The notes below the pieces were generated by a model, which was not told the DNA's origin, did no database searches, and saw nothing but the letters and a program-made list of their open reading frames with translations. From IMG/VR virus record IMGVR_UViG_3300010354_012181, positions 1-64,000 of that record: a stretch of DNA of 64,000 nucleotides; one strand, written 5' to 3'. The stretch comes from a virus. Below are positions 1 to 64,000 of the stretch, piece by piece (position 1 is the first letter of the stretch; every line of letters starts with the position of its first letter). A program made the position numbers and the translations under genes.

Positions 1-3
1 AAT

Positions 4-1671
4 ATGTGGGGAGGCGGTGAAGACCTTAATGGAGGAACGCTCAGCGGCACATCAGGAGGTTACAGTGGAACACTGACCAGCGATAACGCCACACAGGCCG
101 CAGCCGGGACGATTACTCCATCCAGTGGCGGTACAACTACTCCGCCAACAGTGGTCAGTACCACAGTGACCTACACCACGAGAACATCGACCACAGGCAA
201 TACTACCTATGTTTACCGTACTCCTGTGACTACTACTGCTTACAGCGATAACACCACTACCGTAACCAATGGTACAGAAGCACTGTATCAGACCAAGGTA
301 TTGAGTAATGTGGTCACTAACAAGATAGAAAACGGTGTGTTAACCACATATACCAAACCTGTTTACAAGGTCACTCCAGCCGACGGCAGCGCCACTACTT
401 TAGAATCAGCAGGCGCACAGACTACTTCAACCCAGAATGTTCAGCCTGGCCTACAGTTTGAAGTTTGGCGCTATGACTATCACAATTACAGTTGCGGATG
501 GCTAGGATGCGTACAGATACCTTTCAGTTATCGTACACCTTCGACCAACAGATCCGACTACGGCAATCCCGTGAACTCTGGAATCACCACCGGAGGACAG
601 TATCTACAGACCAATGCTAGATTGCCCAACAACGACGGTGGTTGGATAAGCTACAACGACGGCACAGTGATCAGATACAGAGGAACCATCACAGTTCCTA
701 CCACCGATACCAGACCTGCTGGTACTGTGTACAGACTGTATTTTTACAACAACACCGACGATGGCTTCAAGATGATAGTCAATGGAACCACGGTGATCAA
801 TCAAAACTCTACCAACACCTGGCAATCACTGACGGGTTATACCAACAGTGGTTGGATCGATCTAGTAGCAGGCCAGACCTATAGCCTAGAATCCTGGTAT
901 TGGAACGTGGTGGGAGGAGTGGGGCACCGACTCTATTGGGATTACGGCAACGGCATACAGCAGATCCCTAACAGTGCTTTTACCACCGGCACACTCGGCA
1001 CTATAGATGTAGATGTTACAGGACTGAGTTACAGCGACTCAAACATAGTCAATGTCAGTGGCAGCAGCATACAAGGATTAGATCTTTGCTGCGGTGGTAG
1101 TTCTGCGGCCTTTAGCGCGAATACTCAGTTTGAAAATAGAGTTATAAATTTCCAAGCAAGACCATTCAGCGACACCGTTGTCAGCATCACACAGATCGGC
1201 AATAACAATTCTGCCACTGTGACACAAAGCGGAACACCTAATAACTACAGTGAAATCCACGTCACTGGTAGTAACAATATCACCAACACCACTCAAACCA
1301 GCACAGATCCGTCTGCCACTAATTATATTGAACTCACAGTAGTAGGCAGCACCAACACAATCAATCTCACGCAACAAAGTGAAGGGGGTCTAAAAGGAAT
1401 ATTGGCCACGGTAAATGACAGTAATAATTCTCTAACTGTGAACCAATCTGGTTCTGGAAGTCACTACGCAGAAATAACTCTTTCTGGAGGTAATAAAACA
1501 GTAAATCTCACACAGAGCGGATCTGCCATGCATATGTCTAACATCACGCTCAGTGGCGGGGCTACATCTTTGACAGCAACACAGAGCGGGTCAACACAAC
1601 AATTTTATTCTATCACACACAACTGCGCACAGATCAGTTGTGCGGCTATCACAGTCACACAGGGTCAATAA
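4..1671 (+). CDS. PA14-domain protein with C-terminal curlin-like repeats (probably 5'-truncated by the window edge)
   Basis: PA14-like segment (IRYRGTITVP...NTDDGFKMIVNG...WIDLVAGQTYSLESWYW) followed by repeated TQxGxxNxxxIxxxGxxN curlin-type repeats. Confidence 0.7.
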   Translation: MWGGGEDLNGGTLSGTSGGYSGTLTSDNATQAAAGTITPSSGGTTTPPTVVSTTVTYTTRTSTTGNTTYVYRTPVTTTAYSDNTTTVTNGTEALYQTKVLSNVVTNKIENGVLTTYTKPVYKVTPADGSATTLESAGAQTTSTQNVQPGLQFEVWRYDYHNYSCGWLGCVQIPFSYRTPSTNRSDYGNPVNSGITTGGQYLQTNARLPNNDGGWISYNDGTVIRYRGTITVPTTDTRPAGTVYRLYFYNNTDDGFKMIVNGTTVINQNSTNTWQSLTGYTNSGWIDLVAGQTYSLESWYWNVVGGVGHRLYWDYGNGIQQIPNSAFTTGTLGTIDVDVTGLSYSDSNIVNVSGSSIQGLDLCCGGSSAAFSANTQFENRVINFQARPFSDTVVSITQIGNNNSATVTQSGTPNNYSEIHVTGSNNITNTTQTSTDPSATNYIELTVVGSTNTINLTQQSEGGLKGILATVNDSNNSLTVNQSGSGSHYAEITLSGGNKTVNLTQSGSAMHMSNITLSGGATSLTATQSGSTQQFYSITHNCAQISCAAITVTQGQ

Positions 1672-1694
1672 ATACAATACAAGGAGTAGGCCAT

Positions 1695-1994
1695 ATGGCA
1701 AAATACATAGTGGCGTTCCTATTATGCTTAACCAGCACCGTAGCCAACGCCCAAGCATTTCAAACCAATAAACCTGTGATCTGTGATGACAGTAAAAAGA
1801 TCATAGAAGCCTTGGGAGAAAGATGGGGAGAACGTTTAGTGTGGCTATCAAACGATGCCCAAGATCTTAGTAAATTCGGACTGTTCGTGAATCAAAAAAC
1901 CAACACCTGGACTATACTACAATTTACAGCAGAAGTCGCTTGTATAGTAGGCGTAGGCAAGGATTCTCAGTTCATTTTAGGGACCAGTATCTAG
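1695..1994 (+). CDS. Small secreted hypothetical protein
   Basis: AAGGAG RBS before ATG 1695; signal peptide ending ANA; two Cys. Confidence 0.7.
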   Translation: MAKYIVAFLLCLTSTVANAQAFQTNKPVICDDSKKIIEALGERWGERLVWLSNDAQDLSKFGLFVNQKTNTWTILQFTAEVACIVGVGKDSQFILGTSI

Positions 1995-2005
1995 TTAAAT
2001 ACTAG

Positions 2006-4060
2006 ATGCTTAATAAAACTCTAAAACGTATACTAGTCAGTCCGTGGACTGCTCTAATCACATTGGCACTTATTACAAGTATAAGAATAGCCGATCCTGT
2101 CTTCATAGAAAGTGTAAGGTTAAGATATTTTGACACACTGATCACGAACCGAGCACCTACAGAAAATAATATCGTCACTGTAAACATAGACGAAAGTGCT
2201 CTAGACAAATATGGCCAATGGCCGTTTAACAGAGAAATCTACGCAAAGTTGATAGAAGATCTATACCAAAGAGGTGCTGGTCTAGTTGTATTCAATGTAT
2301 TAATGCCTGAACCAGATCGCCAGGGTGGAGATGGCGCACTGGCAGCGACACTAAATGAGTTTGCTGTGGTATTGCCTAATATGCCCGCAGACCGTATGAA
2401 GAATACTCCTAGACAGCCCGGTACTGCTGTGATGGGGCCTGACTTCCAGAATATGATCGTACAATATCCTGGCATCATCGCTAATATTCCAGACCTAGAA
2501 AAACGTGCCAAGGGAGTTGGCATAGTCAGCACTTTAGAAGAAGTCGACGGTGTGGTCCGTAGAATACCTTTGCTGATATCAGTAGATGGCAAAGTATATC
2601 CAAGCCTAGCCATGGAAGCATTGAGGGTAGCAGCAGGAGATAGCACTACACAGATAAAACTATTTGAGGGCGGTGTTGAGAAGATGCGCATACCCAAGTT
2701 TGGACCTATCACCACAGATCAATTAGGCCGTGTATGGATCGATTGGAGCCAGAAAAATAAATCTGTATCTATGACAGATCTGCCCAAAGACTTTGGTGGT
2801 GCTGTGGTCATAGTGGGAGTAGCAGCCGCAGGCCTAGGAAATCCCGTACCTACTGCTATGGGATCAGTATGGCCACAGGATGTGCAGGCAGCAGTGTTAG
2901 GTACGATGTTTAACAATGTGGTCATAGAGAGACCTGACTGGGCAGATGGTGCTGAAATTATATCTTTAATAGCGGCCGGCATCATATTATTATTTTTAAC
3001 GAGGTGGACCTATGTTGGAATTATCAGCGGTATTGTTATTATTGGCAGCATCATTCCTGTTTCTCAATACTTGTATTCATCTAATCTTTGGCTCTTTGAC
3101 GGCACTGCGTTGGTTGCTGGGCTTGTTATTGTCATGCTTCACGCTTATGGCATTAAGTTCATAAGCGAGTTCTTACAGAAGCAGGCCATAAAGAAACAGT
3201 TTGCTGGCTATTGTTCTAAAGAAGTTGTAGAGATGTTACAGAAAGATCCAGAACTTATCAAGCGTGGTGTGCGTAAAGATGTATCAGTTATGTTCAGTGA
3301 TCTGCGTGGCTTTACTCCTATCGGTGAACACTACGGCGATGACGTAGCAGGACTAGCCAAGTATATGAATGGTTATATGGATGCTATCTCTAAGCCAATC
3401 TTAGACAACAAAGGTATGGTTATCAAGTATGTAGGTGATGCTAGTATGCACATACACGGTGCTCCAATCGATGACCCGGATCATGCAAAGACCATGATCC
3501 GTGTTGGCCTTGAAATGTTAGATGCTGTAGACGCATATACCAAAGAAATGGAAGCACAGGGATTGCCGCCCGCGGCCATGGGTTGGGGTGTTAACAGTGG
3601 TATTGGATTCATCGGTGAGATGGGTTCAACTGACAGACACAGCTACGATATCCTGGGCGATATGGTTTCCACTGCGGCTCGTCTAGAAGCCCGTTGTAAG
3701 GCCTATGGTGTTCTTAACATCGTAGGAGCAGAAACATATAATAGAACAAAAGATGATTTCTTCTACCTAATGCTAGACAATCTACAGCCTAAAGGAAAGT
3801 CAGTCGCTGATTTGATCTATACCGCATTGCGTCCAAAAGGATCAGATTGGACTAAAGATAAAGCACAACATGAAAAAATGCATGCCTTATACAAAGCCAA
3901 AAAGTTCGATGAAGCAGCGGCAATGTGTAAAACTATGAAAGGACTTTTTGGAGGACAGATGGACAAGTACTATAAGATTTGGATAGAACGTTGTGATTTT
4001 ATGAAACAGCAGGACCTTCCAGATAATTGGAATGGCGAATTCATAGCCCACGAAAAATAA
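2006..4060 (+). CDS. CHASE2-domain membrane class III adenylate/guanylate cyclase
   Basis: N-terminal TM, CHASE2 (IDESALDKYGQWPFNR; DGVVRRIPL), 3 TM helices, cyclase motifs FSDLRGFT, KYVGDA, GDMVSTAARLE. Confidence 0.92.
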   Translation: MLNKTLKRILVSPWTALITLALITSIRIADPVFIESVRLRYFDTLITNRAPTENNIVTVNIDESALDKYGQWPFNREIYAKLIEDLYQRGAGLVVFNVLMPEPDRQGGDGALAATLNEFAVVLPNMPADRMKNTPRQPGTAVMGPDFQNMIVQYPGIIANIPDLEKRAKGVGIVSTLEEVDGVVRRIPLLISVDGKVYPSLAMEALRVAAGDSTTQIKLFEGGVEKMRIPKFGPITTDQLGRVWIDWSQKNKSVSMTDLPKDFGGAVVIVGVAAAGLGNPVPTAMGSVWPQDVQAAVLGTMFNNVVIERPDWADGAEIISLIAAGIILLFLTRWTYVGIISGIVIIGSIIPVSQYLYSSNLWLFDGTALVAGLVIVMLHAYGIKFISEFLQKQAIKKQFAGYCSKEVVEMLQKDPELIKRGVRKDVSVMFSDLRGFTPIGEHYGDDVAGLAKYMNGYMDAISKPILDNKGMVIKYVGDASMHIHGAPIDDPDHAKTMIRVGLEMLDAVDAYTKEMEAQGLPPAAMGWGVNSGIGFIGEMGSTDRHSYDILGDMVSTAARLEARCKAYGVLNIVGAETYNRTKDDFFYLMLDNLQPKGKSVADLIYTALRPKGSDWTKDKAQHEKMHALYKAKKFDEAAAMCKTMKGLFGGQMDKYYKIWIERCDFMKQQDLPDNWNGEFIAHEK

Positions 4061-4221
4061 TGTATACTCCTATAGATTGGTGGATTGACTATTCAGTGTG
4101 GATGATGCTACAATACAAATTTATGAGTCCTGCTAAATTTATCAGCATCAACGACGAAATGGAAAATTTCCTTAAGCAGTTTAGTCTTAATGGAATAAAA
4201 TCTTTTAAAATCTGCAGATGA
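4060..4221 (+). CDS. Small hypothetical protein
   Basis: ATG overlaps cyclase stop (TAATG); stop overlaps next ATG (ATGA). Confidence 0.5.
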   Translation: MYTPIDWWIDYSVWMMLQYKFMSPAKFISINDEMENFLKQFSLNGIKSFKICR

Positions 4222-4937
4222 TCAACAAGTTATTTTTTATCATCGTTCTAACGATGCTGAGCCCATTTGTATCCGCAAATACTATTACCGCTCAATCATG
4301 GTTAGTTGCCGATGCAGAAGGCAAAATTATCGCGGCAGAGAATGTAAAAGAAATCCGCAGTATAGCAAGTATCACCAAGATTGTTTCAGCAATGGTGGTG
4401 CTAGATGCCCAGCAAGAATTAGATCAATTTTTAAAACCCTACACTCGTAGAGAACTGATACAATTGTCTATGGTAAGATCAGACAATACTGCCGCAGATA
4501 ATCTGTGCAGACATTATCCGGGAGGTTATGCTAACTGTGTTTATGCTATGAATGTTAAGGCGCAGGCTTTAGGATTGACCAACACTAAATTCGTAGACGC
4601 CACTGGATTAGGAGCAGGTAATGTCAGCACTGCTGAGGAACTGATTAAAATTGTACAGGCTGCGGCACATTATCCGGAACTAGTAACTGCCAGTAAAATG
4701 TCTGAGGTAAAAATACAACTAAAGAAACGATGGTTGATATTTAAAAACACAAATCCTATTATAGGTAGACGTCATGAATTCGTTATCAGTAAAACAGGCT
4801 GGATACGTGCTTCCGGTGGATGTATTGTTATGATGCTAGATACAGATATCGGACGGAGAATCGTAGTCGTTTTAGGTTCAAAGAATACTCATACACGAAT
4901 TCCAGAAGCAGAATTCATAGCACAAATTAAAAATTAA
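4218..4937 (+). CDS. Peptidase S11 D-alanyl-D-alanine endo/carboxypeptidase (PbpG-like)
   Basis: Signal peptide; SxxK (SITK), SxN (SDN) and KTG motifs. Confidence 0.9.
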   Translation: MINKLFFIIVLTMLSPFVSANTITAQSWLVADAEGKIIAAENVKEIRSIASITKIVSAMVVLDAQQELDQFLKPYTRRELIQLSMVRSDNTAADNLCRHYPGGYANCVYAMNVKAQALGLTNTKFVDATGLGAGNVSTAEELIKIVQAAAHYPELVTASKMSEVKIQLKKRWLIFKNTNPIIGRRHEFVISKTGWIRASGGCIVMMLDTDIGRRIVVVLGSKNTHTRIPEAEFIAQIKN

Positions 4938-5335
4938 CCTTCTCCCGAAGCGGCTGTTTTTTTATCTTCTTTTTGTTGGTCGTCTATATCGTCTTTACGG
5001 GCAAAAGGTTTAATATCTTTATCGTCCATACGGGCCGCTTTGTCAAACTTTTCATTGGCTTCCCTCTCTACTTTTACCTGTTCCATGACCCGATCGCTTT
5101 CAATGATCTTTCCACGAAGATGTAAAACAGTATTAACTTTCTGATTTAAGCGGATAAGATCGTTGTCTAACATACGAATACGATCAATAAGCGCAACAAG
5201 AGTGGTGTTGGCTTCTCCTATCACTGGTTTGACTTCTTTGGTACACCACTCCCAGACATATTTGATGATCCATCCCATTCCCACAGCCATGACTATAGGA
5301 AAACCATATTTGTTAATGAGTTCTACTACATCCAT
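4934..5335 (-). CDS. Single-TM coiled-coil protein (holin-like)
   Basis: N-terminal GFPIVMAVGMGW TM followed by coiled coil; paralogous to 6032-6313. Confidence 0.65.
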   Translation of the reverse strand: MDVVELINKYGFPIVMAVGMGWIIKYVWEWCTKEVKPVIGEANTTLVALIDRIRMLDNDLIRLNQKVNTVLHLRGKIIESDRVMEQVKVEREANEKFDKAARMDDKDIKPFARKDDIDDQQKEDKKTAASGEG

Positions 5336-5345
5336 TGTCGTCTCC

Positions 5346-5513
5346 TTATCGTTTTCGTTGCTCTAATGTTTCTATTCTTTCATGCAATTCTTTGGTTAAC
5401 TGCATCCATTTTTTGCCATGTTCTCTGGCCTCATGCAGTTCTATCCAAGCAAAAAGAGCTACCGCCATGGATAATATAGAAATAAAATACGCTGCTAATT
5501 CTGGTTCTATCAT
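5346..5513 (-). CDS. Small membrane protein, 55 aa (not in ORF track)
   Basis: Hand translation MIEPELAAYFISILSMAVALFAWIELHEAREHGKKWMQLTKELHERIETLEQRKR; abuts neighbouring genes. Confidence 0.65.
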   Translation of the reverse strand: MIEPELAAYFISILSMAVALFAWIELHEAREHGKKWMQLTKELHERIETLEQRKR

Positions 5514-5648
5514 TTAATTTTTCCACATTCCCCAAGGATCCCAGATTTTCTTTTCTGGTTTCTTTGGTTCGTAATAATACCAAATTGCTACAGATACTAA
5601 AACTAGAATTTCTAACAAATAAAAAACTAAAAATGATTCAAATAACAT
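5514..5648 (-). CDS. Small membrane protein, 44 aa (not in ORF track)
   Basis: Hand translation MLFESFLVFYLLEILVLVSVAIWYYYEPKKPEKKIWDPWGMWKN; TAATG coupling to upstream gene. Confidence 0.6.
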   Translation of the reverse strand: MLFESFLVFYLLEILVLVSVAIWYYYEPKKPEKKIWDPWGMWKN

Positions 5649-5848
5649 TAACCTATTAAAGGTCTAAATGTCGTTATCAACGGTTTCCATGCTGCTTGGT
5701 AACCTAGAATGAAACCAACGACAAATCCAACGACCGCTCCTATCGCTAATGATTTGTACAAATCTTTTTCTTTGTATAAAGGTTGATTTTTTAGGTATGT
5801 CTTTGTTTGCTCAGGCAGACTGTCATACCACTCACTTAACTTGCTCAT
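5648..5848 (-). CDS. Small membrane protein
   Basis: GGAG RBS before ATG 5848; C-terminal Gly-rich TM. Confidence 0.7.
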   Translation of the reverse strand: MSKLSEWYDSLPEQTKTYLKNQPLYKEKDLYKSLAIGAVVGFVVGFILGYQAAWKPLITTFRPLIG

Positions 5849-6032
5849 TTTCTGTCGCTCCTTTGATAATAAATTTTTCAATATCACTGACCTTTACTAG
5901 CATCTGTCGTCCATTAACATTTATAAATTTGAAATAATCACCGCCTTTCCAGCCTAATTTATCTGTGTTTAATTCGTTATCTAGAATTATTCTATCAGGA
6001 TAAAGATCCCAGTCATAGTCAAAATGTTTCAT
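5832..6032 (-). CDS. Small hypothetical protein
   Basis: ORF coupled to upstream gene (TAATG). Confidence 0.65.
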   Translation of the reverse strand: MKHFDYDWDLYPDRIILDNELNTDKLGWKGGDYFKFINVNGRQMLVKVSDIEKFIIKGATENEQVK

Positions 6033-6313
6033 TAATCTCTTCTCGCATCATTTTTTCCATCAGCACGGGCTATTCTGTCTACATCTGGCTTGAGTCCTAG
6101 AGCATTTGAAACTATAGTGTCAATCCTAACTACATCATGATTCATAGTTTTAACTCGATTATCCAAAGCTATGATAATACCTTTCATGCCATTAATACTT
6201 CCCAAGACTCCTTGCAAAAGCAGTCTAATAGTTAAGTATACAAAATATCCGCCAGCCAGTGCGACCGCGATTGGAAAGCCCAAATCGCCGATCAATTTGA
6301 AGATTTCATTCAT
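6032..6313 (-). CDS. Single-TM coiled-coil protein (holin-like)
   Basis: Start re-assigned to ATG 6313 (GGAG RBS); GFPIAVALAGGYFVY TM, then IALDNRVKTMNHD similar to VALIDRIRMLDND of 4934-5335. Confidence 0.7.
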   Translation of the reverse strand: MNEIFKLIGDLGFPIAVALAGGYFVYLTIRLLLQGVLGSINGMKGIIIALDNRVKTMNHDVVRIDTIVSNALGLKPDVDRIARADGKNDARRD

Positions 6314-6352
6314 GATTTCGCTCCAAGATTTACATTTGTATTTAAGTTCTTC

Positions 6353-6381
6353 TTGACAAAATACGAACTTGGTGTTATAAT
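6353..6381 (+). promoter_or_regulatory. sigma70-type promoter
   Basis: TTGACA-17 nt-TATAAT with TGn extension. Confidence 0.85.
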
Positions 6382-6407
6382 ATGCGTATATTTCAGAAAG
6401 TTTTATT

Positions 6408-7202
6408 ATGAAAATCCAAATTGTATCCGATCTACATCTAGAGTTTGAAGACATTGTCATTAAAAATGAAAATGATGCCGATCTGTTGATACTCAGCGGA
6501 GATATCATGGTCGCTAGTAAAGTTAATAAACCCGAAAGTGCATATGGTATCCGTTTTCGAGATTTTTTGAAGCGTTGTTCTTTCCAGTTCCCGCACGTGA
6601 TCTATGTAGCAGGCAATCACGAGTTCTACGATAGTGGAAAATTCTTTGGGGGAATTGATGAACTACGATCAGCCTGTTCGGTACACGAAAATATCTACTT
6701 CTTAGAGCGTGATACTAAAGTCATCGACGATATAGTATTTGTTGGAGGAACTCTATGGACCGATATGAATAAGTATGATCCGTTAACTCTCCATGCTGTC
6801 CGAGATAGAATGAATGACTATCGCGCTACTGTAAACGATTATGCCGGATTTCGGAAACTAAAACCTGCAGATACTTGTGAGCGCCATAAGTTAACTGTTG
6901 AGTATATAAAATTAATGGCCAAAGAATATCACGATAAAAAAATGGTAGTGGTTGGACATCATAGTCCTAGTTTTGCCAGTGTACACTCTTCTTATGCAAA
7001 TGAGTATATCATGAATGGCGCTTATCATAGCGATCTATCAGACATAATGTTAGATAATCCACAGATAAAATTATGGACACATGGTCATACACATTTTCCA
7101 TTTGATTACATGATTGGTAGTTGTCGTGTCGTGTGTAACCCGCGGGGTTATGATGGGTACGAAGACACAGGTTGGGATCCAAATAAGATTGTTGAAATAT
7201 GA
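6408..7202 (+). CDS. Calcineurin-like metallophosphoesterase
   Basis: DLH, GD, GNHE, HH and GHTH motifs. Confidence 0.9.
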   Translation: MKIQIVSDLHLEFEDIVIKNENDADLLILSGDIMVASKVNKPESAYGIRFRDFLKRCSFQFPHVIYVAGNHEFYDSGKFFGGIDELRSACSVHENIYFLERDTKVIDDIVFVGGTLWTDMNKYDPLTLHAVRDRMNDYRATVNDYAGFRKLKPADTCERHKLTVEYIKLMAKEYHDKKMVVVGHHSPSFASVHSSYANEYIMNGAYHSDLSDIMLDNPQIKLWTHGHTHFPFDYMIGSCRVVCNPRGYDGYEDTGWDPNKIVEI

Positions 7203-7678
7203 AAAAAATTTACTTCGAAAAGAAAGGACGCAGGTATGTACCTGTGTGCGAGTATGATAACGAATTGTTAGATAGTTTTCCAAAAGGTACGCATCTTGTC
7301 ATGTGTTACCCGGGCGGTAGCAGCCGTAGATTCAATATTGATCCTGCTTATGCTTCTATGATCGCTGCAGGGCGTGTTGCCGAAGAGGCTATCAGCAAAC
7401 GTATTATGGAAGCCACAGAACTTAGACGTAATTCAAAAATGCGTCAAACTCCTTTAACCGTTGAACAGAAAGCCGCTTGGGATCGTCTGGTAGAAGTATT
7501 CGGTGATGATGCCAAACAACTAGAGTGGCCTAGTGCCAGAGAAGCCGCAGAAGAAGCAGTCAAAGCAATGATGTCCGAAGCAGAGAAACTTATGAGTCAC
7601 GAAAGTGTTCGTAAAGCCTACGATCATTTTATTTTGATGTGCGAACTGGTAAAAGAAAATGGAGAGAAAATAAAATGA
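7199..7678 (+). CDS. Hypothetical phage protein
   Basis: 159 aa ORF, ATGA overlap. Confidence 0.75.
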   Translation: MKKIYFEKKGRRYVPVCEYDNELLDSFPKGTHLVMCYPGGSSRRFNIDPAYASMIAAGRVAEEAISKRIMEATELRRNSKMRQTPLTVEQKAAWDRLVEVFGDDAKQLEWPSAREAAEEAVKAMMSEAEKLMSHESVRKAYDHFILMCELVKENGEKIK

Positions 7679-7836
7679 GTTGGGCATTTGTAATGTTTAT
7701 GAACGGATATATCACAATCGTAGACTCTTTTCCAAATCAATCTACCTGTTTGGAAAAAGTCAGACAATATAATGCCGCATTCAAACAAAGCGAAACCCCG
7801 GCATTGGTTTGGTGCGAATTTCGACCAAAGGCCTGA
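7675..7836 (+). CDS. Small hypothetical protein
   Basis: ATGA overlap at 7675, GGAG RBS. Confidence 0.6.
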   Translation: MSWAFVMFMNGYITIVDSFPNQSTCLEKVRQYNAAFKQSETPALVWCEFRPKA

Positions 7837-7865
7837 TTGACAAAATTTTCAAAATATGTTATAAT
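7837..7865 (+). promoter_or_regulatory. sigma70-type promoter
   Basis: TTGACA-17-TATAAT, TGn extension. Confidence 0.85.
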
Positions 7866-7888
7866 GCATAAACTTACAAGGAATTAAA

Positions 7889-8506
7889 ATGATCACACTG
7901 AAAGAATTTATGGAAGTAGTTGAGTATCGTATCACTGAGGGCAGTGATTACACTTGGGACTGTTTTGGTCCAAAACCCTACAGTCTAAGTGCGTGGAACG
8001 GCGATCAGAGCGGTTGGAGTTTCAACATTACTTTTGATACTGAGACACAAGATGTCTACTCGGTCGAAGCCTGTGACTATAAAAATAATCGAGCGTATCG
8101 TCTTATTAATCCAGACTGGATCGACAATTACAATGATTATGCAGATCGTTTTAATCCAGAATACAAAAATCAAGCCTGGGACGATACAGACTTTGTAGAT
8201 TTAGAAACTAAGGAAGATTGGTTAGAAAAGGCACGGGCTATTATATCGGGTGAAGATTACGATACTCGTGTTAGCGTTCCTGTAGATTTTACAGACGAAG
8301 AACTACTGACTTATATGAAGATGGCACACGACCGTGATATGACTTTTAACGAATTTGTAGAGATGGCCTTGCGCGAAGTCATTGAAAAAAATCTTAGAGA
8401 TGAATTAGATGAAATTCGATTAGAGTACGACTTTGCCGATGCCGAAAGTGGAAATATATTAGATTCAATAGAAAAAATTAAAAAGAAAAAGAAAGGTAAA
8501 AAATGA
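7889..8506 (+). CDS. Hypothetical phage protein
   Basis: 205 aa ORF with AAGGA RBS downstream of promoter. Confidence 0.8.
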   Translation: MITLKEFMEVVEYRITEGSDYTWDCFGPKPYSLSAWNGDQSGWSFNITFDTETQDVYSVEACDYKNNRAYRLINPDWIDNYNDYADRFNPEYKNQAWDDTDFVDLETKEDWLEKARAIISGEDYDTRVSVPVDFTDEELLTYMKMAHDRDMTFNEFVEMALREVIEKNLRDELDEIRLEYDFADAESGNILDSIEKIKKKKKGKK

Positions 8507-8829
8507 CCGAATCACAAAAGTTTTTAGAAGATCTAAAAACTGGTGTTCGATTCATAGTGATCAATGATTGCTATGGCGGCTTTGGTTTGAGTGAAAGGGC
8601 TCAAACCGAATACAAGCGACTAGTAGGTATCACTGATCCGGATTGGTATGATAGAGATGTCTCCCGCGATGATCCTTATCTAGTTAAAGTCGTCAAAGAA
8701 CTGGGGATGGCGGCTAATGGTCCTCATTCTAATCTCAAGATCGTAGAAATTCCCGGTGATATAGAATGGCTAATCCAAGAATATGATGGTGCAGAATGGG
8801 TGGCGGAGAAACACAGAACATGGAGTTAA
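8503..8829 (+). CDS. Hypothetical phage protein
   Basis: VINDCYGGFGLS...RDDPYLV...EYDGAEWVAE; ATGA overlap. Confidence 0.8.
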   Translation: MTESQKFLEDLKTGVRFIVINDCYGGFGLSERAQTEYKRLVGITDPDWYDRDVSRDDPYLVKVVKELGMAANGPHSNLKIVEIPGDIEWLIQEYDGAEWVAEKHRTWS

Positions 8830-9035
8830 TTCGAAGAATCAGTTTCGGTAAAGATAGATTTCACGAACAAGATGATATGATCGAATGGTGCAAACAGCAC
8901 TGTGGAGAGGGTGGTTATCATGCCTTTACTAAAAGCGACGATGCTCGTTGGAGTGTAGATCGTATGTTTGGCAATGCTCATTTTTTCTTTAAAGAAGAAA
9001 AAGATATCGTGCTGTTTTCTATGAGGTGGATGTGA
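8820..9035 (+). CDS. Small protein, FxF..D..F.(L/M)RW family
   Basis: C-terminus FFFKEEKDIVLFSMRWM. Confidence 0.7.
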   Translation: MELIRRISFGKDRFHEQDDMIEWCKQHCGEGGYHAFTKSDDARWSVDRMFGNAHFFFKEEKDIVLFSMRWM

Positions 9036-9292
9036 ATCTGGAAAAAGAAATCTATAATGAACTAGCCACAGGGATGCAGAGTGAGATGGATTTCCATATC
9101 CTATCCGATATGCTGGTTCAAAGTTGCGGTTGGACTAGAGTAAATATCCTTGAACAACAAGATAATTATCACGCTATTGATATTAGAGATTGGTGTAGAG
9201 AAAACACGAAGAACCCTTATGAATACAGAGGCACTAGTTTTGTCTTTCAAGATCAAGGAGATGCTATAAATTTTTCACTGAGATGGTTGTGA
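9026..9292 (+). CDS. Small protein, FxF..D..F.(L/M)RW family
   Basis: C-terminus FVFQDQGDAINFSLRWL. Confidence 0.7.
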   Translation: MDVNLEKEIYNELATGMQSEMDFHILSDMLVQSCGWTRVNILEQQDNYHAIDIRDWCRENTKNPYEYRGTSFVFQDQGDAINFSLRWL

Positions 9293-9570
9293 ATAATTAC
9301 AATATAGTAGGAGACAGAATAGAAGAATGTAGAGAAGTTATAGTGCATTCTTTTTCTATGGGAGATGTTGAGGATCCAGATCTCTATGCTGCCCAACCGT
9401 TATGCGAATGGGAACACAGTGAACTGGGACAGTGGGTGATGCAAAATGCAGTTGAGACTCCTACTTGGCACAGAATGGTGGATCAAACATCCTTCGGATA
9501 TAAGTATCAGATTCGAGCCAAACTAATGGGCCCTGCACTGACAGAATGGTTTTTAAGATACGGTAAATGA
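9283..9570 (+). CDS. Small hypothetical protein (divergent member of the same family)
   Basis: GDVEDPDLYAAQPL...WFLRYGK. Confidence 0.7.
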   Translation: MVVNNYNIVGDRIEECREVIVHSFSMGDVEDPDLYAAQPLCEWEHSELGQWVMQNAVETPTWHRMVDQTSFGYKYQIRAKLMGPALTEWFLRYGK

Positions 9571-9821
9571 TTATTCCTCCTTATACCTTAGTAAAATCTC
9601 AAAAATCAGAAGAACATCTTAAAGTAGATGATCGTTTGATGTTGCTACTTTCTACCTATCACGTTATAGTTTTGTCTGATGATGATTTTGCAGAAAAACT
9701 TACTTGGTGTTTGGAACATTGTCAAAATAAATTTAGAGATTTAAGTGATGCCAACGGTCGCGCTTGGTATTTTCAAAATGAACAAGATGCTATGATGTTT
9801 TCAATGCGATGGGCAGCATAG
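9567..9821 (+). CDS. Small protein, FxF..D..F.(L/M)RW family
   Basis: C-terminus WYFQNEQDAMMFSMRWAA. Confidence 0.7.
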   Translation: MIIPPYTLVKSQKSEEHLKVDDRLMLLLSTYHVIVLSDDDFAEKLTWCLEHCQNKFRDLSDANGRAWYFQNEQDAMMFSMRWAA

Positions 9822-10039
9822 ATAAAAAAATATTTTGGGTAGAAGGTGCGAGAAGATTAAGTCTTGCTGCCCGAGCAGAAATACAGCCTAGGGGTTGGGA
9901 AGTGGGATTAACCGAAACCGAAATGGATGCTGTTCACGAATGGGTAAAAGAACATAATTGCGGACGCAGGATAAGTTTTGATACATTTCAATTTAAAAAC
10001 AAAAAAGAAATGACCATGTTCTTATTGAGGTGGGGATGA
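9809..10039 (+). CDS. Small protein, FxF..D..F.(L/M)RW family
   Basis: C-terminus FQFKNKKEMTMFLLRWG. Confidence 0.7.
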   Translation: MGSIDKKIFWVEGARRLSLAARAEIQPRGWEVGLTETEMDAVHEWVKEHNCGRRISFDTFQFKNKKEMTMFLLRWG

Positions 10040-10257
10040 TCGTAGTCTACCTCAACGACAGCAATATGGATTACGATATGGCCGTTGATTACTTCGACGA
10101 AGCAGGAGCATGGGCTACGAGACAATGTCAAACCTTTGTAGATTTCACTGTTCAGGATGTTTCTGATGTTTCAATGATGTTCGATCAAGTAGCAGAATAC
10201 AGGTTTGGAGATCCAAAAGACGCACTACTATTCGAATTGAAATGGAAAAATGCTTGA
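10036..10257 (+). CDS. Small protein, FxF..D..F.(L/M)RW family
   Basis: C-terminus YRFGDPKDALLFELKW; ATGA overlap. Confidence 0.7.
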   Translation: MIVVYLNDSNMDYDMAVDYFDEAGAWATRQCQTFVDFTVQDVSDVSMMFDQVAEYRFGDPKDALLFELKWKNA

Positions 10258-10282
10258 CAGATCGCTAGTCTTATGTTATAAT
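10254..10282 (+). promoter_or_regulatory. sigma70-type promoter
   Basis: TTGACA-17-TATAAT, TGn extension. Confidence 0.85.
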
Positions 10283-10310
10283 GTAATATCATAAACACAT
10301 AGGAGCAAAA

Positions 10311-10541
10311 ATGATCTACCAATTAGTGCTGATTACTAATCTAGGTATTATGACACCTTTGGTAAATTTTCCAACCTGGGAAGAATGTCTTAGAGAACGG
10401 GCAAAGATCAGCAAGACCCAACAATACTCTGCTGAATGTTTACCCGCACAAAGTCCCGAACAGATGCAGAAACAGATAGAATCTAGTATGAAAATGATGT
10501 TGGACACTTTGAACAAATTAAGTCAATCTCAAAAGCAGTAA
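10311..10541 (+). CDS. Small hypothetical protein
   Basis: AGGAG RBS. Confidence 0.7.
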   Translation: MIYQLVLITNLGIMTPLVNFPTWEECLRERAKISKTQQYSAECLPAQSPEQMQKQIESSMKMMLDTLNKLSQSQKQ

Positions 10542-10556
10542 AATGGAGAGCAGTAA

Positions 10557-10961
10557 ATGAAAATTGGATTCAGTTTAGGGCGTTGCGTCCGCGATATTGT
10601 TAGTGGCGATGTTAGTATTGATGATGTAGCATTTGTAATCACTGCTACCAGTATCCATTCTCGTGATCAGATAGCTAATGTGATTGTTGCCTATCAGTCC
10701 GAGCCACAATATCTTTACGGACTGGATTACGATCGTTGCATGGAAGTGGCCTATGCTCTTTGGGATACTAATAGACTGCTACAGCCTCGCAGGCAAGGTG
10801 TACATCGTCATCAGCAACCAGAAAATTCTGTATGGGTAGATATGTTTCCTACAGTATTAAGTAAAAACGAAAGTGTCAAGAAAGCCTGGGATGCCTACAG
10901 ATTTATGATACATATGGTAGAGAACGTAGAGACGGAGGCTACGGAAGTTTTTAAAACATAG
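10557..10961 (+). CDS. Hypothetical phage protein
   Basis: GGAG RBS; 134 aa. Confidence 0.8.
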   Translation: MKIGFSLGRCVRDIVSGDVSIDDVAFVITATSIHSRDQIANVIVAYQSEPQYLYGLDYDRCMEVAYALWDTNRLLQPRRQGVHRHQQPENSVWVDMFPTVLSKNESVKKAWDAYRFMIHMVENVETEATEVFKT

Positions 10962-10970
10962 GAGAGCGCG

Positions 10971-11144
10971 ATGATCAAAGAAGGATCTAAATGGACCACA
11001 ACAGATGGTAAAGTATTTCATGTATTACACTGTATAGAGTTAGATGGACACTTGTGGGTCCATTACATCTCTGAAACTAATGCAAAGGAATATAGTTGTT
11101 ATGAAGAGAGTTTTCTCGAAAGGTTTCATCCTTTAGCAGAATAA
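10971..11144 (+). CDS. Small hypothetical protein, 57 aa (not in ORF track)
   Basis: AGGAG RBS; MIKEGSKWTTTDGKVFHVLHCIELDGHLWVHY...SFLERFHPLAE fills the gap between genes. Confidence 0.7.
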   Translation: MIKEGSKWTTTDGKVFHVLHCIELDGHLWVHYISETNAKEYSCYEESFLERFHPLAE

Positions 11145-11146
11145 AA

Positions 11147-11536
11147 ATGATATATAACCTAGACGGTGTTCAGATCATGATGCTGATCTTGCTGATGTTG
11201 CAGATCAAGCATTTTCTTGCAGATTTTTGGTTGCAAACTGATCAAATGATCAGGGATAAAGGAATCTATGGAGCCCGTAACGGGATATATCACAGTCTCA
11301 TCCATGCTATTGGAACGTTTATTGCTTTTTTAATTTTAGATCCTTACATCGCATTTACGATGTCAGTTTTGGATTTTTTAATACATTATCATATAGACTG
11401 GACCAAAAGTTTTATCAATAATAGATATGAACTTAATAGCGAAAATCCAAAATTTTGGTTTTGTTTTGGAGCGGACCAAATGGCACATCAATTAACCTAC
11501 CTTTTTTTAGTCGGGTGGGTTTTTTTCGTTTTTTAA
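11147..11536 (+). CDS. DUF3307-like membrane protein
   Basis: KHFLADFWLQ...HSLIH...HYHIDWTK...DQMAHQL His pattern. Confidence 0.75.
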   Translation: MIYNLDGVQIMMLILLMLQIKHFLADFWLQTDQMIRDKGIYGARNGIYHSLIHAIGTFIAFLILDPYIAFTMSVLDFLIHYHIDWTKSFINNRYELNSENPKFWFCFGADQMAHQLTYLFLVGWVFFVF

Positions 11537-11580
11537 ATAAACAGATGCTATAATAAACAAAAGGATAAGTAAAGCAAACG

Positions 11581-12156
11581 ATGGAGCATCGGGTGAAAAA
11601 ATTAGAAGATTTCATAGCCGAAGATCGGATTGATCTCAAACTGCTTGAAAATAGCACACATTTTCTTAACGGAGAAATCGATGAAGATTCTGTAGGGGCA
11701 GCAGTAAAATGGTTGATCTACGAAAATCTCGATACTAGCAAAGAAAAGATCTTGACTCTGTACATTAACTCTACAGGAGGCGATTTGTATCAGGCATTTG
11801 GATTGATCGATATTATGCAGGCCAGTCCTCATGTGATTAGAACTATAGGTATAGGTGCAGTAATGAGTGCTGCCTTTTTAATTTTTGCATCGGGTGATCA
11901 CGGACAGAGATTAGCGGCTAAAAATACCAGTTTTATGTGTCATCAATTCAGCGAAGGTATAGATGCCAAATATCATGATATCAAGGCTACAATGAAAGAA
12001 AACGATCTGTGTAATGAAAGAATGATATTGCTGTTAAAAGAAGCCACTGGTCTTGCACCTAGTGTAATTAAAAAGAAATTACTACCAGCGTCAGATGTTT
12101 ATTTGACTGCAGAAGAGGTTGTCGATCTGGGAATAGCTGACAGCATCTTGGAGTGA
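11581..12156 (+). CDS. clpP: ClpP-family protease subunit
   Basis: LYINSTGG, AVMSAA (catalytic Ser), FMCHQ (His), YLTAEEVVDLGIAD. Confidence 0.85.
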   Translation: MEHRVKKLEDFIAEDRIDLKLLENSTHFLNGEIDEDSVGAAVKWLIYENLDTSKEKILTLYINSTGGDLYQAFGLIDIMQASPHVIRTIGIGAVMSAAFLIFASGDHGQRLAAKNTSFMCHQFSEGIDAKYHDIKATMKENDLCNERMILLLKEATGLAPSVIKKKLLPASDVYLTAEEVVDLGIADSILE

Positions 12157-12163
12157 GAACTTT

Positions 12164-12403
12164 ATGAATATAGTACCTATAGAATCGAAAGCTAAAAAAG
12201 AAGAAGAACGCAAAATAGCGATGTTAGATGTTTTAACTGTGATAAAAAAACAAATAGAAGATGGAAAAATTAAAGAATTCGTAGCCTGTTCGCTGAACGA
12301 TGAGGGAGATGCACAAATCCATGTCAGTTGTCTTGATCTTGTTGGCGGCGTAGGACTTTTCGAAGTTGGTAAACACTTACTTATTGAATTGGATCAATCG
12401 TAG
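12164..12403 (+). CDS. Hypothetical protein
   Basis: GGAG RBS; 79 aa. Confidence 0.7.
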   Translation: MNIVPIESKAKKEEERKIAMLDVLTVIKKQIEDGKIKEFVACSLNDEGDAQIHVSCLDLVGGVGLFEVGKHLLIELDQS

Positions 12404-12435
12404 CAAAAAAGCCACATTTATTGGCGAAAAAATTC

Positions 12436-12464
12436 TTGACAGATAAATAAACTGACAATATAAT
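12436..12464 (+). promoter_or_regulatory. sigma70-type promoter of the tRNA-array leader (TAAATA late-type motif inside the spacer)
   Basis: TTGACA 12436-41, 17 nt, TATAAT 12459-64; expected start site about 12471, coinciding with an ATG. Confidence 0.85.
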
Positions 12465-12470
12465 AATACT

Positions 12471-12578
12471 ATGATGAACAAACTTCATTCAATTATATCT
12501 AGCATTAAACAGATGGCCTATACATGGTCAGTACCCTGCTTTGGTCTAGAGAATGATCGTATGAGGGGTTCCGCATAG
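12471..12578 (+). CDS. Putative attenuator leader peptide containing all 20 amino acids
   Basis: MMNKLHSIISSIKQMAYTWSVPCFGLENDRMRGSA*; residues 12-30 are 19 different amino acids; last codons and stop overlap the antiterminator 5' arm. Confidence 0.8.
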   Translation: MMNKLHSIISSIKQMAYTWSVPCFGLENDRMRGSA

Positions 12579-12610
12579 TCTAATAAGAAACTAGATTTAT
12601 ACGGGACCCC
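12565..12610 (+). promoter_or_regulatory. Antiterminator hairpin
   Basis: GGGGTTCCG-CATAGTCTA pairs with TAGATTTATA-CGGGACCCC (about 17 bp) and sequesters the terminator 5' arm. Confidence 0.8.
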
Positions 12611-12640
12611 AGGATTAAAAACCCTGGGGTTTTTGTTTTT
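12605..12640 (+). terminator. Intrinsic terminator (attenuator)
   Basis: ACCCCAGG-loop-CCTGGGGT followed by TTTTGTTTTT. Confidence 0.9.
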
Positions 12641-12653
12641 ATAAAGGAAAAAA

Positions 12654-12833
12654 ATGCAAACAAAAGAAATAGATTACACAAAACTGAATGAACGCATCGT
12701 TGAACAGGCTTACGATTCTGCTTTCCGTATGACAGAAGAACAGACTCGCAAACTTATTCAAGATAAGTTTGAAAGAGCCAAAGCGATGAGTGACGCCATA
12801 AAGGCCAGTCCTGTGTGGCACACTGATCGATAA
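12654..12833 (+). CDS. 59 aa hypothetical protein, first gene after the attenuator (not in ORF track)
   Basis: AAGGA RBS; MQTKEIDYTKLNERIVEQAYDSAFRMTEEQTRKLIQDKFERAKAMSDAIKASPVWHTDR. Confidence 0.7.
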   Translation: MQTKEIDYTKLNERIVEQAYDSAFRMTEEQTRKLIQDKFERAKAMSDAIKASPVWHTDR

Positions 12834-12846
12834 TATTCAGTTATAA

Positions 12847-13067
12847 AGTGTGAATGGGAAACGAGGTCCCGGAGCGCACTCAAAACATGCTCCAAACGGG
12901 CGGACCTGAGGATGGAGTTCTTCTTGTAGAACAAAAAATTCAGGAGTAGTAAAGCATATTGGAGATAAGCTCGGTACTGTCTGCAGACGGAACGCCTCGC
13001 CCAGTATGCTTTACTACACACTCTCCACCTCCGCCTGCACAGCGGTTGACAGCATAGCGGGAGAGTG
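12847..13067 (+). ncRNA. Unidentified structured RNA
   Basis: GC-rich non-coding block; 17 bp stem 12946-62/13001-17, AGGTCC/GGACCT, GGAGCG/TGCTCC, CACTCTCC/GGAGAGTG. Confidence 0.55.
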
Positions 13068-13078
13068 ATAAAATTTTT

Positions 13079-13167
13079 GGATAGGTGCGCTGAATTGGTT
13101 GAAGGCAACGGACTGTAAATCCGCCACATAAGAAACATTGTAGGTTCGAATCCTACCCTATCCACCA
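13079..13167 (+). tRNA. trnY: tRNA-Tyr(GTA)
   Basis: Cloverleaf, loop CTGTAAA, GTTCGAATC, encoded CCA. Confidence 0.93.
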
Positions 13168-13174
13168 ATATTAT

Positions 13175-13203
13175 TTGACTTTTTTCTTTTTTGATGTTAT
13201 AAT
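13175..13203 (+). promoter_or_regulatory. sigma70-type promoter, leaderless transcript
   Basis: TTGACT-17-TATAAT; ATG 13210 lies 6 nt after the -10 box. Confidence 0.75.
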
Positions 13204-13209
13204 AACAAT

Positions 13210-13977
13210 ATGAAAATAAAAATTGCTCTTAGTTCGTTTTTGCTAACAGTATGTTTATCCGGATGCGGAGCCACTCTAACAGCCAAAGATGGCACAAAAA
13301 TGCCTGTGAGTGTTTCTGAGTATAGAGCATATAGAGATAAACCGGCACCAACAGTTTTAATTTCACATGGCAGCGACGGTGTTCAAAAACATCACGTAGA
13401 ATGGGCTAAAGAAATACAATCTTGGGGCTTCAATGCTGTGGTGATCGATCATTATTCCTTACGCGGAATATCAATGCACATAGGCATTGTGTTACCTAAT
13501 ATGAGAGGTGAACATAGGGCACGTGATATAGTGGAGGCAGGGAGATGGGCGAAATCTCAAACTTGGCATAAAGGCAAGATTTCTGTAATTGGCTTTAGTC
13601 AGGGAGGTAGCGGTGTAATGGCATTAGTAAATGGAAAAGACAGAGAGTACAATAAAATACTGTTAAAAGGTGAGGAGATGCCAATCGATTCGGCCGTAGC
13701 ATTTTATCCCGGTTGCAGTATAAGCTTTCCTCCGTTAACTCCTAGTATGCCAGTGCAGATGCATCTTGCAGGAGAAGATACTCTGGCTTTGACTAGTTAT
13801 TGCGAACCATTAACAGATAAAAATTATACGGTACATAGATACAATAATGCTACTCATGCCTTTGATGTATATTTAGGATCATTTAAACCTAAATTTTATC
13901 ATAGATATGATCCTAACATTACTGCCGTTGCCAAAAAAAATACCAGAGATTTTTTAGTAAAAAACTTAAAAGAATGA
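13210..13977 (+). CDS. Dienelactone hydrolase-family alpha/beta hydrolase, lipoprotein
   Basis: Lipobox LSGC; HGSDG, GFSQGG nucleophile elbow, FYPGC, ATHAFD. Confidence 0.85.
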   Translation: MKIKIALSSFLLTVCLSGCGATLTAKDGTKMPVSVSEYRAYRDKPAPTVLISHGSDGVQKHHVEWAKEIQSWGFNAVVIDHYSLRGISMHIGIVLPNMRGEHRARDIVEAGRWAKSQTWHKGKISVIGFSQGGSGVMALVNGKDREYNKILLKGEEMPIDSAVAFYPGCSISFPPLTPSMPVQMHLAGEDTLALTSYCEPLTDKNYTVHRYNNATHAFDVYLGSFKPKFYHRYDPNITAVAKKNTRDFLVKNLKE

Positions 13978-13979
13978 TC

Positions 13980-14120
13980 ATTTAGAAGTAGCACAGCTCG
14001 TGAGGCACCGATCAAGCCTAACCTTGTCCAAAGCGGAAAGCCTGTGATACTAGTAATGTCAGCCTATAAGGTTTGACACATCAGGTAGCAAGAGGATAGT
14101 AAACTGTGTTACTCCTAAAT
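13980..14120 (+). ncRNA. Unidentified structured RNA
   Basis: Closing stem TTTAGAAGTAGCACAG/CTGTGTTACTCCTAAA; internal TGTCAGCC/GGTTTGACA hairpin; ends immediately before tRNA-Asp. Confidence 0.55.
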
Positions 14121-14195
14121 GGTCCCATAATATATCGGTTAGTATACTGGCCTGTCACGCCGGAAGGATGGGTTCGACTCCCATTGGGACCGCCA
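14121..14195 (+). tRNA. trnD: tRNA-Asp(GTC)
   Basis: Cloverleaf, loop CTGTCAC, CCA. Confidence 0.93.
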
Positions 14196-14236
14196 AATTT
14201 TTTACATGACAAGTTTTTTCTGATAAGTAGATTTAC

Positions 14237-14312
14237 GCCGGTTTAGCACAGTGGTAGTTGCAATCGCCTTGTAAGCGATAGGTCGTCAGTTCGAATCCGA
14301 CAACCGGCACCA
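14237..14312 (+). tRNA. trnT: tRNA-Thr(TGT)
   Basis: Cloverleaf, loop CTTGTAA, CCA. Confidence 0.93.
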
Positions 14313-14318
14313 TTTTAA

Positions 14319-14394
14319 TGTCCTGTAGATCAGTCGGTAGATCAGCGGACTGTTAATCCGTGTGTCGGTGGTTCGAGCCCACCCAGGACAGCCA
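14319..14394 (+). tRNA. trnN: tRNA-Asn(GTT)
   Basis: Cloverleaf, loop CTGTTAA, CCA. Confidence 0.93.
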
Positions 14395-14410
14395 ATTTAT
14401 GGAGTGTTGT

Positions 14411-14563
14411 ATGCCGATGTATGAAACAACTGTAAGAACACCGCAAGGTGAAGAAAAGAAACGTGTTTACGCGAAAGACGTAAAAGAAGCAAAACAACTT
14501 TTCGAACAACTTTACGGTGGTCCTAGAGCAGTTCCTTATATACCGCACATAGTACCAAGTTAA
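14411..14563 (+). CDS. Small hypothetical protein within tRNA array
   Basis: GGAG RBS; MPMYETTVRTPQGEEKKRVYAK... Confidence 0.7.
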   Translation: MPMYETTVRTPQGEEKKRVYAKDVKEAKQLFEQLYGGPRAVPYIPHIVPS

Positions 14564-14565
14564 TT

Positions 14566-14639
14566 GGGGGATTAGTTAAATGGGATAACATCGGCTTTGC
14601 AAGCCGAGATTAACAGTTCGATTCTGTTATCCTCCACCA
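14566..14639 (+). tRNA. trnA: tRNA-Ala(TGC)
   Basis: Loop TTTGCAA; G3:U70 identity pair; CCA. Confidence 0.93.
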
Positions 14640-14654
14640 AGTTGTAAATTTTTT

Positions 14655-14733
14655 CCGGGTGTAGCTTAGTCTGGCTTAAAGCGCCTGCTTTGGGAGCAGG
14701 AGATCGTGAGTTCGAATCCCACTTCCCGGACCA
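14655..14733 (+). tRNA. trnP: tRNA-Pro(TGG)
   Basis: Loop TTTGGGA; CCA. Confidence 0.92.
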
Positions 14734-14738
14734 ATTTT

Positions 14739-14813
14739 GCATCGTTAGTTCAGCGGTAGAACGTCGCCCTTACAAGGCGAATGTCAGTGGTTCGACTCCA
14801 TTACGATGCACCA
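14739..14813 (+). tRNA. trnV: tRNA-Val(TAC)
   Basis: Loop CTTACAA; CCA. Confidence 0.93.
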
Positions 14814-14820
14814 TATAAAT

Positions 14821-14896
14821 ATCTCGCTAGTGTTTAACGGCAGCACGTCGGTCTCCAAAACCGAAAGACGGGGTTCAAATCCCTGGCGAGGTGCCA
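14821..14896 (+). tRNA. trnW: tRNA-Trp(CCA)
   Basis: Loop CTCCAAA; CCA. Confidence 0.92.
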
Positions 14897-14902
14897 AAAT
14901 TT

Positions 14903-14977
14903 GCTCGGTTCGTCTATCGGTTAGGACACCGCCCTTTCACGGCGGGAAGAGGGGTTCGATTCCCCTACCGAGTACCA
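14903..14977 (+). tRNA. trnE: tRNA-Glu(TTC)
   Basis: Loop CTTTCAC; CCA. Confidence 0.93.
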
Positions 14978-14982
14978 AATAT

Positions 14983-15056
14983 GCGGGATTAGTTTATTGG
15001 TAAAACAGAACCTTGCCAAGGTCCAGTGACCAGTTCGATTCTGGTATCCCGCTCCA
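14983..15056 (+). tRNA. trnG: tRNA-Gly(GCC)
   Basis: Loop TTGCCAA; U73; CCA. Confidence 0.9.
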
Positions 15057-15063
15057 AGTTTTT

Positions 15064-15163
15064 GCCTCTGTAGCTTAATCGGTAAAGAAGCGAGCTTATA
15101 CCTCGCCAAAGCACCGGCCAGATAAGCCGGCGTGTGCAGGTTCGAGTCCTGCCAGAGGCACCA
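15064..15163 (+). tRNA. trnI: tRNA with TAT anticodon (Ile, AUA) and a 29 nt variable arm
   Basis: GCGAG-CTTATAC-CTCGC anticodon arm; long variable hairpin CCGGC/GCCGG; canonical T arm; CCA. Confidence 0.8.
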
Positions 15164-15217
15164 ATATCATTATAAATTTAGTACAATTTATTTTAGGGTA
15201 AGTATTAGATATAAAAT

Positions 15218-15295
15218 GTGTCGGTGGCAGAGAGGCCCAATGCAAGAGTCTGCAAAACTCTAAAACCGTGAGTTCGAATCTCACCCGGCACTCCA
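15218..15295 (+). tRNA. trnC: tRNA-Cys(GCA)
   Basis: Loop CTGCAAA; U73; CCA. Confidence 0.92.
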
Positions 15296-15300
15296 ATATT

Positions 15301-15846
15301 ATGAAACAATTTAATTATAATCATCTTAATAATTTTATAGCAGGTTGGTATATTGACAATAATATTTGTGATGCTATAGTTTCTAAAGGAGAAGATAATT
15401 TATTATTATTTTCTGCAGGAATAAAAGAATATACAAACTGCGATTTAAAAAATTTTGACGTTATATTAAATGATTTATATTCTAACCAACTCACTAAAGT
15501 GTTGGAAGAATACAAAAAAATATATCCTTACTGCTTTAAAAATTTGAATACTTGGAAATTTACTCCGCCTCGAATTCAGAGATACGATCCAGGAAAATCA
15601 TACAGTGAAATTCATTGTGAAAATAACGGACAGACCTTGTATCAAACCAGGCACTTAGTTTACATGACGTATCTTAATGATATTACAAATGGTGGAGGTA
15701 CTGAATTCCCCTATCAAAATTTAACTACTCCTCCAGAAAAAGGTTTAACCTTAGTTTGGCCGGCGGGTTGGACACATCAACATCGTGGTATAGTTAGCAA
15801 TAAAGAAACAAAGTATATAATTACTGGTTGGTGCTGTTTTGATTAA
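15301..15846 (+). CDS. 2OG-Fe(II) oxygenase
   Basis: HCE (HxD/E), YLND..GGGTEF, WTHQHRG, KYIITGW. Confidence 0.88.
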   Translation: MKQFNYNHLNNFIAGWYIDNNICDAIVSKGEDNLLLFSAGIKEYTNCDLKNFDVILNDLYSNQLTKVLEEYKKIYPYCFKNLNTWKFTPPRIQRYDPGKSYSEIHCENNGQTLYQTRHLVYMTYLNDITNGGGTEFPYQNLTTPPEKGLTLVWPAGWTHQHRGIVSNKETKYIITGWCCFD

Positions 15847-15859
15847 ATCAATAATTTAG

Positions 15860-15941
15860 GCCCCTGTGGCGCAAAATACCGGGAAGACGCGACTGTTCAA
15901 GAGACAGTAATGTGCGGGTTCGAATCCCGTCAGGGGCACCA
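15860..15941 (+). tRNA. trnL: Atypical tRNA-Leu (AAG by position; CAA if shifted)
   Basis: Perfect acceptor and T arms, CCA; loop TCAAGAG lacks U33; short variable loop. Confidence 0.65.
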
Positions 15942-15947
15942 GTTTAC

Positions 15948-16035
15948 GGAAGTGTGGTCGAGTGGTCTATGGCACTGGTCTTGAAAACCAGCGATCTGAA
16001 AGGGTCCGTGAGTTCGAATCTCACCGCTTCCGCCA
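15948..16035 (+). tRNA. trnS: tRNA-Ser(TGA)
   Basis: Loop CTTGAAA, long variable arm, G73, CCA. Confidence 0.93.
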
Positions 16036-16044
16036 TTTTAGGAG

Positions 16045-16248
16045 ATGAATATGGAAGTTAACTCAGTGACTTATTACGGTTGGAGAGATAATCTACAAAC
16101 CGTAGAAAAACGCATCACCTATGATTATTCTAATGGTAATGATGTAACTGTAGTCGAACGTAGATCTTATCTTATAACTCTTTATGACGGAAGAGGTAAT
16201 GTAGATGTGTCTCAGAGCAAAGGTAACAATATTGATCAAATGGCCTGA
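16045..16248 (+). CDS. Small hypothetical protein within tRNA array
   Basis: AGGAG RBS; stop overlaps the 5' end of tRNA-Ile(GAT). Confidence 0.65.
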   Translation: MNMEVNSVTYYGWRDNLQTVEKRITYDYSNGNDVTVVERRSYLITLYDGRGNVDVSQSKGNNIDQMA

Positions 16249-16317
16249 TTAGCTCAGTGGTAGAGCATCGTCTTGATAAGGCGAGGGTCCGTGGATCGTT
16301 CCCACGATCAGGCACCA
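16243..16317 (+). tRNA. trnI: tRNA-Ile(GAT)
   Basis: Loop TTGATAA; variant T loop ATCGTTC; CCA. Confidence 0.88.
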
Positions 16318-16319
16318 AT

Positions 16320-16395
16320 GGGACGTTAGCTCAGTTGGTAGAGCAGCGGACTTTTAATCCGTTGGTCACTGGTTCGAATCCAGTACGTCCTACCA
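16320..16395 (+). tRNA. trnK: tRNA-Lys(TTT)
   Basis: Loop CTTTTAA; CCA. Confidence 0.95.
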
Positions 16396-16400
16396 TATTT

Positions 16401-16476
16401 GGTAACGTAGCATAGCGGCTAATGCGGCACCTTCATACGGTGTTTATCGTGAGTTCGAGTCTCACCGTTACTACCA
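16401..16476 (+). tRNA. trnM: tRNA with CAT anticodon (elongator Met or Ile2)
   Basis: Loop TTCATAC; CCA. Confidence 0.85.
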
Positions 16477-16482
16477 AACAAT

Positions 16483-16558
16483 TGGGGATTCGCCAAGTTG
16501 GTAAGGCATCGGATTTTGATTCCGACATTCGGTGGTTCGAGTCCATCATCCCCAGCCA
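16483..16558 (+). tRNA. trnQ: tRNA-Gln(TTG)
   Basis: Loop TTTTGAT; U1-A72; CCA. Confidence 0.93.
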
Positions 16559-16559
16559 A

Positions 16560-16636
16560 CGGTCCTTAACTCAATGGATTAGAGTGCCAGTCTTCGAAAC
16601 TGGAGGTTGGGGGTTCGAGTCCCTCAGGGCCGGCCA
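16560..16636 (+). tRNA. trnR: tRNA-Arg(TCG)
   Basis: Loop CTTCGAA; CCA. Confidence 0.9.
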
Positions 16637-16642
16637 TACAAT

Positions 16643-16716
16643 GGTGTTGTTAGTGTAGTGGTAACACGACTGTCTGTGAAACAGTAAACCAGGGTTCGAT
16701 TCCCGACTTCACCCCA
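16643..16716 (+). tRNA. trnH: tRNA-His(GTG)
   Basis: Loop CTGTGAA; G-1/C73; two T-T mismatches in the acceptor stem. Confidence 0.85.
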
Positions 16717-16720
16717 GTTA

Positions 16721-16793
16721 CCCGCTTTAGCTGATGTGGTCATAGCAACGGTTTGAAGAACCGTGGAACGTGGTTCGATCCCACGAGGCGGGA
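16721..16793 (+). tRNA. trnF: tRNA-Phe(GAA), no encoded CCA
   Basis: Loop TTGAAGA; acceptor CCCGCTT/AGGCGGG, then ACA instead of ACCA. Confidence 0.85.
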
Positions 16794-16795
16794 CA

Positions 16796-17707
16796 TTAAT
16801 TTATAAATTCTAGTCCTTTGAAATAATGTTGTCGATTAACCAATAATTCTAAAGGCTGCGTGTATTTTTTAACATAACCTATTACTATTTCTAAAGGCAT
16901 ATTTTTTGGGGAAAGATTAAAATTTTTACACCATGTTTCAAACTTCATTGAGGAATATAACTTTTTTCTATTCTCATTAGTGTCAAACACAAAACCACCA
17001 TGAGAACCAAATCTACCAGTGCAATCTATTTCCGTAGGATCATCGTTTTCATAAAATGATTGTAATGGTGGTTTACCAAGAATAGATCTATTTAAGAGAA
17101 CAAGATTTTTTTGATTATAATTAAAAAATTTATAATTAGAAAGCAAGTCTTCTGAATTAAAGGTTAACCAATTATCCCAAGTTATGGGCCTGATCTCAAA
17201 TGATGTTATAGGATAAAACGTATTGGTGAATATTTTATTTTCCGTTAAATTTGCCACGTGTTCAAGACTGTGAACATTATTATTTAGATTTTCTATTGAT
17301 TTTATGAAATCTTGTTTATCATAATCATTAATAATGTTAAAATTGCAATCAAACGGATTTGGTAAATTATGATAGGGATCTGAATCGATCCAAATCATGT
17401 TTTTTGTAAAAAATCTATGAATAAAATTAAGAGTCGATTGTTGAAAATCAAATGTAGGCGATAACTGAAATGGGATTTTAAATCCTTTATTTTCAAGGTT
17501 AATTAAACTCTTTAGAATTTCATTCCAGCAGGATTCAACATCTATATGATCTCGATAAGAGTGCGGGTGATAGCACCAATACTCATTTCTCATTGTGTAT
17601 GTTTCTTTTTTAGAAGAAAAAAAATCAAACCATTTTTGAATTAAAGATTCATCGAATAATTCAATAAGAACATAATTAGATTTTTGAAAAGTTAATAAAA
17701 GACGCAT
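16796..17707 (-). CDS. AT-rich hypothetical protein inserted antisense in the tRNA array
   Basis: 303 aa ORF; TAAATA 4 nt upstream of the ATG. Confidence 0.8.
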   Translation of the reverse strand: MRLLLTFQKSNYVLIELFDESLIQKWFDFFSSKKETYTMRNEYWCYHPHSYRDHIDVESCWNEILKSLINLENKGFKIPFQLSPTFDFQQSTLNFIHRFFTKNMIWIDSDPYHNLPNPFDCNFNIINDYDKQDFIKSIENLNNNVHSLEHVANLTENKIFTNTFYPITSFEIRPITWDNWLTFNSEDLLSNYKFFNYNQKNLVLLNRSILGKPPLQSFYENDDPTEIDCTGRFGSHGGFVFDTNENRKKLYSSMKFETWCKNFNLSPKNMPLEIVIGYVKKYTQPLELLVNRQHYFKGLEFIN

Positions 17708-17728
17708 AAAATATTTATAGGAGTAATT

Positions 17729-17923
17729 ATGAGACCAATCACTTTAAAAAATCGATTGAACAACGATCGTTTTATCTGCGACGATATAAAAATCACTGAA
17801 ATTATAGATGGTGTAGAATATCTTTTGGTTAAACGATTAGGTGAAAATAGAAAATTTTTGATGCGTAAAGAGGCATTAGAAAAGGTTGACACAGCGGAAA
17901 AAAAATCTTATAATAAGAAATGA
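17729..17923 (+). CDS. Small hypothetical protein
   Basis: AGGAG RBS. Confidence 0.7.
   Translation: MRPITLKNRLNNDRFICDDIKITEIIDGVEYLLVKRLGENRKFLMRKEALEKVDTAEKKSYNKK
17886..17914 (+). promoter_or_regulatory. sigma70-type promoter for the tRNA-Leu pair
   Basis: TTGACA-17-TATAAT. Confidence 0.8.
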
Positions 17924-17929
17924 TAGCAA

Positions 17930-18012
17930 GCCCCGATGGTGGAATGGTAGACACGCTGGTCTTAGAAGCCAGTGCCTAGTGCGTGAGAGTTCGAGTCTCT
18001 CTTGGGGCACCA
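17930..18012 (+). tRNA. trnL: tRNA-Leu(TAG)
   Basis: Loop CTTAGAA, long variable arm, CCA. Confidence 0.93.
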
Positions 18013-18017
18013 AATAT

Positions 18018-18102
18018 GCGACTGTGGTGAAATCGGTAGACACAAGAGACTTAAAATCTCTCGCTTTCGGGCGTGCCAGTTCGATTCTGGCCAGTCGCAC
18101 CA
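18018..18102 (+). tRNA. trnL: tRNA-Leu(TAA)
   Basis: Loop CTTAAAA, long variable arm, CCA. Confidence 0.93.
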
Positions 18103-18120
18103 TTATTGTAAATATTTGTT

Positions 18121-18603
18121 ATGAACAATTATTTAAATTATATTGATACACCCTCCCTGCCTGAATCGATAATCCAGGAGGTTTATAAAAGTACACAAAA
18201 TCCAAATATTTTTTACGTTCAAAAAAGTCAGAATGAATATGGATTATATGAAGCTACAGACTTATTAAAAGAGTATACTCATAAAATTTTCTCATTTCAA
18301 CATAAAACAAGAGTACAAAAAATATATAAAGACCTTTTCATTCATAAGGACTTTGAAAGGGGTTTAGCCTACAACTATCTGATAGATCTAGGTGGAGATA
18401 ATGTAGAAACTTGTTTTTTTGATAATGATTTTAAATTAGTTGAAACCCATGTGATTAAAAAACACGCATGGCATACTCTAGACGTAACAGTTTTTCATAG
18501 TGTAAAAAATGTTACTCACCCAAGATTGGCCATAACTCTTTTTCCTATCGACAGTAAAGTAAATTATTTTAAATTAGCAGATCAAAATTGGTGTAAAGAA
18601 TAG
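18121..18603 (+). CDS. Cupin/2OG-Fe(II)-like hypothetical protein
   Basis: HKD...WHTLDVTVFHSV...RLAITL pattern. Confidence 0.6.
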   Translation: MNNYLNYIDTPSLPESIIQEVYKSTQNPNIFYVQKSQNEYGLYEATDLLKEYTHKIFSFQHKTRVQKIYKDLFIHKDFERGLAYNYLIDLGGDNVETCFFDNDFKLVETHVIKKHAWHTLDVTVFHSVKNVTHPRLAITLFPIDSKVNYFKLADQNWCKE

Positions 18604-18647
18604 ATGTGTGTTCTATAAATTATTTGTATTAGGTTATAACTAAAAAT

Positions 18648-19271
18648 ATGTTGACTAACTTAGATAAGATTAAGTTCATTGGTGACCTTAGCCTCCAAGA
18701 TGCTGACATATTGGCTAAGTTTGGACGTCAATCAAAATCTATTATCGAATTTGGTTCAGGTGGTAGCACACAGATTTTTTCTCAGTGCGGATGTAATTCT
18801 GTAACTAGCATTGAAACTGATCCTAATTGGATAAATCTAACAAAAAAAAGACTAAGTCAATTGAATGAAGCGTCTGTTGTAGAATTTTTTTCCTATACCC
18901 ACTTAGACAAAATTATTTTTGGAAAACAATATGATCTTATTTTTGTAGATGGTGTAGATCATCTCCGCAGAGAATTTGCAATTACCACGTGGAAGTATCT
19001 ACAGGTAGGAGGGGTGATGATATTTCACGACACGAGACGTTTTAATGATTTTCAAAATGTTGCTTGGATAGCACAATTATACTTTAACGAAATAAATCGA
19101 ATAGATATAAATCTTGCAGCCAGCGATGGGATCAGTAGTAATATGACCGTCATCCACAAAAAAAGTTACGAGCCTTACCAAAACTGGAACCATACTGAAA
19201 ACAAACCTCTTTGGGCTTATGGTTCACAGCCCAATACTGAGGATATTCCATTATGGAGTCAGAACAGTTAA
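18648..19271 (+). CDS. Class I SAM-dependent methyltransferase
   Basis: IIEFGSGGST, YDLIFVDG, GGVMIFHD. Confidence 0.85.
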   Translation: MLTNLDKIKFIGDLSLQDADILAKFGRQSKSIIEFGSGGSTQIFSQCGCNSVTSIETDPNWINLTKKRLSQLNEASVVEFFSYTHLDKIIFGKQYDLIFVDGVDHLRREFAITTWKYLQVGGVMIFHDTRRFNDFQNVAWIAQLYFNEINRIDINLAASDGISSNMTVIHKKSYEPYQNWNHTENKPLWAYGSQPNTEDIPLWSQNS

Positions 19272-19277
19272 GTTTAT

Positions 19278-19367
19278 GGAGAGTTGGCCGAGTGGCTGAA
19301 GGCAGCGGCTTGCTAAGCCGTCCACGGGTTAAACCGTGCATAGGTTCGAATCCTATACTCTCCGCCA
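19278..19367 (+). tRNA. trnS: tRNA-Ser(GCT)
   Basis: Loop TTGCTAA, long variable arm, CCA. Confidence 0.93.
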
Positions 19368-19389
19368 AATTTTTAAAAAGGAAACATAT

Positions 19390-19566
19390 ATGTTGAAATC
19401 CGGATCGAATTATAAAATGACGAAACAATCAAAGCGTCTTTTAGCCACTAAGAAAATGATAGATGCTCATTATAGGGGAGAAATCAAAAGAACTGTAATT
19501 CAGGCGGAACTGGCCGCGGCAATCCAACCAAAAAGAGAAAAAGGTAAAAGAGAATCTTTGGAATAA
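19390..19566 (+). CDS. Small basic hypothetical protein
   Basis: AAGGA RBS before ATG 19390. Confidence 0.65.
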   Translation: MLKSGSNYKMTKQSKRLLATKKMIDAHYRGEIKRTVIQAELAAAIQPKREKGKRESLE

Positions 19567-19581
19567 CATAACCAAAATGTC

Positions 19582-19609
19582 TTGACACTGACATAAAATA
19601 GTGTATAAT
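19582..19609 (+). promoter_or_regulatory. sigma70-type promoter upstream of a non-coding block
   Basis: TTGACA-16-TATAAT. Confidence 0.7.
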
Positions 19610-19615
19610 AGTTTT

Positions 19616-19857
19616 TGTTCGGTAGCAATACTGAACCGGTGAAGTGAAAGGTAGATGAGGGTAGACGCTTGTATGGCTGAATGCCGTACATCCAATTCTG
19701 GCAAAGACTCTTGAAAAGTCTCCGTGCTTGGGTGAACCGATTCTTATATACCTGTCAATTGCTGATCGGAAATATTCAGGCCCCTGTAGCCTGTCTATTG
19801 CACGTTGTCAAGGATTAACTTTTAGTAAATCCGTTTGTCAATTGTCCGGTCTATTAC
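19616..19857 (+). ncRNA. Unidentified structured RNA with its own promoter
   Basis: Nested stems ACCGG/CCGGT, AGGTAGATGAGG/TCTTATATACCT, TGTATGGC/GCCGTACA, AGACT/AGTCT, GGATT/AATCC. Confidence 0.55.
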
Positions 19858-19886
19858 TTGACCTTTCGCCGACCCGTTAGTATAAT
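19858..19886 (+). promoter_or_regulatory. sigma70-type promoter
   Basis: TTGACC-17-TATAAT. Confidence 0.7.
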
Positions 19887-19905
19887 ATAAAAAAGAGAGA
19901 CACAA

Positions 19906-20478
19906 ATGAATATCACACTTCGCAAAGCAAACGCCATCCAGAACAGTATCAACGATGCAGTAAAGAATATCAAAGTTGAGTTAAATGTAGAACTCAACGA
20001 GTTCCAAAATGTTGAAGAAACAATCAGTCAGGCCAACAATGCGTTGATTGAGGCAGACGGCCGTCGTCAGAAGTTAACCATGGCTCTGTACAATATTCGA
20101 GCCCTTGTCGGAACTGCTAATTCTTCTAGCGGTATAGATACTGCTTTGGCTAAAGCAGCATTCGTAGACAAACGTATCGGTCAATTAGAAGAATTATCTC
20201 ACGCCAAGGAAATGACCGGCCTAGATGTAATTAAAGGAAAACTAGAAAAAATAAAAAGTCTTAAGGACGAGGCTAGGAGTAGAGTATTTGGTTATGGTGA
20301 TACCGTCACAACTTCTGTTCTTAGCAAAGAACAGATTTCACAGGCTAAAACAGAAGTTCTTAACCTTAAAAAACAAAAACAAAAACTTAACGATGAGATT
20401 CTGGAGTTGAATATTAAAACTGAAATTCCCCTCAGCGATGATGTAGTTAAAACATTACAGTCTGAAGGGTTATTGTAA
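19906..20478 (+). CDS. Coiled-coil hypothetical phage protein
   Basis: 190 aa, heptad-rich helical sequence. Confidence 0.8.
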   Translation: MNITLRKANAIQNSINDAVKNIKVELNVELNEFQNVEETISQANNALIEADGRRQKLTMALYNIRALVGTANSSSGIDTALAKAAFVDKRIGQLEELSHAKEMTGLDVIKGKLEKIKSLKDEARSRVFGYGDTVTTSVLSKEQISQAKTEVLNLKKQKQKLNDEILELNIKTEIPLSDDVVKTLQSEGLL

Positions 20479-20485
20479 AATCTAT

Positions 20486-20559
20486 CGCGGGATAGAGAAA
20501 TGGTATCTCGAGAGTCTCATAAGCTCTAGTTCCTGGTTCAATTCCGGGTCCCGCAACCA
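20486..20559 (+). tRNA. trnM: tRNA-Met(CAT), initiator-like
   Basis: C1xA72 mismatch, CGCGGG acceptor, loop CTCATAA; lacks the three G-C anticodon pairs. Confidence 0.88.
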
Positions 20560-20561
20560 TT

Positions 20562-20801
20562 TATTGATAGTAGTATAAGATCCGATTCGGAAACCGAAAG
20601 GTAAAACTTAGCGGGTGGAACTGCGAGGTAGATGTATCGTAGATACATTTCGATTCTCATATATGATCCAGGGCGTTTTACAGCGTGACCAGATTGAGGG
20701 ATACGGATTCCATGTTAGGCTGGACTATAGAAGCAGGTGCTGTAATGCCTGGGCGGCCCCGGGTTTCGTCCCAAACCAAAACTTCAATATTACTATCAAT
20801 A
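20562..20801 (+). ncRNA. Unidentified structured RNA between two tRNAs
   Basis: 15 bp closing stem TATTGATAGTAGTAT/ATATTACTATCAATA; internal CCAGGGCGTTTTACAGC/GCTGTAATGCCTGG and GATGTATC/GATACATT. Confidence 0.6.
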
Positions 20802-20820
20802 TTCTTATAAGTAGAATTAT

Positions 20821-20894
20821 GCGGGGTTCGTATAGTGGTAATACCTCAGCCTTCCAAGCTGATGCGGAGAGTTCGATTCTCTTACCCCGCTCCA
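20821..20894 (+). tRNA. trnG: tRNA-Gly(TCC)
   Basis: Loop CTTCCAA; U73; CCA. Confidence 0.94.
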
Positions 20895-20900
20895 AATAAA

Positions 20901-21476
20901 ATGCAAGTAATTGATCAAAACAAAACCTTTCGTAAGTTTGATTTTAGTTCTGTAATTACCGCAGATGATAATAGATCAGCAATAGGTATAATCAAAGACA
21001 TCATCGCAGACGGAAATTATTTTACTAACAGTCCTAAGTTTCAAACTAAAGAAAACATATTTTCTCGACCTGAACCTGTCTGGCTCAAGTATCGAATGAG
21101 TTTTTTATTTTCTGTGTTCTTATACCTGGGTCGCGAAGTCAAGGTCAGTAATATGATGGCCTGGTCATTTATGACTAATCTCGAAGGTGCCGAGGACCGT
21201 GAAAAATTATGGCATCATCATTGGCATCCTAGTCGTCCAGAATCTAAACTTCTCAGCGGTATATGGTATCTGCATATACCCGAAGATGTAAAAGATCGAG
21301 ATTACTGTGGTACTGAAATGGCTCCAAATGGTATAGATGCTGATGGAAAATTTTTTGTTCGTCCCTCAGATAACAATTGGTTAATTTATCCTAGCGATCA
21401 ATGGCATAGGCCCGGAATCGTTCAAAGTGATCAGTATCGATTTATATTGGCCGCAGATGTAGAATATTACGATTGA
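20901..21476 (+). CDS. Putative 2OG-Fe(II)/cupin protein
   Basis: WHHH...LSGIWYL...GTE...IYPSDQWHRP...RFILAAD. Confidence 0.7.
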   Translation: MQVIDQNKTFRKFDFSSVITADDNRSAIGIIKDIIADGNYFTNSPKFQTKENIFSRPEPVWLKYRMSFLFSVFLYLGREVKVSNMMAWSFMTNLEGAEDREKLWHHHWHPSRPESKLLSGIWYLHIPEDVKDRDYCGTEMAPNGIDADGKFFVRPSDNNWLIYPSDQWHRPGIVQSDQYRFILAADVEYYD

Positions 21477-21514
21477 AAATAATAATTTAAATCCGCAGGC
21501 CTGGAGATTTAGTA

Positions 21515-21916
21515 ATGCAATTTGCTGTTCAAACTCGTAGCAAACAAAACAAAGAATTTATCGAACGGATCCTTCCATCAATGATAACGCAGTTAGGTTT
21601 GCAACACAGTAAAAAATTATTGTTTGTTAGAATAGTCAAAGACATTGATGACAATGACGGTTGCACTAGTCATATCGTCAATCTCGGTACTATTGTAATT
21701 TTACTTAAACCTCAGAGCCTAGAAAGATTGGGAGTTACTCTCGCTCATGAAATGGTTCATGTTAAACAACTAGCCAAAGGTAAACTTAAAACTATTAAAG
21801 GTATAAGTTATTGGAACGGTAAAAGATACAGCAAACGAACAAAGTATCTCGATCAACCCTGGGAAATAGAAGCATTTAGTAAACAAGAATTAATTTTTAG
21901 ACGCTCTATAGAGTAG
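21515..21916 (+). CDS. Zincin-like metallopeptidase
   Basis: LAHEMVHVKQ (HExxH) and PWEIEA. Confidence 0.8.
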   Translation: MQFAVQTRSKQNKEFIERILPSMITQLGLQHSKKLLFVRIVKDIDDNDGCTSHIVNLGTIVILLKPQSLERLGVTLAHEMVHVKQLAKGKLKTIKGISYWNGKRYSKRTKYLDQPWEIEAFSKQELIFRRSIE

Positions 21917-21929
21917 AAAGGAGGGCAAG

Positions 21930-22535
21930 ATGCCTAGTGTATTTTTAGTTAGCGACACGCACTTTGGTCACGCAGGTGTCTGCCGCTTCACACGCAACGA
22001 TGGTGTGACAAAACTGCGTCCGTGGGATGATCCTGCGGAGATGGACGAAGATATGATCAAGGCCTGGAACGAACGTGTCCGACCCACTGATAAGGTATAC
22101 CATTTAGGTGATGTTGTTATTAATCGGAAAGCCATGTCTACATTATCACGTTTGAATGGGGACAAGGTCTTGATACGTGGTAATCACGACATCTTCCGTG
22201 ATGACGAGTATAGGCAGTTCTTTAGAGAATTGCGAGCATACCACGTTATGAACGGAATGATCTTAAGCCATATTCCTGTACACAGTGACAGCTTAGGTCG
22301 TTTTGGTACAAACATTCACGGCCACTTACACGCAAACCGTGTTAAGAAGCCTCGCGGTGTTGATGCTCGTACAGGAGAAATCTTGTACAGCGATGAAAAC
22401 GATGTTCGCTACCATTGCGTTTGCGTAGAACAAACACCAGACTTTGCTCCAATATTATTTGAAGACGTTATCAAACGCATCGAAGAAGAAGGCGGAAGTA
22501 TTGGATTTAGAAACGGAAACGGCGCAATCATGTAG
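21930..22535 (+). CDS. Calcineurin-like metallophosphoesterase
   Basis: SDTHFGH, HLGD, GNHD, HGHLH. Confidence 0.9.
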   Translation: MPSVFLVSDTHFGHAGVCRFTRNDGVTKLRPWDDPAEMDEDMIKAWNERVRPTDKVYHLGDVVINRKAMSTLSRLNGDKVLIRGNHDIFRDDEYRQFFRELRAYHVMNGMILSHIPVHSDSLGRFGTNIHGHLHANRVKKPRGVDARTGEILYSDENDVRYHCVCVEQTPDFAPILFEDVIKRIEEEGGSIGFRNGNGAIM

Positions 22536-22539
22536 TTTA

Positions 22540-22568
22540 AATAGGGCACTCTGGTGCCCTATTTTTTT
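22540..22568 (+). terminator. Intrinsic terminator
   Basis: AATAGGGCAC-TCTG-GTGCCCTATT then T run. Confidence 0.9.
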
Positions 22569-22612
22569 GAGTAAAAAAATATAATGCATAAATATATTTT
22601 TTAACATATATT

Positions 22613-23500
22613 ATGAATAACAAATTATTTAGATATTCAAATAAAGATAGCTTTCTAATTTGCTACACTCTAATAATGATAGCGATTCCTATCATTTTAG
22701 CTCTGTACACACCCAGCCTTCCGTGGTTATTTTTAATAACTTTTTTCCATATTTGGTTTATTGTTAATGGACAAAATTCAGCAGAGCACCATCACACACA
22801 CTGGCCTACTTTTTGGAGTCAATCTCTTAATCAAAAATATGAATTATTACTGTCAATGGCATTTGGTATACCAGTAAGCACTTGGAAAGACTCTCATTTT
22901 TTACATCACAAACATGTAAATGATAAGCCAGTAAATGGCGTGACACAAGATCCTATTAGTGTGTATACACTTAATCCAGAAAAGGAAGAACTTAATAATT
23001 TTTGGGTATATTGTTTCAAAGGCGCTTGGATTTTTAATATAAAAGGCGTTTTTACTTGGCATAAATTAAAATTATACTATATGCCTCAGGTACAAGATCA
23101 ATGTCGTCGTGAAATATGGGCCTTCCGCATATTTTTAATTTTTATTCTTTATCTAAATTTGTTTTATGGATTTTGGCTGATTGCTGTATATATAATGTCG
23201 TATGTTGTAAATAATGCTAACAGTTATGGCGAGCATTGGGGAGCCTTAAATAGACGAGGTGATACCACACAGGATTCTATAGGAATATACAGTAAATGGT
23301 ATAACATTTTTGGATTCAATGCCGGCCTTCATCAAGAACATCATCACAGACCGGGAATACATTGGACTAAATTACCACTTATTACTCCATTGTTACATCC
23401 CGATAGAGTCAAAGTAAAACATGGAGTTCATATTACAAATAACCCTTTTTGGGAGCATTTTGTGTTGTTATTAAAAAGGCAAAAAGCAGTGCCAAAATAA
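22613..23500 (+). CDS. Fatty acid desaturase-family membrane protein
   Basis: His boxes HHHTH, HFLHH, HQEHH; TM segments. Confidence 0.85.
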   Translation: MNNKLFRYSNKDSFLICYTLIMIAIPIILALYTPSLPWLFLITFFHIWFIVNGQNSAEHHHTHWPTFWSQSLNQKYELLLSMAFGIPVSTWKDSHFLHHKHVNDKPVNGVTQDPISVYTLNPEKEELNNFWVYCFKGAWIFNIKGVFTWHKLKLYYMPQVQDQCRREIWAFRIFLIFILYLNLFYGFWLIAVYIMSYVVNNANSYGEHWGALNRRGDTTQDSIGIYSKWYNIFGFNAGLHQEHHHRPGIHWTKLPLITPLLHPDRVKVKHGVHITNNPFWEHFVLLLKRQKAVPK

Positions 23501-23501
23501 G

Positions 23502-23531
23502 AAAAATAGGGCGTGATAGCCCTATTTTTTT
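23502..23531 (+). terminator. Intrinsic terminator
   Basis: AAAAATAGGGC-GTGATA-GCCCTATTTTTTT. Confidence 0.85.
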
Positions 23532-23598
23532 GAACTCATTTTCTTATTAGCGAGGCATAAATATATGATAATAATTAAGTTATCCCAGGAGTTATGCT

Positions 23599-25185
23599 AT
23601 GCCATTACAGCTTCGCAGAGGCAATACCGCTGAAGTAAACAGTATCACACCGTTAATAGGTGAAATAGTCTATGATACCCAACTAAAACGCATTCTTGTT
23701 GGCGACGGATCTACTGCCGGCGGCGTGGCAGTGGCCGGAGTCACTATAAATGAATCAAAAGATGCTACGTTCGCAGCATTATCGGCAGGAACGCATCAAA
23801 ACATAAGTTTTTCATATAACGCAACAACCAAAGCTATAAGTGCAACAGTTGATATCTTAACTCACGATACTATCGAAGCAGATGCAATAATAACAGACAA
23901 AATTTATAATTCTTCATCGTCGGTAGTCATTGATGTTTCTTCTGGTATTTTTACAGGAACCTTAACTGGTAACGTTACAGGTAATGTTACCGGCGATACT
24001 TCCGGTACACACAACGGTCCAGTCAACGGTAATATTACAGGCAATGTTACTGGTAATCTTACTGGTAATGTAACTGGTAATGTAACTGGTAATGTAACTG
24101 GTAATACGACCGGATTTCATACTGGAGATATCAAAGGTGATGTGTTTGCAGCAGACGATTCTTCATTGCTAATAGACAGCGCCAGTGGAACATTCTATGG
24201 TAATTTTATTGGTAATACTACTGGACTTCACACAGGTAATATCGATACAAATCTTATAAGTTCTTCTGATTCAAGTGCTATCGTTTTTGACACTCCTACT
24301 ATTTTTCAAACAAATGTAGAAATACAGAATGAGTTATTGATTAAGGATGCTCTTACAATAATTAACAGAACCTCAACTGATAGATTAGTAACATTTACCA
24401 CATCAACTAATGACGATTTGTCACCTCCTATACTAATTAGGAAATCAAGAGGAAGTCCTGGATCCCCATCCTCAGTAGCAGTAGATGACATTTTAGGTTC
24501 TATAACATTTTCGGGTCACAATGGAAGCGTTTTTACTCCACAAAATGAAATTTACTCACAGGTTAATGGCATTACTCTCGGAAATGTTACATCTACATTA
24601 TATGTAAGAACAGCCTATCCCAGCGGATTATTATTAGATAAAGTAGCCATCAGTCAAGTAGGTGTGCAAATTTTTAGTACCAGTGCCACAGAAGATACTT
24701 TAGCACTTTTAAACAACCACGACACAGCGGGAAATGCGTCTAACTTAGTCTTATCTAGATCAAGAGGAACATATGACTCACCAACTACGGTTGTAAACGG
24801 TGACATAATCCATGACATCAGTATAAGAGGTCACGACGGCACCACGTATAGATTGTCAGGACAGATACGTGCATCAGTAGATGGAGCAGTATCTGCAGGA
24901 GTTGTTCCAGGAAGATTAGATTTTACTTTAAATGATGCCAGTGGTACTTCTAGAAATATTTTAAGATTGACCAACGACAAAGTTGTTCATGCTGATAAGA
25001 TTGGTGGTTTAGATAACTCATACATTCAATTTATGCAGATTCCCTACTTGCCTAGTTTCGCAGGAGAAGGTGCTGCAGACACTGCTATTGGTGGCGCTGG
25101 GTCTAGAATAAACGGAATGATGTTCTATGACAGCACTGCAAATGCAGTAAAAGCAGTTGTGTCGGGCGCCTGGGTCTCACTGTAA
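23599..25185 (+). CDS. Tail fibre-like virion protein (Mtd-like N-terminus, GNVT repeats)
   Basis: LQLRRG...GEIVYDT...VGDG N-terminus; TGNV repeats; duplicated (K/R)SRG(S/T)..SP..V...D....I...GHxG module. Confidence 0.75.
   Translation: MPLQLRRGNTAEVNSITPLIGEIVYDTQLKRILVGDGSTAGGVAVAGVTINESKDATFAALSAGTHQNISFSYNATTKAISATVDILTHDTIEADAIITDKIYNSSSSVVIDVSSGIFTGTLTGNVTGNVTGDTSGTHNGPVNGNITGNVTGNLTGNVTGNVTGNVTGNTTGFHTGDIKGDVFAADDSSLLIDSASGTFYGNFIGNTTGLHTGNIDTNLISSSDSSAIVFDTPTIFQTNVEIQNELLIKDALTIINRTSTDRLVTFTTSTNDDLSPPILIRKSRGSPGSPSSVAVDDILGSITFSGHNGSVFTPQNEIYSQVNGITLGNVTSTLYVRTAYPSGLLLDKVAISQVGVQIFSTSATEDTLALLNNHDTAGNASNLVLSRSRGTYDSPTTVVNGDIIHDISIRGHDGTTYRLSGQIRASVDGAVSAGVVPGRLDFTLNDASGTSRNILRLTNDKVVHADKIGGLDNSYIQFMQIPYLPSFAGEGAADTAIGGAGSRINGMMFYDSTANAVKAVVSGAWVSL
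24061..24105 (+). repeat. 12 bp tandem repeat ACTGGTAATGTA (coding TGNV)
   Basis: Three exact copies plus a partial copy, within a longer degenerate run. Confidence 0.85.
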
Positions 25186-25232
25186 TTTAATCAAATCGTA
25201 ATATTAGTTTTTAAATTTATCATATATATGAT

Positions 25233-26123
25233 ATGTTTAAAAATGATTGGGCTCATTATTCTTACGATGGAATAAAAAACTCTTATAGAATTTCCAATAG
25301 AAGTCTTTTTGATTTTTCTTGCTCGATTAAAAATACTTCTATAAGTCACAAATCTGTACTCAATGATCTGGCTACAGAGATTTATGAAAAAAATAACAGG
25401 TTAGATATATTGTTATCTGGTGGGCTCAATTCTCAAATAATCGTTAAAACTTATAAAGAATTAGGTATTCCTGTTAATGTAAAAATATTTTCCTACGAAA
25501 ACGACATTAATTTACATTGGGATGTGGCTGCAGCTTTAAAATTTTGCCAAGATCAAAAAATCAAATATACTAAAATTGATTTTAACTTAAAAAAATTTTT
25601 TGAATTAGAAGCCGAACATTATTTTAAAAAATCTCTTAATACAGATGTTAGTAAACTGCCTTTGTTAAAAATGATAGAATATTGCGACAATATGCCTGTA
25701 CTGGGAACTGCTTATCCTTTAATTACCAGATCAAATTTTTTCTATGATACACCTGCTACTTGGGATTTAAGGATTTTAGAATCTGAAATTAATATTTTGG
25801 GTTATTCTCAAAAAATTAATAGGCCAGTAATATCTAATTGGTTTTTGTATGATTCTAATTTTTTATCTAGCTTGATCAATCATAGCGCAATGCAGGATTT
25901 AATTAAAGATAAAAATACAGGTTGTACCTCAAATTTTGAAATTCGATCCAAAATTTATGATTTAAAAATAAATCGAGTAAGCCAATCCGGATTAGAGTGG
26001 GAATCGAATAATTGGCTTTTTCCAGATTTTGTTAATGATTTTTATCACAAAGTCATCTCTAGTTCGATTCAATCAAAGATGAAAGTTGTAAAAATTAAAA
26101 ATTTTACAGATCAAGTATCTTGA
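25233..26123 (+). CDS. PP-loop (adenine nucleotide alpha-hydrolase/asparagine synthase-like) protein
   Basis: ILLSGGLNSQ. Confidence 0.7.
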   Translation: MFKNDWAHYSYDGIKNSYRISNRSLFDFSCSIKNTSISHKSVLNDLATEIYEKNNRLDILLSGGLNSQIIVKTYKELGIPVNVKIFSYENDINLHWDVAAALKFCQDQKIKYTKIDFNLKKFFELEAEHYFKKSLNTDVSKLPLLKMIEYCDNMPVLGTAYPLITRSNFFYDTPATWDLRILESEINILGYSQKINRPVISNWFLYDSNFLSSLINHSAMQDLIKDKNTGCTSNFEIRSKIYDLKINRVSQSGLEWESNNWLFPDFVNDFYHKVISSSIQSKMKVVKIKNFTDQVS

Positions 26124-27261
26124 ATCCTTTAGTGTAGGTTTCACTTAATATAGATCCTTTAGGATTAGATAATAGATATCTGTCGTCTATCTGTGAAAAT
26201 ATATTTTTAACAGCAATATTAAAGTTATTTTTTAATAAATCAAATTCATTATTTTCAAACATCCAAAAATAAACATCATCTAGTAAAGGTTTAGGTTTTC
26301 CCGCTTGGAAAATATTATTATTCCAAGTATCCTGATAAAGGATTTTTTTCTGTATTAGTCTCAAAGACTCTTTTTTGTTCTTCAGCGTATCTGATTGAGG
26401 ATTTATACTGTCTAAATTTATACAGTCAAATAATTTATTTTCCTTAATAAATTTCGCTGTTTGATAAGCCTGTTCCATTGGTAATAAAGGAAAGTCAGGA
26501 GTCCAATAAAAAAATTCTGTATTAAAATTGTCAATGCCCGAAGGAAATAAAGTATTTTCTATGAGAATATCTACAAATACAAGGTCTATGCTTTTCAATC
26601 CTAAATTTAAAATTGGTTTATCAGTTCCAAAAATATGACCTTCTTTTTTTCTAGTATTAAGATTCGTATACAAATCTCGATTCAAACGCTGAACAAACGA
26701 AGCGAATGACCCTTTGTACATTTTTAAATTATAGAATTCTTGTTCTAAGGTTTCTACTTTTATTTTTTGTCTATCTATATTTTCAGTATATTCGATAAAT
26801 GAGATTTTTATTTCAGGATGATCAGAATATAGTTTATCTAATTGAGGTTTGATAGCAAAATCCCATTCACTTACTGTATTTTTTGCCGATGAATCTTTGT
26901 TATTCGGAATATATAATTTTCCATCCTTTAACGGTTTAGGCCATTTTACTCTTAACTCATCTAGTTTAATTTTATTATCTATAAATGTTCTTAGAATATT
27001 ATGACTATCTGCTCCGCCTGAGTAATAAAGAATAAGATAGTCATAAGTATCTCTTAACTGTTCCGCCCTTTGTCTGTACAGTTCGTTTAATGAATATTTT
27101 CCTAATAAATTTCTGTCAAATGATTCCCACATATGATCGTGAAAATAAAATCTAAGATATGAATTGGTTTTAGATGCATAAATCATTGCATCTACTTTGT
27201 TATCAAAGGCCAGCCCACCTACTAGCCAACAACCATTTTTTTTATTTAGAATATTCAACAT
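26104..27261 (-). CDS. PP-loop (AANH-like) protein
   Basis: RAEQLRDTYDYLILYYSGGADSHNIL; paralog of 30045-31214. Confidence 0.75.
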   Translation of the reverse strand: MLNILNKKNGCWLVGGLAFDNKVDAMIYASKTNSYLRFYFHDHMWESFDRNLLGKYSLNELYRQRAEQLRDTYDYLILYYSGGADSHNILRTFIDNKIKLDELRVKWPKPLKDGKLYIPNNKDSSAKNTVSEWDFAIKPQLDKLYSDHPEIKISFIEYTENIDRQKIKVETLEQEFYNLKMYKGSFASFVQRLNRDLYTNLNTRKKEGHIFGTDKPILNLGLKSIDLVFVDILIENTLFPSGIDNFNTEFFYWTPDFPLLPMEQAYQTAKFIKENKLFDCINLDSINPQSDTLKNKKESLRLIQKKILYQDTWNNNIFQAGKPKPLLDDVYFWMFENNEFDLLKNNFNIAVKNIFSQIDDRYLLSNPKGSILSETYTKGFKILDL

Positions 27262-27291
27262 AGATATATACAGAAGTAAGATATTTATTTT

Positions 27292-28191
27292 ATGAAATTA
27301 ATCCTAATTATTATTTTCTTTTTTGTATCTATTAATTTGGCAATAGGTAGTGAAATAGAATTTACTGTCCATCACGGTCCAGGCGGACCTAGTGATAAAT
27401 TAACTAGACTTTTAGTTGCTCAAATGCCAAAAAAATACCTACCTGTTAATCGTCCGGGGGCACAGGGAAGAATTGCTGTTAGACATCTATTGAACAATAA
27501 TGCTATTATGATAGCCACAACTGCACAGATTTTTGTCACTAATTTTATAGATAATGATATGTCTGTTTATAAACAAGATGATTTAGAAATAATATATGTA
27601 GTCGGTATAATGCCTAGTGTTTTGGTGTGCAATAATAAATTAGGATTTAAAACTTATAAGGAATTTATAGCAAATAATCGGTCACTTTCTTTTGGAGTGG
27701 CTGGATACGGAAGTTCGGAACATCTAGCAACTGAAATTTTATTTAAAGAATTTAAAAATAATCATGTAATTATTCCTTACCCGCAAGGAGGCGCACACAG
27801 TTTAAATGATTTACTTAGTGGACACATAGATTGTATGTTTGCAAACTATCCATTAGTTAAAGAACATATTAAGGATGGCACAAAGATTACCACGTTAATG
27901 TCTAGTCATGATCTTAAATTACCAATACCAACGTGGCAACAAATAAACAAAACATCGTTTCCTTATCAAAGTTACCTTGCTATAGTTGCTAATAAAAAAA
28001 TGCTATCAGAATTACAAAAAGATATTATAAATGATCTGAACAATTCATATTCAGATAAATTAAAAGAAGATTTGATACAGGTTGGTATTTTTCCAATTAT
28101 GTCAAAAGACAAAAATTCAATTTTAGAAGTATATCGAGATAACGATAAATTAAAATCTTTTTTACTAAAAAATAATATTAAGATAAATTGA
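27292..28191 (+). CDS. tctC: Bug/TctC tripartite tricarboxylate transporter solute-binding protein
   Basis: PGGPSD..R, NRPGAQG, G.GSSEHL, IPYPQGG...DLLSGHID. Confidence 0.8.
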   Translation: MKLILIIIFFFVSINLAIGSEIEFTVHHGPGGPSDKLTRLLVAQMPKKYLPVNRPGAQGRIAVRHLLNNNAIMIATTAQIFVTNFIDNDMSVYKQDDLEIIYVVGIMPSVLVCNNKLGFKTYKEFIANNRSLSFGVAGYGSSEHLATEILFKEFKNNHVIIPYPQGGAHSLNDLLSGHIDCMFANYPLVKEHIKDGTKITTLMSSHDLKLPIPTWQQINKTSFPYQSYLAIVANKKMLSELQKDIINDLNNSYSDKLKEDLIQVGIFPIMSKDKNSILEVYRDNDKLKSFLLKNNIKIN

Positions 28192-29099
28192 TAAAACATC
28201 AAGATTTTTTTCATACTAGATATCCTATCGTATGTGCCTCTATGAATAGAGTTAGCGATGTCAAATTAGCTGTGGCTTGTTATCATGCAGATATACTGCC
28301 AAGTTTTACAGTTTATAATTGGATTCAAAAAGACTTTCAATTTTCTTTTGATTTTGTTCAAGCAGACAAAGATTTAAAAGAGTTTCAAGATAAAACTGGA
28401 TCAAATAATTTAATGCTTTCAATAGGAACTGCCGAAATAGGAATTCCGCAAATGGTCGATTTAATATTAAAGAATAAAATAAAATTCCTTGAAATTTTTG
28501 GTAGAGAGGACGAAGGTTTAAAAAGTATTTCCGCTCACGATTATGAGATCTATGACATTTATAAAAAAAATGATATAAAAATTATTCCAAAACAGTTGTC
28601 AGGAAAACACGCTAATAACATAGGAATGGATGCTATATTATTAAAGGGTAGAGATGGCGCAGGAAGAAGTTTAAGTTATATTGATATTGATACTGAAATT
28701 ATAAACATACTTGGAAAATACCCAACGTTGCCTATAATAATATCTGGTGGTATAGGCAATGCCGGGGACATAAAAAAATATATGAGTATGGGCTGTATGT
28801 CTGTAGCGATAGGAACACTTTTTGCTGCCAGCGAAGAGAGTTGTTTAAGTTTGGAAACTAAAAAGAAAATGGTCGAGGCAAGCAGTACTGATATTTCTAG
28901 ACTCTCCACTGGTGCTCAACAGAATGCTTTAGTTTTTCGCAAAATGGATTGGCAGGATGATTTTAATAATACTAGGTCTTTAATGCAAGGAATAATAAAT
29001 CCAGAGGCAGGCCATGTTTTTGCAGGGAAAGGAATAAACGATGTAAAATCTATTATGCCGGTAAAGGATATAGTTCAACAATTAGTAGAAGGTTTGTGA
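28188..29099 (+). CDS. Nitronate monooxygenase-family flavoprotein
   Basis: YPIVCASM...KGRDGAG...IIISGGIG...IGTLFAASEES...FAGKG. Confidence 0.8.
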   Translation: MIKHQDFFHTRYPIVCASMNRVSDVKLAVACYHADILPSFTVYNWIQKDFQFSFDFVQADKDLKEFQDKTGSNNLMLSIGTAEIGIPQMVDLILKNKIKFLEIFGREDEGLKSISAHDYEIYDIYKKNDIKIIPKQLSGKHANNIGMDAILLKGRDGAGRSLSYIDIDTEIINILGKYPTLPIIISGGIGNAGDIKKYMSMGCMSVAIGTLFAASEESCLSLETKKKMVEASSTDISRLSTGAQQNALVFRKMDWQDDFNNTRSLMQGIINPEAGHVFAGKGINDVKSIMPVKDIVQQLVEGL

Positions 29100-29998
29100 A
29101 TAGTCTGGTAGAATCTTTTAGTTTCATTAGTAGTTGTAAGTAAAAAATTTAAAAAAGGTTTCAACGGAATCATAAGAGCGTGTTCTTTGATTTTTAATTC
29201 TGTAAGCATAAAAGGTATATTTTCAAATCCAGCCCACTTTGGAAAATATAAAAGTTCATCTTTCCAATATTTTCCGTATATTAAAGGTTTAATATAATAA
29301 TCCCATCTATCTGTGGTGTCTAAGTATACGTGAGGAAATTCCGGACCCTTTGTTAACCCATTACCTTTAAAATATGGCCACGAATAGATACAGGACCACA
29401 GAACCTCTTCACTTAATATACTGGATAAGAATTCGCTAGTGTCACCAAAAAATATAAATTTGCCTTTTCTATTTAATAATTCAAAAGCTCTATGTCTAAC
29501 CATTTCAAAAGAATTGTATCCTTGAAACCAATAAGGTTCATTTTGCGGGGTTATATGTACATATGGATCATGAACCATCTGTACAAAGTCATAATCGTCT
29601 GGTAATAAACTTAAAAACTTTTTTTGTAAAATTGAGTTTATTTGTATGTCGTATAATTCTGCTTCTTCTTCCAACTCGTCTTTGATCTTTAAAACATTAA
29701 TATCTATGATGTGCGCCTTTATGTTATATTTGTCTTCAACTAATTTTAAATTTTTGTATTCGTGATCGTTGAATCCCGGAAGGTACAAAAATGCACATTC
29801 AACAGGTATATCTTGTTGTTGAAAACTCAACAACATACTTTGGCTATCAATACCGCCACTAAGACTTAGCATAATTTTTTTACTAGTTTGTCCAATTTCT
29901 AATGCTCGTTTATCTGACTCTTCCCTCATGTTTCCAGGCGACCATCTACAGGATTGATATTCTATCCACCATTTTCCATTATCGAAACCATAAATCAT
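29075..29998 (-). CDS. PP-loop (AANH-like) protein
   Basis: MLSLSGGIDSQ. Confidence 0.7.
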   Translation of the reverse strand: MIYGFDNGKWWIEYQSCRWSPGNMREESDKRALEIGQTSKKIMLSLSGGIDSQSMLLSFQQQDIPVECAFLYLPGFNDHEYKNLKLVEDKYNIKAHIIDINVLKIKDELEEEAELYDIQINSILQKKFLSLLPDDYDFVQMVHDPYVHITPQNEPYWFQGYNSFEMVRHRAFELLNRKGKFIFFGDTSEFLSSILSEEVLWSCIYSWPYFKGNGLTKGPEFPHVYLDTTDRWDYYIKPLIYGKYWKDELLYFPKWAGFENIPFMLTELKIKEHALMIPLKPFLNFLLTTTNETKRFYQTIHKPSTNC

Positions 29999-30044
29999 AA
30001 AGTGCCCTTATTTTTGTGTTAAATATTTACTCAAAGGTGTACTG

Positions 30045-31214
30045 ATGATTAATGTAATTGATGAAAAACTAGGGTACTATCATGCAGGCGGACAAAAATT
30101 TAGTTCAAAAATTGCCGCAGCCTTACATTCTATAAAAACAAATACAAAATTACATTGGAATTTCAATGATGAAATTTTTAGCAAACATGATTGGTCAAAA
30201 GAACCTTTGTCAACATTAGACGAATTGTATGACGCTAGGTCTAGAGAACTACGAGAAAAATACGATTATCTGATTTTAAGTTATAGCGGAGGATCAGATA
30301 GTCATAACATACTAATGAGCTTTATTAGACAAGGACTTCATTTAGATGAAATAATAATAAATCATATGAATAAGGCCAATGACCAATTCACTGATTTGAA
30401 TCCTACTAATAAAAATAGCACAAACGCAGCAGCCGAATTTCATCTTCAAACATTGCCAAGATTAAAAGAAGTTGAAAATTTAATACCTCAAACAAAAATA
30501 ACTATTTTAGATTTAACTGATTATCTTTTTCAATCATTAGAAAAAATAGGTGATGCTAGTTGGGTGCTAGATAAAAAAGAGCAGGTTAACATAGCAGGTA
30601 TGACACGGTTTAATTATATTTTCTTCGATGACATAAGAAAGAATTTTGATAAGGGACGAAAATTAGGTTTAATTACAGGTTTAGAAAAACCCAGATCGTT
30701 TATAGAAAACGGAGAGTATCATTTGCTTTTTACAGATAGACCTGCTAACATCATAACAGTTAAAGAACATATGCATGAATATACAAACTGTTCTGTAGAA
30801 ATGTTCTACTGGAGTCCTAGTCCTATAGCAATACAAATTATGACTAAACAGGCTCATACAATTAAAAAATATTTAGAAATGTTTCCACAAAAACAAGAAC
30901 TGTGGAAAATAGAAAGACTTCATAGTGGTACAATGATTAGGATCATACACGAAAGGATTTTGCGTACATTGTTGTATACTACTTGGGACAATAATTGGTA
31001 CCAGGCCGATAAAGCTATTAAAGACTGGCATAGTGAATTTGACCAATGGTTTTTTGATCATTATACTGATACAAAAACTTTTCATATTTGGAAAGAAGGC
31101 ATAGATTACTTAAAAAATAATCTTTCCTCTTTAATAAAATACGATGACAATACAGCAGATGGATTAGTTCCATTTCATAAAAAATACAAAGTAGGACCTA
31201 TTAAAAGATATTAA
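30045..31214 (+). CDS. PP-loop (AANH-like) protein
   Basis: LREKYDYLILSYSGGSDSHNIL. Confidence 0.75.
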   Translation: MINVIDEKLGYYHAGGQKFSSKIAAALHSIKTNTKLHWNFNDEIFSKHDWSKEPLSTLDELYDARSRELREKYDYLILSYSGGSDSHNILMSFIRQGLHLDEIIINHMNKANDQFTDLNPTNKNSTNAAAEFHLQTLPRLKEVENLIPQTKITILDLTDYLFQSLEKIGDASWVLDKKEQVNIAGMTRFNYIFFDDIRKNFDKGRKLGLITGLEKPRSFIENGEYHLLFTDRPANIITVKEHMHEYTNCSVEMFYWSPSPIAIQIMTKQAHTIKKYLEMFPQKQELWKIERLHSGTMIRIIHERILRTLLYTTWDNNWYQADKAIKDWHSEFDQWFFDHYTDTKTFHIWKEGIDYLKNNLSSLIKYDDNTADGLVPFHKKYKVGPIKRY

Positions 31215-31216
31215 AA

Positions 31217-32047
31217 ATGAATAATATTAATAGTAAATATCCTAAAGTTTTTACGCACAAAGGTGTATTCAAAAATAATAACTTTTATGGCAGCAGTCAA
31301 TTTGTCATAAACAAAGACCTACAACTGTTTTCTAATAGATGTCCGCATAGGGGTAATAAGATCATATCTCCGGGAACTGTTAAGCAAGAATTTAAGTGCG
31401 GACTTCACGGTTGGCAATGGAACGAAAATGGATCACCTATTAATAATTCTGTAAATTTAAGATCAACTTATGCTACTTTGGGGGGAAGCGGGTTAATATA
31501 TTTAGATTGGAATGAGCCGTCATCGGCGAAATGGGTTCATGATCTTTCTTCCGATGATTTACAATTTGATCACTGCATCAAAAAACATGGGCATGGAGAT
31601 TGGCGATGGCAGATGGAAATGCATGTAGATTTATTACACGTTCAATTTATACATCCATTGTTAAACAATTACGTTGATTGTAATAAATTAATTTCAGAAA
31701 AGGGGTACGACTGGATAGCACAATATCATGATCACGGATGGTGGTTGTTTATCTATCCCTTTACTCATATCGAATGGGAACCTGGATGCTTGTACTTTAG
31801 TGAAATGGTGCCGAGAGAAAATAATCTAGGTTATGACGTTTTTATACATTATCTTTTTTCTCCTAAAATTTCTGAAGAAAAAAAACGAGATTTTTCTATG
31901 ATGGCCGAAATCACCTTCGATGAAGATATTAACGCTGTAAACGAGATTTCAAGCACATCAAAATATAGAATGCCTAGTAATGCGAAACATCCGTTAGAGC
32001 AAGATATAATTCATTTCTATAAATGGTTGGAGGACAATACCGAATGA
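31217..32047 (+). CDS. Rieske [2Fe-2S] oxygenase-like protein
   Basis: CPHRG...CGLHGW Rieske motif; DLLHVQFIHP mononuclear iron motif. Confidence 0.85.
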   Translation: MNNINSKYPKVFTHKGVFKNNNFYGSSQFVINKDLQLFSNRCPHRGNKIISPGTVKQEFKCGLHGWQWNENGSPINNSVNLRSTYATLGGSGLIYLDWNEPSSAKWVHDLSSDDLQFDHCIKKHGHGDWRWQMEMHVDLLHVQFIHPLLNNYVDCNKLISEKGYDWIAQYHDHGWWLFIYPFTHIEWEPGCLYFSEMVPRENNLGYDVFIHYLFSPKISEEKKRDFSMMAEITFDEDINAVNEISSTSKYRMPSNAKHPLEQDIIHFYKWLEDNTE

Positions 32048-32514
32048 GAATAGAAATTGTTGGAAATGAAAGAGATAGAGCAGATAATGAATTAATTATA
32101 AAACACAGTGATCTTCTTTCCTATACACCGGCCTATAGTTTTTTTCTTAAGGAAATGGCTAATTTAATCGATTCCGGCAATCATATTGGATATACTTATT
32201 GGGATGATAAAAATTGCGGAATTATTTGGGCAGAAAACGTTGATAATAAAGTTGTAGGAATTTTAGTATATGATCGATCATTTACTAAAAGTAGAATACC
32301 TTGTCTTTATATAGTTCTTACTGCGGTTGATATTAATTATAGACAGTTAGGTATACATATAATTATGAACAAATATTTTGAGAGACAGGTACAGAAACTA
32401 AATTGCCAAGGAATAAAATCTGAAATAAGTTTAAAAAATAAAATACGATTACTTACAGCAGAGAGAGATCAATTAGTTCCATATGCATTTGTTGTTTCTA
32501 AAAAAATATCATGA
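32044..32514 (+). CDS. GNAT-like acetyltransferase
   Basis: AVDINYRQLGI acetyl-CoA motif A. Confidence 0.7.
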   Translation: MRIEIVGNERDRADNELIIKHSDLLSYTPAYSFFLKEMANLIDSGNHIGYTYWDDKNCGIIWAENVDNKVVGILVYDRSFTKSRIPCLYIVLTAVDINYRQLGIHIIMNKYFERQVQKLNCQGIKSEISLKNKIRLLTAERDQLVPYAFVVSKKIS

Positions 32515-32948
32515 CAATTAAAGAAAATATAAAATTAGTTGAAAGCGATATCTATTCGATCTTGAAAAATAAAGTAAAAGAGCGTATAGAATACCTAATA
32601 AATTTAGGATACAGCGAAAATCTTGCTAGATTTTTTACTGATATAGATGAGGATAATACTGCCGTAATTTGGAATGATGATAAAAATTCTATTACTGCTA
32701 TACTTTGTTATACGATTAATGATATAGATAAAGGCGGGGTATTAATTAATTTTAGTTACGCCAAAGATGCTGTTAGTTTAGAACAAGTTTATAATTATTT
32801 TGAAAAAAAAGTAAAGGCATTAAGATGCGTTTATATAAACGAACACGTTCCTATTAAAGATCATAGACGGCTTACTGAATTGGAAAATTTAAGTTTCGAA
32901 AAAAAATATTATCTATTGTTCAAAAGAGTGCAAAATGTTACGCTATAA
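32511..32948 (+). CDS. Degenerate GNAT-like protein
   Basis: Similar layout to the preceding ORF (IW..D...ITAILCY...YFEKKVKALRC). Confidence 0.5.
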   Translation: MTIKENIKLVESDIYSILKNKVKERIEYLINLGYSENLARFFTDIDEDNTAVIWNDDKNSITAILCYTINDIDKGGVLINFSYAKDAVSLEQVYNYFEKKVKALRCVYINEHVPIKDHRRLTELENLSFEKKYYLLFKRVQNVTL

Positions 32949-33885
32949 AAATTGGATGTCCTATAAGTTTGACGATGGTATTTTGTTAGGACCCAAAAAA
33001 ACGAAACAATCGATATTCAAGTTAGAATTTTCTAAAAATATCGACTGCAAAGAAATGGATTACTTTTCTGCCTTAGAATATAATGCACGAATGGTTGCCG
33101 ATAATTATCCACAACCCTTTGATGTTTTATTATCGGGCGGAATAGATAGCGAAGTAATAGTTAGAATGAATCACAAATTAGGAATAAAACAAAATGTTTA
33201 TACCTTTAGATTAGAAAATGATTATAATATAAAAGATGTGCTGTCTTCTCAGATAATATGTAATGATTTAAATATTGATCTTAAAATTATAGATTGGAAC
33301 CTACAAAAATGGATAGAAAATGATGCCGAATCAGTTTATAAAAAAACCTACTCTCCATTGATAGAAAGAATGGTGCGGTTTGATTGGTTAAAATACTTTG
33401 ATAATATAATAGTAATGGGAGAAGGAGAACCTTATTGGAGAAGAGATTTTTCTGATGATTATAATAAGAAATCACACTGGCATCTGCACTGGACCGAAGA
33501 TTATTTTATGACCTCTATATATGCCAATTTGATAGGTCAGACTGTAATGGGAGAATGGTACAATTATACCCCAGAAGTAGTAAAGTCCTTTCATAAAATG
33601 CCTATAGTTAAAAAATTATTGAACGATGAATTTAAAGGTAAACAGAGTTCTTGGAGTATTAGAACAGAAATTCACCAAAAAATTTTTCCGGAAATTAGAC
33701 CAAAATTTAAATTAGTAGGATACGAAGGATTCAATTATCCATTTACGAAACCGGAATTTATGACTACGTTTCAGAAAGAAATAATAGGCGATACTACAAA
33801 CTATGGATATAAATTCCACGAAAGCGATATAGATAATATGTGTGGTGGTCTTGCAGTAGGCGAAGGATGTTGGGTAAAATATTAA
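32935..33885 (+). CDS. PP-loop (AANH-like) protein
   Basis: VLLSGGIDSE; paralog of 25233-26123. Confidence 0.72.
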   Translation: MLRYKNWMSYKFDDGILLGPKKTKQSIFKLEFSKNIDCKEMDYFSALEYNARMVADNYPQPFDVLLSGGIDSEVIVRMNHKLGIKQNVYTFRLENDYNIKDVLSSQIICNDLNIDLKIIDWNLQKWIENDAESVYKKTYSPLIERMVRFDWLKYFDNIIVMGEGEPYWRRDFSDDYNKKSHWHLHWTEDYFMTSIYANLIGQTVMGEWYNYTPEVVKSFHKMPIVKKLLNDEFKGKQSSWSIRTEIHQKIFPEIRPKFKLVGYEGFNYPFTKPEFMTTFQKEIIGDTTNYGYKFHESDIDNMCGGLAVGEGCWVKY

Positions 33886-33886
33886 A

Positions 33887-34438
33887 ATGAAATCTGTAAC
33901 ATGGAAACCCGGAGAAAACAAAGAATTAGATAATTTGTTTGATAAGTTACGAGAACAGCAATATCAAAATCGAAACCATAGACTATGGAAAAATTACAGT
34001 AAAGATGAAATAGAAAAATGGTCTGGTTTGATAGCCTATACTATTTCTTTTGACTATAATGATCAACCGGAATTATGTTCAACTATTTCTAAGAGAAATT
34101 GTTGGCCGGACAATGCCTGCAGAATATTAAACAGGACTTGGAAAGTATCAAATAAAAAACAAATTATGCCCGAAATTAGCCAGGCTATGGGTAAGGCAAC
34201 ATTAAGTCAGATATCTTGGTTAAAAGAAAACACAGATTATCAATTTTATTTTATAAGCAGACAAACTAATAACTGGATGGAATGGGTAACTAAAAATTTT
34301 AAAAGGCAGTTTGACTTAAATTTCAAAATTGCCAAAAATAAATATCTTACATGTTCAAATGAACACGATGATTCTTGTTGGCAAAGTATCATTTACATAG
34401 GGGATGATTCTGTGCTAAAAATCTGGAAAAAGAGATGA
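33887..34438 (+). CDS. Hypothetical protein
   Basis: 183 aa ORF in a tightly packed operon. Confidence 0.75.
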   Translation: MKSVTWKPGENKELDNLFDKLREQQYQNRNHRLWKNYSKDEIEKWSGLIAYTISFDYNDQPELCSTISKRNCWPDNACRILNRTWKVSNKKQIMPEISQAMGKATLSQISWLKENTDYQFYFISRQTNNWMEWVTKNFKRQFDLNFKIAKNKYLTCSNEHDDSCWQSIIYIGDDSVLKIWKKR

Positions 34439-35232
34439 AACAAATAATAAAAAATATATTATCTTTAAAACACCTTTGGGGAGGCATAATCCCTTTACAT
34501 ATTTTTGGAATATATTCCATCTATGTTTTATCCGTAGGATCCGCACCCGACTGGTGGTGGATAGCCACGCTGATTGGATGGTTTTTTATGAAATTCGTAG
34601 GAATAGGGGCTGGATTTCATAGACTTTTCAGTCACAAAGGTTTTGAAGTTAGTAAATTTATGAAAAGATTTATTTTGTTTTGGGGAACTATAGCAGTGCA
34701 AGGAAGTGCTATTTTATGGGTTGGGATACACAGAGGGGCGCACCATAGGCATAGCGACACTGATTTAGACCCACACAGCCCCAAACATGGATTTTGGCAT
34801 AGTTATATTTTGTGGATGTTTACTTTAAAAGAAGGCGAAGTAAGCGTAAGGCAAGTTCCCGATTTGCTGAGAGATACGGATATGGTTTTTACGCACAAGT
34901 ATTATTCAGAAATTTTATGGATAATTTATGGCATAGTTGCTTTAATAAGTTTTGATTTATTTTTATATCTTTTAATATTGCCTGCTCTTATAACTCTACA
35001 TGTATTTTGCCTACAAACAAGTGTAGTTCATTACGAAAAACTTGGATACAGAAATTATGAAACCAAAGATTCAAGCGCCAATATACCTTGGTTATTTCTA
35101 TTGACACAGGGAGAATGTTGGCATAATAATCATCACGGCGATCCAAAAAATCCTAATTATGGAGGAAGGCGTTGGTGGGAATTAGATCCAACTTACTTTG
35201 TTATACGATTAATAAGAACAGATGTTAATTGA
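34435..35232 (+). CDS. Delta-9 acyl-CoA desaturase-like protein
   Basis: HRLFSH, HRGAHH..D...DPHSP, GECWHNNHH, WWELDP. Confidence 0.9.
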   Translation: MKQIIKNILSLKHLWGGIIPLHIFGIYSIYVLSVGSAPDWWWIATLIGWFFMKFVGIGAGFHRLFSHKGFEVSKFMKRFILFWGTIAVQGSAILWVGIHRGAHHRHSDTDLDPHSPKHGFWHSYILWMFTLKEGEVSVRQVPDLLRDTDMVFTHKYYSEILWIIYGIVALISFDLFLYLLILPALITLHVFCLQTSVVHYEKLGYRNYETKDSSANIPWLFLLTQGECWHNNHHGDPKNPNYGGRRWWELDPTYFVIRLIRTDVN

Positions 35233-35854
35233 ATCAAAACTCGACGATAAAAAAATAGTAATAGAATTATTTAAAAATAATAGATATGGTATTATGCTGT
35301 CTGGGGGTTTAGATAGTGCAATTTTACTATCGTTGATTCTCATAGAAAGCCAAAAATCAAAAAGTGCAATAAATTTACAACCGTTTAGTATGATTAAAAA
35401 TGATCATTCATACAAATATGTTAATAATATCATAGACAGAATTAATGATCAATTTAAGTCTACAATCGCACAAACTATATTAATAGGCGATCCATCCATT
35501 AATCATAAAGAACAAAGTTTATATGCAACTAAACAAGTTTTCCGAGAACATAGATATATAGATTTTCTTTTTAATGCTGTAAATCAAAATCCACCTGCTC
35601 CTTGGGGTGAACCCCATTATCTATTTCCAGATAGAGTAAAAGAATCTCCTCACCCTAAAATCATTATGCCATTTGTGCATTTAACAAAAAAACACATAGT
35701 CGATATAATGTTTCAATATAATTTAGAATTTTTATGCGACATTACACACTCCTGCACTGAGTATAAAATTGGCAGATGTAATCTTTGTTTTCAATGCAAT
35801 GAAAGAAAATGGGCTTTTGAAGAGTTAGAAAAAGTAGATTCAGGTACTTTATGA
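35222..35854 (+). CDS. QueC-like PP-loop ATPase
   Basis: MLSGGLDSA; C-terminal THSC...CNLCFQC..R zinc motif. Confidence 0.7.
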   Translation: MLIESKLDDKKIVIELFKNNRYGIMLSGGLDSAILLSLILIESQKSKSAINLQPFSMIKNDHSYKYVNNIIDRINDQFKSTIAQTILIGDPSINHKEQSLYATKQVFREHRYIDFLFNAVNQNPPAPWGEPHYLFPDRVKESPHPKIIMPFVHLTKKHIVDIMFQYNLEFLCDITHSCTEYKIGRCNLCFQCNERKWAFEELEKVDSGTL

Positions 35855-35867
35855 GACTATATACGAT

Positions 35868-36563
35868 ATGAAAATACCATTGGGAATTAGCGGACAGCCG
35901 GCACATTATGATTCGGAAAATGTCAGTGCAGAGGACGTCAAAAACGAATTAGCTTTATTAAGTATTGGAGATTTCGAACCCCTTAATATAAGAATTGATT
36001 GTAACAATTTACTAGAACAACTATCGGAATATGATAATGATTGGCAGGAATATTTGCCAAGAACCGACAGACCTAACAACAGATATGGTTTGACACTAAC
36101 AACTATACCAGGAAAAACACACAAAGATGCTCCTAGTTTGGCAGAAGCAAGTTATGCTGCAGGTCGCAGATTAAGTGAATTAGAATTTAATAATAAAACT
36201 GATGTTTATGAATCCTGTTCGGCGTTGCAGCCTTTATTCGAGAAATTTCCGCAGATTGGAAGAACCTTTTTCGTTAAGTCTAATATAGGAGGCTATTTTG
36301 TTCCTCATAGAGATCATCCTGCTATTCCGAGAGATGTTTTTAGACTTATTGTATTTGTAAAAAATTGTGGACCATTGGATTATGATTGGTTAATGGACGA
36401 TAGAAAATTACAGATCGAACATGGTAGAGTATATTATGTTAACACTAGAAAAACTCATAGAACAATAAGTTGGGTCAACGATAGTATACATCTAATATTG
36501 AACGTGGCTTGTAATGGTGATAATATTAGTAAAGTTATTGCTAATTTACAACATACTCACTAA
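35868..36563 (+). CDS. Asp/Asn beta-hydroxylase-like 2OG-Fe(II) protein
   Basis: PHRDH...GRVYYVNTRKTH...IHLILN. Confidence 0.7.
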   Translation: MKIPLGISGQPAHYDSENVSAEDVKNELALLSIGDFEPLNIRIDCNNLLEQLSEYDNDWQEYLPRTDRPNNRYGLTLTTIPGKTHKDAPSLAEASYAAGRRLSELEFNNKTDVYESCSALQPLFEKFPQIGRTFFVKSNIGGYFVPHRDHPAIPRDVFRLIVFVKNCGPLDYDWLMDDRKLQIEHGRVYYVNTRKTHRTISWVNDSIHLILNVACNGDNISKVIANLQHTH

Positions 36564-37110
36564 AAATTTCTATAGCATCTTTAAATAAAATACGGCGATT
36601 GTTCTTTGTAATTATTAACGACAAACACCACCTACCAGTTGAATCAAAGTTTACAATTTTATGAGGACGACCTGCATTAATAATTACAGGTTGGTTAATT
36701 TTGACTGCTGTTACATTAAGTACTTCATTGTCATCTAAACTTATATATTGTGTATTGACTGCGGTTTTTGAAGTTACAAAAATCTTGTTTGTATCCTTTG
36801 TTTCCCCATAACACATGATATGATTTTCTGATCCCCAAACATAATTTATCTTTACAAAATCTTCAGGGGGATTCATATCAATATGCCAAGGTAGTCTTCC
36901 AAAAGGCGGAGTGTAGAATAATTCAGAGTTTATTAAAGTACAATCTAGCGATGAAAAAAATGAAAATATCTTATCATTAAAAATGTAATTAAGTTGATTC
37001 CAATGATTATTTTTATTTTGATCTATACTTTTAGATAGATCAAATGATATCTGATCTTTATCAAAAAAAATTTCAGGTAGAGTTAAAAATCTATAATAAG
37101 GTGATAGCAT
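36541..37110 (-). CDS. Cupin/2OG-Fe(II)-like protein
   Basis: WHID...INAGRPHKIVN...RWCLSL. Confidence 0.65.
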   Translation of the reverse strand: MLSPYYRFLTLPEIFFDKDQISFDLSKSIDQNKNNHWNQLNYIFNDKIFSFFSSLDCTLINSELFYTPPFGRLPWHIDMNPPEDFVKINYVWGSENHIMCYGETKDTNKIFVTSKTAVNTQYISLDDNEVLNVTAVKINQPVIINAGRPHKIVNFDSTGRWCLSLIITKNNRRILFKDAIEIFSEYVVN

Positions 37111-37636
37111 AGTCTTTGTATTTTTCGTAACTACGTTTTATCAATTCTTTATGCTTTTGTGGATTTACAAACCCCCTAACATATATAGTTTCTCTGTTTT
37201 TATCTTCTTTTACACGGTGATATCCTACCGTTGAATTTAAAAGATAGCAACATGGAATGTTAGGTACCGCGGCATCTATCCATTCGTTCCCGTTAAACAC
37301 TTCTAAACTATCATTATTACCTTTCAGTATAAATCTGTAACCGCAAGGTTCGTTTTCTTTGATGTGATCTAGTTCGCCTTGTTCAAAGGTCATCGAAGGA
37401 TAGACATCAACATGACTTTCTACTTTTCTTTGTTGTATTTTATGTGTTAAAGTAGTAATCTTTTCAAAAGGTAATTGTTTTAATATTTCTTCAAATCTAG
37501 TATTTGTCAGACTCTGTTGATCTATAGGTGTCGAAGACCAATACGGATTGTATTCTTTTAATTCTATGGATCTATCTTCTTGATGGAATTCTAGTAAAGA
37601 TAAATCTATATCAATGGGAAGAAATAAAAAATTCAT
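37091..37636 (-). CDS. Cupin/2OG-Fe(II)-like protein
   Basis: SHVD...LLNSTVGYHRV...R; start re-assigned to ATG 37636. Confidence 0.6.
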   Translation of the reverse strand: MNFLFLPIDIDLSLLEFHQEDRSIELKEYNPYWSSTPIDQQSLTNTRFEEILKQLPFEKITTLTHKIQQRKVESHVDVYPSMTFEQGELDHIKENEPCGYRFILKGNNDSLEVFNGNEWIDAAVPNIPCCYLLNSTVGYHRVKEDKNRETIYVRGFVNPQKHKELIKRSYEKYKDYAITLL

Positions 37637-37637
37637 T

Positions 37638-38378
37638 TTATATAATTTTATTTGTTTCCGAAATAAAACAATTTGTTCGATACTTCTCAATGCTACGATC
37701 GATCAATATTTGATATTTGTCTATATCAAGTTCGTATCGATCTAGGATGATTATTATTTTTCTAAACCCCGGAATGAATTCACTGCCGTGTTTCGTTCGA
37801 AGATTATTCCATACATAAGAATTAGTGTCTTGTAATCTCGGTATAGGAAATTTTTTAGAAAGATTGTCTGGTGTATCAGGTAAAGACTGTATAAGACTTA
37901 ATGTTTGTTTAGGATTTTCGTCATACAACATTATTCTAAATGCTCCAGGAAAATCAACAAATTTAGTATGATCCCTATGAAAGGGTATAGAAGTTGTGCT
38001 GCTCCACATTCTAATCCTTGAGATTTCATGAAAAGGTAAATGGCTAATCAAACTATCATAAACATATTGAAAATCTGTCATGAATTCTTGTTTCACATTT
38101 AATGTCCATATATCTTGTTGAGCCATTTCATTTGTAGGCATGACGTCAACAGCATTGAAAGATGTCATCCCATACAGATTATTTGCCACATCTGGTTGTA
38201 TTTTATAAGTTGGTTTGGAATTTTTAAAAAACCAATCCACCAAATCCGGAAATTCAAATTTTGGTATATCTAAAGGAATTAAACAATAGTTGCCATACTT
38301 TTCTAATTCTGTTAATCTAGGATAGGCTGACAAATTTTCTAATCGTCTACTGGTAAAAAATTCTTTTTCTTTTAACAT
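37638..38378 (-). CDS. Cupin/2OG-Fe(II)-like protein
   Basis: FHRDH...VWNNLRTKHGS. Confidence 0.6.
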   Translation of the reverse strand: MLKEKEFFTSRRLENLSAYPRLTELEKYGNYCLIPLDIPKFEFPDLVDWFFKNSKPTYKIQPDVANNLYGMTSFNAVDVMPTNEMAQQDIWTLNVKQEFMTDFQYVYDSLISHLPFHEISRIRMWSSTTSIPFHRDHTKFVDFPGAFRIMLYDENPKQTLSLIQSLPDTPDNLSKKFPIPRLQDTNSYVWNNLRTKHGSEFIPGFRKIIIILDRYELDIDKYQILIDRSIEKYRTNCFISETNKII

Positions 38379-39100
38379 TTTTTTGTGAATATGCTTATAC
38401 CTAATTTAGAATTAATTCCTAATTTTCTAAAATCGCTCGCACAATGGAGTCTTACGCTATCAAATATAATAGCGTTTCCTGGTATCCAACTTACTATAGA
38501 ATTCAAGCTTAATCCGGTTAACCAAGAAGGTTTCATATGACTAAAATAATCTTTTACGAGTTGATCGTCAATTTTATCTAGTGATAAATTTTCAACTTCT
38601 GTATAATCATATAATTGTTTGTTATAATATGTCGGAATATTTTTATCTCCATAAAAAAATTTAGAGGGCCCATGGAAATAGCATTGATCAAAAAAACATA
38701 GTTTCGGAAACTTTTTTATTTCTTGAGGATAAATCTTTAGAGGTAGAGTTATACCCTTATAAACATTAGACGGTAATTCATGTGTATCATCATTATGGAT
38801 TATATGGGGATAATTCGTTTTAAAAAAGAAAGCGGCTGTTATTTCAAAATTTCCTATGTGGTCTTTTAATTTTTTTAGAATCTTTGATATTATAATATCT
38901 TCAGAATAATATTTGAGATCAAGTGTGATGGGTCCGGTATTTTTGTAGATCTTTCCTTGGTAAAAATTATTTGTATTATCTGCTTGATCAAAGATTTTTT
39001 CTAAATAATCTATCTCTTCTGTATTTAGAAAATTATCAACTGAAAAGGGAGAAGAAAATGTTTCTTTTATGGATTGAATTTGTTCTAATGTTCTTTTCAT
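38372..39100 (-). CDS. Cupin/2OG-Fe(II)-like protein
   Basis: IHND...WIPGNAIIFDSVRLHCAS...KLGISIF. Confidence 0.65.
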   Translation of the reverse strand: MKRTLEQIQSIKETFSSPFSVDNFLNTEEIDYLEKIFDQADNTNNFYQGKIYKNTGPITLDLKYYSEDIIISKILKKLKDHIGNFEITAAFFFKTNYPHIIHNDDTHELPSNVYKGITLPLKIYPQEIKKFPKLCFFDQCYFHGPSKFFYGDKNIPTYYNKQLYDYTEVENLSLDKIDDQLVKDYFSHMKPSWLTGLSLNSIVSWIPGNAIIFDSVRLHCASDFRKLGINSKLGISIFTKKC

Positions 39101-39101
39101 A

Positions 39102-39596
39102 TTAATCTACTGACATAACTAGATGAATCCTGGTAAGATTAATATGGCCGTTTATAAATGTATGAGACTTAGTAGTATCTGTAATATAAGATTTTCCGGT
39201 TTGTAACTGGTGACATTCATTTTCATAGGGCCATATCATCCAACATTGTTCATTGGTTATTATCGGAATATGCACACGTTTGAAAATATCTCTATGGATA
39301 GAATATGATTTTCTAGGTTCCATAATCATGATTCTTGCCCTAAATCCGTTATGTTCAAGAATAACTTTTTCTATTTCTGAATTTTTTAGAGAATCGGGAA
39401 TATACCGATAAGATTTTTCTAATTTATTTTCGAGATTGGCCAAAGAACCTATGCTTTCTTGCCAGTTTTCATTACGTTCTGTACTCATTTGGCAACTAAT
39501 CTGGCTAGTCCCTGGCTGTAATTTATTCAATAATTTGTTAACTTCCGCACATAATTCGCCGAAATTTGGTATTTGTTTTAATGGTTCTACTAACAT
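39102..39596 (-). CDS. Asp/Asn beta-hydroxylase-like protein
   Basis: YSIHRD..RVHIPIITN...DTTKSHTFIN...RIHLV. Confidence 0.75.
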   Translation of the reverse strand: MLVEPLKQIPNFGELCAEVNKLLNKLQPGTSQISCQMSTERNENWQESIGSLANLENKLEKSYRYIPDSLKNSEIEKVILEHNGFRARIMIMEPRKSYSIHRDIFKRVHIPIITNEQCWMIWPYENECHQLQTGKSYITDTTKSHTFINGHINLTRIHLVMSVD

Positions 39597-39672
39597 AAAT
39601 AAATTATATATCTTGTGATATTTATCGGTATTATATGCTCACAGATTATGATAGAAAATTGGAGATTGATTC

Positions 39673-39999
39673 ATGCCCTGGATAGTACAAAGTGTATATA
39701 AAAGGCCAAATAAAGATGTAATTTGGCACACCCAGGCTTTTGATAAAAATTCAGTAAGCCTAAGTTTCGCATCTTGGTCAATGAAGGTGTGTTTATTTGG
39801 CCGTAGAAGGACTGAAAACGAAATCGACGAACTTACATTACAAATACAGACTGTTTGGCAAACGAAAGAAGAATACGATGAATTTATGTCTATTCCTTCA
39901 GTAAAAGAGCATTTTAATAACGTGGCTTTATATAACGCTAATATGGGCATTAAGACTGAACCAAAGTTAGAGTTTTATAATGATCCAATAAATCCTTAA
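39673..39999 (+). CDS. Hypothetical protein
   Basis: GGAG RBS; 108 aa; ends at a bidirectional terminator. Confidence 0.65.
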   Translation: MPWIVQSVYKRPNKDVIWHTQAFDKNSVSLSFASWSMKVCLFGRRRTENEIDELTLQIQTVWQTKEEYDEFMSIPSVKEHFNNVALYNANMGIKTEPKLEFYNDPINP

Positions 40000-40028
40000 A
40001 AAAAGGACTCATAAAGAGTCCTTTTTTT
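39999..40028. terminator. Bidirectional intrinsic terminator
   Basis: AAAAAAGGACTC-ATAAA-GAGTCCTTTTTT between convergent genes. Confidence 0.9.
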
Positions 40029-40044
40029 GACAAGTTATAGATTA

Positions 40045-40602
40045 TTAATGAAATCTTCTAGTGAAACTTAAACCATATATTCTTTGCTCAATAGTTCCAT
40101 CAACTATGTAATAAGCAAGACCTATTTGATTTTTCTTATCTAAATTATAATTTAAGCCTGCTCTCCATGTTCTGGTTTGATCGTTTTTACCTTCCTGAAA
40201 AGAAGATCTAAATCTCCAACCAAGGGTAGAAACAAATCCACTGTTTCCTAAAGGCAAAGCAAAACTAGGATTAATTGAATAATAGGCATAGTTTCCAGTC
40301 GTGGCATTACCTGAATATCTTTCTCCTATGGCTGCACGAACAGAAAAACCAGAATCAAATGTACGCATAACTCCTGCCTCTAATCTATTAGAAACTGCCT
40401 GCGTACTATCTACTTTGAGTCCAGTGACTGCTATATCGCCAAACCAATTTTTTGTAATGCTATCGCGCACAGTAACCACTACTGCTTTCATGTCTGATAC
40501 TCCATTTTTGCTGTCTAGGTCTTGAAGTTCAACATTAATAGACTGTGCCTGTGCAGCTGCAGAAAAAATAGCAATCACAATCGCTGCGGTAAATTTAAAC
40601 AT
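40045..40602 (-). CDS. Outer-membrane beta-barrel (porin-like) protein
   Basis: Signal peptide AQA; amphipathic beta strands; aromatic C-terminal strand; AAGGAG RBS. Confidence 0.7.
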   Translation of the reverse strand: MFKFTAAIVIAIFSAAAQAQSINVELQDLDSKNGVSDMKAVVVTVRDSITKNWFGDIAVTGLKVDSTQAVSNRLEAGVMRTFDSGFSVRAAIGERYSGNATTGNYAYYSINPSFALPLGNSGFVSTLGWRFRSSFQEGKNDQTRTWRAGLNYNLDKKNQIGLAYYIVDGTIEQRIYGLSFTRRFH

Positions 40603-40645
40603 AACTTCTCCTTGTGTTTGTGTCTATTATATATCGATAAATTAC

Positions 40646-41503
40646 TTACTTACGATTAATTATGAAATCCTCATCGTTTATGATTTCTTTATTATATTCA
40701 TAATTTTGAGGAATCCAATCTTGATTTAAAATATCTGAATCTGCAGAATATTCTATCATAAAATTAGATGGAGTATTGAAGTACCAATATGTGGCTGATG
40801 AAATATTATGCCTCCCAGGACCTTTAGCAGTTCTCCAGCCAGACCTCTGCATGTGTTGTCCGCCTGCAAATAGTTCATATATATCTCCCACGGAAAATGC
40901 TATATGATGTAGACCTTTATCTTCCGACTGTATTAGAAAAAGTCTATGATGATAATCCAATGCAGCGGCACGTAAAAATATTCCTCTGTTTAATAACCTG
41001 TCGCTGACAACAAAGCCCAGGTCAGTATAAAATTTTTCTGCTGTTTCTATATCATCTGAGAATAAAACAACATGAGCGATCTCATATGGATATGCTCTTT
41101 CATATTTTTTCACAGGAGAATTAATTCTAACATTGTTACCTAATGAATTAGTGGCTGTTCCCCGATTTTCCGAGATTGTTTTAGAAAACTGCTCTAAAAT
41201 AATCGTATAATCATGACAATCCTTTAGAGATATTTTATTCTCTATTGGTCTAAAATCTTTATAGTTTATTCTGTTTGAAATTAAAACTGCACAGACAAGA
41301 TCTATATCATCTACGTACCAAGTAATAGAATTAAATTCATCTTTGCAATCACTATTTAAGGTAATAGAAGATCCATCTAAAGTTTTAAAAATATAATTGT
41401 CTATAGTCTGTAATCCGAAATCCGATAAGAAGGACACAGTTTTGTCAACATCATTAACTGATATCGATATATCTTTTATTCCCTTGATATTATTATTCAA
41501 CAT
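40646..41503 (-). CDS. VOC-family extradiol ring-cleavage dioxygenase-like protein
   Basis: IAHVVL, LHHIAF, GPGRH, YWYFNTP...IEY. Confidence 0.82.
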   Translation of the reverse strand: MLNNNIKGIKDISISVNDVDKTVSFLSDFGLQTIDNYIFKTLDGSSITLNSDCKDEFNSITWYVDDIDLVCAVLISNRINYKDFRPIENKISLKDCHDYTIILEQFSKTISENRGTATNSLGNNVRINSPVKKYERAYPYEIAHVVLFSDDIETAEKFYTDLGFVVSDRLLNRGIFLRAAALDYHHRLFLIQSEDKGLHHIAFSVGDIYELFAGGQHMQRSGWRTAKGPGRHNISSATYWYFNTPSNFMIEYSADSDILNQDWIPQNYEYNKEIINDEDFIINRK

Positions 41504-42470
41504 TTACAATGATTTTAAATTTTTTAATATTATTATCAAACTTATTATACAAATTTCTAAATGCTGTTTCCATGTCTTTAGGAGAACCTCCAGCAGTTGA
41601 ATAGGCAAGTCCGCTAAATTTTGTCCTAACTTCTTGATCTTTTAATATTTCATTTATATGATAATTCAATGAATTAACAATATTGCTATTCATACCAGCA
41701 GGACCCATTAGAGCGAACCATCCTGAAAAATCTGCAGGAGTTAATCCTGTCTCGGAAAGTGTGGGAATTTCCGGTGCAAATTGACTTCTTTTGTCTGAAG
41801 CAACAGCTATTACATTGACCTTTTTACTTTCTATCGCAGAGATAACCGGAAATAATCCAGTTATCATCATTGAAACTTCATTAGATAATAGAGCAGTAAC
41901 CGCAGGAAAATTTCCTCTATAGGGTACCTGAACAATATCTAAACCTAATTCTTTCTTATAGTATTCTCCAACCATGTTCATCGGACTGCCACTACCGGGC
42001 GTAGCGTATGATCTTATTCTTCCTTGTTTTATCGCATCAATTAACTCTTTATTTGTTCTAACATTTGTTGAACTGTTTACTACTATAAAAAGATTTGTTT
42101 CTCTGATGACTTTTACTATTGGCGTGAAATCTTTGAAAATATCATATGAAATTCTATCACCTAGAACAAATTTAGAAGTTATAATCGTGCTAGGTGTTAA
42201 CAACAGAGTGTATCCGTCAGGTTTAGATTCTGCTACGAATCTATTACCTATAGTTCCGCTGGCTCCTGATTTATTAAGGACTAACACATTTTGATTTATT
42301 CTTTTAGATAATTTTTCTGCTAATACTCTTGCGATCACATCTGTATCTCCTCCCGTAGGAAACGAAACTACAATAGTTATGGGTCTATCAAATGTAACAT
42401 TAGCAAATACAGCAGGAGATATTAACAATAATAAAACAAATGCTGCTAATCTATTTCTAAAAATTTTCAT
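41493..42470 (-). CDS. tctC: Bug/TctC solute-binding protein
   Basis: RPITIVVSFPTGGDTDVIAR, NKSGASGTIG, PDGYTLL, VPYRG, PEIPTLSE. Confidence 0.9.
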   Translation of the reverse strand: MKIFRNRLAAFVLLLLISPAVFANVTFDRPITIVVSFPTGGDTDVIARVLAEKLSKRINQNVLVLNKSGASGTIGNRFVAESKPDGYTLLLTPSTIITSKFVLGDRISYDIFKDFTPIVKVIRETNLFIVVNSSTNVRTNKELIDAIKQGRIRSYATPGSGSPMNMVGEYYKKELGLDIVQVPYRGNFPAVTALLSNEVSMMITGLFPVISAIESKKVNVIAVASDKRSQFAPEIPTLSETGLTPADFSGWFALMGPAGMNSNIVNSLNYHINEILKDQEVRTKFSGLAYSTAGGSPKDMETAFRNLYNKFDNNIKKFKIIVNVE

Positions 42471-42471
42471 A

Positions 42472-43620
42472 TCAATTCTTTCCTAATAAATCGTTCGGTA
42501 AAATAAAATTTTTTTCATTCAAATAAAAATCATCTACTTTGCTTTGACTAATTTTTAAGTCAAAATTATCTTTAGATTTAAACCCTAAACCAATTTGGCG
42601 ACACTGGGTTTGAACATATCTTGCTATATCATAACGGTAGTCAACATACATTTTCAGCACATTGTCGAGATTGCTATCTAAATTCAAAAGTTGTGTTAAT
42701 GTAGCAGCGTCCTGCAAAGCCTGAGCACCCCCCTGTGCCATGAAAGGCAACGATGCATGAGCCGAGTCACCTATAAACACTATGTTTCCTTTGTTCCATG
42801 GTTTAGGAAGATTAACTTCTTCCACACAGGTAAAATTTACATGAGTCAAAGAATCTATTTCATCTATTATTTCTTTAACCAGTCCATTACAATGAGATGA
42901 AAATTTTTCTTTCATTGCCGCAGGCTGCTGTTCTATTGGTATTTTATACTTAGATTCTTCCGGCATCGCTGCCCAAGTATACATGTATTCATTATCTAAA
43001 GGCACAAAACCTAATCTGAAACCATCACCTATTACAATTATTTTTTCATTTATTTCAGGACGCCTTAAATGTAAACTATGCCAGAGTCCGAAGTTAGTAA
43101 AAACTGACTGCTGATTTTTAAAAAGATGCTGTCTAATAGAAGAGTTGGTACCGTCTGCTGCTATTATCAAATCATAGTTATCCGAAATTCCATTATTCAA
43201 ACTTACTTTAGAATTTAAATATCCGTTCAAAGTTTCATTTAATATAAAACAATTAAAATGAAATTTAACTTTATAGCGGCTTGCTGTTTTATATAATATT
43301 TTTAAAAACTCATATCGATTAATCCCGACATAAGAAGGATATTTCTTTTCTATAGAAGGAAAATAAACTTTTCCTAATAATTTAGAATCATAACTCCAAA
43401 ATTCTGTATCTCCAGATAAAGTACAGCCTTTCAACAATATTTTGTCTAAGACTCCGATATAATCTAAACATTTAAGAGCATTACTGTATAATACTATACC
43501 AGCACCCCTAGTAAAAATATTAGATTTTTTTTCTACAACCGTAACATTATGTCCTTGCTGTGATAAGGCAGCGGCAACATAACAACCTGCGATACCTGCT
43601 CCTTGAATTAAAATTTTCAT
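42472..43620 (-). CDS. FAD-dependent monooxygenase (aromatic hydroxylase family)
   Basis: GAGIAG, AADGTNSSIR, IGDSAHA..PFMAQGGAQALQDA. Confidence 0.9.
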   Translation of the reverse strand: MKILIQGAGIAGCYVAAALSQQGHNVTVVEKKSNIFTRGAGIVLYSNALKCLDYIGVLDKILLKGCTLSGDTEFWSYDSKLLGKVYFPSIEKKYPSYVGINRYEFLKILYKTASRYKVKFHFNCFILNETLNGYLNSKVSLNNGISDNYDLIIAADGTNSSIRQHLFKNQQSVFTNFGLWHSLHLRRPEINEKIIVIGDGFRLGFVPLDNEYMYTWAAMPEESKYKIPIEQQPAAMKEKFSSHCNGLVKEIIDEIDSLTHVNFTCVEEVNLPKPWNKGNIVFIGDSAHASLPFMAQGGAQALQDAATLTQLLNLDSNLDNVLKMYVDYRYDIARYVQTQCRQIGLGFKSKDNFDLKISQSKVDDFYLNEKNFILPNDLLGKN

Positions 43621-43621
43621 T

Positions 43622-44401
43622 TTAAATTTTATGTAAAGAATCGTAAGTAGATTCTATGAGAATTTTATCTGTTTCATCAGTTCTTACACCAGTAATTACG
43701 AAAATTATTCTAGGAGATCTGCTCATGTTCACAGTGCTATGCGGAACATTAAGAGTATCGAATATATGTACGTCGCCCGCTCTCCAATTGGTGTATACAT
43801 AATTTCCGTAAACCATCACTTGACCTGGTTCATAATCCTGTAATGTTACAACCATTCTAGTGACTTTATGGGGTGCTGCTGGATATCTATGCCATAATTT
43901 GTCTATATGCATAGGAAAAGTCTGACCAGGAAATTGTGTATGAATTCTAGTTCTACAACGTTTCAACTGCCAATAGTCAGCCATTTTTTTCAAAACAGGA
44001 TGATCTGCTATGAGAGGTTCTGGAACAACCTGGGTAAATTCTATGCCACCAAATTCTTTTCTATCATAATGTTCTTGTTCTAAGAGAGGACTCTTTCCTC
44101 CAGGGAATCCGGGATGAGCTTGTTTGTCTGTTAATTCATTCCAGCCTATTTTTTTTGATTCCTCAATCAAAAAAGGATAAAGATCCAGCAAAGATTTTTT
44201 ATCTTCATCGTTCCAATCATATCTACCTAATCTAGAAAAATATTCCCCTTCTTGATCTTGTTTCCATTTATCAAAATGATAATTAGAAAATTTATCCTTG
44301 ATATATTCAAAATTACTCTTATAACCAGTAGAGTCTTGGTATTGAAAATCTAAAGGTAAAGAATGGAATTTAGCTCTGTTTTCAAAAATTTTTGGATTCA
44401 T
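43622..44401 (-). CDS. Asp/Asn beta-hydroxylase-like 2OG-Fe(II) protein
   Basis: PGQTFPMHID...WRAGDVHIFD...PHSTVN...PR. Confidence 0.7.
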   Translation of the reverse strand: MNPKIFENRAKFHSLPLDFQYQDSTGYKSNFEYIKDKFSNYHFDKWKQDQEGEYFSRLGRYDWNDEDKKSLLDLYPFLIEESKKIGWNELTDKQAHPGFPGGKSPLLEQEHYDRKEFGGIEFTQVVPEPLIADHPVLKKMADYWQLKRCRTRIHTQFPGQTFPMHIDKLWHRYPAAPHKVTRMVVTLQDYEPGQVMVYGNYVYTNWRAGDVHIFDTLNVPHSTVNMSRSPRIIFVITGVRTDETDKILIESTYDSLHKI

Positions 44402-44586
44402 AAATTCTCTTTAGTTTGATATGAAATGACTATTAACCAATCTATAAGATCAGTTTCATCTTCGTCCGGCACGCCCTTAATTCCGTCATAAGAAATAAGA
44501 ACTTTACACCTAGGTCGAGCGGCATCATCCGGTGCTACTGGACCAGTTTTCCAAATTCTTGGTTTCATTTTTACTGTTTCTGACAT
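44398..44586 (-). CDS. Small hypothetical protein heading the minus-strand operon
   Basis: 62 aa; ATGA overlap with the next gene. Confidence 0.55.
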   Translation of the reverse strand: MSETVKMKPRIWKTGPVAPDDAARPRCKVLISYDGIKGVPDEDETDLIDWLIVISYQTKENL

Positions 44587-44638
44587 ATGTTTTACTTATT
44601 ATTTGACACTATAACTAGTAATTATTTTGGAAAAGATG

Positions 44639-44667
44639 TTGATTCTTTTAAAAAAATTGTATATAAT
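44639..44667 (+). promoter_or_regulatory. sigma70-type promoter for the tRNA-like RNA
   Basis: TTGATT-17-TATAAT; expected start site about 44674. Confidence 0.7.
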
Positions 44668-44673
44668 TAGAAT

Positions 44674-44783
44674 GTGGTCGTGAGTGGAACAGGCAGACCT
44701 CCGGTCCGTTGCGAAACGCACTTGGGAATGGGGCGCCGTCTTAGACACAGCCTTTGTAGGTTCGAATCCTACCGACCACACCA
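44674..44783 (+). tRNA. Aberrant 110 nt tRNA-like RNA (Leu TAG-like, extra arm 5' of the anticodon stem)
   Basis: GTGGTCG/CGACCAC-A-CCA acceptor; GTAGG-TTCGAAT-CCTAC T arm; GCCGT-CTTAGAC-ACAGC arm; about 35 nt inserted hairpin. Confidence 0.7.
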
Positions 44784-44826
44784 GATTCTATTATAAGTAG
44801 AATACTACTAACTAAAAGGAAACATT

Positions 44827-45021
44827 ATGTCAAACACAGTAGAACAACTAAAAGCAGCATTTGAAGCTTTCTTGGCCGAAGATGCAAAATTTGCCGCTGG
44901 TAACAATGCCGCTGGTACTCGTGCCCGCAAAGCCCTACAAGAAGTAGGTAAGGCAGTCAAGGCTCGTAGAAACGAAATCACTGCTGAGAAAAACGCTCGC
45001 AAGGAAGCCAAGGCCAAGTGA
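44827..45021 (+). CDS. Histone H1-like (Hc1-type) small basic protein
   Basis: KFAAGNNAAGTRARKALQEVGKAVKARRNEI; AAGGA RBS. Confidence 0.75.
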   Translation: MSNTVEQLKAAFEAFLAEDAKFAAGNNAAGTRARKALQEVGKAVKARRNEITAEKNARKEAKAK

Positions 45022-45022
45022 G

Positions 45023-45571
45023 ATGGATCTTGATGCATTCTCCAGCGGTCAAATAGTCAGCAAACTTTGGCTGGCCAAGGAATTAGAACCTATCGCTGGA
45101 GAACATGCTAACCCCGCAAAGATAGTCTTAGTGGGCGGTTGGTACGGCATTCTTAATTTGTTATTAAGAACAAGATCCAATATGTCAATCGAATCTGTAA
45201 GAAGCGTAGATATCGATAAAGATGCCTGCTCCTTAGCAGATAAGATAAATGACACGTGGGTGTGGCAGAATTGGAAATTTAAAGCCATAGTCGCAGATGC
45301 TAATGAGTATGATTATGCTGATAGCAATCTCGTTATCAATACCAGCGTAGAACACATAGATACTCATCAGTGGTTCGATAATATACCCGTAGGTTGCTTG
45401 GTAGTACTGCAGAGCAATGATATGAACCATGAAGATCACTGCAACAATCATGAATCTCTTGAAAAATTCTTAGAGGATTTTCCTCTTACAAAAATTTTAT
45501 ATTCCGGATCTAAGCACTTTGAATATCCCAACTGGGGTTTCAATAGATTCATGATAATAGGTTTGAAATAA
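45023..45571 (+). CDS. Methyltransferase-fold protein
   Basis: LVGGWYG, SVDID, VINTSVEH. Confidence 0.65.
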   Translation: MDLDAFSSGQIVSKLWLAKELEPIAGEHANPAKIVLVGGWYGILNLLLRTRSNMSIESVRSVDIDKDACSLADKINDTWVWQNWKFKAIVADANEYDYADSNLVINTSVEHIDTHQWFDNIPVGCLVVLQSNDMNHEDHCNNHESLEKFLEDFPLTKILYSGSKHFEYPNWGFNRFMIIGLK

Positions 45572-45581
45572 AGGATAGACT

Positions 45582-46061
45582 ATGAATAAAAAAGATATAG
45601 AAACATACGACGATGTTGTTATTGATCTAGGAGATTACGGTGCTGCTCAGCCAGCTATAGAAACTATCAGTATAAGCGGTTTAGATACTATTACTTTAAA
45701 TAGTTCAATGTATGATACAGGATCATTAACCAGTTCTTCAGTTATATCATTCCCAAGCACGTATACTACTAATTCGACCGGTATATCTTATACAAATACC
45801 CCTACCTATACTTTTAACTCTACATTTTCAGATCCAATAGTTAACATAGATTCGGATGGGGTGAATATAAAAGAAGGCGGAGATCTCAAGATTGGCAACA
45901 CTAGTCTTAAAGAATTTATAACAAAGATGGAGCAGAGATTGGCTATTCTAGTGCCGGATCCTGCTAAATTAGAAAAGTTTGAAGCATTGAAAAAAGCCTA
46001 CGAACACTATAAGACAATGGAAAAACTTTGCTTCGATGAACCGGATAAAGAGGAAAATTGA
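45582..46061 (+). CDS. Hypothetical phage protein
   Basis: AAGGA RBS; Ser/Thr-rich middle, helical C-terminus. Confidence 0.75.
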   Translation: MNKKDIETYDDVVIDLGDYGAAQPAIETISISGLDTITLNSSMYDTGSLTSSSVISFPSTYTTNSTGISYTNTPTYTFNSTFSDPIVNIDSDGVNIKEGGDLKIGNTSLKEFITKMEQRLAILVPDPAKLEKFEALKKAYEHYKTMEKLCFDEPDKEEN

Positions 46062-46729
46062 TGAATGTACGTTTGGTATCCTATTCCCAACCCACAATGG
46101 AATTCGCTGATCTTGGCATCTCAGATGCGCAGGAACTCATCGCGTATTGCGCCCGTGTCAGCAATCCATCCAACCAATTTAATACAGAGACATCAGAGAA
46201 GCTTATTCGATATCTTGTTAAACACGCACATTGGAGCCCCCTTGAAATGGTTTCAGCCTGTGTTGAAATCACAACCACAAGAGACATCGCAAGACAGATC
46301 CTCAGACACAGAAGTTTTAGTTTCCAAGAGTTCAGTCAGCGATATGCTGACCCTACTAAAGATCTCTCGTTCGTATTGCGAGAAGCACGACTTCAAGACC
46401 CAAAGAACAGACAGAACAGCGTCGAAACGGATGATGAACGCCTACAGAGAGATTGGGAACGACAACAACAGCAGGTCATCGACTACGCTCGCAGTGCCTA
46501 CGAATGGGCTATCGCTAAAGGCATAGCCAAAGAACAAGCTCGTGCTGTGTTGCCCGAAGGGTTGATCGAAAGCAAACTTTACATGAACGGCACACTTCGT
46601 TCTTGGATACACTTTATCGAACTACGTTCGGGTAACGGTACACAAAAAGAACATCAATTAGTAGCACTGGCCTGTGCCCAAGCCATTGCCGCTATTTTTC
46701 CAATGGGTCAAACATTGACCCAAAATTAA
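46061..46729 (+). CDS. thyX: FAD-dependent thymidylate synthase
   Basis: HWSPLE, RQILRHRSFSFQEFSQRY, EQARAVLP. Confidence 0.96.
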   Translation: MNVRLVSYSQPTMEFADLGISDAQELIAYCARVSNPSNQFNTETSEKLIRYLVKHAHWSPLEMVSACVEITTTRDIARQILRHRSFSFQEFSQRYADPTKDLSFVLREARLQDPKNRQNSVETDDERLQRDWERQQQQVIDYARSAYEWAIAKGIAKEQARAVLPEGLIESKLYMNGTLRSWIHFIELRSGNGTQKEHQLVALACAQAIAAIFPMGQTLTQN

Positions 46730-46735
46730 TGGATC

Positions 46736-46764
46736 TTGACAGGTTTTTAGAAATCTAGTATAAT
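46736..46764 (+). promoter_or_regulatory. sigma70-type promoter
   Basis: TTGACA-17-TATAAT. Confidence 0.85.
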
Positions 46765-46791
46765 TAAAGTGTTCAACAGAAAGAATATTAT

Positions 46792-47616
46792 ATGAGAAAT
46801 TATTGGACCTGTTCAAAATTCGCCGATTGGATTCGCGGCACCACTAAGCTGAAGTGCGGCACTAGCGAAGAATGGGCGGAGTGGGAAACTCGTGCTAAAA
46901 AAGCATATCCTATTCGCTGGTGGCTGGCCGAAGAAGGATTAGATAAGTTACAAGACATCTGGTGTTTCATTCCGGAGAAAATAAATGATGTACGCTATTA
47001 TATCAACAATCGTTGGGTTACTCGTACTCATAGTCTTACTGCTCACAGTCGTGATATTAAACCTGGTGTATGGTGTGATGTGGGTAATCGCTTTCTGCCA
47101 TGTCTCTTTAATGAACTTGTGGATTTTGTTGAGGTCGAACAAGCATGGCACCATGTAATGTGGGACGACAAAGCACGTAAAAAGTATCGTACACCCTTCA
47201 GCAGAACATTTTTCCGTTTTCGCACCTGGCGCTGTCCTGAAGCCGGCATCGACTACCTCAAGTGGGCGATGACTTTGACCAACAAAGAATTCATCGAAGA
47301 AGGCGAACAGGAAGAACCCACATATCAAGCCAAAGCCGCTAAAGAAATATTAGAACTTTACACTTGGTGGAAGGAAGTCTATCCTAATCGTCCAGAGCCT
47401 ATGGATGCCAGCGGTTGGAGTGCGTATTGCGAGGCCTGCCGAGAAGAACACGGCGGCAGTCTTTGGGCTAGTTTGAGAGATCCTAAGAACAAAGAACTTA
47501 AAAAGCAAGGTGAGAAAGCACACAAACTTCTTCAAAAAATCGAAGCAGAGTATAACAAAGAAGACGAAACAATGATGATCCGTCTTATCAAAATACGTGA
47601 AAGCCTATGGACCTAG
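46792..47616 (+). CDS. Hypothetical phage protein (Trp-rich)
   Basis: 274 aa ORF after promoter. Confidence 0.8.
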   Translation: MRNYWTCSKFADWIRGTTKLKCGTSEEWAEWETRAKKAYPIRWWLAEEGLDKLQDIWCFIPEKINDVRYYINNRWVTRTHSLTAHSRDIKPGVWCDVGNRFLPCLFNELVDFVEVEQAWHHVMWDDKARKKYRTPFSRTFFRFRTWRCPEAGIDYLKWAMTLTNKEFIEEGEQEEPTYQAKAAKEILELYTWWKEVYPNRPEPMDASGWSAYCEACREEHGGSLWASLRDPKNKELKKQGEKAHKLLQKIEAEYNKEDETMMIRLIKIRESLWT

Positions 47617-47617
47617 C

Positions 47618-47806
47618 ATGAAAACATCTGCGTTTAGAACTTGGGTTAGAGAATTATGGTATGATAACTGTGAAGAGCACGTTGAAGCAAGATTACCTAA
47701 GTACACGCATGAAGAATATTTCCAAAAATTTAAATGGTGGTTAAAAAGGGAATACAAACATAAGAGAGAGCAAGATGCTAGAAAACAAAGAAGAAGAACT
47801 ATATAA
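47618..47806 (+). CDS. Small hypothetical protein
   Basis: ATG directly after the upstream stop. Confidence 0.65.
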   Translation: MKTSAFRTWVRELWYDNCEEHVEARLPKYTHEEYFQKFKWWLKREYKHKREQDARKQRRRTI

Positions 47807-47996
47807 CAAATATATGGCATTCAATCAAGTAATGCTAGAAGAGTATGACCCTATAGAAATAGCAGCCATAATGATCGTACAAGGTTTAACTTTTTACAGA
47901 ACTGTTATGACTGAAGAAGATTATCAAAAAATTGTTGATAGTATCTATAACAACAAAGACAATATAATGACCTTCACAGGACCAAATCTACAATGA
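47775..47996 (+). CDS. Small hypothetical protein
   Basis: 73 aa ORF in operon. Confidence 0.65.
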   Translation: MLENKEEELYNKYMAFNQVMLEEYDPIEIAAIMIVQGLTFYRTVMTEEDYQKIVDSIYNNKDNIMTFTGPNLQ

Positions 47997-48322
47997 AACC
48001 ACAGACACCAGCAGAAGGCATTATGAAAACCGGCGATTGGGGCACTGCTAAATCTTACAAAGTTGTCTGCGATTGTGGCGATCCCGATCACGAACACAAG
48101 GTTTGGGTTGAAGCCGAAGAAATAGGTATAAATGTTACCATCTACACAACTGTTAAATCTCCTTTTTGGTCTATTAATCGATTCAAACAAATTTGGCAAA
48201 TATTGACAAAAGGCCATTTACAGACAGAAACTGTAATTTTAATGAATGAACAAGAAGCATTGAACTACGCCGAGACTCTAAAATCCGCAATTCAAGATGT
48301 CAAAGATTTCAAAAAGCTCTGA
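47993..48322 (+). CDS. Hypothetical protein
   Basis: ATGA overlap; CDCG..DH motif. Confidence 0.7.
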   Translation: MKPQTPAEGIMKTGDWGTAKSYKVVCDCGDPDHEHKVWVEAEEIGINVTIYTTVKSPFWSINRFKQIWQILTKGHLQTETVILMNEQEALNYAETLKSAIQDVKDFKKL

Positions 48323-48848
48323 ACGACATACCTTCCAAAAAGAAGGTTATGTCCGGCGCCAGGCAGAAAAGGGCGAATCAGTCAACGAAGATTATTTAGA
48401 TTGGTTTGAAAAAGTTCTAGAAGAACACAATCACAAGTTCGACGATCCACAAAGCCGTATTAACAATATGGAGTACGATCTCCTAACCACTGATTGGATT
48501 TTGGAGAAAGTTCGAGCCAGCGAATCCTATGCCCAAAATTTGTATGCGGCTATGTGCAATAATGGGTTTATTAAATTGGAAGTCATTCCTGTACTCAAGG
48601 GTGAGGAATGGGGTTGCTCTTGGAGATATGCTGGAGGCATAATCGCAGATATGCAGCAAGAAGGTGACTATATAGATTGGTATTGTTCTGGAATAGCAGG
48701 TGGCGATGAACCCGATGTATATAATGAAGCATACGATTTAAAACGGAAAAATTATGTGCCGGAAGGCCGCATAACCGACGAGATCCGGAATGATCTCCAG
48801 CGTCTTGGCTGGGCAGTGGCGCCCGGTGGAGATTGGGAAAAATTTTAA
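48297..48848 (+). CDS. Hypothetical phage protein
   Basis: YAQNLYAAMCNN...SWRYAGGIIAD...DYIDWYCSG. Confidence 0.8.
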   Translation: MSKISKSSERHTFQKEGYVRRQAEKGESVNEDYLDWFEKVLEEHNHKFDDPQSRINNMEYDLLTTDWILEKVRASESYAQNLYAAMCNNGFIKLEVIPVLKGEEWGCSWRYAGGIIADMQQEGDYIDWYCSGIAGGDEPDVYNEAYDLKRKNYVPEGRITDEIRNDLQRLGWAVAPGGDWEKF

Positions 48849-48871
48849 CTTAAAGGAGAATATTTTCTAAA

Positions 48872-49063
48872 ATGACCTGGGAACTATATGAGGTCTGGTC
48901 CGAATTTGACGGACACGAAGAATTGGTTGAAACTACCAAGAGTAAAAAAGAAGCATTGGCACTAGCCAAAAAAACTATTAATGAAGGTGCAGATCAAGTT
49001 TGGATCTGCAGAGAAACCGGGGACGGCGACTACGAAGAAATCGAACGGTTGACTGCTGACTAG
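48872..49063 (+). CDS. Small acidic hypothetical protein
   Basis: AAGGAG RBS. Confidence 0.7.
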   Translation: MTWELYEVWSEFDGHEELVETTKSKKEALALAKKTINEGADQVWICRETGDGDYEEIERLTAD

Positions 49064-49077
49064 AATGATGTTATAAT
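49049..49077 (+). promoter_or_regulatory. sigma70-type promoter
   Basis: TTGACT-17-TATAAT, TGn extension. Confidence 0.8.
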
Positions 49078-49107
49078 ATATATTAAACAACATTAGGAGT
49101 GATATCT

Positions 49108-50295
49108 ATGCCCAAATTGGCTACTAAAACTCGTATTACTAAAAAGCACGTAGCAGATCATCGCGCCAAATCTAATAGAGATATGAGTCCTCGGTGGGAC
49201 GGTTCAGAGGAATGGAGTGGAGAAAAATTCACAGCCCATTTTAGAACCGCTATGGAATATTATAGGCTAGAGTATTCTGCTAAAGATCTTAAGCCTAAGG
49301 TCATCGAATGGATGAAAACACAAGGATGGAATCCCGATTCTATTTTGGCTTTTAAAAAGACCAAAGATAATCGCTGTTCTGGAACTATGGGAGGATTGGC
49401 TGCTTGTATGCTTCGCGGTATGCCTGAAATACATCAAGGTTTTAATAACGGAAGAGATTCTGCAAAATGGTTAGAAGATGCTATTAATCAAGTTATCAGC
49501 GAAGGCATAGATGATTACGAATTAGAAGAAAAATCTGGTGAACAGCCATCGGTTCCTGTAATGTCAATTCAGGACAGAGTTAAAGAAGCCACCTTTACTA
49601 TGACTGAGGAGATTGAAGATGCTATTGAGTCGTTCAGTGCCGATCCTGAAGCATTTGATCCTAAGGCATTTAAAATGCTCAATCTCCTAAAAGGAAAACA
49701 AGCCAAGGCGGCTCACGCTCGTATTATTCGAGATTACTATCAACCGCAGTATGACGAATATATGGAATTACAACAGGGTAGTTGCGATCAACTTAAAGAA
49801 GCATACAGTCATCTTAGCAAGGCGCAGATTAAAAAGATCGTTACTTTTTACAGCGAGATCCTTTCAGCCTGCGATATGCTTATGCAGGAGGCCAAGGTCA
49901 ATCGTAAGCCACGTGCTAAAAAATCAAAACCAGTAGAAAAAATCGTAGAAAAGCTCAAATACCTTAAACAGGATGCAGGACTAAAACTGGTTTCTATTAA
50001 CCCTGTGGATATTGTTGGCTGCAAAGAACTTTGGATTTTTAACACCAAAACTCGTAAACTAGGAAAATACGTGGCAGGTGAGTTCTCAGATCTAGGAGTG
50101 AAAGGTACCAGTATCACTGGATTTGACGAGTTTAAATCAGTGCAAAAAACACTGAGAAAACCCGAAGATCAACTTAAAGAATTTAAAAATTCAGGAAAAG
50201 TGGCCCTAAGAAAATTCTTAGAAGATATCAAAGCCGTTGACATCAAACTTAACGGTCGTATCAACGAAGATACTATTCTGCTAAAAACGCTGTAA
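49108..50295 (+). CDS. Hypothetical phage protein
   Basis: AGGAG RBS before ATG 49108; about 395 aa. Confidence 0.8.
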   Translation: MPKLATKTRITKKHVADHRAKSNRDMSPRWDGSEEWSGEKFTAHFRTAMEYYRLEYSAKDLKPKVIEWMKTQGWNPDSILAFKKTKDNRCSGTMGGLAACMLRGMPEIHQGFNNGRDSAKWLEDAINQVISEGIDDYELEEKSGEQPSVPVMSIQDRVKEATFTMTEEIEDAIESFSADPEAFDPKAFKMLNLLKGKQAKAAHARIIRDYYQPQYDEYMELQQGSCDQLKEAYSHLSKAQIKKIVTFYSEILSACDMLMQEAKVNRKPRAKKSKPVEKIVEKLKYLKQDAGLKLVSINPVDIVGCKELWIFNTKTRKLGKYVAGEFSDLGVKGTSITGFDEFKSVQKTLRKPEDQLKEFKNSGKVALRKFLEDIKAVDIKLNGRINEDTILLKTL

Positions 50296-50325
50296 AGATT
50301 GTGCTAGAGTTTGATAAATACTGGT

Positions 50326-51201
50326 ATGAACAATACCAATCTCGATCAAACTCTAGCAGATCTTAATAAAATAATCAAAGATCTCGCCGAAGCAGCACAT
50401 CAGCCTGTAGCCCAAGAAGTTACACAATTCTTAGAATTTCGCGCCAAAAAAGGCGAAAATAATTGGGGTAAAGGTGTAATATGGACCGGGGAAGGTTATA
50501 CTAGACAATTGGTATTCAACGGTTCTCCCGATAGAATATTCTCGTCAGAATCATTAGATCTAGATAGAAATAAATCTTACAGTATAGGAGGCGTCAAAGT
50601 TCTAGATGAAAAAGAACTTGGGCCTAATATTGTTAAAAGTAATCTACAGCAGGTAGGTAGATTAAAAGGATTAATAGTTGACGGATCAGTAAGTATCAAT
50701 CAATACTTGATCTATAATGCTGCCACTGATAGATTAGGTATTGGTACAGAAGCGCCTAATGCAGCCTTTTCTGTAGCAGAAAATGCTATTGAAGTTATGT
50801 TAGGCACGAACGACGACTTCCACGGAATGGTGGGCACTTATGCTTCTACAGACTTTGATATTGTTACAGATAATACTGCAAGAATTAGTATTGCTGCCAA
50901 TGGCAATATACTTTTAGGTAATTTTAATAGGAATCCTATACAGGTTTCCATCAATGGAAAACTAAGCGTAGGTGTTAAAAATCCGGATCCCACAGTTGAT
51001 CTTCATGTTGCTGGTTCAGTGCGTTTTGCTAACCATTTGCAAACATATGGATCAGAACCTCCTAAAGAAGGCACTCATGCTGTCGGAGACATAGTTTGGA
51101 ATTCCGCTCCTAGAGTAGGCATCGGTATAGGTTGGGTATGCCTGAGAGCTGGTAGCCCGGGCGCTTGGTATCCATTCGGCGACATTAAAGAAAGAGGTTA
51201 A
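50326..51201 (+). CDS. Probable virion structural protein (fibre-like beta repeats)
   Basis: LGIGTEAP / VGVKNP..DLHVAG repeats; GDIVWN..P...GWVC C-terminus; TAAATA 5 nt upstream. Confidence 0.65.
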   Translation: MNNTNLDQTLADLNKIIKDLAEAAHQPVAQEVTQFLEFRAKKGENNWGKGVIWTGEGYTRQLVFNGSPDRIFSSESLDLDRNKSYSIGGVKVLDEKELGPNIVKSNLQQVGRLKGLIVDGSVSINQYLIYNAATDRLGIGTEAPNAAFSVAENAIEVMLGTNDDFHGMVGTYASTDFDIVTDNTARISIAANGNILLGNFNRNPIQVSINGKLSVGVKNPDPTVDLHVAGSVRFANHLQTYGSEPPKEGTHAVGDIVWNSAPRVGIGIGWVCLRAGSPGAWYPFGDIKERG

Positions 51202-51202
51202 T

Positions 51203-51841
51203 ATGCAGGCCCTAGTGATAGGGAACGGCGAAAGCCGACGCAATATCGACATCGCCGATTTCAAAGATCATACTCTAATAGGCTGTAATGCCATACACAG
51301 AGATCTCATAGTTGATCATCTCATATGCTGTGATCAGCGTATGGCACGTGAGGCATTAGAAAATCCAAACATCAAACAAACTTCTGTCTACGTGAGAAAC
51401 GACTGGTATCATTACTTTCGTAAAGTACAAAAGCATAAAAATATCAATATAGTTCCAGAATTACCCTACAAAGGAGATAAAAGACATGATCAGCCAGTGC
51501 ATTGGGGCAGCGGTTGCTATGCACTACTTTTGGCCGCAGTTTTAGAACACAGACAGATTTCAATGATAGGATTTGATCTATATGCCAAAGAAAAATATGT
51601 TAATAATGTGTATAAAGACAGTCCCAACTATTCTAGATCTAATGCCAGTCCTGTAGATCCTTCTTATTGGATATATCAGATAGGTAAGGTTTTTGAATAT
51701 TTTCCAGATATTGATTTTTTAATTTACAATTTTCAAAGTTGGAATATGCCGGAAGATTGGAAAAAAAATAATGTTCATTTAGTACCTATTGGTGTTGATT
51801 CTAAGTTAAATATATCTTATAATACTTCAACAGTGGACTAA
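51203..51841 (+). CDS. DUF115/MptE-like (glycosyltransferase-like) Rossmann protein
   Basis: VIGNGESR, IGCNA, WGSG, MIGFD. Confidence 0.65.
   Translation: MQALVIGNGESRRNIDIADFKDHTLIGCNAIHRDLIVDHLICCDQRMAREALENPNIKQTSVYVRNDWYHYFRKVQKHKNINIVPELPYKGDKRHDQPVHWGSGCYALLLAAVLEHRQISMIGFDLYAKEKYVNNVYKDSPNYSRSNASPVDPSYWIYQIGKVFEYFPDIDFLIYNFQSWNMPEDWKKNNVHLVPIGVDSKLNISYNTSTVD
51795..51823 (+). promoter_or_regulatory. sigma70-type promoter for queD
   Basis: TTGATT-17-TATAAT. Confidence 0.65.
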
Positions 51842-51908
51842 GACGTTCATCCCACTTTAAATATTCTGCATGTCATCAAACTTGCTACTTTTATAAAGGA
51901 GAGAAGAG

Positions 51909-52412
51909 ATGGCAAATCAACCTATTACTTACAGATATGTAAGTACAAAAGAATATCATGATTCGTTCCCTTGTGCATATAGACAATGGCGAGCAGATAG
52001 TCATTGTAATCTGATACATGGATATTCATTTTCAATGAAATTTTACTTTGGAACTAACGACTTAGATGTTCGAAATTGGGCTGCTGACTATGGCGGTTTA
52101 AAAGAACTGAAAAAAATACTTGAAGATCAATTTGATCACACTCTGCTGGTAGCACAAGATGATCCTGAGATTAATACATTCAAGTTACTGCAAGAAAAAA
52201 AGATGGCTAAATTAACCATATTACCAAGACTAGGCTGCGAAGGATTGGCAGATATGTTATACAAGTATGTCAACGGTGTTTATATTCCCGATATGTGGGG
52301 TCCGGGTGAGGCTGCTAGACTCTGGTGCTACAGAGTGGAAGTCCGAGAAACGCAGAGTAATATGGCATTCCGCGAAGGACATCGCGAATGGAATGAGGAT
52401 CTGTTTAGTTAA
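51909..52412 (+). CDS. queD: 6-pyruvoyl-tetrahydropterin synthase / QueD family
   Basis: HCNLIHGYS, FDHTLL, GCEGLA, VRET; AAGGAG RBS. Confidence 0.85.
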   Translation: MANQPITYRYVSTKEYHDSFPCAYRQWRADSHCNLIHGYSFSMKFYFGTNDLDVRNWAADYGGLKELKKILEDQFDHTLLVAQDDPEINTFKLLQEKKMAKLTILPRLGCEGLADMLYKYVNGVYIPDMWGPGEAARLWCYRVEVRETQSNMAFREGHREWNEDLFS

Positions 52413-52423
52413 TTTGATTCGTA

Positions 52424-53248
52424 ATGAATTTTGATAGACAAGTTCTTAGAGAATTATTGAGCAAATCCGAGTGGAAACATTTCAAAGCCACCGGAGAATT
52501 GCCACCTAATTTTGTTTATCCTGAATCAGAAACTGTTACAGTGAATGCGACAGATTTCGTCAATGTGCTGTGTGTTAGATTTGGCAACAAATATGGGGCT
52601 GATTATGTAGAAAAATTGCGTAATATGGTATCAAGGCACCTTACTGTACCGTATGAGTTTTACTGTCTAACGGATGATCAACATCCCATAGATGGAGTTA
52701 AATCTATAATTCGTCCCAACCAAGGATATGTTAGAGGCTGGTGGCACAAAGTGCATATGTTTGATCCAAGTCTAGGTCTTAAAGGTAGGATTTTGTATTT
52801 TGATCTAGATGTTATCATACATGATAATATTAACAAATTAGCCATCGGACACCAAAATAAATTCATGGGCATTAGGGATTTCAATAGAAAGTTCAATTCA
52901 GACTGGAACATGTTGAATAGTTCAGTGCTTAGTTGGCCGGCTGGATTACATACAGATATTTTTACAGTTTTCCAGACAGATCCAAAAAAGGCTCAGCGGA
53001 TGCATGGGGACCAAGATTGGATCTGGCAAACAGCTAAATCTAGAATAACATTTTGGCCGGAAAGATGGATAATGAGTTATAAATGGGAAATCCGGGACCG
53101 TAGCGAAATCGCATACAGCGGAGCACGTAGACATTTTAAAACTGTGAAAGAAGTTAATATTCCTAGAGACTGTTCGGTATGTGTATTCCATGGCGATCCA
53201 AATCCTCATGATGTACAGGATCCTTATGTGCTTGACAACTGGCGTTAA
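52424..53248 (+). CDS. Glycosyltransferase (GT-A, DxD)
   Basis: GWWHKVHMF, LYFDLDVII, NSSV, GDQDWI, VFHGDPNP. Confidence 0.82.
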   Translation: MNFDRQVLRELLSKSEWKHFKATGELPPNFVYPESETVTVNATDFVNVLCVRFGNKYGADYVEKLRNMVSRHLTVPYEFYCLTDDQHPIDGVKSIIRPNQGYVRGWWHKVHMFDPSLGLKGRILYFDLDVIIHDNINKLAIGHQNKFMGIRDFNRKFNSDWNMLNSSVLSWPAGLHTDIFTVFQTDPKKAQRMHGDQDWIWQTAKSRITFWPERWIMSYKWEIRDRSEIAYSGARRHFKTVKEVNIPRDCSVCVFHGDPNPHDVQDPYVLDNWR

Positions 53249-53260
53249 CTGTGCTATAAT
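53232..53260 (+). promoter_or_regulatory. sigma70-type promoter, leaderless uvsE transcript
   Basis: TTGACA-17-TATAAT with TGn; ATG 5 nt after the -10 box. Confidence 0.85.
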
Positions 53261-53265
53261 AAAGT

Positions 53266-54288
53266 ATGACTAAACGAATTGGTTTTGCTTGTAAATGGAT
53301 AGACGAACCTCGTCAAATAGATGGTATCAAACCTAAGGACGACTGTAAAAAGTATAACACAGGTTCTACCACTGTGGCTTGGTTAAATAGACAGACTAAA
53401 GATGTGGCTGTAGAAAAACTATGGTCATTGATGGAACAGAACACAGAATCTACCAGACTACTAGTAGAGCGTGTTGGAGGATTAGATGAAGATCTTAGAA
53501 TGGTACGACTCAGCAGTGATATACTACCTGTATACACTGAGCCAACTTGGGGCTGGTTTTGGCGGCTTCCCGATGTGCGAGCAACTTGTGAAAGAAGATT
53601 TCAGCAAATCGGAGATGTGGCTCGCTCGCGTGGCGTTCGGTTGTCTTTCCATCCTGGCCAGTTTTGCGTGTTGGCATCTGATAACAATGATATTGTAGAT
53701 CGAAGCATAGAGGAATTTGAGTATCATGTGGACATGGCTCGCTGGATGGGATTTGGCAAGACATTCCAAGACTTTAAGATCAATGTTCATATCTCGGGCA
53801 GACAAGGACCGACAGGTATCGTTGCTGCATTAGCAAGGATGACTCCAGAAGCACGTAACACACTGACCATCGAGAACGATGAGATTACTTGGGGAATCGA
53901 TTCCAGTTTAGAACTAGTAGATCACTGTGCTTTGGTGTTAGACATACACCATCATTGGATACACACAGGAGAATATATTGAAGCGAATGACGACCGTGTT
54001 AAAAGGATTATTGATAGCTGGCGCGGTGTGCGGCCTGTTATACATTATAGTGTTTCACGGGAAGAGCATCTTATTGATCATCCCACCGACACCATTCCCT
54101 CCCTTAATGCGTTAATGGAGAACGGACACAAAAAAGCAAAACTCAGAGCACATTCAAATTTCTACTGGAACACAGCAGCAAATGAATGGGCACTGAGTTT
54201 TAGGGAACAGTTCGATATTATGTGCGAGAGCAAGGCTAAAAATCTAGCATCGTTCGCACTCTACGAACAGGCTAAGCAGATTACTTAG
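53266..54288 (+). CDS. uvsE: UV damage endonuclease
   Basis: RIGFAC, RLSSD, RLSFHPGQF, IENDE, LDIHHHW, HYS, MCESKAK. Confidence 0.93.
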   Translation: MTKRIGFACKWIDEPRQIDGIKPKDDCKKYNTGSTTVAWLNRQTKDVAVEKLWSLMEQNTESTRLLVERVGGLDEDLRMVRLSSDILPVYTEPTWGWFWRLPDVRATCERRFQQIGDVARSRGVRLSFHPGQFCVLASDNNDIVDRSIEEFEYHVDMARWMGFGKTFQDFKINVHISGRQGPTGIVAALARMTPEARNTLTIENDEITWGIDSSLELVDHCALVLDIHHHWIHTGEYIEANDDRVKRIIDSWRGVRPVIHYSVSREEHLIDHPTDTIPSLNALMENGHKKAKLRAHSNFYWNTAANEWALSFREQFDIMCESKAKNLASFALYEQAKQIT

Positions 54289-54583
54289 ATTTTGGTTTAC
54301 GACCAACGGCTTTCTTAGCAGTTTCTTTAGCTTTGACTGCGGCTTTTTTAGCACCAGTCTTGGCTTTTTCTTTAACTACCTTAACGTCAGCAGCATCAAC
54401 CTTGCCGTCCTTGTTAACGTCGGCAGTTGCTTTAACTCCCTCTACGACATTTTGGACAGCAGCCTTTGCATCGGCAGCATCTACTTTACCATCATTGTTT
54501 ACATCAAAGCTTTTAGAGCTGCGATTGTAATAAATGAAAGCGCCAATAACCACTGCGGCGATTGCTAAAAGTACGATTTCCAT
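54281..54583 (-). CDS. Membrane-anchored protein with two EF-hand/dockerin-like repeats and a Lys/Ala tail
   Basis: AAGGAG RBS; N-terminal TM; DVNNDGKVDAAD and DVNKDGKVDAAD. Confidence 0.75.
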   Translation of the reverse strand: MEIVLLAIAAVVIGAFIYYNRSSKSFDVNNDGKVDAADAKAAVQNVVEGVKATADVNKDGKVDAADVKVVKEKAKTGAKKAAVKAKETAKKAVGRKPKSK

Positions 54584-54626
54584 GGTTAAATCTCCTTGTG
54601 GTTTATTTAGCAGGGTAAATATTGAT

Positions 54627-55184
54627 ATGCTACATTTTATTAAAAGTTTAACTGAAAACACAGATAAAAGAGAATTATATCAGGAAAAACTGAAATTCTC
54701 TAAAGATGAACTGGAACCTGTTATGAGCGAAGCCACCATAAAATATCACTATGACGGTCTGGCTTCTAAATATTCAGAACGCTATAACAAGGGCGAAGGT
54801 GATCCAGATTTCAATTACGGCGGTGCTGTATTACATAACCTATTCTTCGCAAATTTAACCCCGCCTAAGGCCGCTAATAAACCAGAGGGGATCAGTAAGA
54901 CTGTTATCAATGAAAAATGGGGCAATTTTGACAAGTTCAAATCAGAGATAGAAAAAACTGCTATGTCAATACAGGGCAGCGGTTGGCTATATATGGATAC
55001 TGCTGGAGAGATCCAGACTATACGCAATCACGAATATAAAAAGAATATGAAGATTGCACTGTTGATAGATTGGTGGGAACATGCTTGGGCCCTTGATTAT
55101 CAACAGGACAAAGCCAAATACCTTAACAATATTTGGCGTATCATCAACTGGGAAGTTGTTGATATTAGACTACAAGGAGCGTAA
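54627..55184 (+). CDS. sod: Fe/Mn superoxide dismutase
   Basis: LEPVMS..T..YH, HNLFF, QGSGW, DWWEHAW. Confidence 0.9.
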   Translation: MLHFIKSLTENTDKRELYQEKLKFSKDELEPVMSEATIKYHYDGLASKYSERYNKGEGDPDFNYGGAVLHNLFFANLTPPKAANKPEGISKTVINEKWGNFDKFKSEIEKTAMSIQGSGWLYMDTAGEIQTIRNHEYKKNMKIALLIDWWEHAWALDYQQDKAKYLNNIWRIINWEVVDIRLQGA

Positions 55185-55185
55185 A

Positions 55186-55299
55186 ATGTTAGATACAATC
55201 GTACTATTATTAGTCGGTGCATTCATTGGTTGGCATTTCCCTGAGCCATCTTGGGCCAAGGTAATCAAAGCCAAAGTTCTAGGAATGATTAAAAAATAA
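55186..55299 (+). CDS. Small membrane protein
   Basis: AAGGAG RBS; LLVGAFIGWHFPEPSWAK. Confidence 0.65.
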   Translation: MLDTIVLLLVGAFIGWHFPEPSWAKVIKAKVLGMIKK

Positions 55300-55308
55300 G
55301 GAGACGGT

Positions 55309-55701
55309 ATGGCATACTCAGAGAAAGTGATCGATCACTACGAAAACCCTCGTAATGTAGGTAGTTTCTCTAAGGATGATCCCGAGGTAGGCACCGGCAT
55401 GGTCGGTGCGCCTGCCTGCGGGGATGTTATGAAACTACAGATAAAGGTAGATGATGCTACAGGTATTATTACAGACGCTAAATTTAAAACTTATGGCTGC
55501 GGTTCGGCGATCGCAAGCTCCAGTCTCGTCACAGAATGGGTTAAAGGTCGTACCCTTGACGAAGCCGCCACCATCCGGAACACAGAAATCGCAGAAGAAT
55601 TAGCACTTCCGCCAGTAAAGATTCACTGTTCAATTCTTGCAGAAGATGCTATAAAAGCAGCTATAACTGATTATAAAAATAAACATGATCTTTCTAACTG
55701 A
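55309..55701 (+). CDS. iscU: Fe-S cluster scaffold IscU
   Basis: YSEKVIDHYENPRNVG, APACGD, GCGSAIASSS, LPPVKIHCS. Confidence 0.97.
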   Translation: MAYSEKVIDHYENPRNVGSFSKDDPEVGTGMVGAPACGDVMKLQIKVDDATGIITDAKFKTYGCGSAIASSSLVTEWVKGRTLDEAATIRNTEIAEELALPPVKIHCSILAEDAIKAAITDYKNKHDLSN

Positions 55702-56014
55702 TCTAGCAACCTGCAAAGTAAAGGAAGCAATTAAGAAAAGAGGCAAAGGTTTAGGAATAAAGATAGGAGTTAAAACCACAGGTTGTTCGGGAATGGCCTA
55801 TACATTAGAATACGTAGACACAGAGCAGGGAGTCGAACACTGTATAGAACATCATGAAATAAACGGTTTACGAGTTTATATGGATCCTAAACACAGACCT
55901 TATCTTTACGGTATGACTATGGATTGGGTGAAAAAAGGACTAAACGAAGGTTTTGATTTCATTAATCCCAATGAACGAGATCGTTGCGGTTGCGGAGAGA
56001 GTTTCAGGATTTAG
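55685..56014 (+). CDS. iscA: Fe-S cluster assembly protein IscA
   Basis: TTGCSGMAY and CGCGESF. Confidence 0.93.
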   Translation: MIFLTDLATCKVKEAIKKRGKGLGIKIGVKTTGCSGMAYTLEYVDTEQGVEHCIEHHEINGLRVYMDPKHRPYLYGMTMDWVKKGLNEGFDFINPNERDRCGCGESFRI

Positions 56015-56298
56015 TGTTTTCCTACAGGCCAATCTAAGCTGGCTGGCATATCCCATATTGTTTTACGTTCAGCACCTTTGCGTTGGGCGAATCTTTTGGC
56101 ATCACAGTTCGAACAACAATGAAAATAGTTGTTGCTTAGACGTCTGTGATCGATCTGTTTTAAATCTCTTTCAAAAATTTCATCACAGTTGTCGCATCGA
56201 AACATCGCCACGATTTTTTTCCTAAAGTAATCATGAACAGTGCCTAGTTTACTGATCCTAGTGTATTGATTCTTAACTGTTTTTTTCTTTAAGAACAT
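56011..56298 (-). CDS. Small zinc-finger-like hypothetical protein
   Basis: CDNC...CSNC; TAAATA 4 nt upstream of the ATG. Confidence 0.7.
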   Translation of the reverse strand: MFLKKKTVKNQYTRISKLGTVHDYFRKKIVAMFRCDNCDEIFERDLKQIDHRRLSNNYFHCCSNCDAKRFAQRKGAERKTIWDMPASLDWPVGKH

Positions 56299-56367
56299 AA
56301 AGTATTTACATTCGGCTTATAAAATTTATTGGTAAATACTAGTTGAAACTATTCACCAGGGTCTATT

Positions 56368-59300
56368 ATGGCAAGAAAAATCATAGATATAGGTGTTGTC
56401 GGTAACGATGGAACCGGCGACAGTATAAGAGATTCGTTCCGCAAAGTCAACGACAACTTCAGAGAACTTTACAGTTCTTTGGGTCTCGGCGAAAGGCTAA
56501 CATTTTTAGGTTTAGATGACACACCTAATTCCTTTGTAGGACAGAATGATCCTGTCTCGGGGAACACACCATTAATTACTATCAACAATACAGAATCGGG
56601 ATTGCAGTTCAAGAGATTAGTTGCAGGAACTGGTATTGCATTAGATTTTACTACAAATGCTAATGAAATATCTATTAGCTCTGAGTTTTCTCAGGTTGTG
56701 GGAGATCCAAGTCCTCAATTAGGCGGCCCTTTAAATGTGTTTAGCGGTAGTATAAGACACGCTATAGGTGGTTTGCCCGATCTAAGTATTCCAAACGAAC
56801 TGCAATTTGCAGTATCAGAATTAAATGCTGCCTATACAGAAGTAAATGATGCTGATAATCCGGACAGATTAGCATCTAACAAAGGCTATGTAGATACCAA
56901 ATTAAGCAAAAGAGGAACTAATGCAGTAGATCCAGCAACTGGCCTAAACGATCCAAGTTTTGGATATATGACTGGCCCTCTAATTCTTTCAAGAGATCCT
57001 GTGCCAGATGATGACGAGGTTTATGATGGTCTCATCGCTGCTACCAAAAGATATGTAGATAATTCTGCTTTTGGTAGCGTTGTTAATTTATATGTAGCCA
57101 CTAGCGGTATTGACGAAAGACCGGGAATATCAAAAGAATATCAAGGTCGTGCATTGGCCTATGCCTATAGGAGTTTAGAGGCAGCCTGTAAGAGAGCAGA
57201 AGAAATTATGCTCGAATCTAGATTAGAGATTGGACCTTATAAGAAAGTTTTGACTTACAATAACGGTCAAAACCAGTGTACTCTTGATGATATAACCGAT
57301 GCTCCTAGTTCCGGCGCCGGATTCAGTGGTCAGGTTTTAATGAGTGTAGATTCTATAACCATAGTTTCTCCTGGAGTAAACTATTATCCAGGAGAAATTC
57401 TTACAGTAGCCGGCGGTACATTTATTGAGCCTGCCAGATATGAAATTTTAACAACAACTACTACTCCGGGTGCAGTAGTAACAGTGAGACAATTAAGTTC
57501 GGGAGTTTATACTACTCTTCCGGGGTCTTCTAGTGTTGACACCACAAGTGATAGTGCTATTCCTCATTTGACCGAGGCAGAACGTGTGCAATTTGATGTC
57601 ACATATAAAGTAAACAATGTACAAGTACTTGCCGGAGGTAGCAATTATGGACTGGTATCTGTTCGTATTACAGGTGGCGGTGGTAGTGGTGCATTTGGCA
57701 CTGCAGATGTTGTTGGAGGTTCAGTAGTAAGTGTTACTATCACTGATCAAGGAACAGGATTTACATCTTTACCTGTGTGTCAGGTCAGTCTTCCAAGATT
57801 TTTGATAGAAACTGGGGGACAAAGAACAGACTTTACAGGCGACGTATTAACCTCAACGCCCGAAGCAATAAGAAGCCGCGATTTAAGAGAAGGTTTATAT
57901 TTACGAGGTGAAACGTCCGGGGCATTGGCACAAATACTAGCACATAGTGGGGAATTGGATAGTTCAGGTAGAGAAATATTTGATGTAGATATTAAATACG
58001 GATCTTTTCAAACTGGCGAAGTTATCTCGTACGGTGATGTATCTAAACAGACTCAGATCACCATATTAGTTGAAAGTGGTGTATACGAAGAGAACTTACC
58101 TCTAAGAGTTCCACAAAACACATCTATCGTCGGTGATGAATTTAGAAGATGTATCATCAGACCAAAACCAGGTATCAGTTCTAGTCCATGGGCCTTCCTA
58201 AATTTTAGACGAGATTTAACTATCGGTGAGGTGGACAACGATCAAATAACACTAACAGATAGGTTGTTTGGATGGCATTATCTAACAGACTCAGCCGATC
58301 CAGTCTATCCATTAGTTAATAACAAAGGTTTTTATAGATCTGCAGCGATCTTATTAGAACTGAACCGATCATTTATACAAAAAGAAGTTATTGGCTGGAT
58401 TGAATATCAGATAGACAATAATATTTCTCCGTTTGTAGGGGCCTTTGATTATGATAGAACCATTTGTGAAAGAGATGTAGGTCTTATAATTGATGCCATG
58501 GTATTTGATTTGAAATATGGAGGCTCTAATAGAACAGTTTCTGCTGCATTAAAATACTATGGACAGGCCACAGAATACGGAGATCCATCTGTGGCTATTG
58601 GCGTACAATTAGACGAAACCAAGGCTGCAATTAGAAGATTAGGTGTCCTTGCTCAAGCGGTAATTAGAAATGTTGAATTCACAGAGTTGTATCAAGAAAT
58701 ATTTCCACAGATTATCGACGGTGCTTATATAGCAGAAACGGGATCTGGTGGCACATCATTTAACATTTCTGCAGTAACTTTAACCGACCCTGTAGTAATA
58801 ACTACATCTACACCACATGGGTTGGTTAACGGTGACACTGTTATCATCGATGATATAACAGGAACTACAGAAATAAATGGTAACGATTATTATGTTTCAG
58901 TTGTATCCCCAACTGCATTCTCTTTGTTTAACGACTCTTTATTAACTGATCCAGTCGACGGCACTGATTTTACTGCCTATATCAGCGGAGGATCTGCATA
59001 TAATAATGGAGGTGTTGTTGGAGCATTAACCAACGTTATACTTGATATAATAGATGAATCTGGTCCTGGTCTAGGCAGCGTTAATACTCCTAAAAATAAT
59101 GACCAAATGGATGTGTTCTTGTGCAACGATGCTGTAAGATTCCAAGCTATCACTTGCCAAGGACATGGCGGATTCTTTATGGTGCTTGACCCCGAAGGTC
59201 AGATTCTTGCCAAATCACCATACGCACAAGAATGCGCATCATTTTCAAAGAGTACCGGCAGACAAACATTTGCTGGTGGACAATATGTAGATGGTTTTGC

Positions 59301-62300
59301 AGGAAATATTAAATTTGAATTATTAGGAAGAAGAGAATTAAATGTTTCTGCTATGATCAGTGGAAGAAGTTATACTATAAAAACCGTAGGTACAACAGTT
59401 TTTACAGCGTTAGGATCTAGTGATAATAACATAGGTACGGTCTTCACTTATAATGGAGTTGTGGCTGCGGGCACAGGAACTGTTGAAGATAACAGTTTTC
59501 TATATGTAGGCGGACTGAATAGATTTCCACAACTGCCTGCCTCATTTATCGTATCGGATACTGTTTATAGAATAAACTACGTTAGAGATTTTACATTTAA
59601 TACAGCAGGGTCTACCGCGTCATTTGTTCTAGATGAAGCTACTCCTTGGACTGATCCACGATTTGAATACAACGATGATATCTGTTACAGAGACGTTGGT
59701 TTGATCATAGACGGTCTAGGCTACGATATAGTTTTAGGTACAAACTATAACGCTAGAAAAGCCGGTCTTACTTATAGACAAGCCAATGCCAGTGTGGTTA
59801 TCGACACACAGTTAGATTTAACTGCTAGGGCTATTTCATATGCTCATGATCTGGCTATTCTTGCACTAGAATTATATCCATCTGCACAATCTGTAGCAGA
59901 AAGCAGTCAATTGACATTGGATAATATTGTAAGGAATGGTGTTACTTTCGCACCTAGTTTATCATTTACCAACCCTCCTGGATTGGCATCAAATAAGATA
60001 AATGCAAAAAATCTTTTACAGGCAAATATTAATTACATAGCCGACGAAACAGTGGGCTGGATAGCCGCGCAGATAGCAGGTAGTATAGCACCGTTTACTC
60101 CTGCATTTACCTACGACAGCAACAAATGTTCTAGAGATGTCAAGTATATCATGGAAGCATTGATTTATGATGTTATCTATGGTGGTAATAGCCAAACGAG
60201 AGATGCAGGTATTAGGTATTATAATGGTGTAGGCGATGCTATCACTTTGCAAATTCCTGCAGGGCAAGTAACCGAAACAGCAGCAGCATTAGATTATGCC
60301 AAATATCTAGCCAAACAGGTAATTTTAGATCTTCCTCCTGCAGTTTCTTATAGTGCCACTCTAAGAGTATCAGGCGCGGCCAGCGATGTCACGATTCAAA
60401 ATTTAATCGATACTTTGCTCACAGAAACAGTAGACATTGTAACCAACGGAGTATCTGCTGCCGATCCAGAAGTGTTACCCGACTTAAACGCTTACGCATA
60501 CACAACTATATTGAAGAATGCTAGAACAGGTTTATTGAATGAAAAAACAGATATTCAAGATTCTACTATAGTATTCATAGATGAAAACGCTAATATATAT
60601 GAAGTTTTAATGCCGGGCAATAGAAGTATGTTGGGCAACGACTTCACACAGATTAACGATTTAGGTTACGGAATAATTGCTACCAATGGCGGTTTGATCG
60701 AAGCAGTTTCTATGTTTACATATTACTGCCACATTTCGTATTATGCAGTAAACGGTGGACAAATCAGGTCAGTGGGAGGATCGAGTGCTCATGGTAATTA
60801 TGCTCTTGTCGCGGAAGGTGCAGATCCTTTAGAAGTACCTACGCCAGTATCGCTTTACTATGACCTAGCACAAGGGGCACAGGTTTATTTTCCCAGCCCA
60901 AGTTATGCTAATGCAGTGAATGGTTTGATTGTTTACATAGACAATTATACCTATGCTCCCTTAGACAGAGGTGAACTCGAAGTAGATCATGGACTAGGGT
61001 CTATCTACAGATATCCTATCGCCACTTCAGAAATTGGTGGAGACTTACCGCCGGGAGTAGCAAAACTAAGTTTGCAAAGTTCTGAAGGAGCAGGAGTTGA
61101 AGGTCTGGCCGCAATCATTCCTGATAATACCTTTGTCACTGTTAGACAAGCTTCTCAGACAGTTCTTACAGGAGATGTTGTTGATGTTGCTGTGAGACCT
61201 TCAACCGGTATGGTTTTGAGAGAATCACCAACTGTTTATCGTATTTTACAGTTTGAAGAATATTTGGATCCTGTTGGTTCAAAAACCTGTACCATAAGCA
61301 TTGCATCACCTTCTGTTATAACTAGAGTAGCACATGGTCTACAGCCAGACTATCAATTTAGTTTAAGCACCACTGGAACATTGCCGACTGGTGTAAATTC
61401 TACCACAGTCTATTATGTTTTAGCCGACGGATTTACTGCAGATAGCTTTAGTTTCTCAACAACCAAACGAGGAACAGCGGTGGCAACATCGGGTAGTCAG
61501 AGTGGCGTTCAAAGTTATTTTGTTGAAGGTTTAGCGAGAACTACTCTGAGAGAAAACTATAACTACGTTGATCTTTCTATTTGGCCTAGCCAGCCTTTCA
61601 AGACCGGTTCGTCAGTATGTACAATTAGCATTGCTTCGCCTGCTGTGATCACATTAGCTAGTCACGGTTTTACTGCTGATACCCCTATAAAATTTGAAAC
61701 CACAGGATCTTTACCGACAGGAATTACAGATGGTGGACATTATTTTGTTAAAACTGTATTGTCTCCCAACACATTTACTATAACTAGAGAAGCAATACCG
61801 GCTGGAGTGGCTGTAGATACCTCTGGTTCACAGAGCGGTGTACACACTGTGGGAATCATAACTGGTAGAGTTGGAGACAGCGATTTTGCCGTTGTTCCTT
61901 TGGGCGGTGATGAAAAAGAACGAGTACTAAATTCTTATATAATATGGAAAGGCCAACAATACACGATTTCTAATTATCAAGACGAATCGACCACAGGACA
62001 ACCATACGCACTTGTAACTTTAAACACACCGTTGCTAGACAATGTTGTTTATTTCACTGCCTTGCCATCTCTAAAGGCTGCTGTGCCCAAAGATGAACCG
62101 GGCACCCTAACAATACGTATCGGTCTTACTCGCGTAACATCTCATGATCTATTAGACATAGGCACAGGATCATATTCTGACACTAACTATCCAAATGAGA
62201 TTTATGGTCCTCCAGTAAACGCTTACAATCCTGGTCAAGAAGTGCAGGAACGTGGAGTAGGTCGTGTTTTCTATGTGACCACAGACCAATTCGGTAATTT

Positions 62301-64000
62301 CTCAGTCGGACCATATTTCAGAGTTGACCAAGGCACAGGTACTGTAACTTTTGCAGCATCGATAGCTCTGTCAAACTTAGATGGTATTGGATTCAAAAGA
62401 GGCGTACCTATTTCTGAATTCTCAACAGATTCTGGAATGTCAGACAATGCCACTGATACCGTGCCTACAGAGAATGCGGTAAGAACTTATCTAGATAGGA
62501 GACTAGGAATATCGCACACAGGTGCTGTGGTTGCAGACACTTCATTAATTCCTGCTATATCTGGAGGCTTTATGAGCCTCGATGGCCAGTTGTCTATGAA
62601 AGGCAATATGGATCTCGATGGTAATAGGATCACAAATGTTGGAGATCCAGTAAGTCCTCAAGATGCGATTAATCTACAAAGCTTAACATTTAATAACTTA
62701 CAAGATGCTGATCTTAACAATGTTAAAGCAGCCGATGTATTGACATTTACAGGTGCTGGAAATATTGTACAGAATTCCACTGTGATAGGAGATATCACTT
62801 TTAACATAGACAGCACTGCCAACACAGTAGATGCTCAGATAGTAGCAGGCTCTATCACTAACACAGATATAAATGCTGCTGCAGGAATCCTACAAAGTAA
62901 GTTAGCCATGGGTTCGGCAGGTACTCGAGTTAACGCAACAGGAATTACTCAGGCAGAAAAAGGATTGGCTAGTTTTGATTCTGCTCAATTCAATGCCACT
63001 GGTGGTTGGATCAGTATTAAAAATAATGGTATAACTTTTGGAAAATTAGAACAGATCGCTACTAAAACCGTAGTTGGTAATTCAAGTTTAGCCACAGCAG
63101 ATCCCGCAGCAGTTTCATTTACCACAGTGGTTAGTGACGGTGGTGCTATTAAAAAATCTCAATATAATAGCGGCACAGGATATCTTAGAAGAACTGGTTT
63201 TACCGCCACCCAGGACACTGATTACACTGTAGTAGACGAATCAAGTACAAATGCAGCCAGCACACTGGTCAAAAGAGATAGCAATGGAGACTTTGGTGCT
63301 AGAAACGTGAGTGTAGAAAGACTGTTAATAGATACTAAGATTGCTATAGACACCACTACAAGTGCCACTGGCGGTTATACACAATATCACGGATTTAATA
63401 GCCAGGTAGGTATATTGATAGGCGATGGATCATTAGCTGGTGATAAAAAATCTTTTTACGATAACGATACTCACACTTTCAGAACTCAAAATGGTTTGAG
63501 CAATGCCCCAGTAACCTGTTCATCAATTACTTTACAGTCGATAACCACAGGGGCAGCATCTACCGCAGGTACAGTCACAGGTACGTGGACTTTGACCACT
63601 GGCAGTAAATGGCAGGCCACTTACGCTGACCTAGCAGAATATTATCAAGGTGACCAAGAATACACAGTAGGCACTGTGCTGGTATTTGGTGGAGACAATG
63701 AGGTTACACAAAGCAATGTTCGAGGAGATCATAGAGTGGCTGGTGTGGTGTCAGAAAATGCTGCTTTCATAATGAACGAGGCTTGTCCAGGCACAAAAGT
63801 TTTGATAGCACTTCAGGGTCGTGTTCCTGTGCGTGTGGTAGGAAAAATAAACAAAGGCGATCTAATAATCACATCAGGAATTCCCGGAGTGGGTATTTCC
63901 TCAAGCGGTAATGCCCGGCCTGGAACTATCCTGGGTAAGGCATTAGCAGACTATGATTCAGATCATATCGGCACTATTGAAGTGGCCGTGGGAAGAGCAT
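56368..64000 (+). CDS. Giant virion baseplate/tail-fibre protein (about 2544 aa, runs to the window end; absent from ORF track)
   Basis: Starts MARKIIDIGVVGNDGTGDSIRDSFRKVNDNFRELY (T4 gp9/gp10-like anchor); ends in the same frame with YADLAEYY...RVAGVVS...ALQGRVPVRVVG...GKAL (intramolecular chaperone-like); interior only spot-checked. Confidence 0.85.
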   Translation, partial: MARKIIDIGVVGNDGTGDSIRDSFRKVNDNFRELYSSLGLGERLTFLGLDDTPNSFVGQNDPVSGNTPLITINNTESGLQFKRLVAGTGIALDFTTNANEISISSEFSQVVGDPSPQLGGPLNVFSGSIRHAIGGLPDLSIPNELQFAVSELNAAYTEVNDADNPDRLASNKGYVDTKLSKRGTNAVDPATGLNDPSFGYMTGPLILSRDPVPDDDEVYDGLIAATKRYVDNSAFGSVVNLYVATSGIDERPGISKEYQGRALAYAYRSLEAACKRAEEIMLESRLEIGPYKKVLTYNNGQNQCTLDDITDAPSSGAGFSGQVLMSVDSITIVSPGVNYYPGEILTVAGGTFIEPARYEILTTTTTPGAVVTVRQLSSGVYTTLPGSSSVDTTSDSAIPHLTEAERVQFDVTYKVNNVQVLAGGSNYGLVSVRITGGGGSGAFGTADVVGGSVVSVTITDQGTGFTSLPVCQVSLPRFLIETGGQRTDFTGDVLTSTPEAIRSRDLREGLYLRGETSGALAQILAHSGELDSSGREIFDVDIKYGSFQTGEVISYGDVSKQTQITILVESGVYEENLPLRVPQNTSIVGDEFRRCIIRPKPGISSSPWAFLNFRRDLTIGEVDNDQITLTDRLFGWHYLTDSADPVYPLVNNKGFYRSAAILLELNRSFIQKEVIGWIEYQIDNNISPFVGAFDYDRTICERDVGLIIDAMVFDLKYGGSNRTVSAALKYYGQATEYGDPSVAIGVQLDETKAAIRRLGVLAQAVIRNVEFTELYQEIFPQIIDGAYIAETGSGGTSFNISAVTLTDPVVITTSTPHGLVNGDTVIIDDITGTTEINGNDYYVSVVSPTAFSLFNDSLLTDPVDGTDFTAYISGGSAYNNGGVVGALTNVILDIIDESGPGLGSVNTPKNNDQMDVFLCNDAVRFQAITCQGHGGFFMVLDPEGQILAKSPYAQECASFSKSTGRQTFAGGQYVDGFAGNIKFELLGRRELNVSAMISGRSYTIKTVGTTVFTALGSSDNNIGTVFTYNGVVAAGTGTVEDNSFLYVGGLNRFPQLPASFIVSDTVYRINYVRDFTFNTAGSTASFVLDEATPWTDPRFEYNDDICYRDVGLIIDGLGYDIVLGTNYNARKAGLTYRQANASVVIDTQLDLTARAISYAHDLAILALELYPSAQSVAESSQLTLDNIVRNGVTFAPSLSFTNPPGLASNKINAKNLLQANINYIADETVGWIAAQIAGSIAPFTPAFTYDSNKCSRDVKYIMEALIYDVIYGGNSQTRDAGIRYYNGVGDAITLQIPAGQVTETAAALDYAKYLAKQVILDLPPAVSYSATLRVSGAASDVTIQNLIDTLLTETVDIVTNGVSAADPEVLPDLNAYAYTTILKNARTGLLNEKTDIQDSTIVFIDENANIYEVLMPGNRSMLGNDFTQINDLGYGIIATNGGLIEAVSMFTYYCHISYYAVNGGQIRSVGGSSAHGNYALVAEGADPLEVPTPVSLYYDLAQGAQVYFPSPSYANAVNGLIVYIDNYTYAPLDRGELEVDHGLGSIYRYPIATSEIGGDLPPGVAKLSLQSSEGAGVEGLAAIIPDNTFVTVRQASQTVLTGDVVDVAVRPSTGMVLRESPTVYRILQFEEYLDPVGSKTCTISIASPSVITRVAHGLQPDYQFSLSTTGTLPTGVNSTTVYYVLADGFTADSFSFSTTKRGTAVATSGSQSGVQSYFVEGLARTTLRENYNYVDLSIWPSQPFKTGSSVCTISIASPAVITLASHGFTADTPIKFETTGSLPTGITDGGHYFVKTVLSPNTFTITREAIPAGVAVDTSGSQSGVHTVGIITGRVGDSDFAVVPLGGDEKERVLNSYIIWKGQQYTISNYQDESTTGQPYALVTLNTPLLDNVVYFTALPSLKAAVPKDEPGTLTIRIGLTRVTSHDLLDIGTGSYSDTNYPNEIYGPPVNAYNPGQEVQERGVGRVFYVTTDQFGNFSVGPYFRVDQGTGTVTFAASIALSNLDGIGFKRGVPISEFSTDSGMSDNATDTVPTENAVRTYLDRRLGISHTGAVVADTSLIPAISGGFMSLDGQLSMKGNMDLDGNRITNVGDPVSPQDAINLQSLTFNNLQDADLNNVKAADVLTFTGAGNIVQNSTVIGDITFNIDSTANTVDAQIVAGSITNTDINAAAGILQSKLAMGSAGTRVNATGITQAEKGLASFDSAQFNATGGWISIKNNGITFGKLEQIATKTVVGNSSLATADPAAVSFTTVVSDGGAIKKSQYNSGTGYLRRTGFTATQDTDYTVVDESSTNAASTLVKRDSNGDFGARNVSVERLLIDTKIAIDTTTSATGGYTQYHGFNSQVGILIGDGSLAGDKKSFYDNDTHTFRTQNGLSNAPVTCSSITLQSITTGAASTAGTVTGTWTLTTGSKWQATYADLAEYYQGDQEYTVGTVLVFGGDNEVTQSNVRGDHRVAGVVSENAAFIMNEACPGTKVLIALQGRVPVRVVGKINKGDLIITSGIPGVGISSSGNARPGTILGKALADYDSDHIGTIEVAVGRA

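What the first reader, a model, noticed from the sequence alone, without database searches (positions are those of the whole stretch)
12436..12640. Pan-amino-acid ribosome-stalling attenuator at the head of a complete phage tRNA array
Seen in sequence: a perfect sigma70 promoter places +1 at about 12471, on the ATG of a leaderless 35-codon ORF, MMNKLHSIISSIKQMAYTWSVPCFGLENDRMRGSA. All 20 amino acids occur. Codons 12-30 (12504-12560) encode 19 different residues in a row with no repeat; the missing one, His, is codon 6. For one given 19-codon window with equiprobable residues the chance is 20!/20^19, about 5e-7 (not corrected for the number of windows in a genome). Four nt later an antiterminator begins (GGGGTTCCG 12565-73 pairs with CGGGACCCC 12602-10, extended to about 17 bp). 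It overlaps the stop codon and competes with a strong terminator (ACCCCAGG 12606-13/CCTGGGGT 12623-30 plus U tract). Established: this is the geometry of trp/his/thr attenuators, whose leaders are enriched in one or a few amino acids. Inference: this leader samples each amino acid once, so a shortage of almost any aminoacyl-tRNA (starvation, or host anticodon nucleases such as PrrC, VapC or PARIS/AriB) would stall the ribosome and free the antiterminator. Read-through would then express the downstream tRNAs, while a ribosome reaching the stop would permit termination. I know of no described system like this. Caveats: an internal promoter at 13175-13203 and TAAGTA motifs could partly bypass it, and stalls at the last few codons may still cover the antiterminator arm.
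Basis: partly seen in the sequence, partly recalled or inferred. Interest (0 to 1): 0.96.

Follow-up and report, generated by a model that had tools for sequence, protein, structure and literature searches.

The report
Twenty-amino-acid leader switch gating phage tRNAs
An uncultured freshwater giant phage and over a hundred relatives place a tiny reading frame containing all 20 amino acids, ending inside a stop/go RNA switch, just ahead of their tRNA genes, so the phage probably transcribes more of its own tRNAs when ribosomes decode any codon slowly.

Summary
Window 12471-12578 is a 35-codon ORF holding all 20 amino acids. It has 19 different residues in a row, the only such run in 1.41 Mb of related DNA read in six frames. 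A 12/12 sigma-70 promoter ends 6 nt before its ATG. A 9-bp antiterminator arm pair shares ACCCC with a strong terminator.

I collected 110 distinct homologous elements from viral contigs. Of 109 unique leader peptides (35-74 aa), 99 hold all 20 amino acids, 9 hold 19 and 1 holds 18. Among control ORFs of 35-51 aa from the same loci, 21 of 1567 do. The single Cys sits in 22 different alignment columns, so completeness itself is under selection. The antiterminator covaries. Same-strand tRNA arrays follow in 87 of 87 loci with enough flank.

The best reading is a ribosome-coupled transcription attenuator that senses any aminoacyl-tRNA shortage and gates a conserved structured RNA plus the tRNA array. 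No experiment supports this yet. This window also has a bypass promoter before tRNA-Tyr, and Asp, Glu and Arg occur only close to or inside the arm.

This scan has already reported the same family on other DNA (at least seven earlier follow-ups). The closest published precedent is the mycobacterial whiB7 uORF.

The parts
12436..12464 (+). Sigma-70-type promoter (TTGACA, 17-nt spacer, TATAAT). The -10 hexamer ends 6 nt before the leader ATG.
   Evidence: 12/12 match; 108 of 110 homologous elements have a promoter scoring at least 10/12 within 110 nt upstream of the leader ATG.
12471..12578 (+). 35-codon leader ORF with all 20 amino acids. The stop codon lies just past the antiterminator 5' arm.
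12504..12560 (+). Nineteen consecutive different residues (codons 12-30).
   Evidence: the only run of 18 or more in 1.41 Mb read in six frames.
12565..12573 (+). Antiterminator outer 5' arm, GGGGUUCCG.
   Evidence: outer helix 99.1% paired across 98 distinct sequences.
12575..12600 (+). Inner hairpin of the antiterminator.
   Evidence: every inner-helix pair shows compensatory changes in relatives.
12602..12610 (+). Antiterminator outer 3' arm, CGGGACCCC. It overlaps the terminator 5' arm.
12603..12640 (+). Intrinsic terminator: stem 12603-12613 with 12623-12633, a 9-nt A-rich loop, and a U tract running to 12640.
   Evidence: -17.1 kcal/mol. (99.7% paired).
12654..12833 (+). 59-aa ORF with a ribosome-binding site, the first gene behind the terminator. 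It belongs to a variable small-protein family that is missing in some relatives.
   Evidence: No Pfam or PHROG family.
12844..13045 (+). Conserved structured RNA between the switch and the first tRNA.
   Evidence: motif in 104 of 110 elements. (36 predicted pairs, 24 with compensatory changes in 14 sequences). No Rfam match.
13046..13074 (+). Second promoter (11/12), directly before tRNA-Tyr. It is a possible bypass of the switch.
13079..20894 (+). tRNA array of 26 genes covering all 20 amino acids, interrupted by ORFs and further promoters.

Best explanation
This is a ribosome-coupled transcription attenuator whose leader peptide works as a complete codon test strip. Host RNA polymerase starts at the consensus promoter and a ribosome translates the short leader. 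If every aminoacyl-tRNA is available, the ribosome keeps pace, runs into the 5' arm of the antiterminator and stops at the stop codon, which lies 10-28 nt inside that hairpin. That frees the 3' arm (GGACCCC) to form the terminator, and transcription ends at about 12640. If decoding is slow at any leader codon upstream of the arm, the 5' arm stays free and pairs with the 3' arm. The terminator then cannot form, and polymerase reads on into the small ORF, the conserved structured RNA and the tRNA genes. Because the regulated genes are tRNAs, the signal that makes sense is shortage of functional tRNA: a mismatch with the host pool, or cleavage by host anticodon nucleases. Amino-acid starvation as such would not be relieved by more tRNA.

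Shown here: the anatomy, its conservation, selection for a complete amino-acid set, covariation of the antiterminator, and linkage to tRNA arrays. Inferred: that the leader is translated, the direction of the switch, and the physiological trigger.
For: Composition. Of 109 unique leaders, 99 hold all 20 amino acids, 9 hold 19 and 1 holds 18. The control is 21 of 1567 ORFs of 35-51 aa in six frames of the same loci. Empty peptide-by-residue cells number 11 observed against 284.7 expected under the family's own composition. Simulated P(all 20) is 0.002-0.06.

Turnover. Cys is single-copy in 94 of 109 leaders yet lies in 22 alignment columns, His in 13 and Tyr in 10. Of 35 clusters at 60% identity, 29 representatives are complete and the other 6 have 19.

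Reading frame. An ORF is kept in all 110 elements although its length varies from 35 to 74 codons.

RNA switch. Model R1 hits once in each of 100 of 100 sources. The outer helix is 99.1% paired, and one pair switches G-C (53 sequences) to A-U (35). 17 of 21 pairs show double changes. The covariation score is 0.312 against 0.157 for shuffles (0 of 500 reach it) and 0.04-0.09 for slid controls. The terminator is 99.7% paired, with stems of -15 to -24 kcal/mol.

Geometry. The stop codon starts 10-28 nt after the arm start. The residue set is complete upstream of the arm in 85 of 100 leaders.

Transcription unit. 108 of 110 elements have a promoter scoring at least 10/12 upstream. 73 of 99 have no other promoter of at least 11/12 before the first tRNA.

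Target. 87 of 87 elements with at least 1.5 kb of flank are followed by same-strand tRNAs, with the first tRNA at a median of 428 nt, and none by opposite-strand tRNAs.

Precedent. In the whiB7 uORF attenuator a single Trp codon is enough to sense Trp deprivation (PMC10274678, section 7).
Against: There is no experimental evidence. The metatranscriptome contigs give neither strand nor ends.

In 15 of 100 leaders one residue type (Val, Asp, Gly or Cys) occurs only within or after the 5' arm, where a stall should not free the antiterminator. In this window Asp, Glu and Arg are found only in the last five codons before the arm or later, and the last to appear, Arg codon 30, starts 8 nt before the arm.

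This window and 25 of 98 relatives have a strong promoter between the terminator and the first tRNA.

10 of 109 leaders are incomplete.

Shine-Dalgarno-like motifs lie 11-13 nt from the ATG in many relatives, and this window looks leaderless, so translation efficiency is unknown.

The strongly conserved W...NDRTPE stretch, with fixed GAT, CCA and GAG codons, is not explained by a pure composition model.

No clear anti-antiterminator was found. The full-length minimum-energy fold holds the terminator in only 41 of 109, so the default state is uncertain.

The sequences are related and come mostly from freshwater viromes, so the counts are not fully independent.
Confidence: 0.62

Rival explanations
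1. The switch is set by a protein or RNA factor rather than by the ribosome. A phage or host factor binds the conserved loop or spacer sequences and decides between antiterminator and terminator. The ORF is translated but does not do the sensing.
For: The terminator loop (AUUAAAAAC or ACUAAACAC) and the AAACUUCAA spacer are conserved as sequence, not just as pairing. No clear anti-antiterminator was found. In 15 of 100 leaders one residue type lies where a stall should not act.
Against: This does not explain why a complete amino-acid set is maintained with positional turnover. It also does not explain why the stop codon always lies inside the antiterminator. No candidate factor is linked to the element: the small ORF downstream is absent from some relatives.
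Confidence: 0.1
2. The unit mainly makes a stable small RNA or a micropeptide that acts in trans. The terminator is essentially constitutive, and the tRNA array is driven from elsewhere or by basal read-through.
For: The terminator is strong. Contigs from four metatranscriptome runs hold the terminator piece of relatives, but this is not rankable. This window has its own promoter before tRNA-Tyr. The W...NDRTPE motif is conserved. Attenuator-derived small RNAs and leader peptides with trans functions are known (rnTrpL and peTrpL: PMC6614838 and PMC7968998; search listings only).
Against: A covarying antiterminator that competes with the terminator has no role if termination is constitutive. 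73 of 99 relatives have no other near-consensus promoter before the first tRNA. A folded or binding micropeptide would not move its only Cys through 22 positions.
Confidence: 0.12
3. It is a general translation-activity sensor that responds to ribosome availability, initiation or global elongation rate. The complete amino-acid set is a by-product or serves another purpose, and individual residues are not sensed.
For: The geometry is the same as in the best explanation. Most naked-RNA folds favour the antiterminator (68 of 109), so any loss of translation would give read-through. Single codons give weaker stalls than the codon runs of classical leaders.
Against: A general sensor needs no complete alphabet, yet completeness is what is conserved. 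Single-codon sensing has been shown experimentally for the whiB7 uORF.
Confidence: 0.1

Closest known systems
Leader-peptide transcription attenuators of enterobacterial amino-acid operons (trpL, hisL, pheL, leuL, and the multivalent thrL and ilvL). The mechanism is recalled textbook knowledge. PMC1183508 and PMC3082878 were seen only as search-listing abstracts.
   Same: A promoter-proximal short translated ORF. An intrinsic terminator whose 5' arm is shared with an upstream antiterminator. A stop codon placed so that a terminating ribosome masks the antiterminator, while a stall upstream frees it.
   Different: Classical leaders carry runs of one to three cognate amino acids and control biosynthetic enzymes. 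This leader carries about one codon for each rare residue and all 20 overall, and it controls tRNA genes and a structured RNA in a virus. No conserved 1:2 anti-antiterminator was found.
whiB7 (wblC) uORF attenuator of mycobacteria and other Actinobacteria (PMC10274678; abstract and section 7 read).
   Same: A uORF whose amino-acid make-up determines which deprivations are sensed. Hits related to 18 of 20 amino acids activate it. One Trp codon suffices. A stall gives antitermination.
   Different: That uORF is enriched in Ala and is not complete: the M. smegmatis uORF lacks Cys and the M. tuberculosis uORF lacks several residues. Its completeness is not conserved. It controls a transcription factor for drug resistance and alanine supply. 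It is bacterial, not viral, and has no sequence or structure relation to this element.
T-box riboswitches (recalled; PMC2879506 seen as a listing abstract).
   Same: They couple tRNA status to read-through of a terminator.
   Different: They bind one uncharged tRNA directly through a specifier codon and have no ORF. No T-box or any other Rfam family matches 12436-12640.
Phage tRNAs as a counter to tRNA-targeting defences (PMC11555353; listing abstract only).
   Same: They give a rationale for why a phage would want extra tRNA when host tRNAs are attacked.
   Different: That work concerns what the tRNAs do. It does not describe any sensor controlling their transcription.

Membership tests
Ribosome-mediated (leader-peptide) transcription attenuator | A short ORF close behind a promoter and upstream of the regulated genes | tested here: met
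   108 of 110 elements have a promoter scoring at least 10/12 within 110 nt of the ATG.
Ribosome-mediated (leader-peptide) transcription attenuator | An intrinsic terminator between the leader and the regulated genes | tested here: met
   (-15 to -24 kcal/mol plus a U tract). (99.7% paired).
Ribosome-mediated (leader-peptide) transcription attenuator | A mutually exclusive antiterminator that shares bases with the terminator, supported by covariation | tested here: met
   outer helix 99.1% paired, G-C to A-U switch in 35 sequences, 17 of 21 pairs with double changes. The alignment was fitted to the model, which favours the structure.
Ribosome-mediated (leader-peptide) transcription attenuator | A leader stop codon placed so that a terminating ribosome covers the antiterminator 5' arm | tested here: met
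   the stop codon starts 10-28 nt after the arm start in 100 of 100 leaders (10 nt in this window).
Ribosome-mediated (leader-peptide) transcription attenuator | Regulatory codons enriched for the amino acid made by the operon | tested here: not met
   There are no codon runs. Instead the alphabet is complete, with Cys, Trp, His and Tyr mostly in single copy. This is the feature that makes it a variant.
Ribosome-mediated (leader-peptide) transcription attenuator | An anti-antiterminator (1:2) or pause hairpin that synchronises ribosome and polymerase | tested here: inconclusive
   A small covarying hairpin lies inside the ORF of relatives (read from the sequences). The full-length fold holds the terminator in only 41 of 109.
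Ribosome-mediated (leader-peptide) transcription attenuator | Read-through depends on leader translation and on aminoacyl-tRNA supply | not testable with these tools
   This needs reporter assays, in vitro transcription-translation assays or ribosome profiling.
whiB7/wblC-type uORF attenuator | An Ala-enriched uORF upstream of a WhiB-family regulator in Actinobacteria | tested here: not met
   Ala is 5% of family residues. The downstream genes are tRNAs. The setting is a phage of freshwater bacteria.
T-box riboswitch or any Rfam cis-regulatory family | A match to the covariance model | tested here: not met
   Searches (E-value up to 1; gathering threshold): only tRNA matches pass, and nothing lies at 12436-12640.

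The most novel reading that the evidence does not exclude
Giant freshwater phages carry a dedicated sensor for all aminoacyl-tRNAs. It is a leader peptide that selection keeps stocked with every one of the 20 amino acids, often through wobble-read codons. The phage's own tRNA operon and an unknown structured RNA are transcribed only when the decoding of some codon falters, for instance after host anticodon nucleases cut tRNAs. If so, this would be the first leader-peptide attenuator known to control tRNA genes, the first in a virus, and a natural case of selection for a complete amino-acid alphabet in one peptide.
Probability: 0.55. Interest if true: 0.92.

Novelty: new variant of a known kind. 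Interest (0 to 1): 0.85.

Why it matters
Why phages carry large tRNA sets, and how those sets are controlled, are open questions. This element would show that at least one large lineage expresses its tRNAs on demand, using the ribosome itself to report on the whole tRNA pool. That links phage tRNAs directly to translation stress and to tRNA-targeting host defences.

It also extends leader-peptide attenuation from control by one or a few amino acids to control by the whole alphabet. It offers a compact natural part of about 170 nt that should report shortage of any aminoacyl-tRNA, which could serve as a biosensor. The promoter and terminator are of the ordinary bacterial type, so the idea can be tested directly in laboratory strains.

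Tried and rejected
Cultured relatives. A DNA search of window 12100-13300 against cultured phages found only tRNA-Tyr similarities. A tblastn search with the 59-aa protein found nothing.

Small ORF. PHROGs and Pfam gave no family for the 59-aa ORF.

Rfam. No family matches the leader or the downstream structured RNA.

Expression. One search for sequencing runs and one laying of four metatranscriptome runs from three studies were made. Contigs of relatives hold the conserved terminator piece 12604-12638. One contig spans 12513-12639 and runs 13 nt beyond. Contigs give no strand, ends or levels, so there is no verdict on expression or termination.

Codon mirror. The idea that leader codons mirror the array's anticodons (earlier notes e1-6189004 and e1-6190721) was rejected as a family trait. 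In 31 loci with at least 18 anticodons, 450 of 1365 leader codons (33.0%) have an exact Watson-Crick phage anticodon, against 40.9% expected from synonymous usage.

Folding of whole leaders was ambiguous. A-rich 5' ends pair with the U tract, which is an artefact.

Alignment problems. The MAFFT alignment A2 misplaced the 5' arm of three divergent rows, so I realigned with a covariance model. Alignment A3 contained 16 antisense hits and was replaced by A4. My first terminator regular expression was wrong and found one locus; it was corrected. My 59-aa motif regular expression undercounted diverged small ORFs (28 of 110). Reading 13 loci showed diverged ORFs in some and no ORF in others, so I give no exact count of loci without the ORF.

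Dropped loci. Six loci were dropped from the leader counts because they have less than 230 nt upstream: L067, L088, L125, L137, L146 and L152.

Host. One Polynucleobacter MAG contig holds the element. A short binned contig is only a weak hint of the host.

Literature. Five searches found no paper describing a complete-alphabet leader or an attenuator of phage tRNA genes.

Full report
WHAT IS IN THE WINDOW. The window belongs to a 72,449-base viral record estimated to be 21% complete, which implies a genome of roughly 350 kb. One of its proteins is 45% identical to a protein of Methylophilales phage Melnitz and 35.5% identical to one of Pelagibacter phage HTVC008M. DNA runs that hold the stretch are labelled freshwater, aquatic and aquaculture metagenomes.

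At 12436-12464 there is a 12/12 sigma-70-type promoter. Six bases after it, the ORF 12471-12578 encodes MMNKLHSIISSIKQMAYTWSVPCFGLENDRMRGSA. All 20 amino acids occur, and codons 12-30 are 19 different residues. The arm 12565-12573 pairs with 12602-12610 around an inner hairpin. The 3' arm shares ACCCC with the terminator stem 12603-12613 / 12623-12633, which is followed by a U tract. No Rfam family matches.

IS IT MORE THAN CHANCE? In 1.41 Mb of the window and related loci read in six frames (2.66 million codon positions), this is the only stop-free all-different run of 18 or 19. Two runs of 17 are the next best. A random 35-mer holds all 20 residues with probability about 0.003. One such ORF somewhere in a very large scan would not be remarkable, so the decisive test is comparative.

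RELATIVES. I searched viral contigs with the downstream 59-aa ORF and found 36 loci. After removing duplicates there are 110 distinct elements with enough upstream sequence. Six loci were dropped for having less than 230 nt upstream.

In each element I took the longest ATG-started ORF whose stop lies within 100 nt upstream of the terminator. This rule does not look at composition. It gives 109 unique peptides of 35-74 aa (median 47). Of these, 99 hold all 20 amino acids, 9 hold 19 and 1 holds 18. Four of them carry an N-terminal extension from an upstream ATG, and their shorter internal-start versions are also complete (read from the output).

The controls are clear. 21 of 1567 ORFs of 35-51 aa from all six frames of the same loci are complete, and simulation gives 0.2-6%. 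Using the family's own composition, 284.7 empty peptide-by-residue cells are expected and 11 are seen.

The peptides are diverse, with a median pairwise identity of 0.39. There are 35 clusters at 60% identity, and 29 of their representatives are complete while the other 6 have 19 residues. Rare residues move. Cys is single-copy in 94 of 109 leaders but lies in 22 alignment columns. His lies in 13 columns, Tyr in 10 and Phe in 8. Trp and Asp are nearly fixed in place. Between this window and its nearest compact relative L036, Pro and Glu sit at different places and Lys is lost. Loss at one site with retention elsewhere is what selection on completeness predicts. A folded micropeptide would not behave this way.

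THE RNA SWITCH. Every one of 30 first-set sequences folds into a three-tier hairpin whose outer 3' arm is the terminator's 5' arm. A covariance model of the antiterminator finds exactly one sense-strand match in each of 100 sources. On that alignment the outer helix is 99.1% paired. Its first pair is G-C in 53 sequences, A-U in 35 and G-U in 5. The same 3' base pairs with an invariant G in the terminator, as C-G or U-G. 17 of 21 pairs show changes on both sides. The covariation score is 0.312, against 0.157 for shuffles (0 of 500 reach it) and 0.04-0.09 when partners are slid.

Two caveats apply. The alignment was fitted to the model. The terminator's near-invariance is partly built in, because most sequences were found with a terminator pattern.

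GEOMETRY. The leader's stop codon starts 10-28 nt after the first base of the 5' arm in all 100 leaders (median 22; 10 in this window). The residue set becomes complete upstream of the arm in 85 of 100. The last new residue is usually Glu, with a median of 11 nt before the arm, which is about where a stalled ribosome's leading edge would lie (the footprint size is recalled knowledge). In 15 leaders one residue type occurs only in or after the arm, which the simple model does not explain. In this window Asp, Glu and Arg occur only in the last five codons before the arm or later. The last to appear, Arg codon 30, starts 8 nt before the arm.

TRANSCRIPTION UNIT AND TARGET. 108 of 110 elements have a promoter scoring at least 10/12 within 110 nt upstream of the ATG, and 102 of them score 11 or 12. 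The -10 hexamer ends 12 nt or less from the ATG in 24 elements, as in this window. It ends 40 nt or more from the ATG in 79 elements; the first-set members of this kind have a 5' hairpin and a distant Shine-Dalgarno-like motif.

Downstream, 104 of 110 elements carry a conserved structured RNA. All 87 elements with at least 1.5 kb of flank have same-strand tRNAs, with the first at a median of 428 nt after the terminator. The median is 17 tRNAs in 4 kb, and none lies on the opposite strand. The small ORF (59 aa here) is a variable family and is missing in some relatives, where the terminator abuts the structured RNA. 73 of 99 elements have no promoter of at least 11/12 between the terminator and the first tRNA. 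This window is among the 26 that do, at 13046-13074. Here, then, the switch surely governs the 59-aa ORF and the structured RNA, but only part of the tRNA transcription.

MECHANISM. The anatomy is that of classical attenuation. A ribosome that reaches the stop codon occupies the 5' arm and lets the terminator form. A ribosome delayed upstream leaves the arm free to sequester the terminator's 5' half. In 68 of 109 full-length folds the antiterminator is the minimum-energy state, which suggests the switch is on by default and turned off by efficient translation. However, these folds are disturbed by pairing between the U tract and A-rich 5' ends.

That single codons can be sensed is known from experiment. 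In the whiB7 uORF, removing the one Trp codon strongly reduced the response to Trp deprivation, and the M. smegmatis uORF holds every residue except Cys (PMC10274678, section 7). Because more tRNA cannot cure amino-acid starvation, I infer that the relevant signal is shortage of functional tRNA. Phage tRNAs are reported to counter tRNA-targeting defences (PMC11555353; listing abstract only).

CODONS. Leader codons do not mirror the array's anticodons: 33.0% are exact matches against 40.9% expected. For nine two-codon amino acids, the leader prefers the wobble-read codon in 67.2% of 1554 codons, against 49.7% in long ORFs. The preference is strong for Asp (GAT 99%), Tyr, His, Phe and Glu (GAG 89% against 19%), but it is absent for Cys and Lys. 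This could make the sensor more sensitive. It is confounded by shared ancestry and RNA constraints, so I treat it as a lead only.

KNOWN OR NEW. Five literature searches found nothing on a complete-alphabet leader or on attenuation of phage tRNA genes. The scan's own notes show that this family was already reported on other genomes at least seven times since 21 November 2026, with the same reading. The mechanism class is known, and the whiB7 uORF is a partial conceptual precedent. The new elements are the conserved complete alphabet, the tRNA target and the viral setting. I therefore class it as a new variant of a known kind, of high interest, with function still to be shown.

Noticed in passing
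window 12844-13045, and the homologous stretch in L002-L036: A conserved structured RNA of about 200 nt lies between the switch and the first tRNA. A motif search finds it in 104 of 110 elements. RNAalifold on 14 sequences gives 36 pairs, 24 of them with compensatory changes. It has no Rfam match. Its long stem carries GCTTTAATACACAC-like sequence, which resembles the rrn/lambda boxA as I recall it; this was not tested. It might help polymerase run through the untranslated array.
   Followed up: partly
window 12654-12833: The 59-aa ORF behind the terminator belongs to a variable small-protein family sharing a ...EQ.RKLI..KFERA... core. It has no Pfam or PHROG family. It is absent in some relatives, where the terminator abuts the structured RNA.
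   Followed up: partly
leader ORFs of the window and L001-L155: The leaders prefer wobble-read codons: GAT 99%, TAT 94%, TTT 91%, CAT 87%, and GAG 89% against 19% in long ORFs. This does not hold for Cys or Lys. Exact codon-anticodon matches are fewer than expected.
   Followed up: partly
L008 43-441, L017 896-1312, L031 627-1058; window 11581-12156: Three relatives carry a permuted tmRNA gene 2-3 kb upstream of the leader. The window carries a Clp-protease-family ORF just upstream (E-value 1.2e-30) and no tmRNA. So ribosome-rescue and tag-degradation genes sit beside a stall sensor.
   Followed up: no
window 15064-15160 and 15860-15938: Rfam calls two tRNAs here (58.3 and 44.3 bits) that ARAGORN missed in the window. 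In relatives ARAGORN reports 90-95-nt tRNA-Ile(tat) genes. These are unusually long for Ile.
   Followed up: no
window 13210-13977: A 255-aa ORF of the dienelactone hydrolase family (E-value 2.4e-9) has a lipoprotein-like N-terminus. It has its own 11/12 promoter at 13175-13203 and is inserted between tRNA-Tyr and the rest of the array.
   Followed up: no
L157 5650-6223: A 6.2-kb contig binned in a Polynucleobacter MAG carries a complete-alphabet leader, the switch, the structured RNA and tRNA-Tyr. This is a weak hint of the host, or a case of mis-binning.
   Followed up: partly
5' UTRs of the L002, L003, L010 and similar leaders (about 45-60 nt before the ATG): Relatives with a long 5' UTR have a conserved small hairpin right after the promoter, for example GACAGC...GCTGTC or CTAGC...GCTAG. 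Its function is unknown, and it is absent from this window's leaderless form.
   Followed up: no
window 2006-4060: A 684-aa protein matches phrog_35576. Its relatives in Methylophilales phage Melnitz and Pelagibacter phage HTVC008M are annotated as having an adenylate/guanylate cyclase domain.
   Followed up: no
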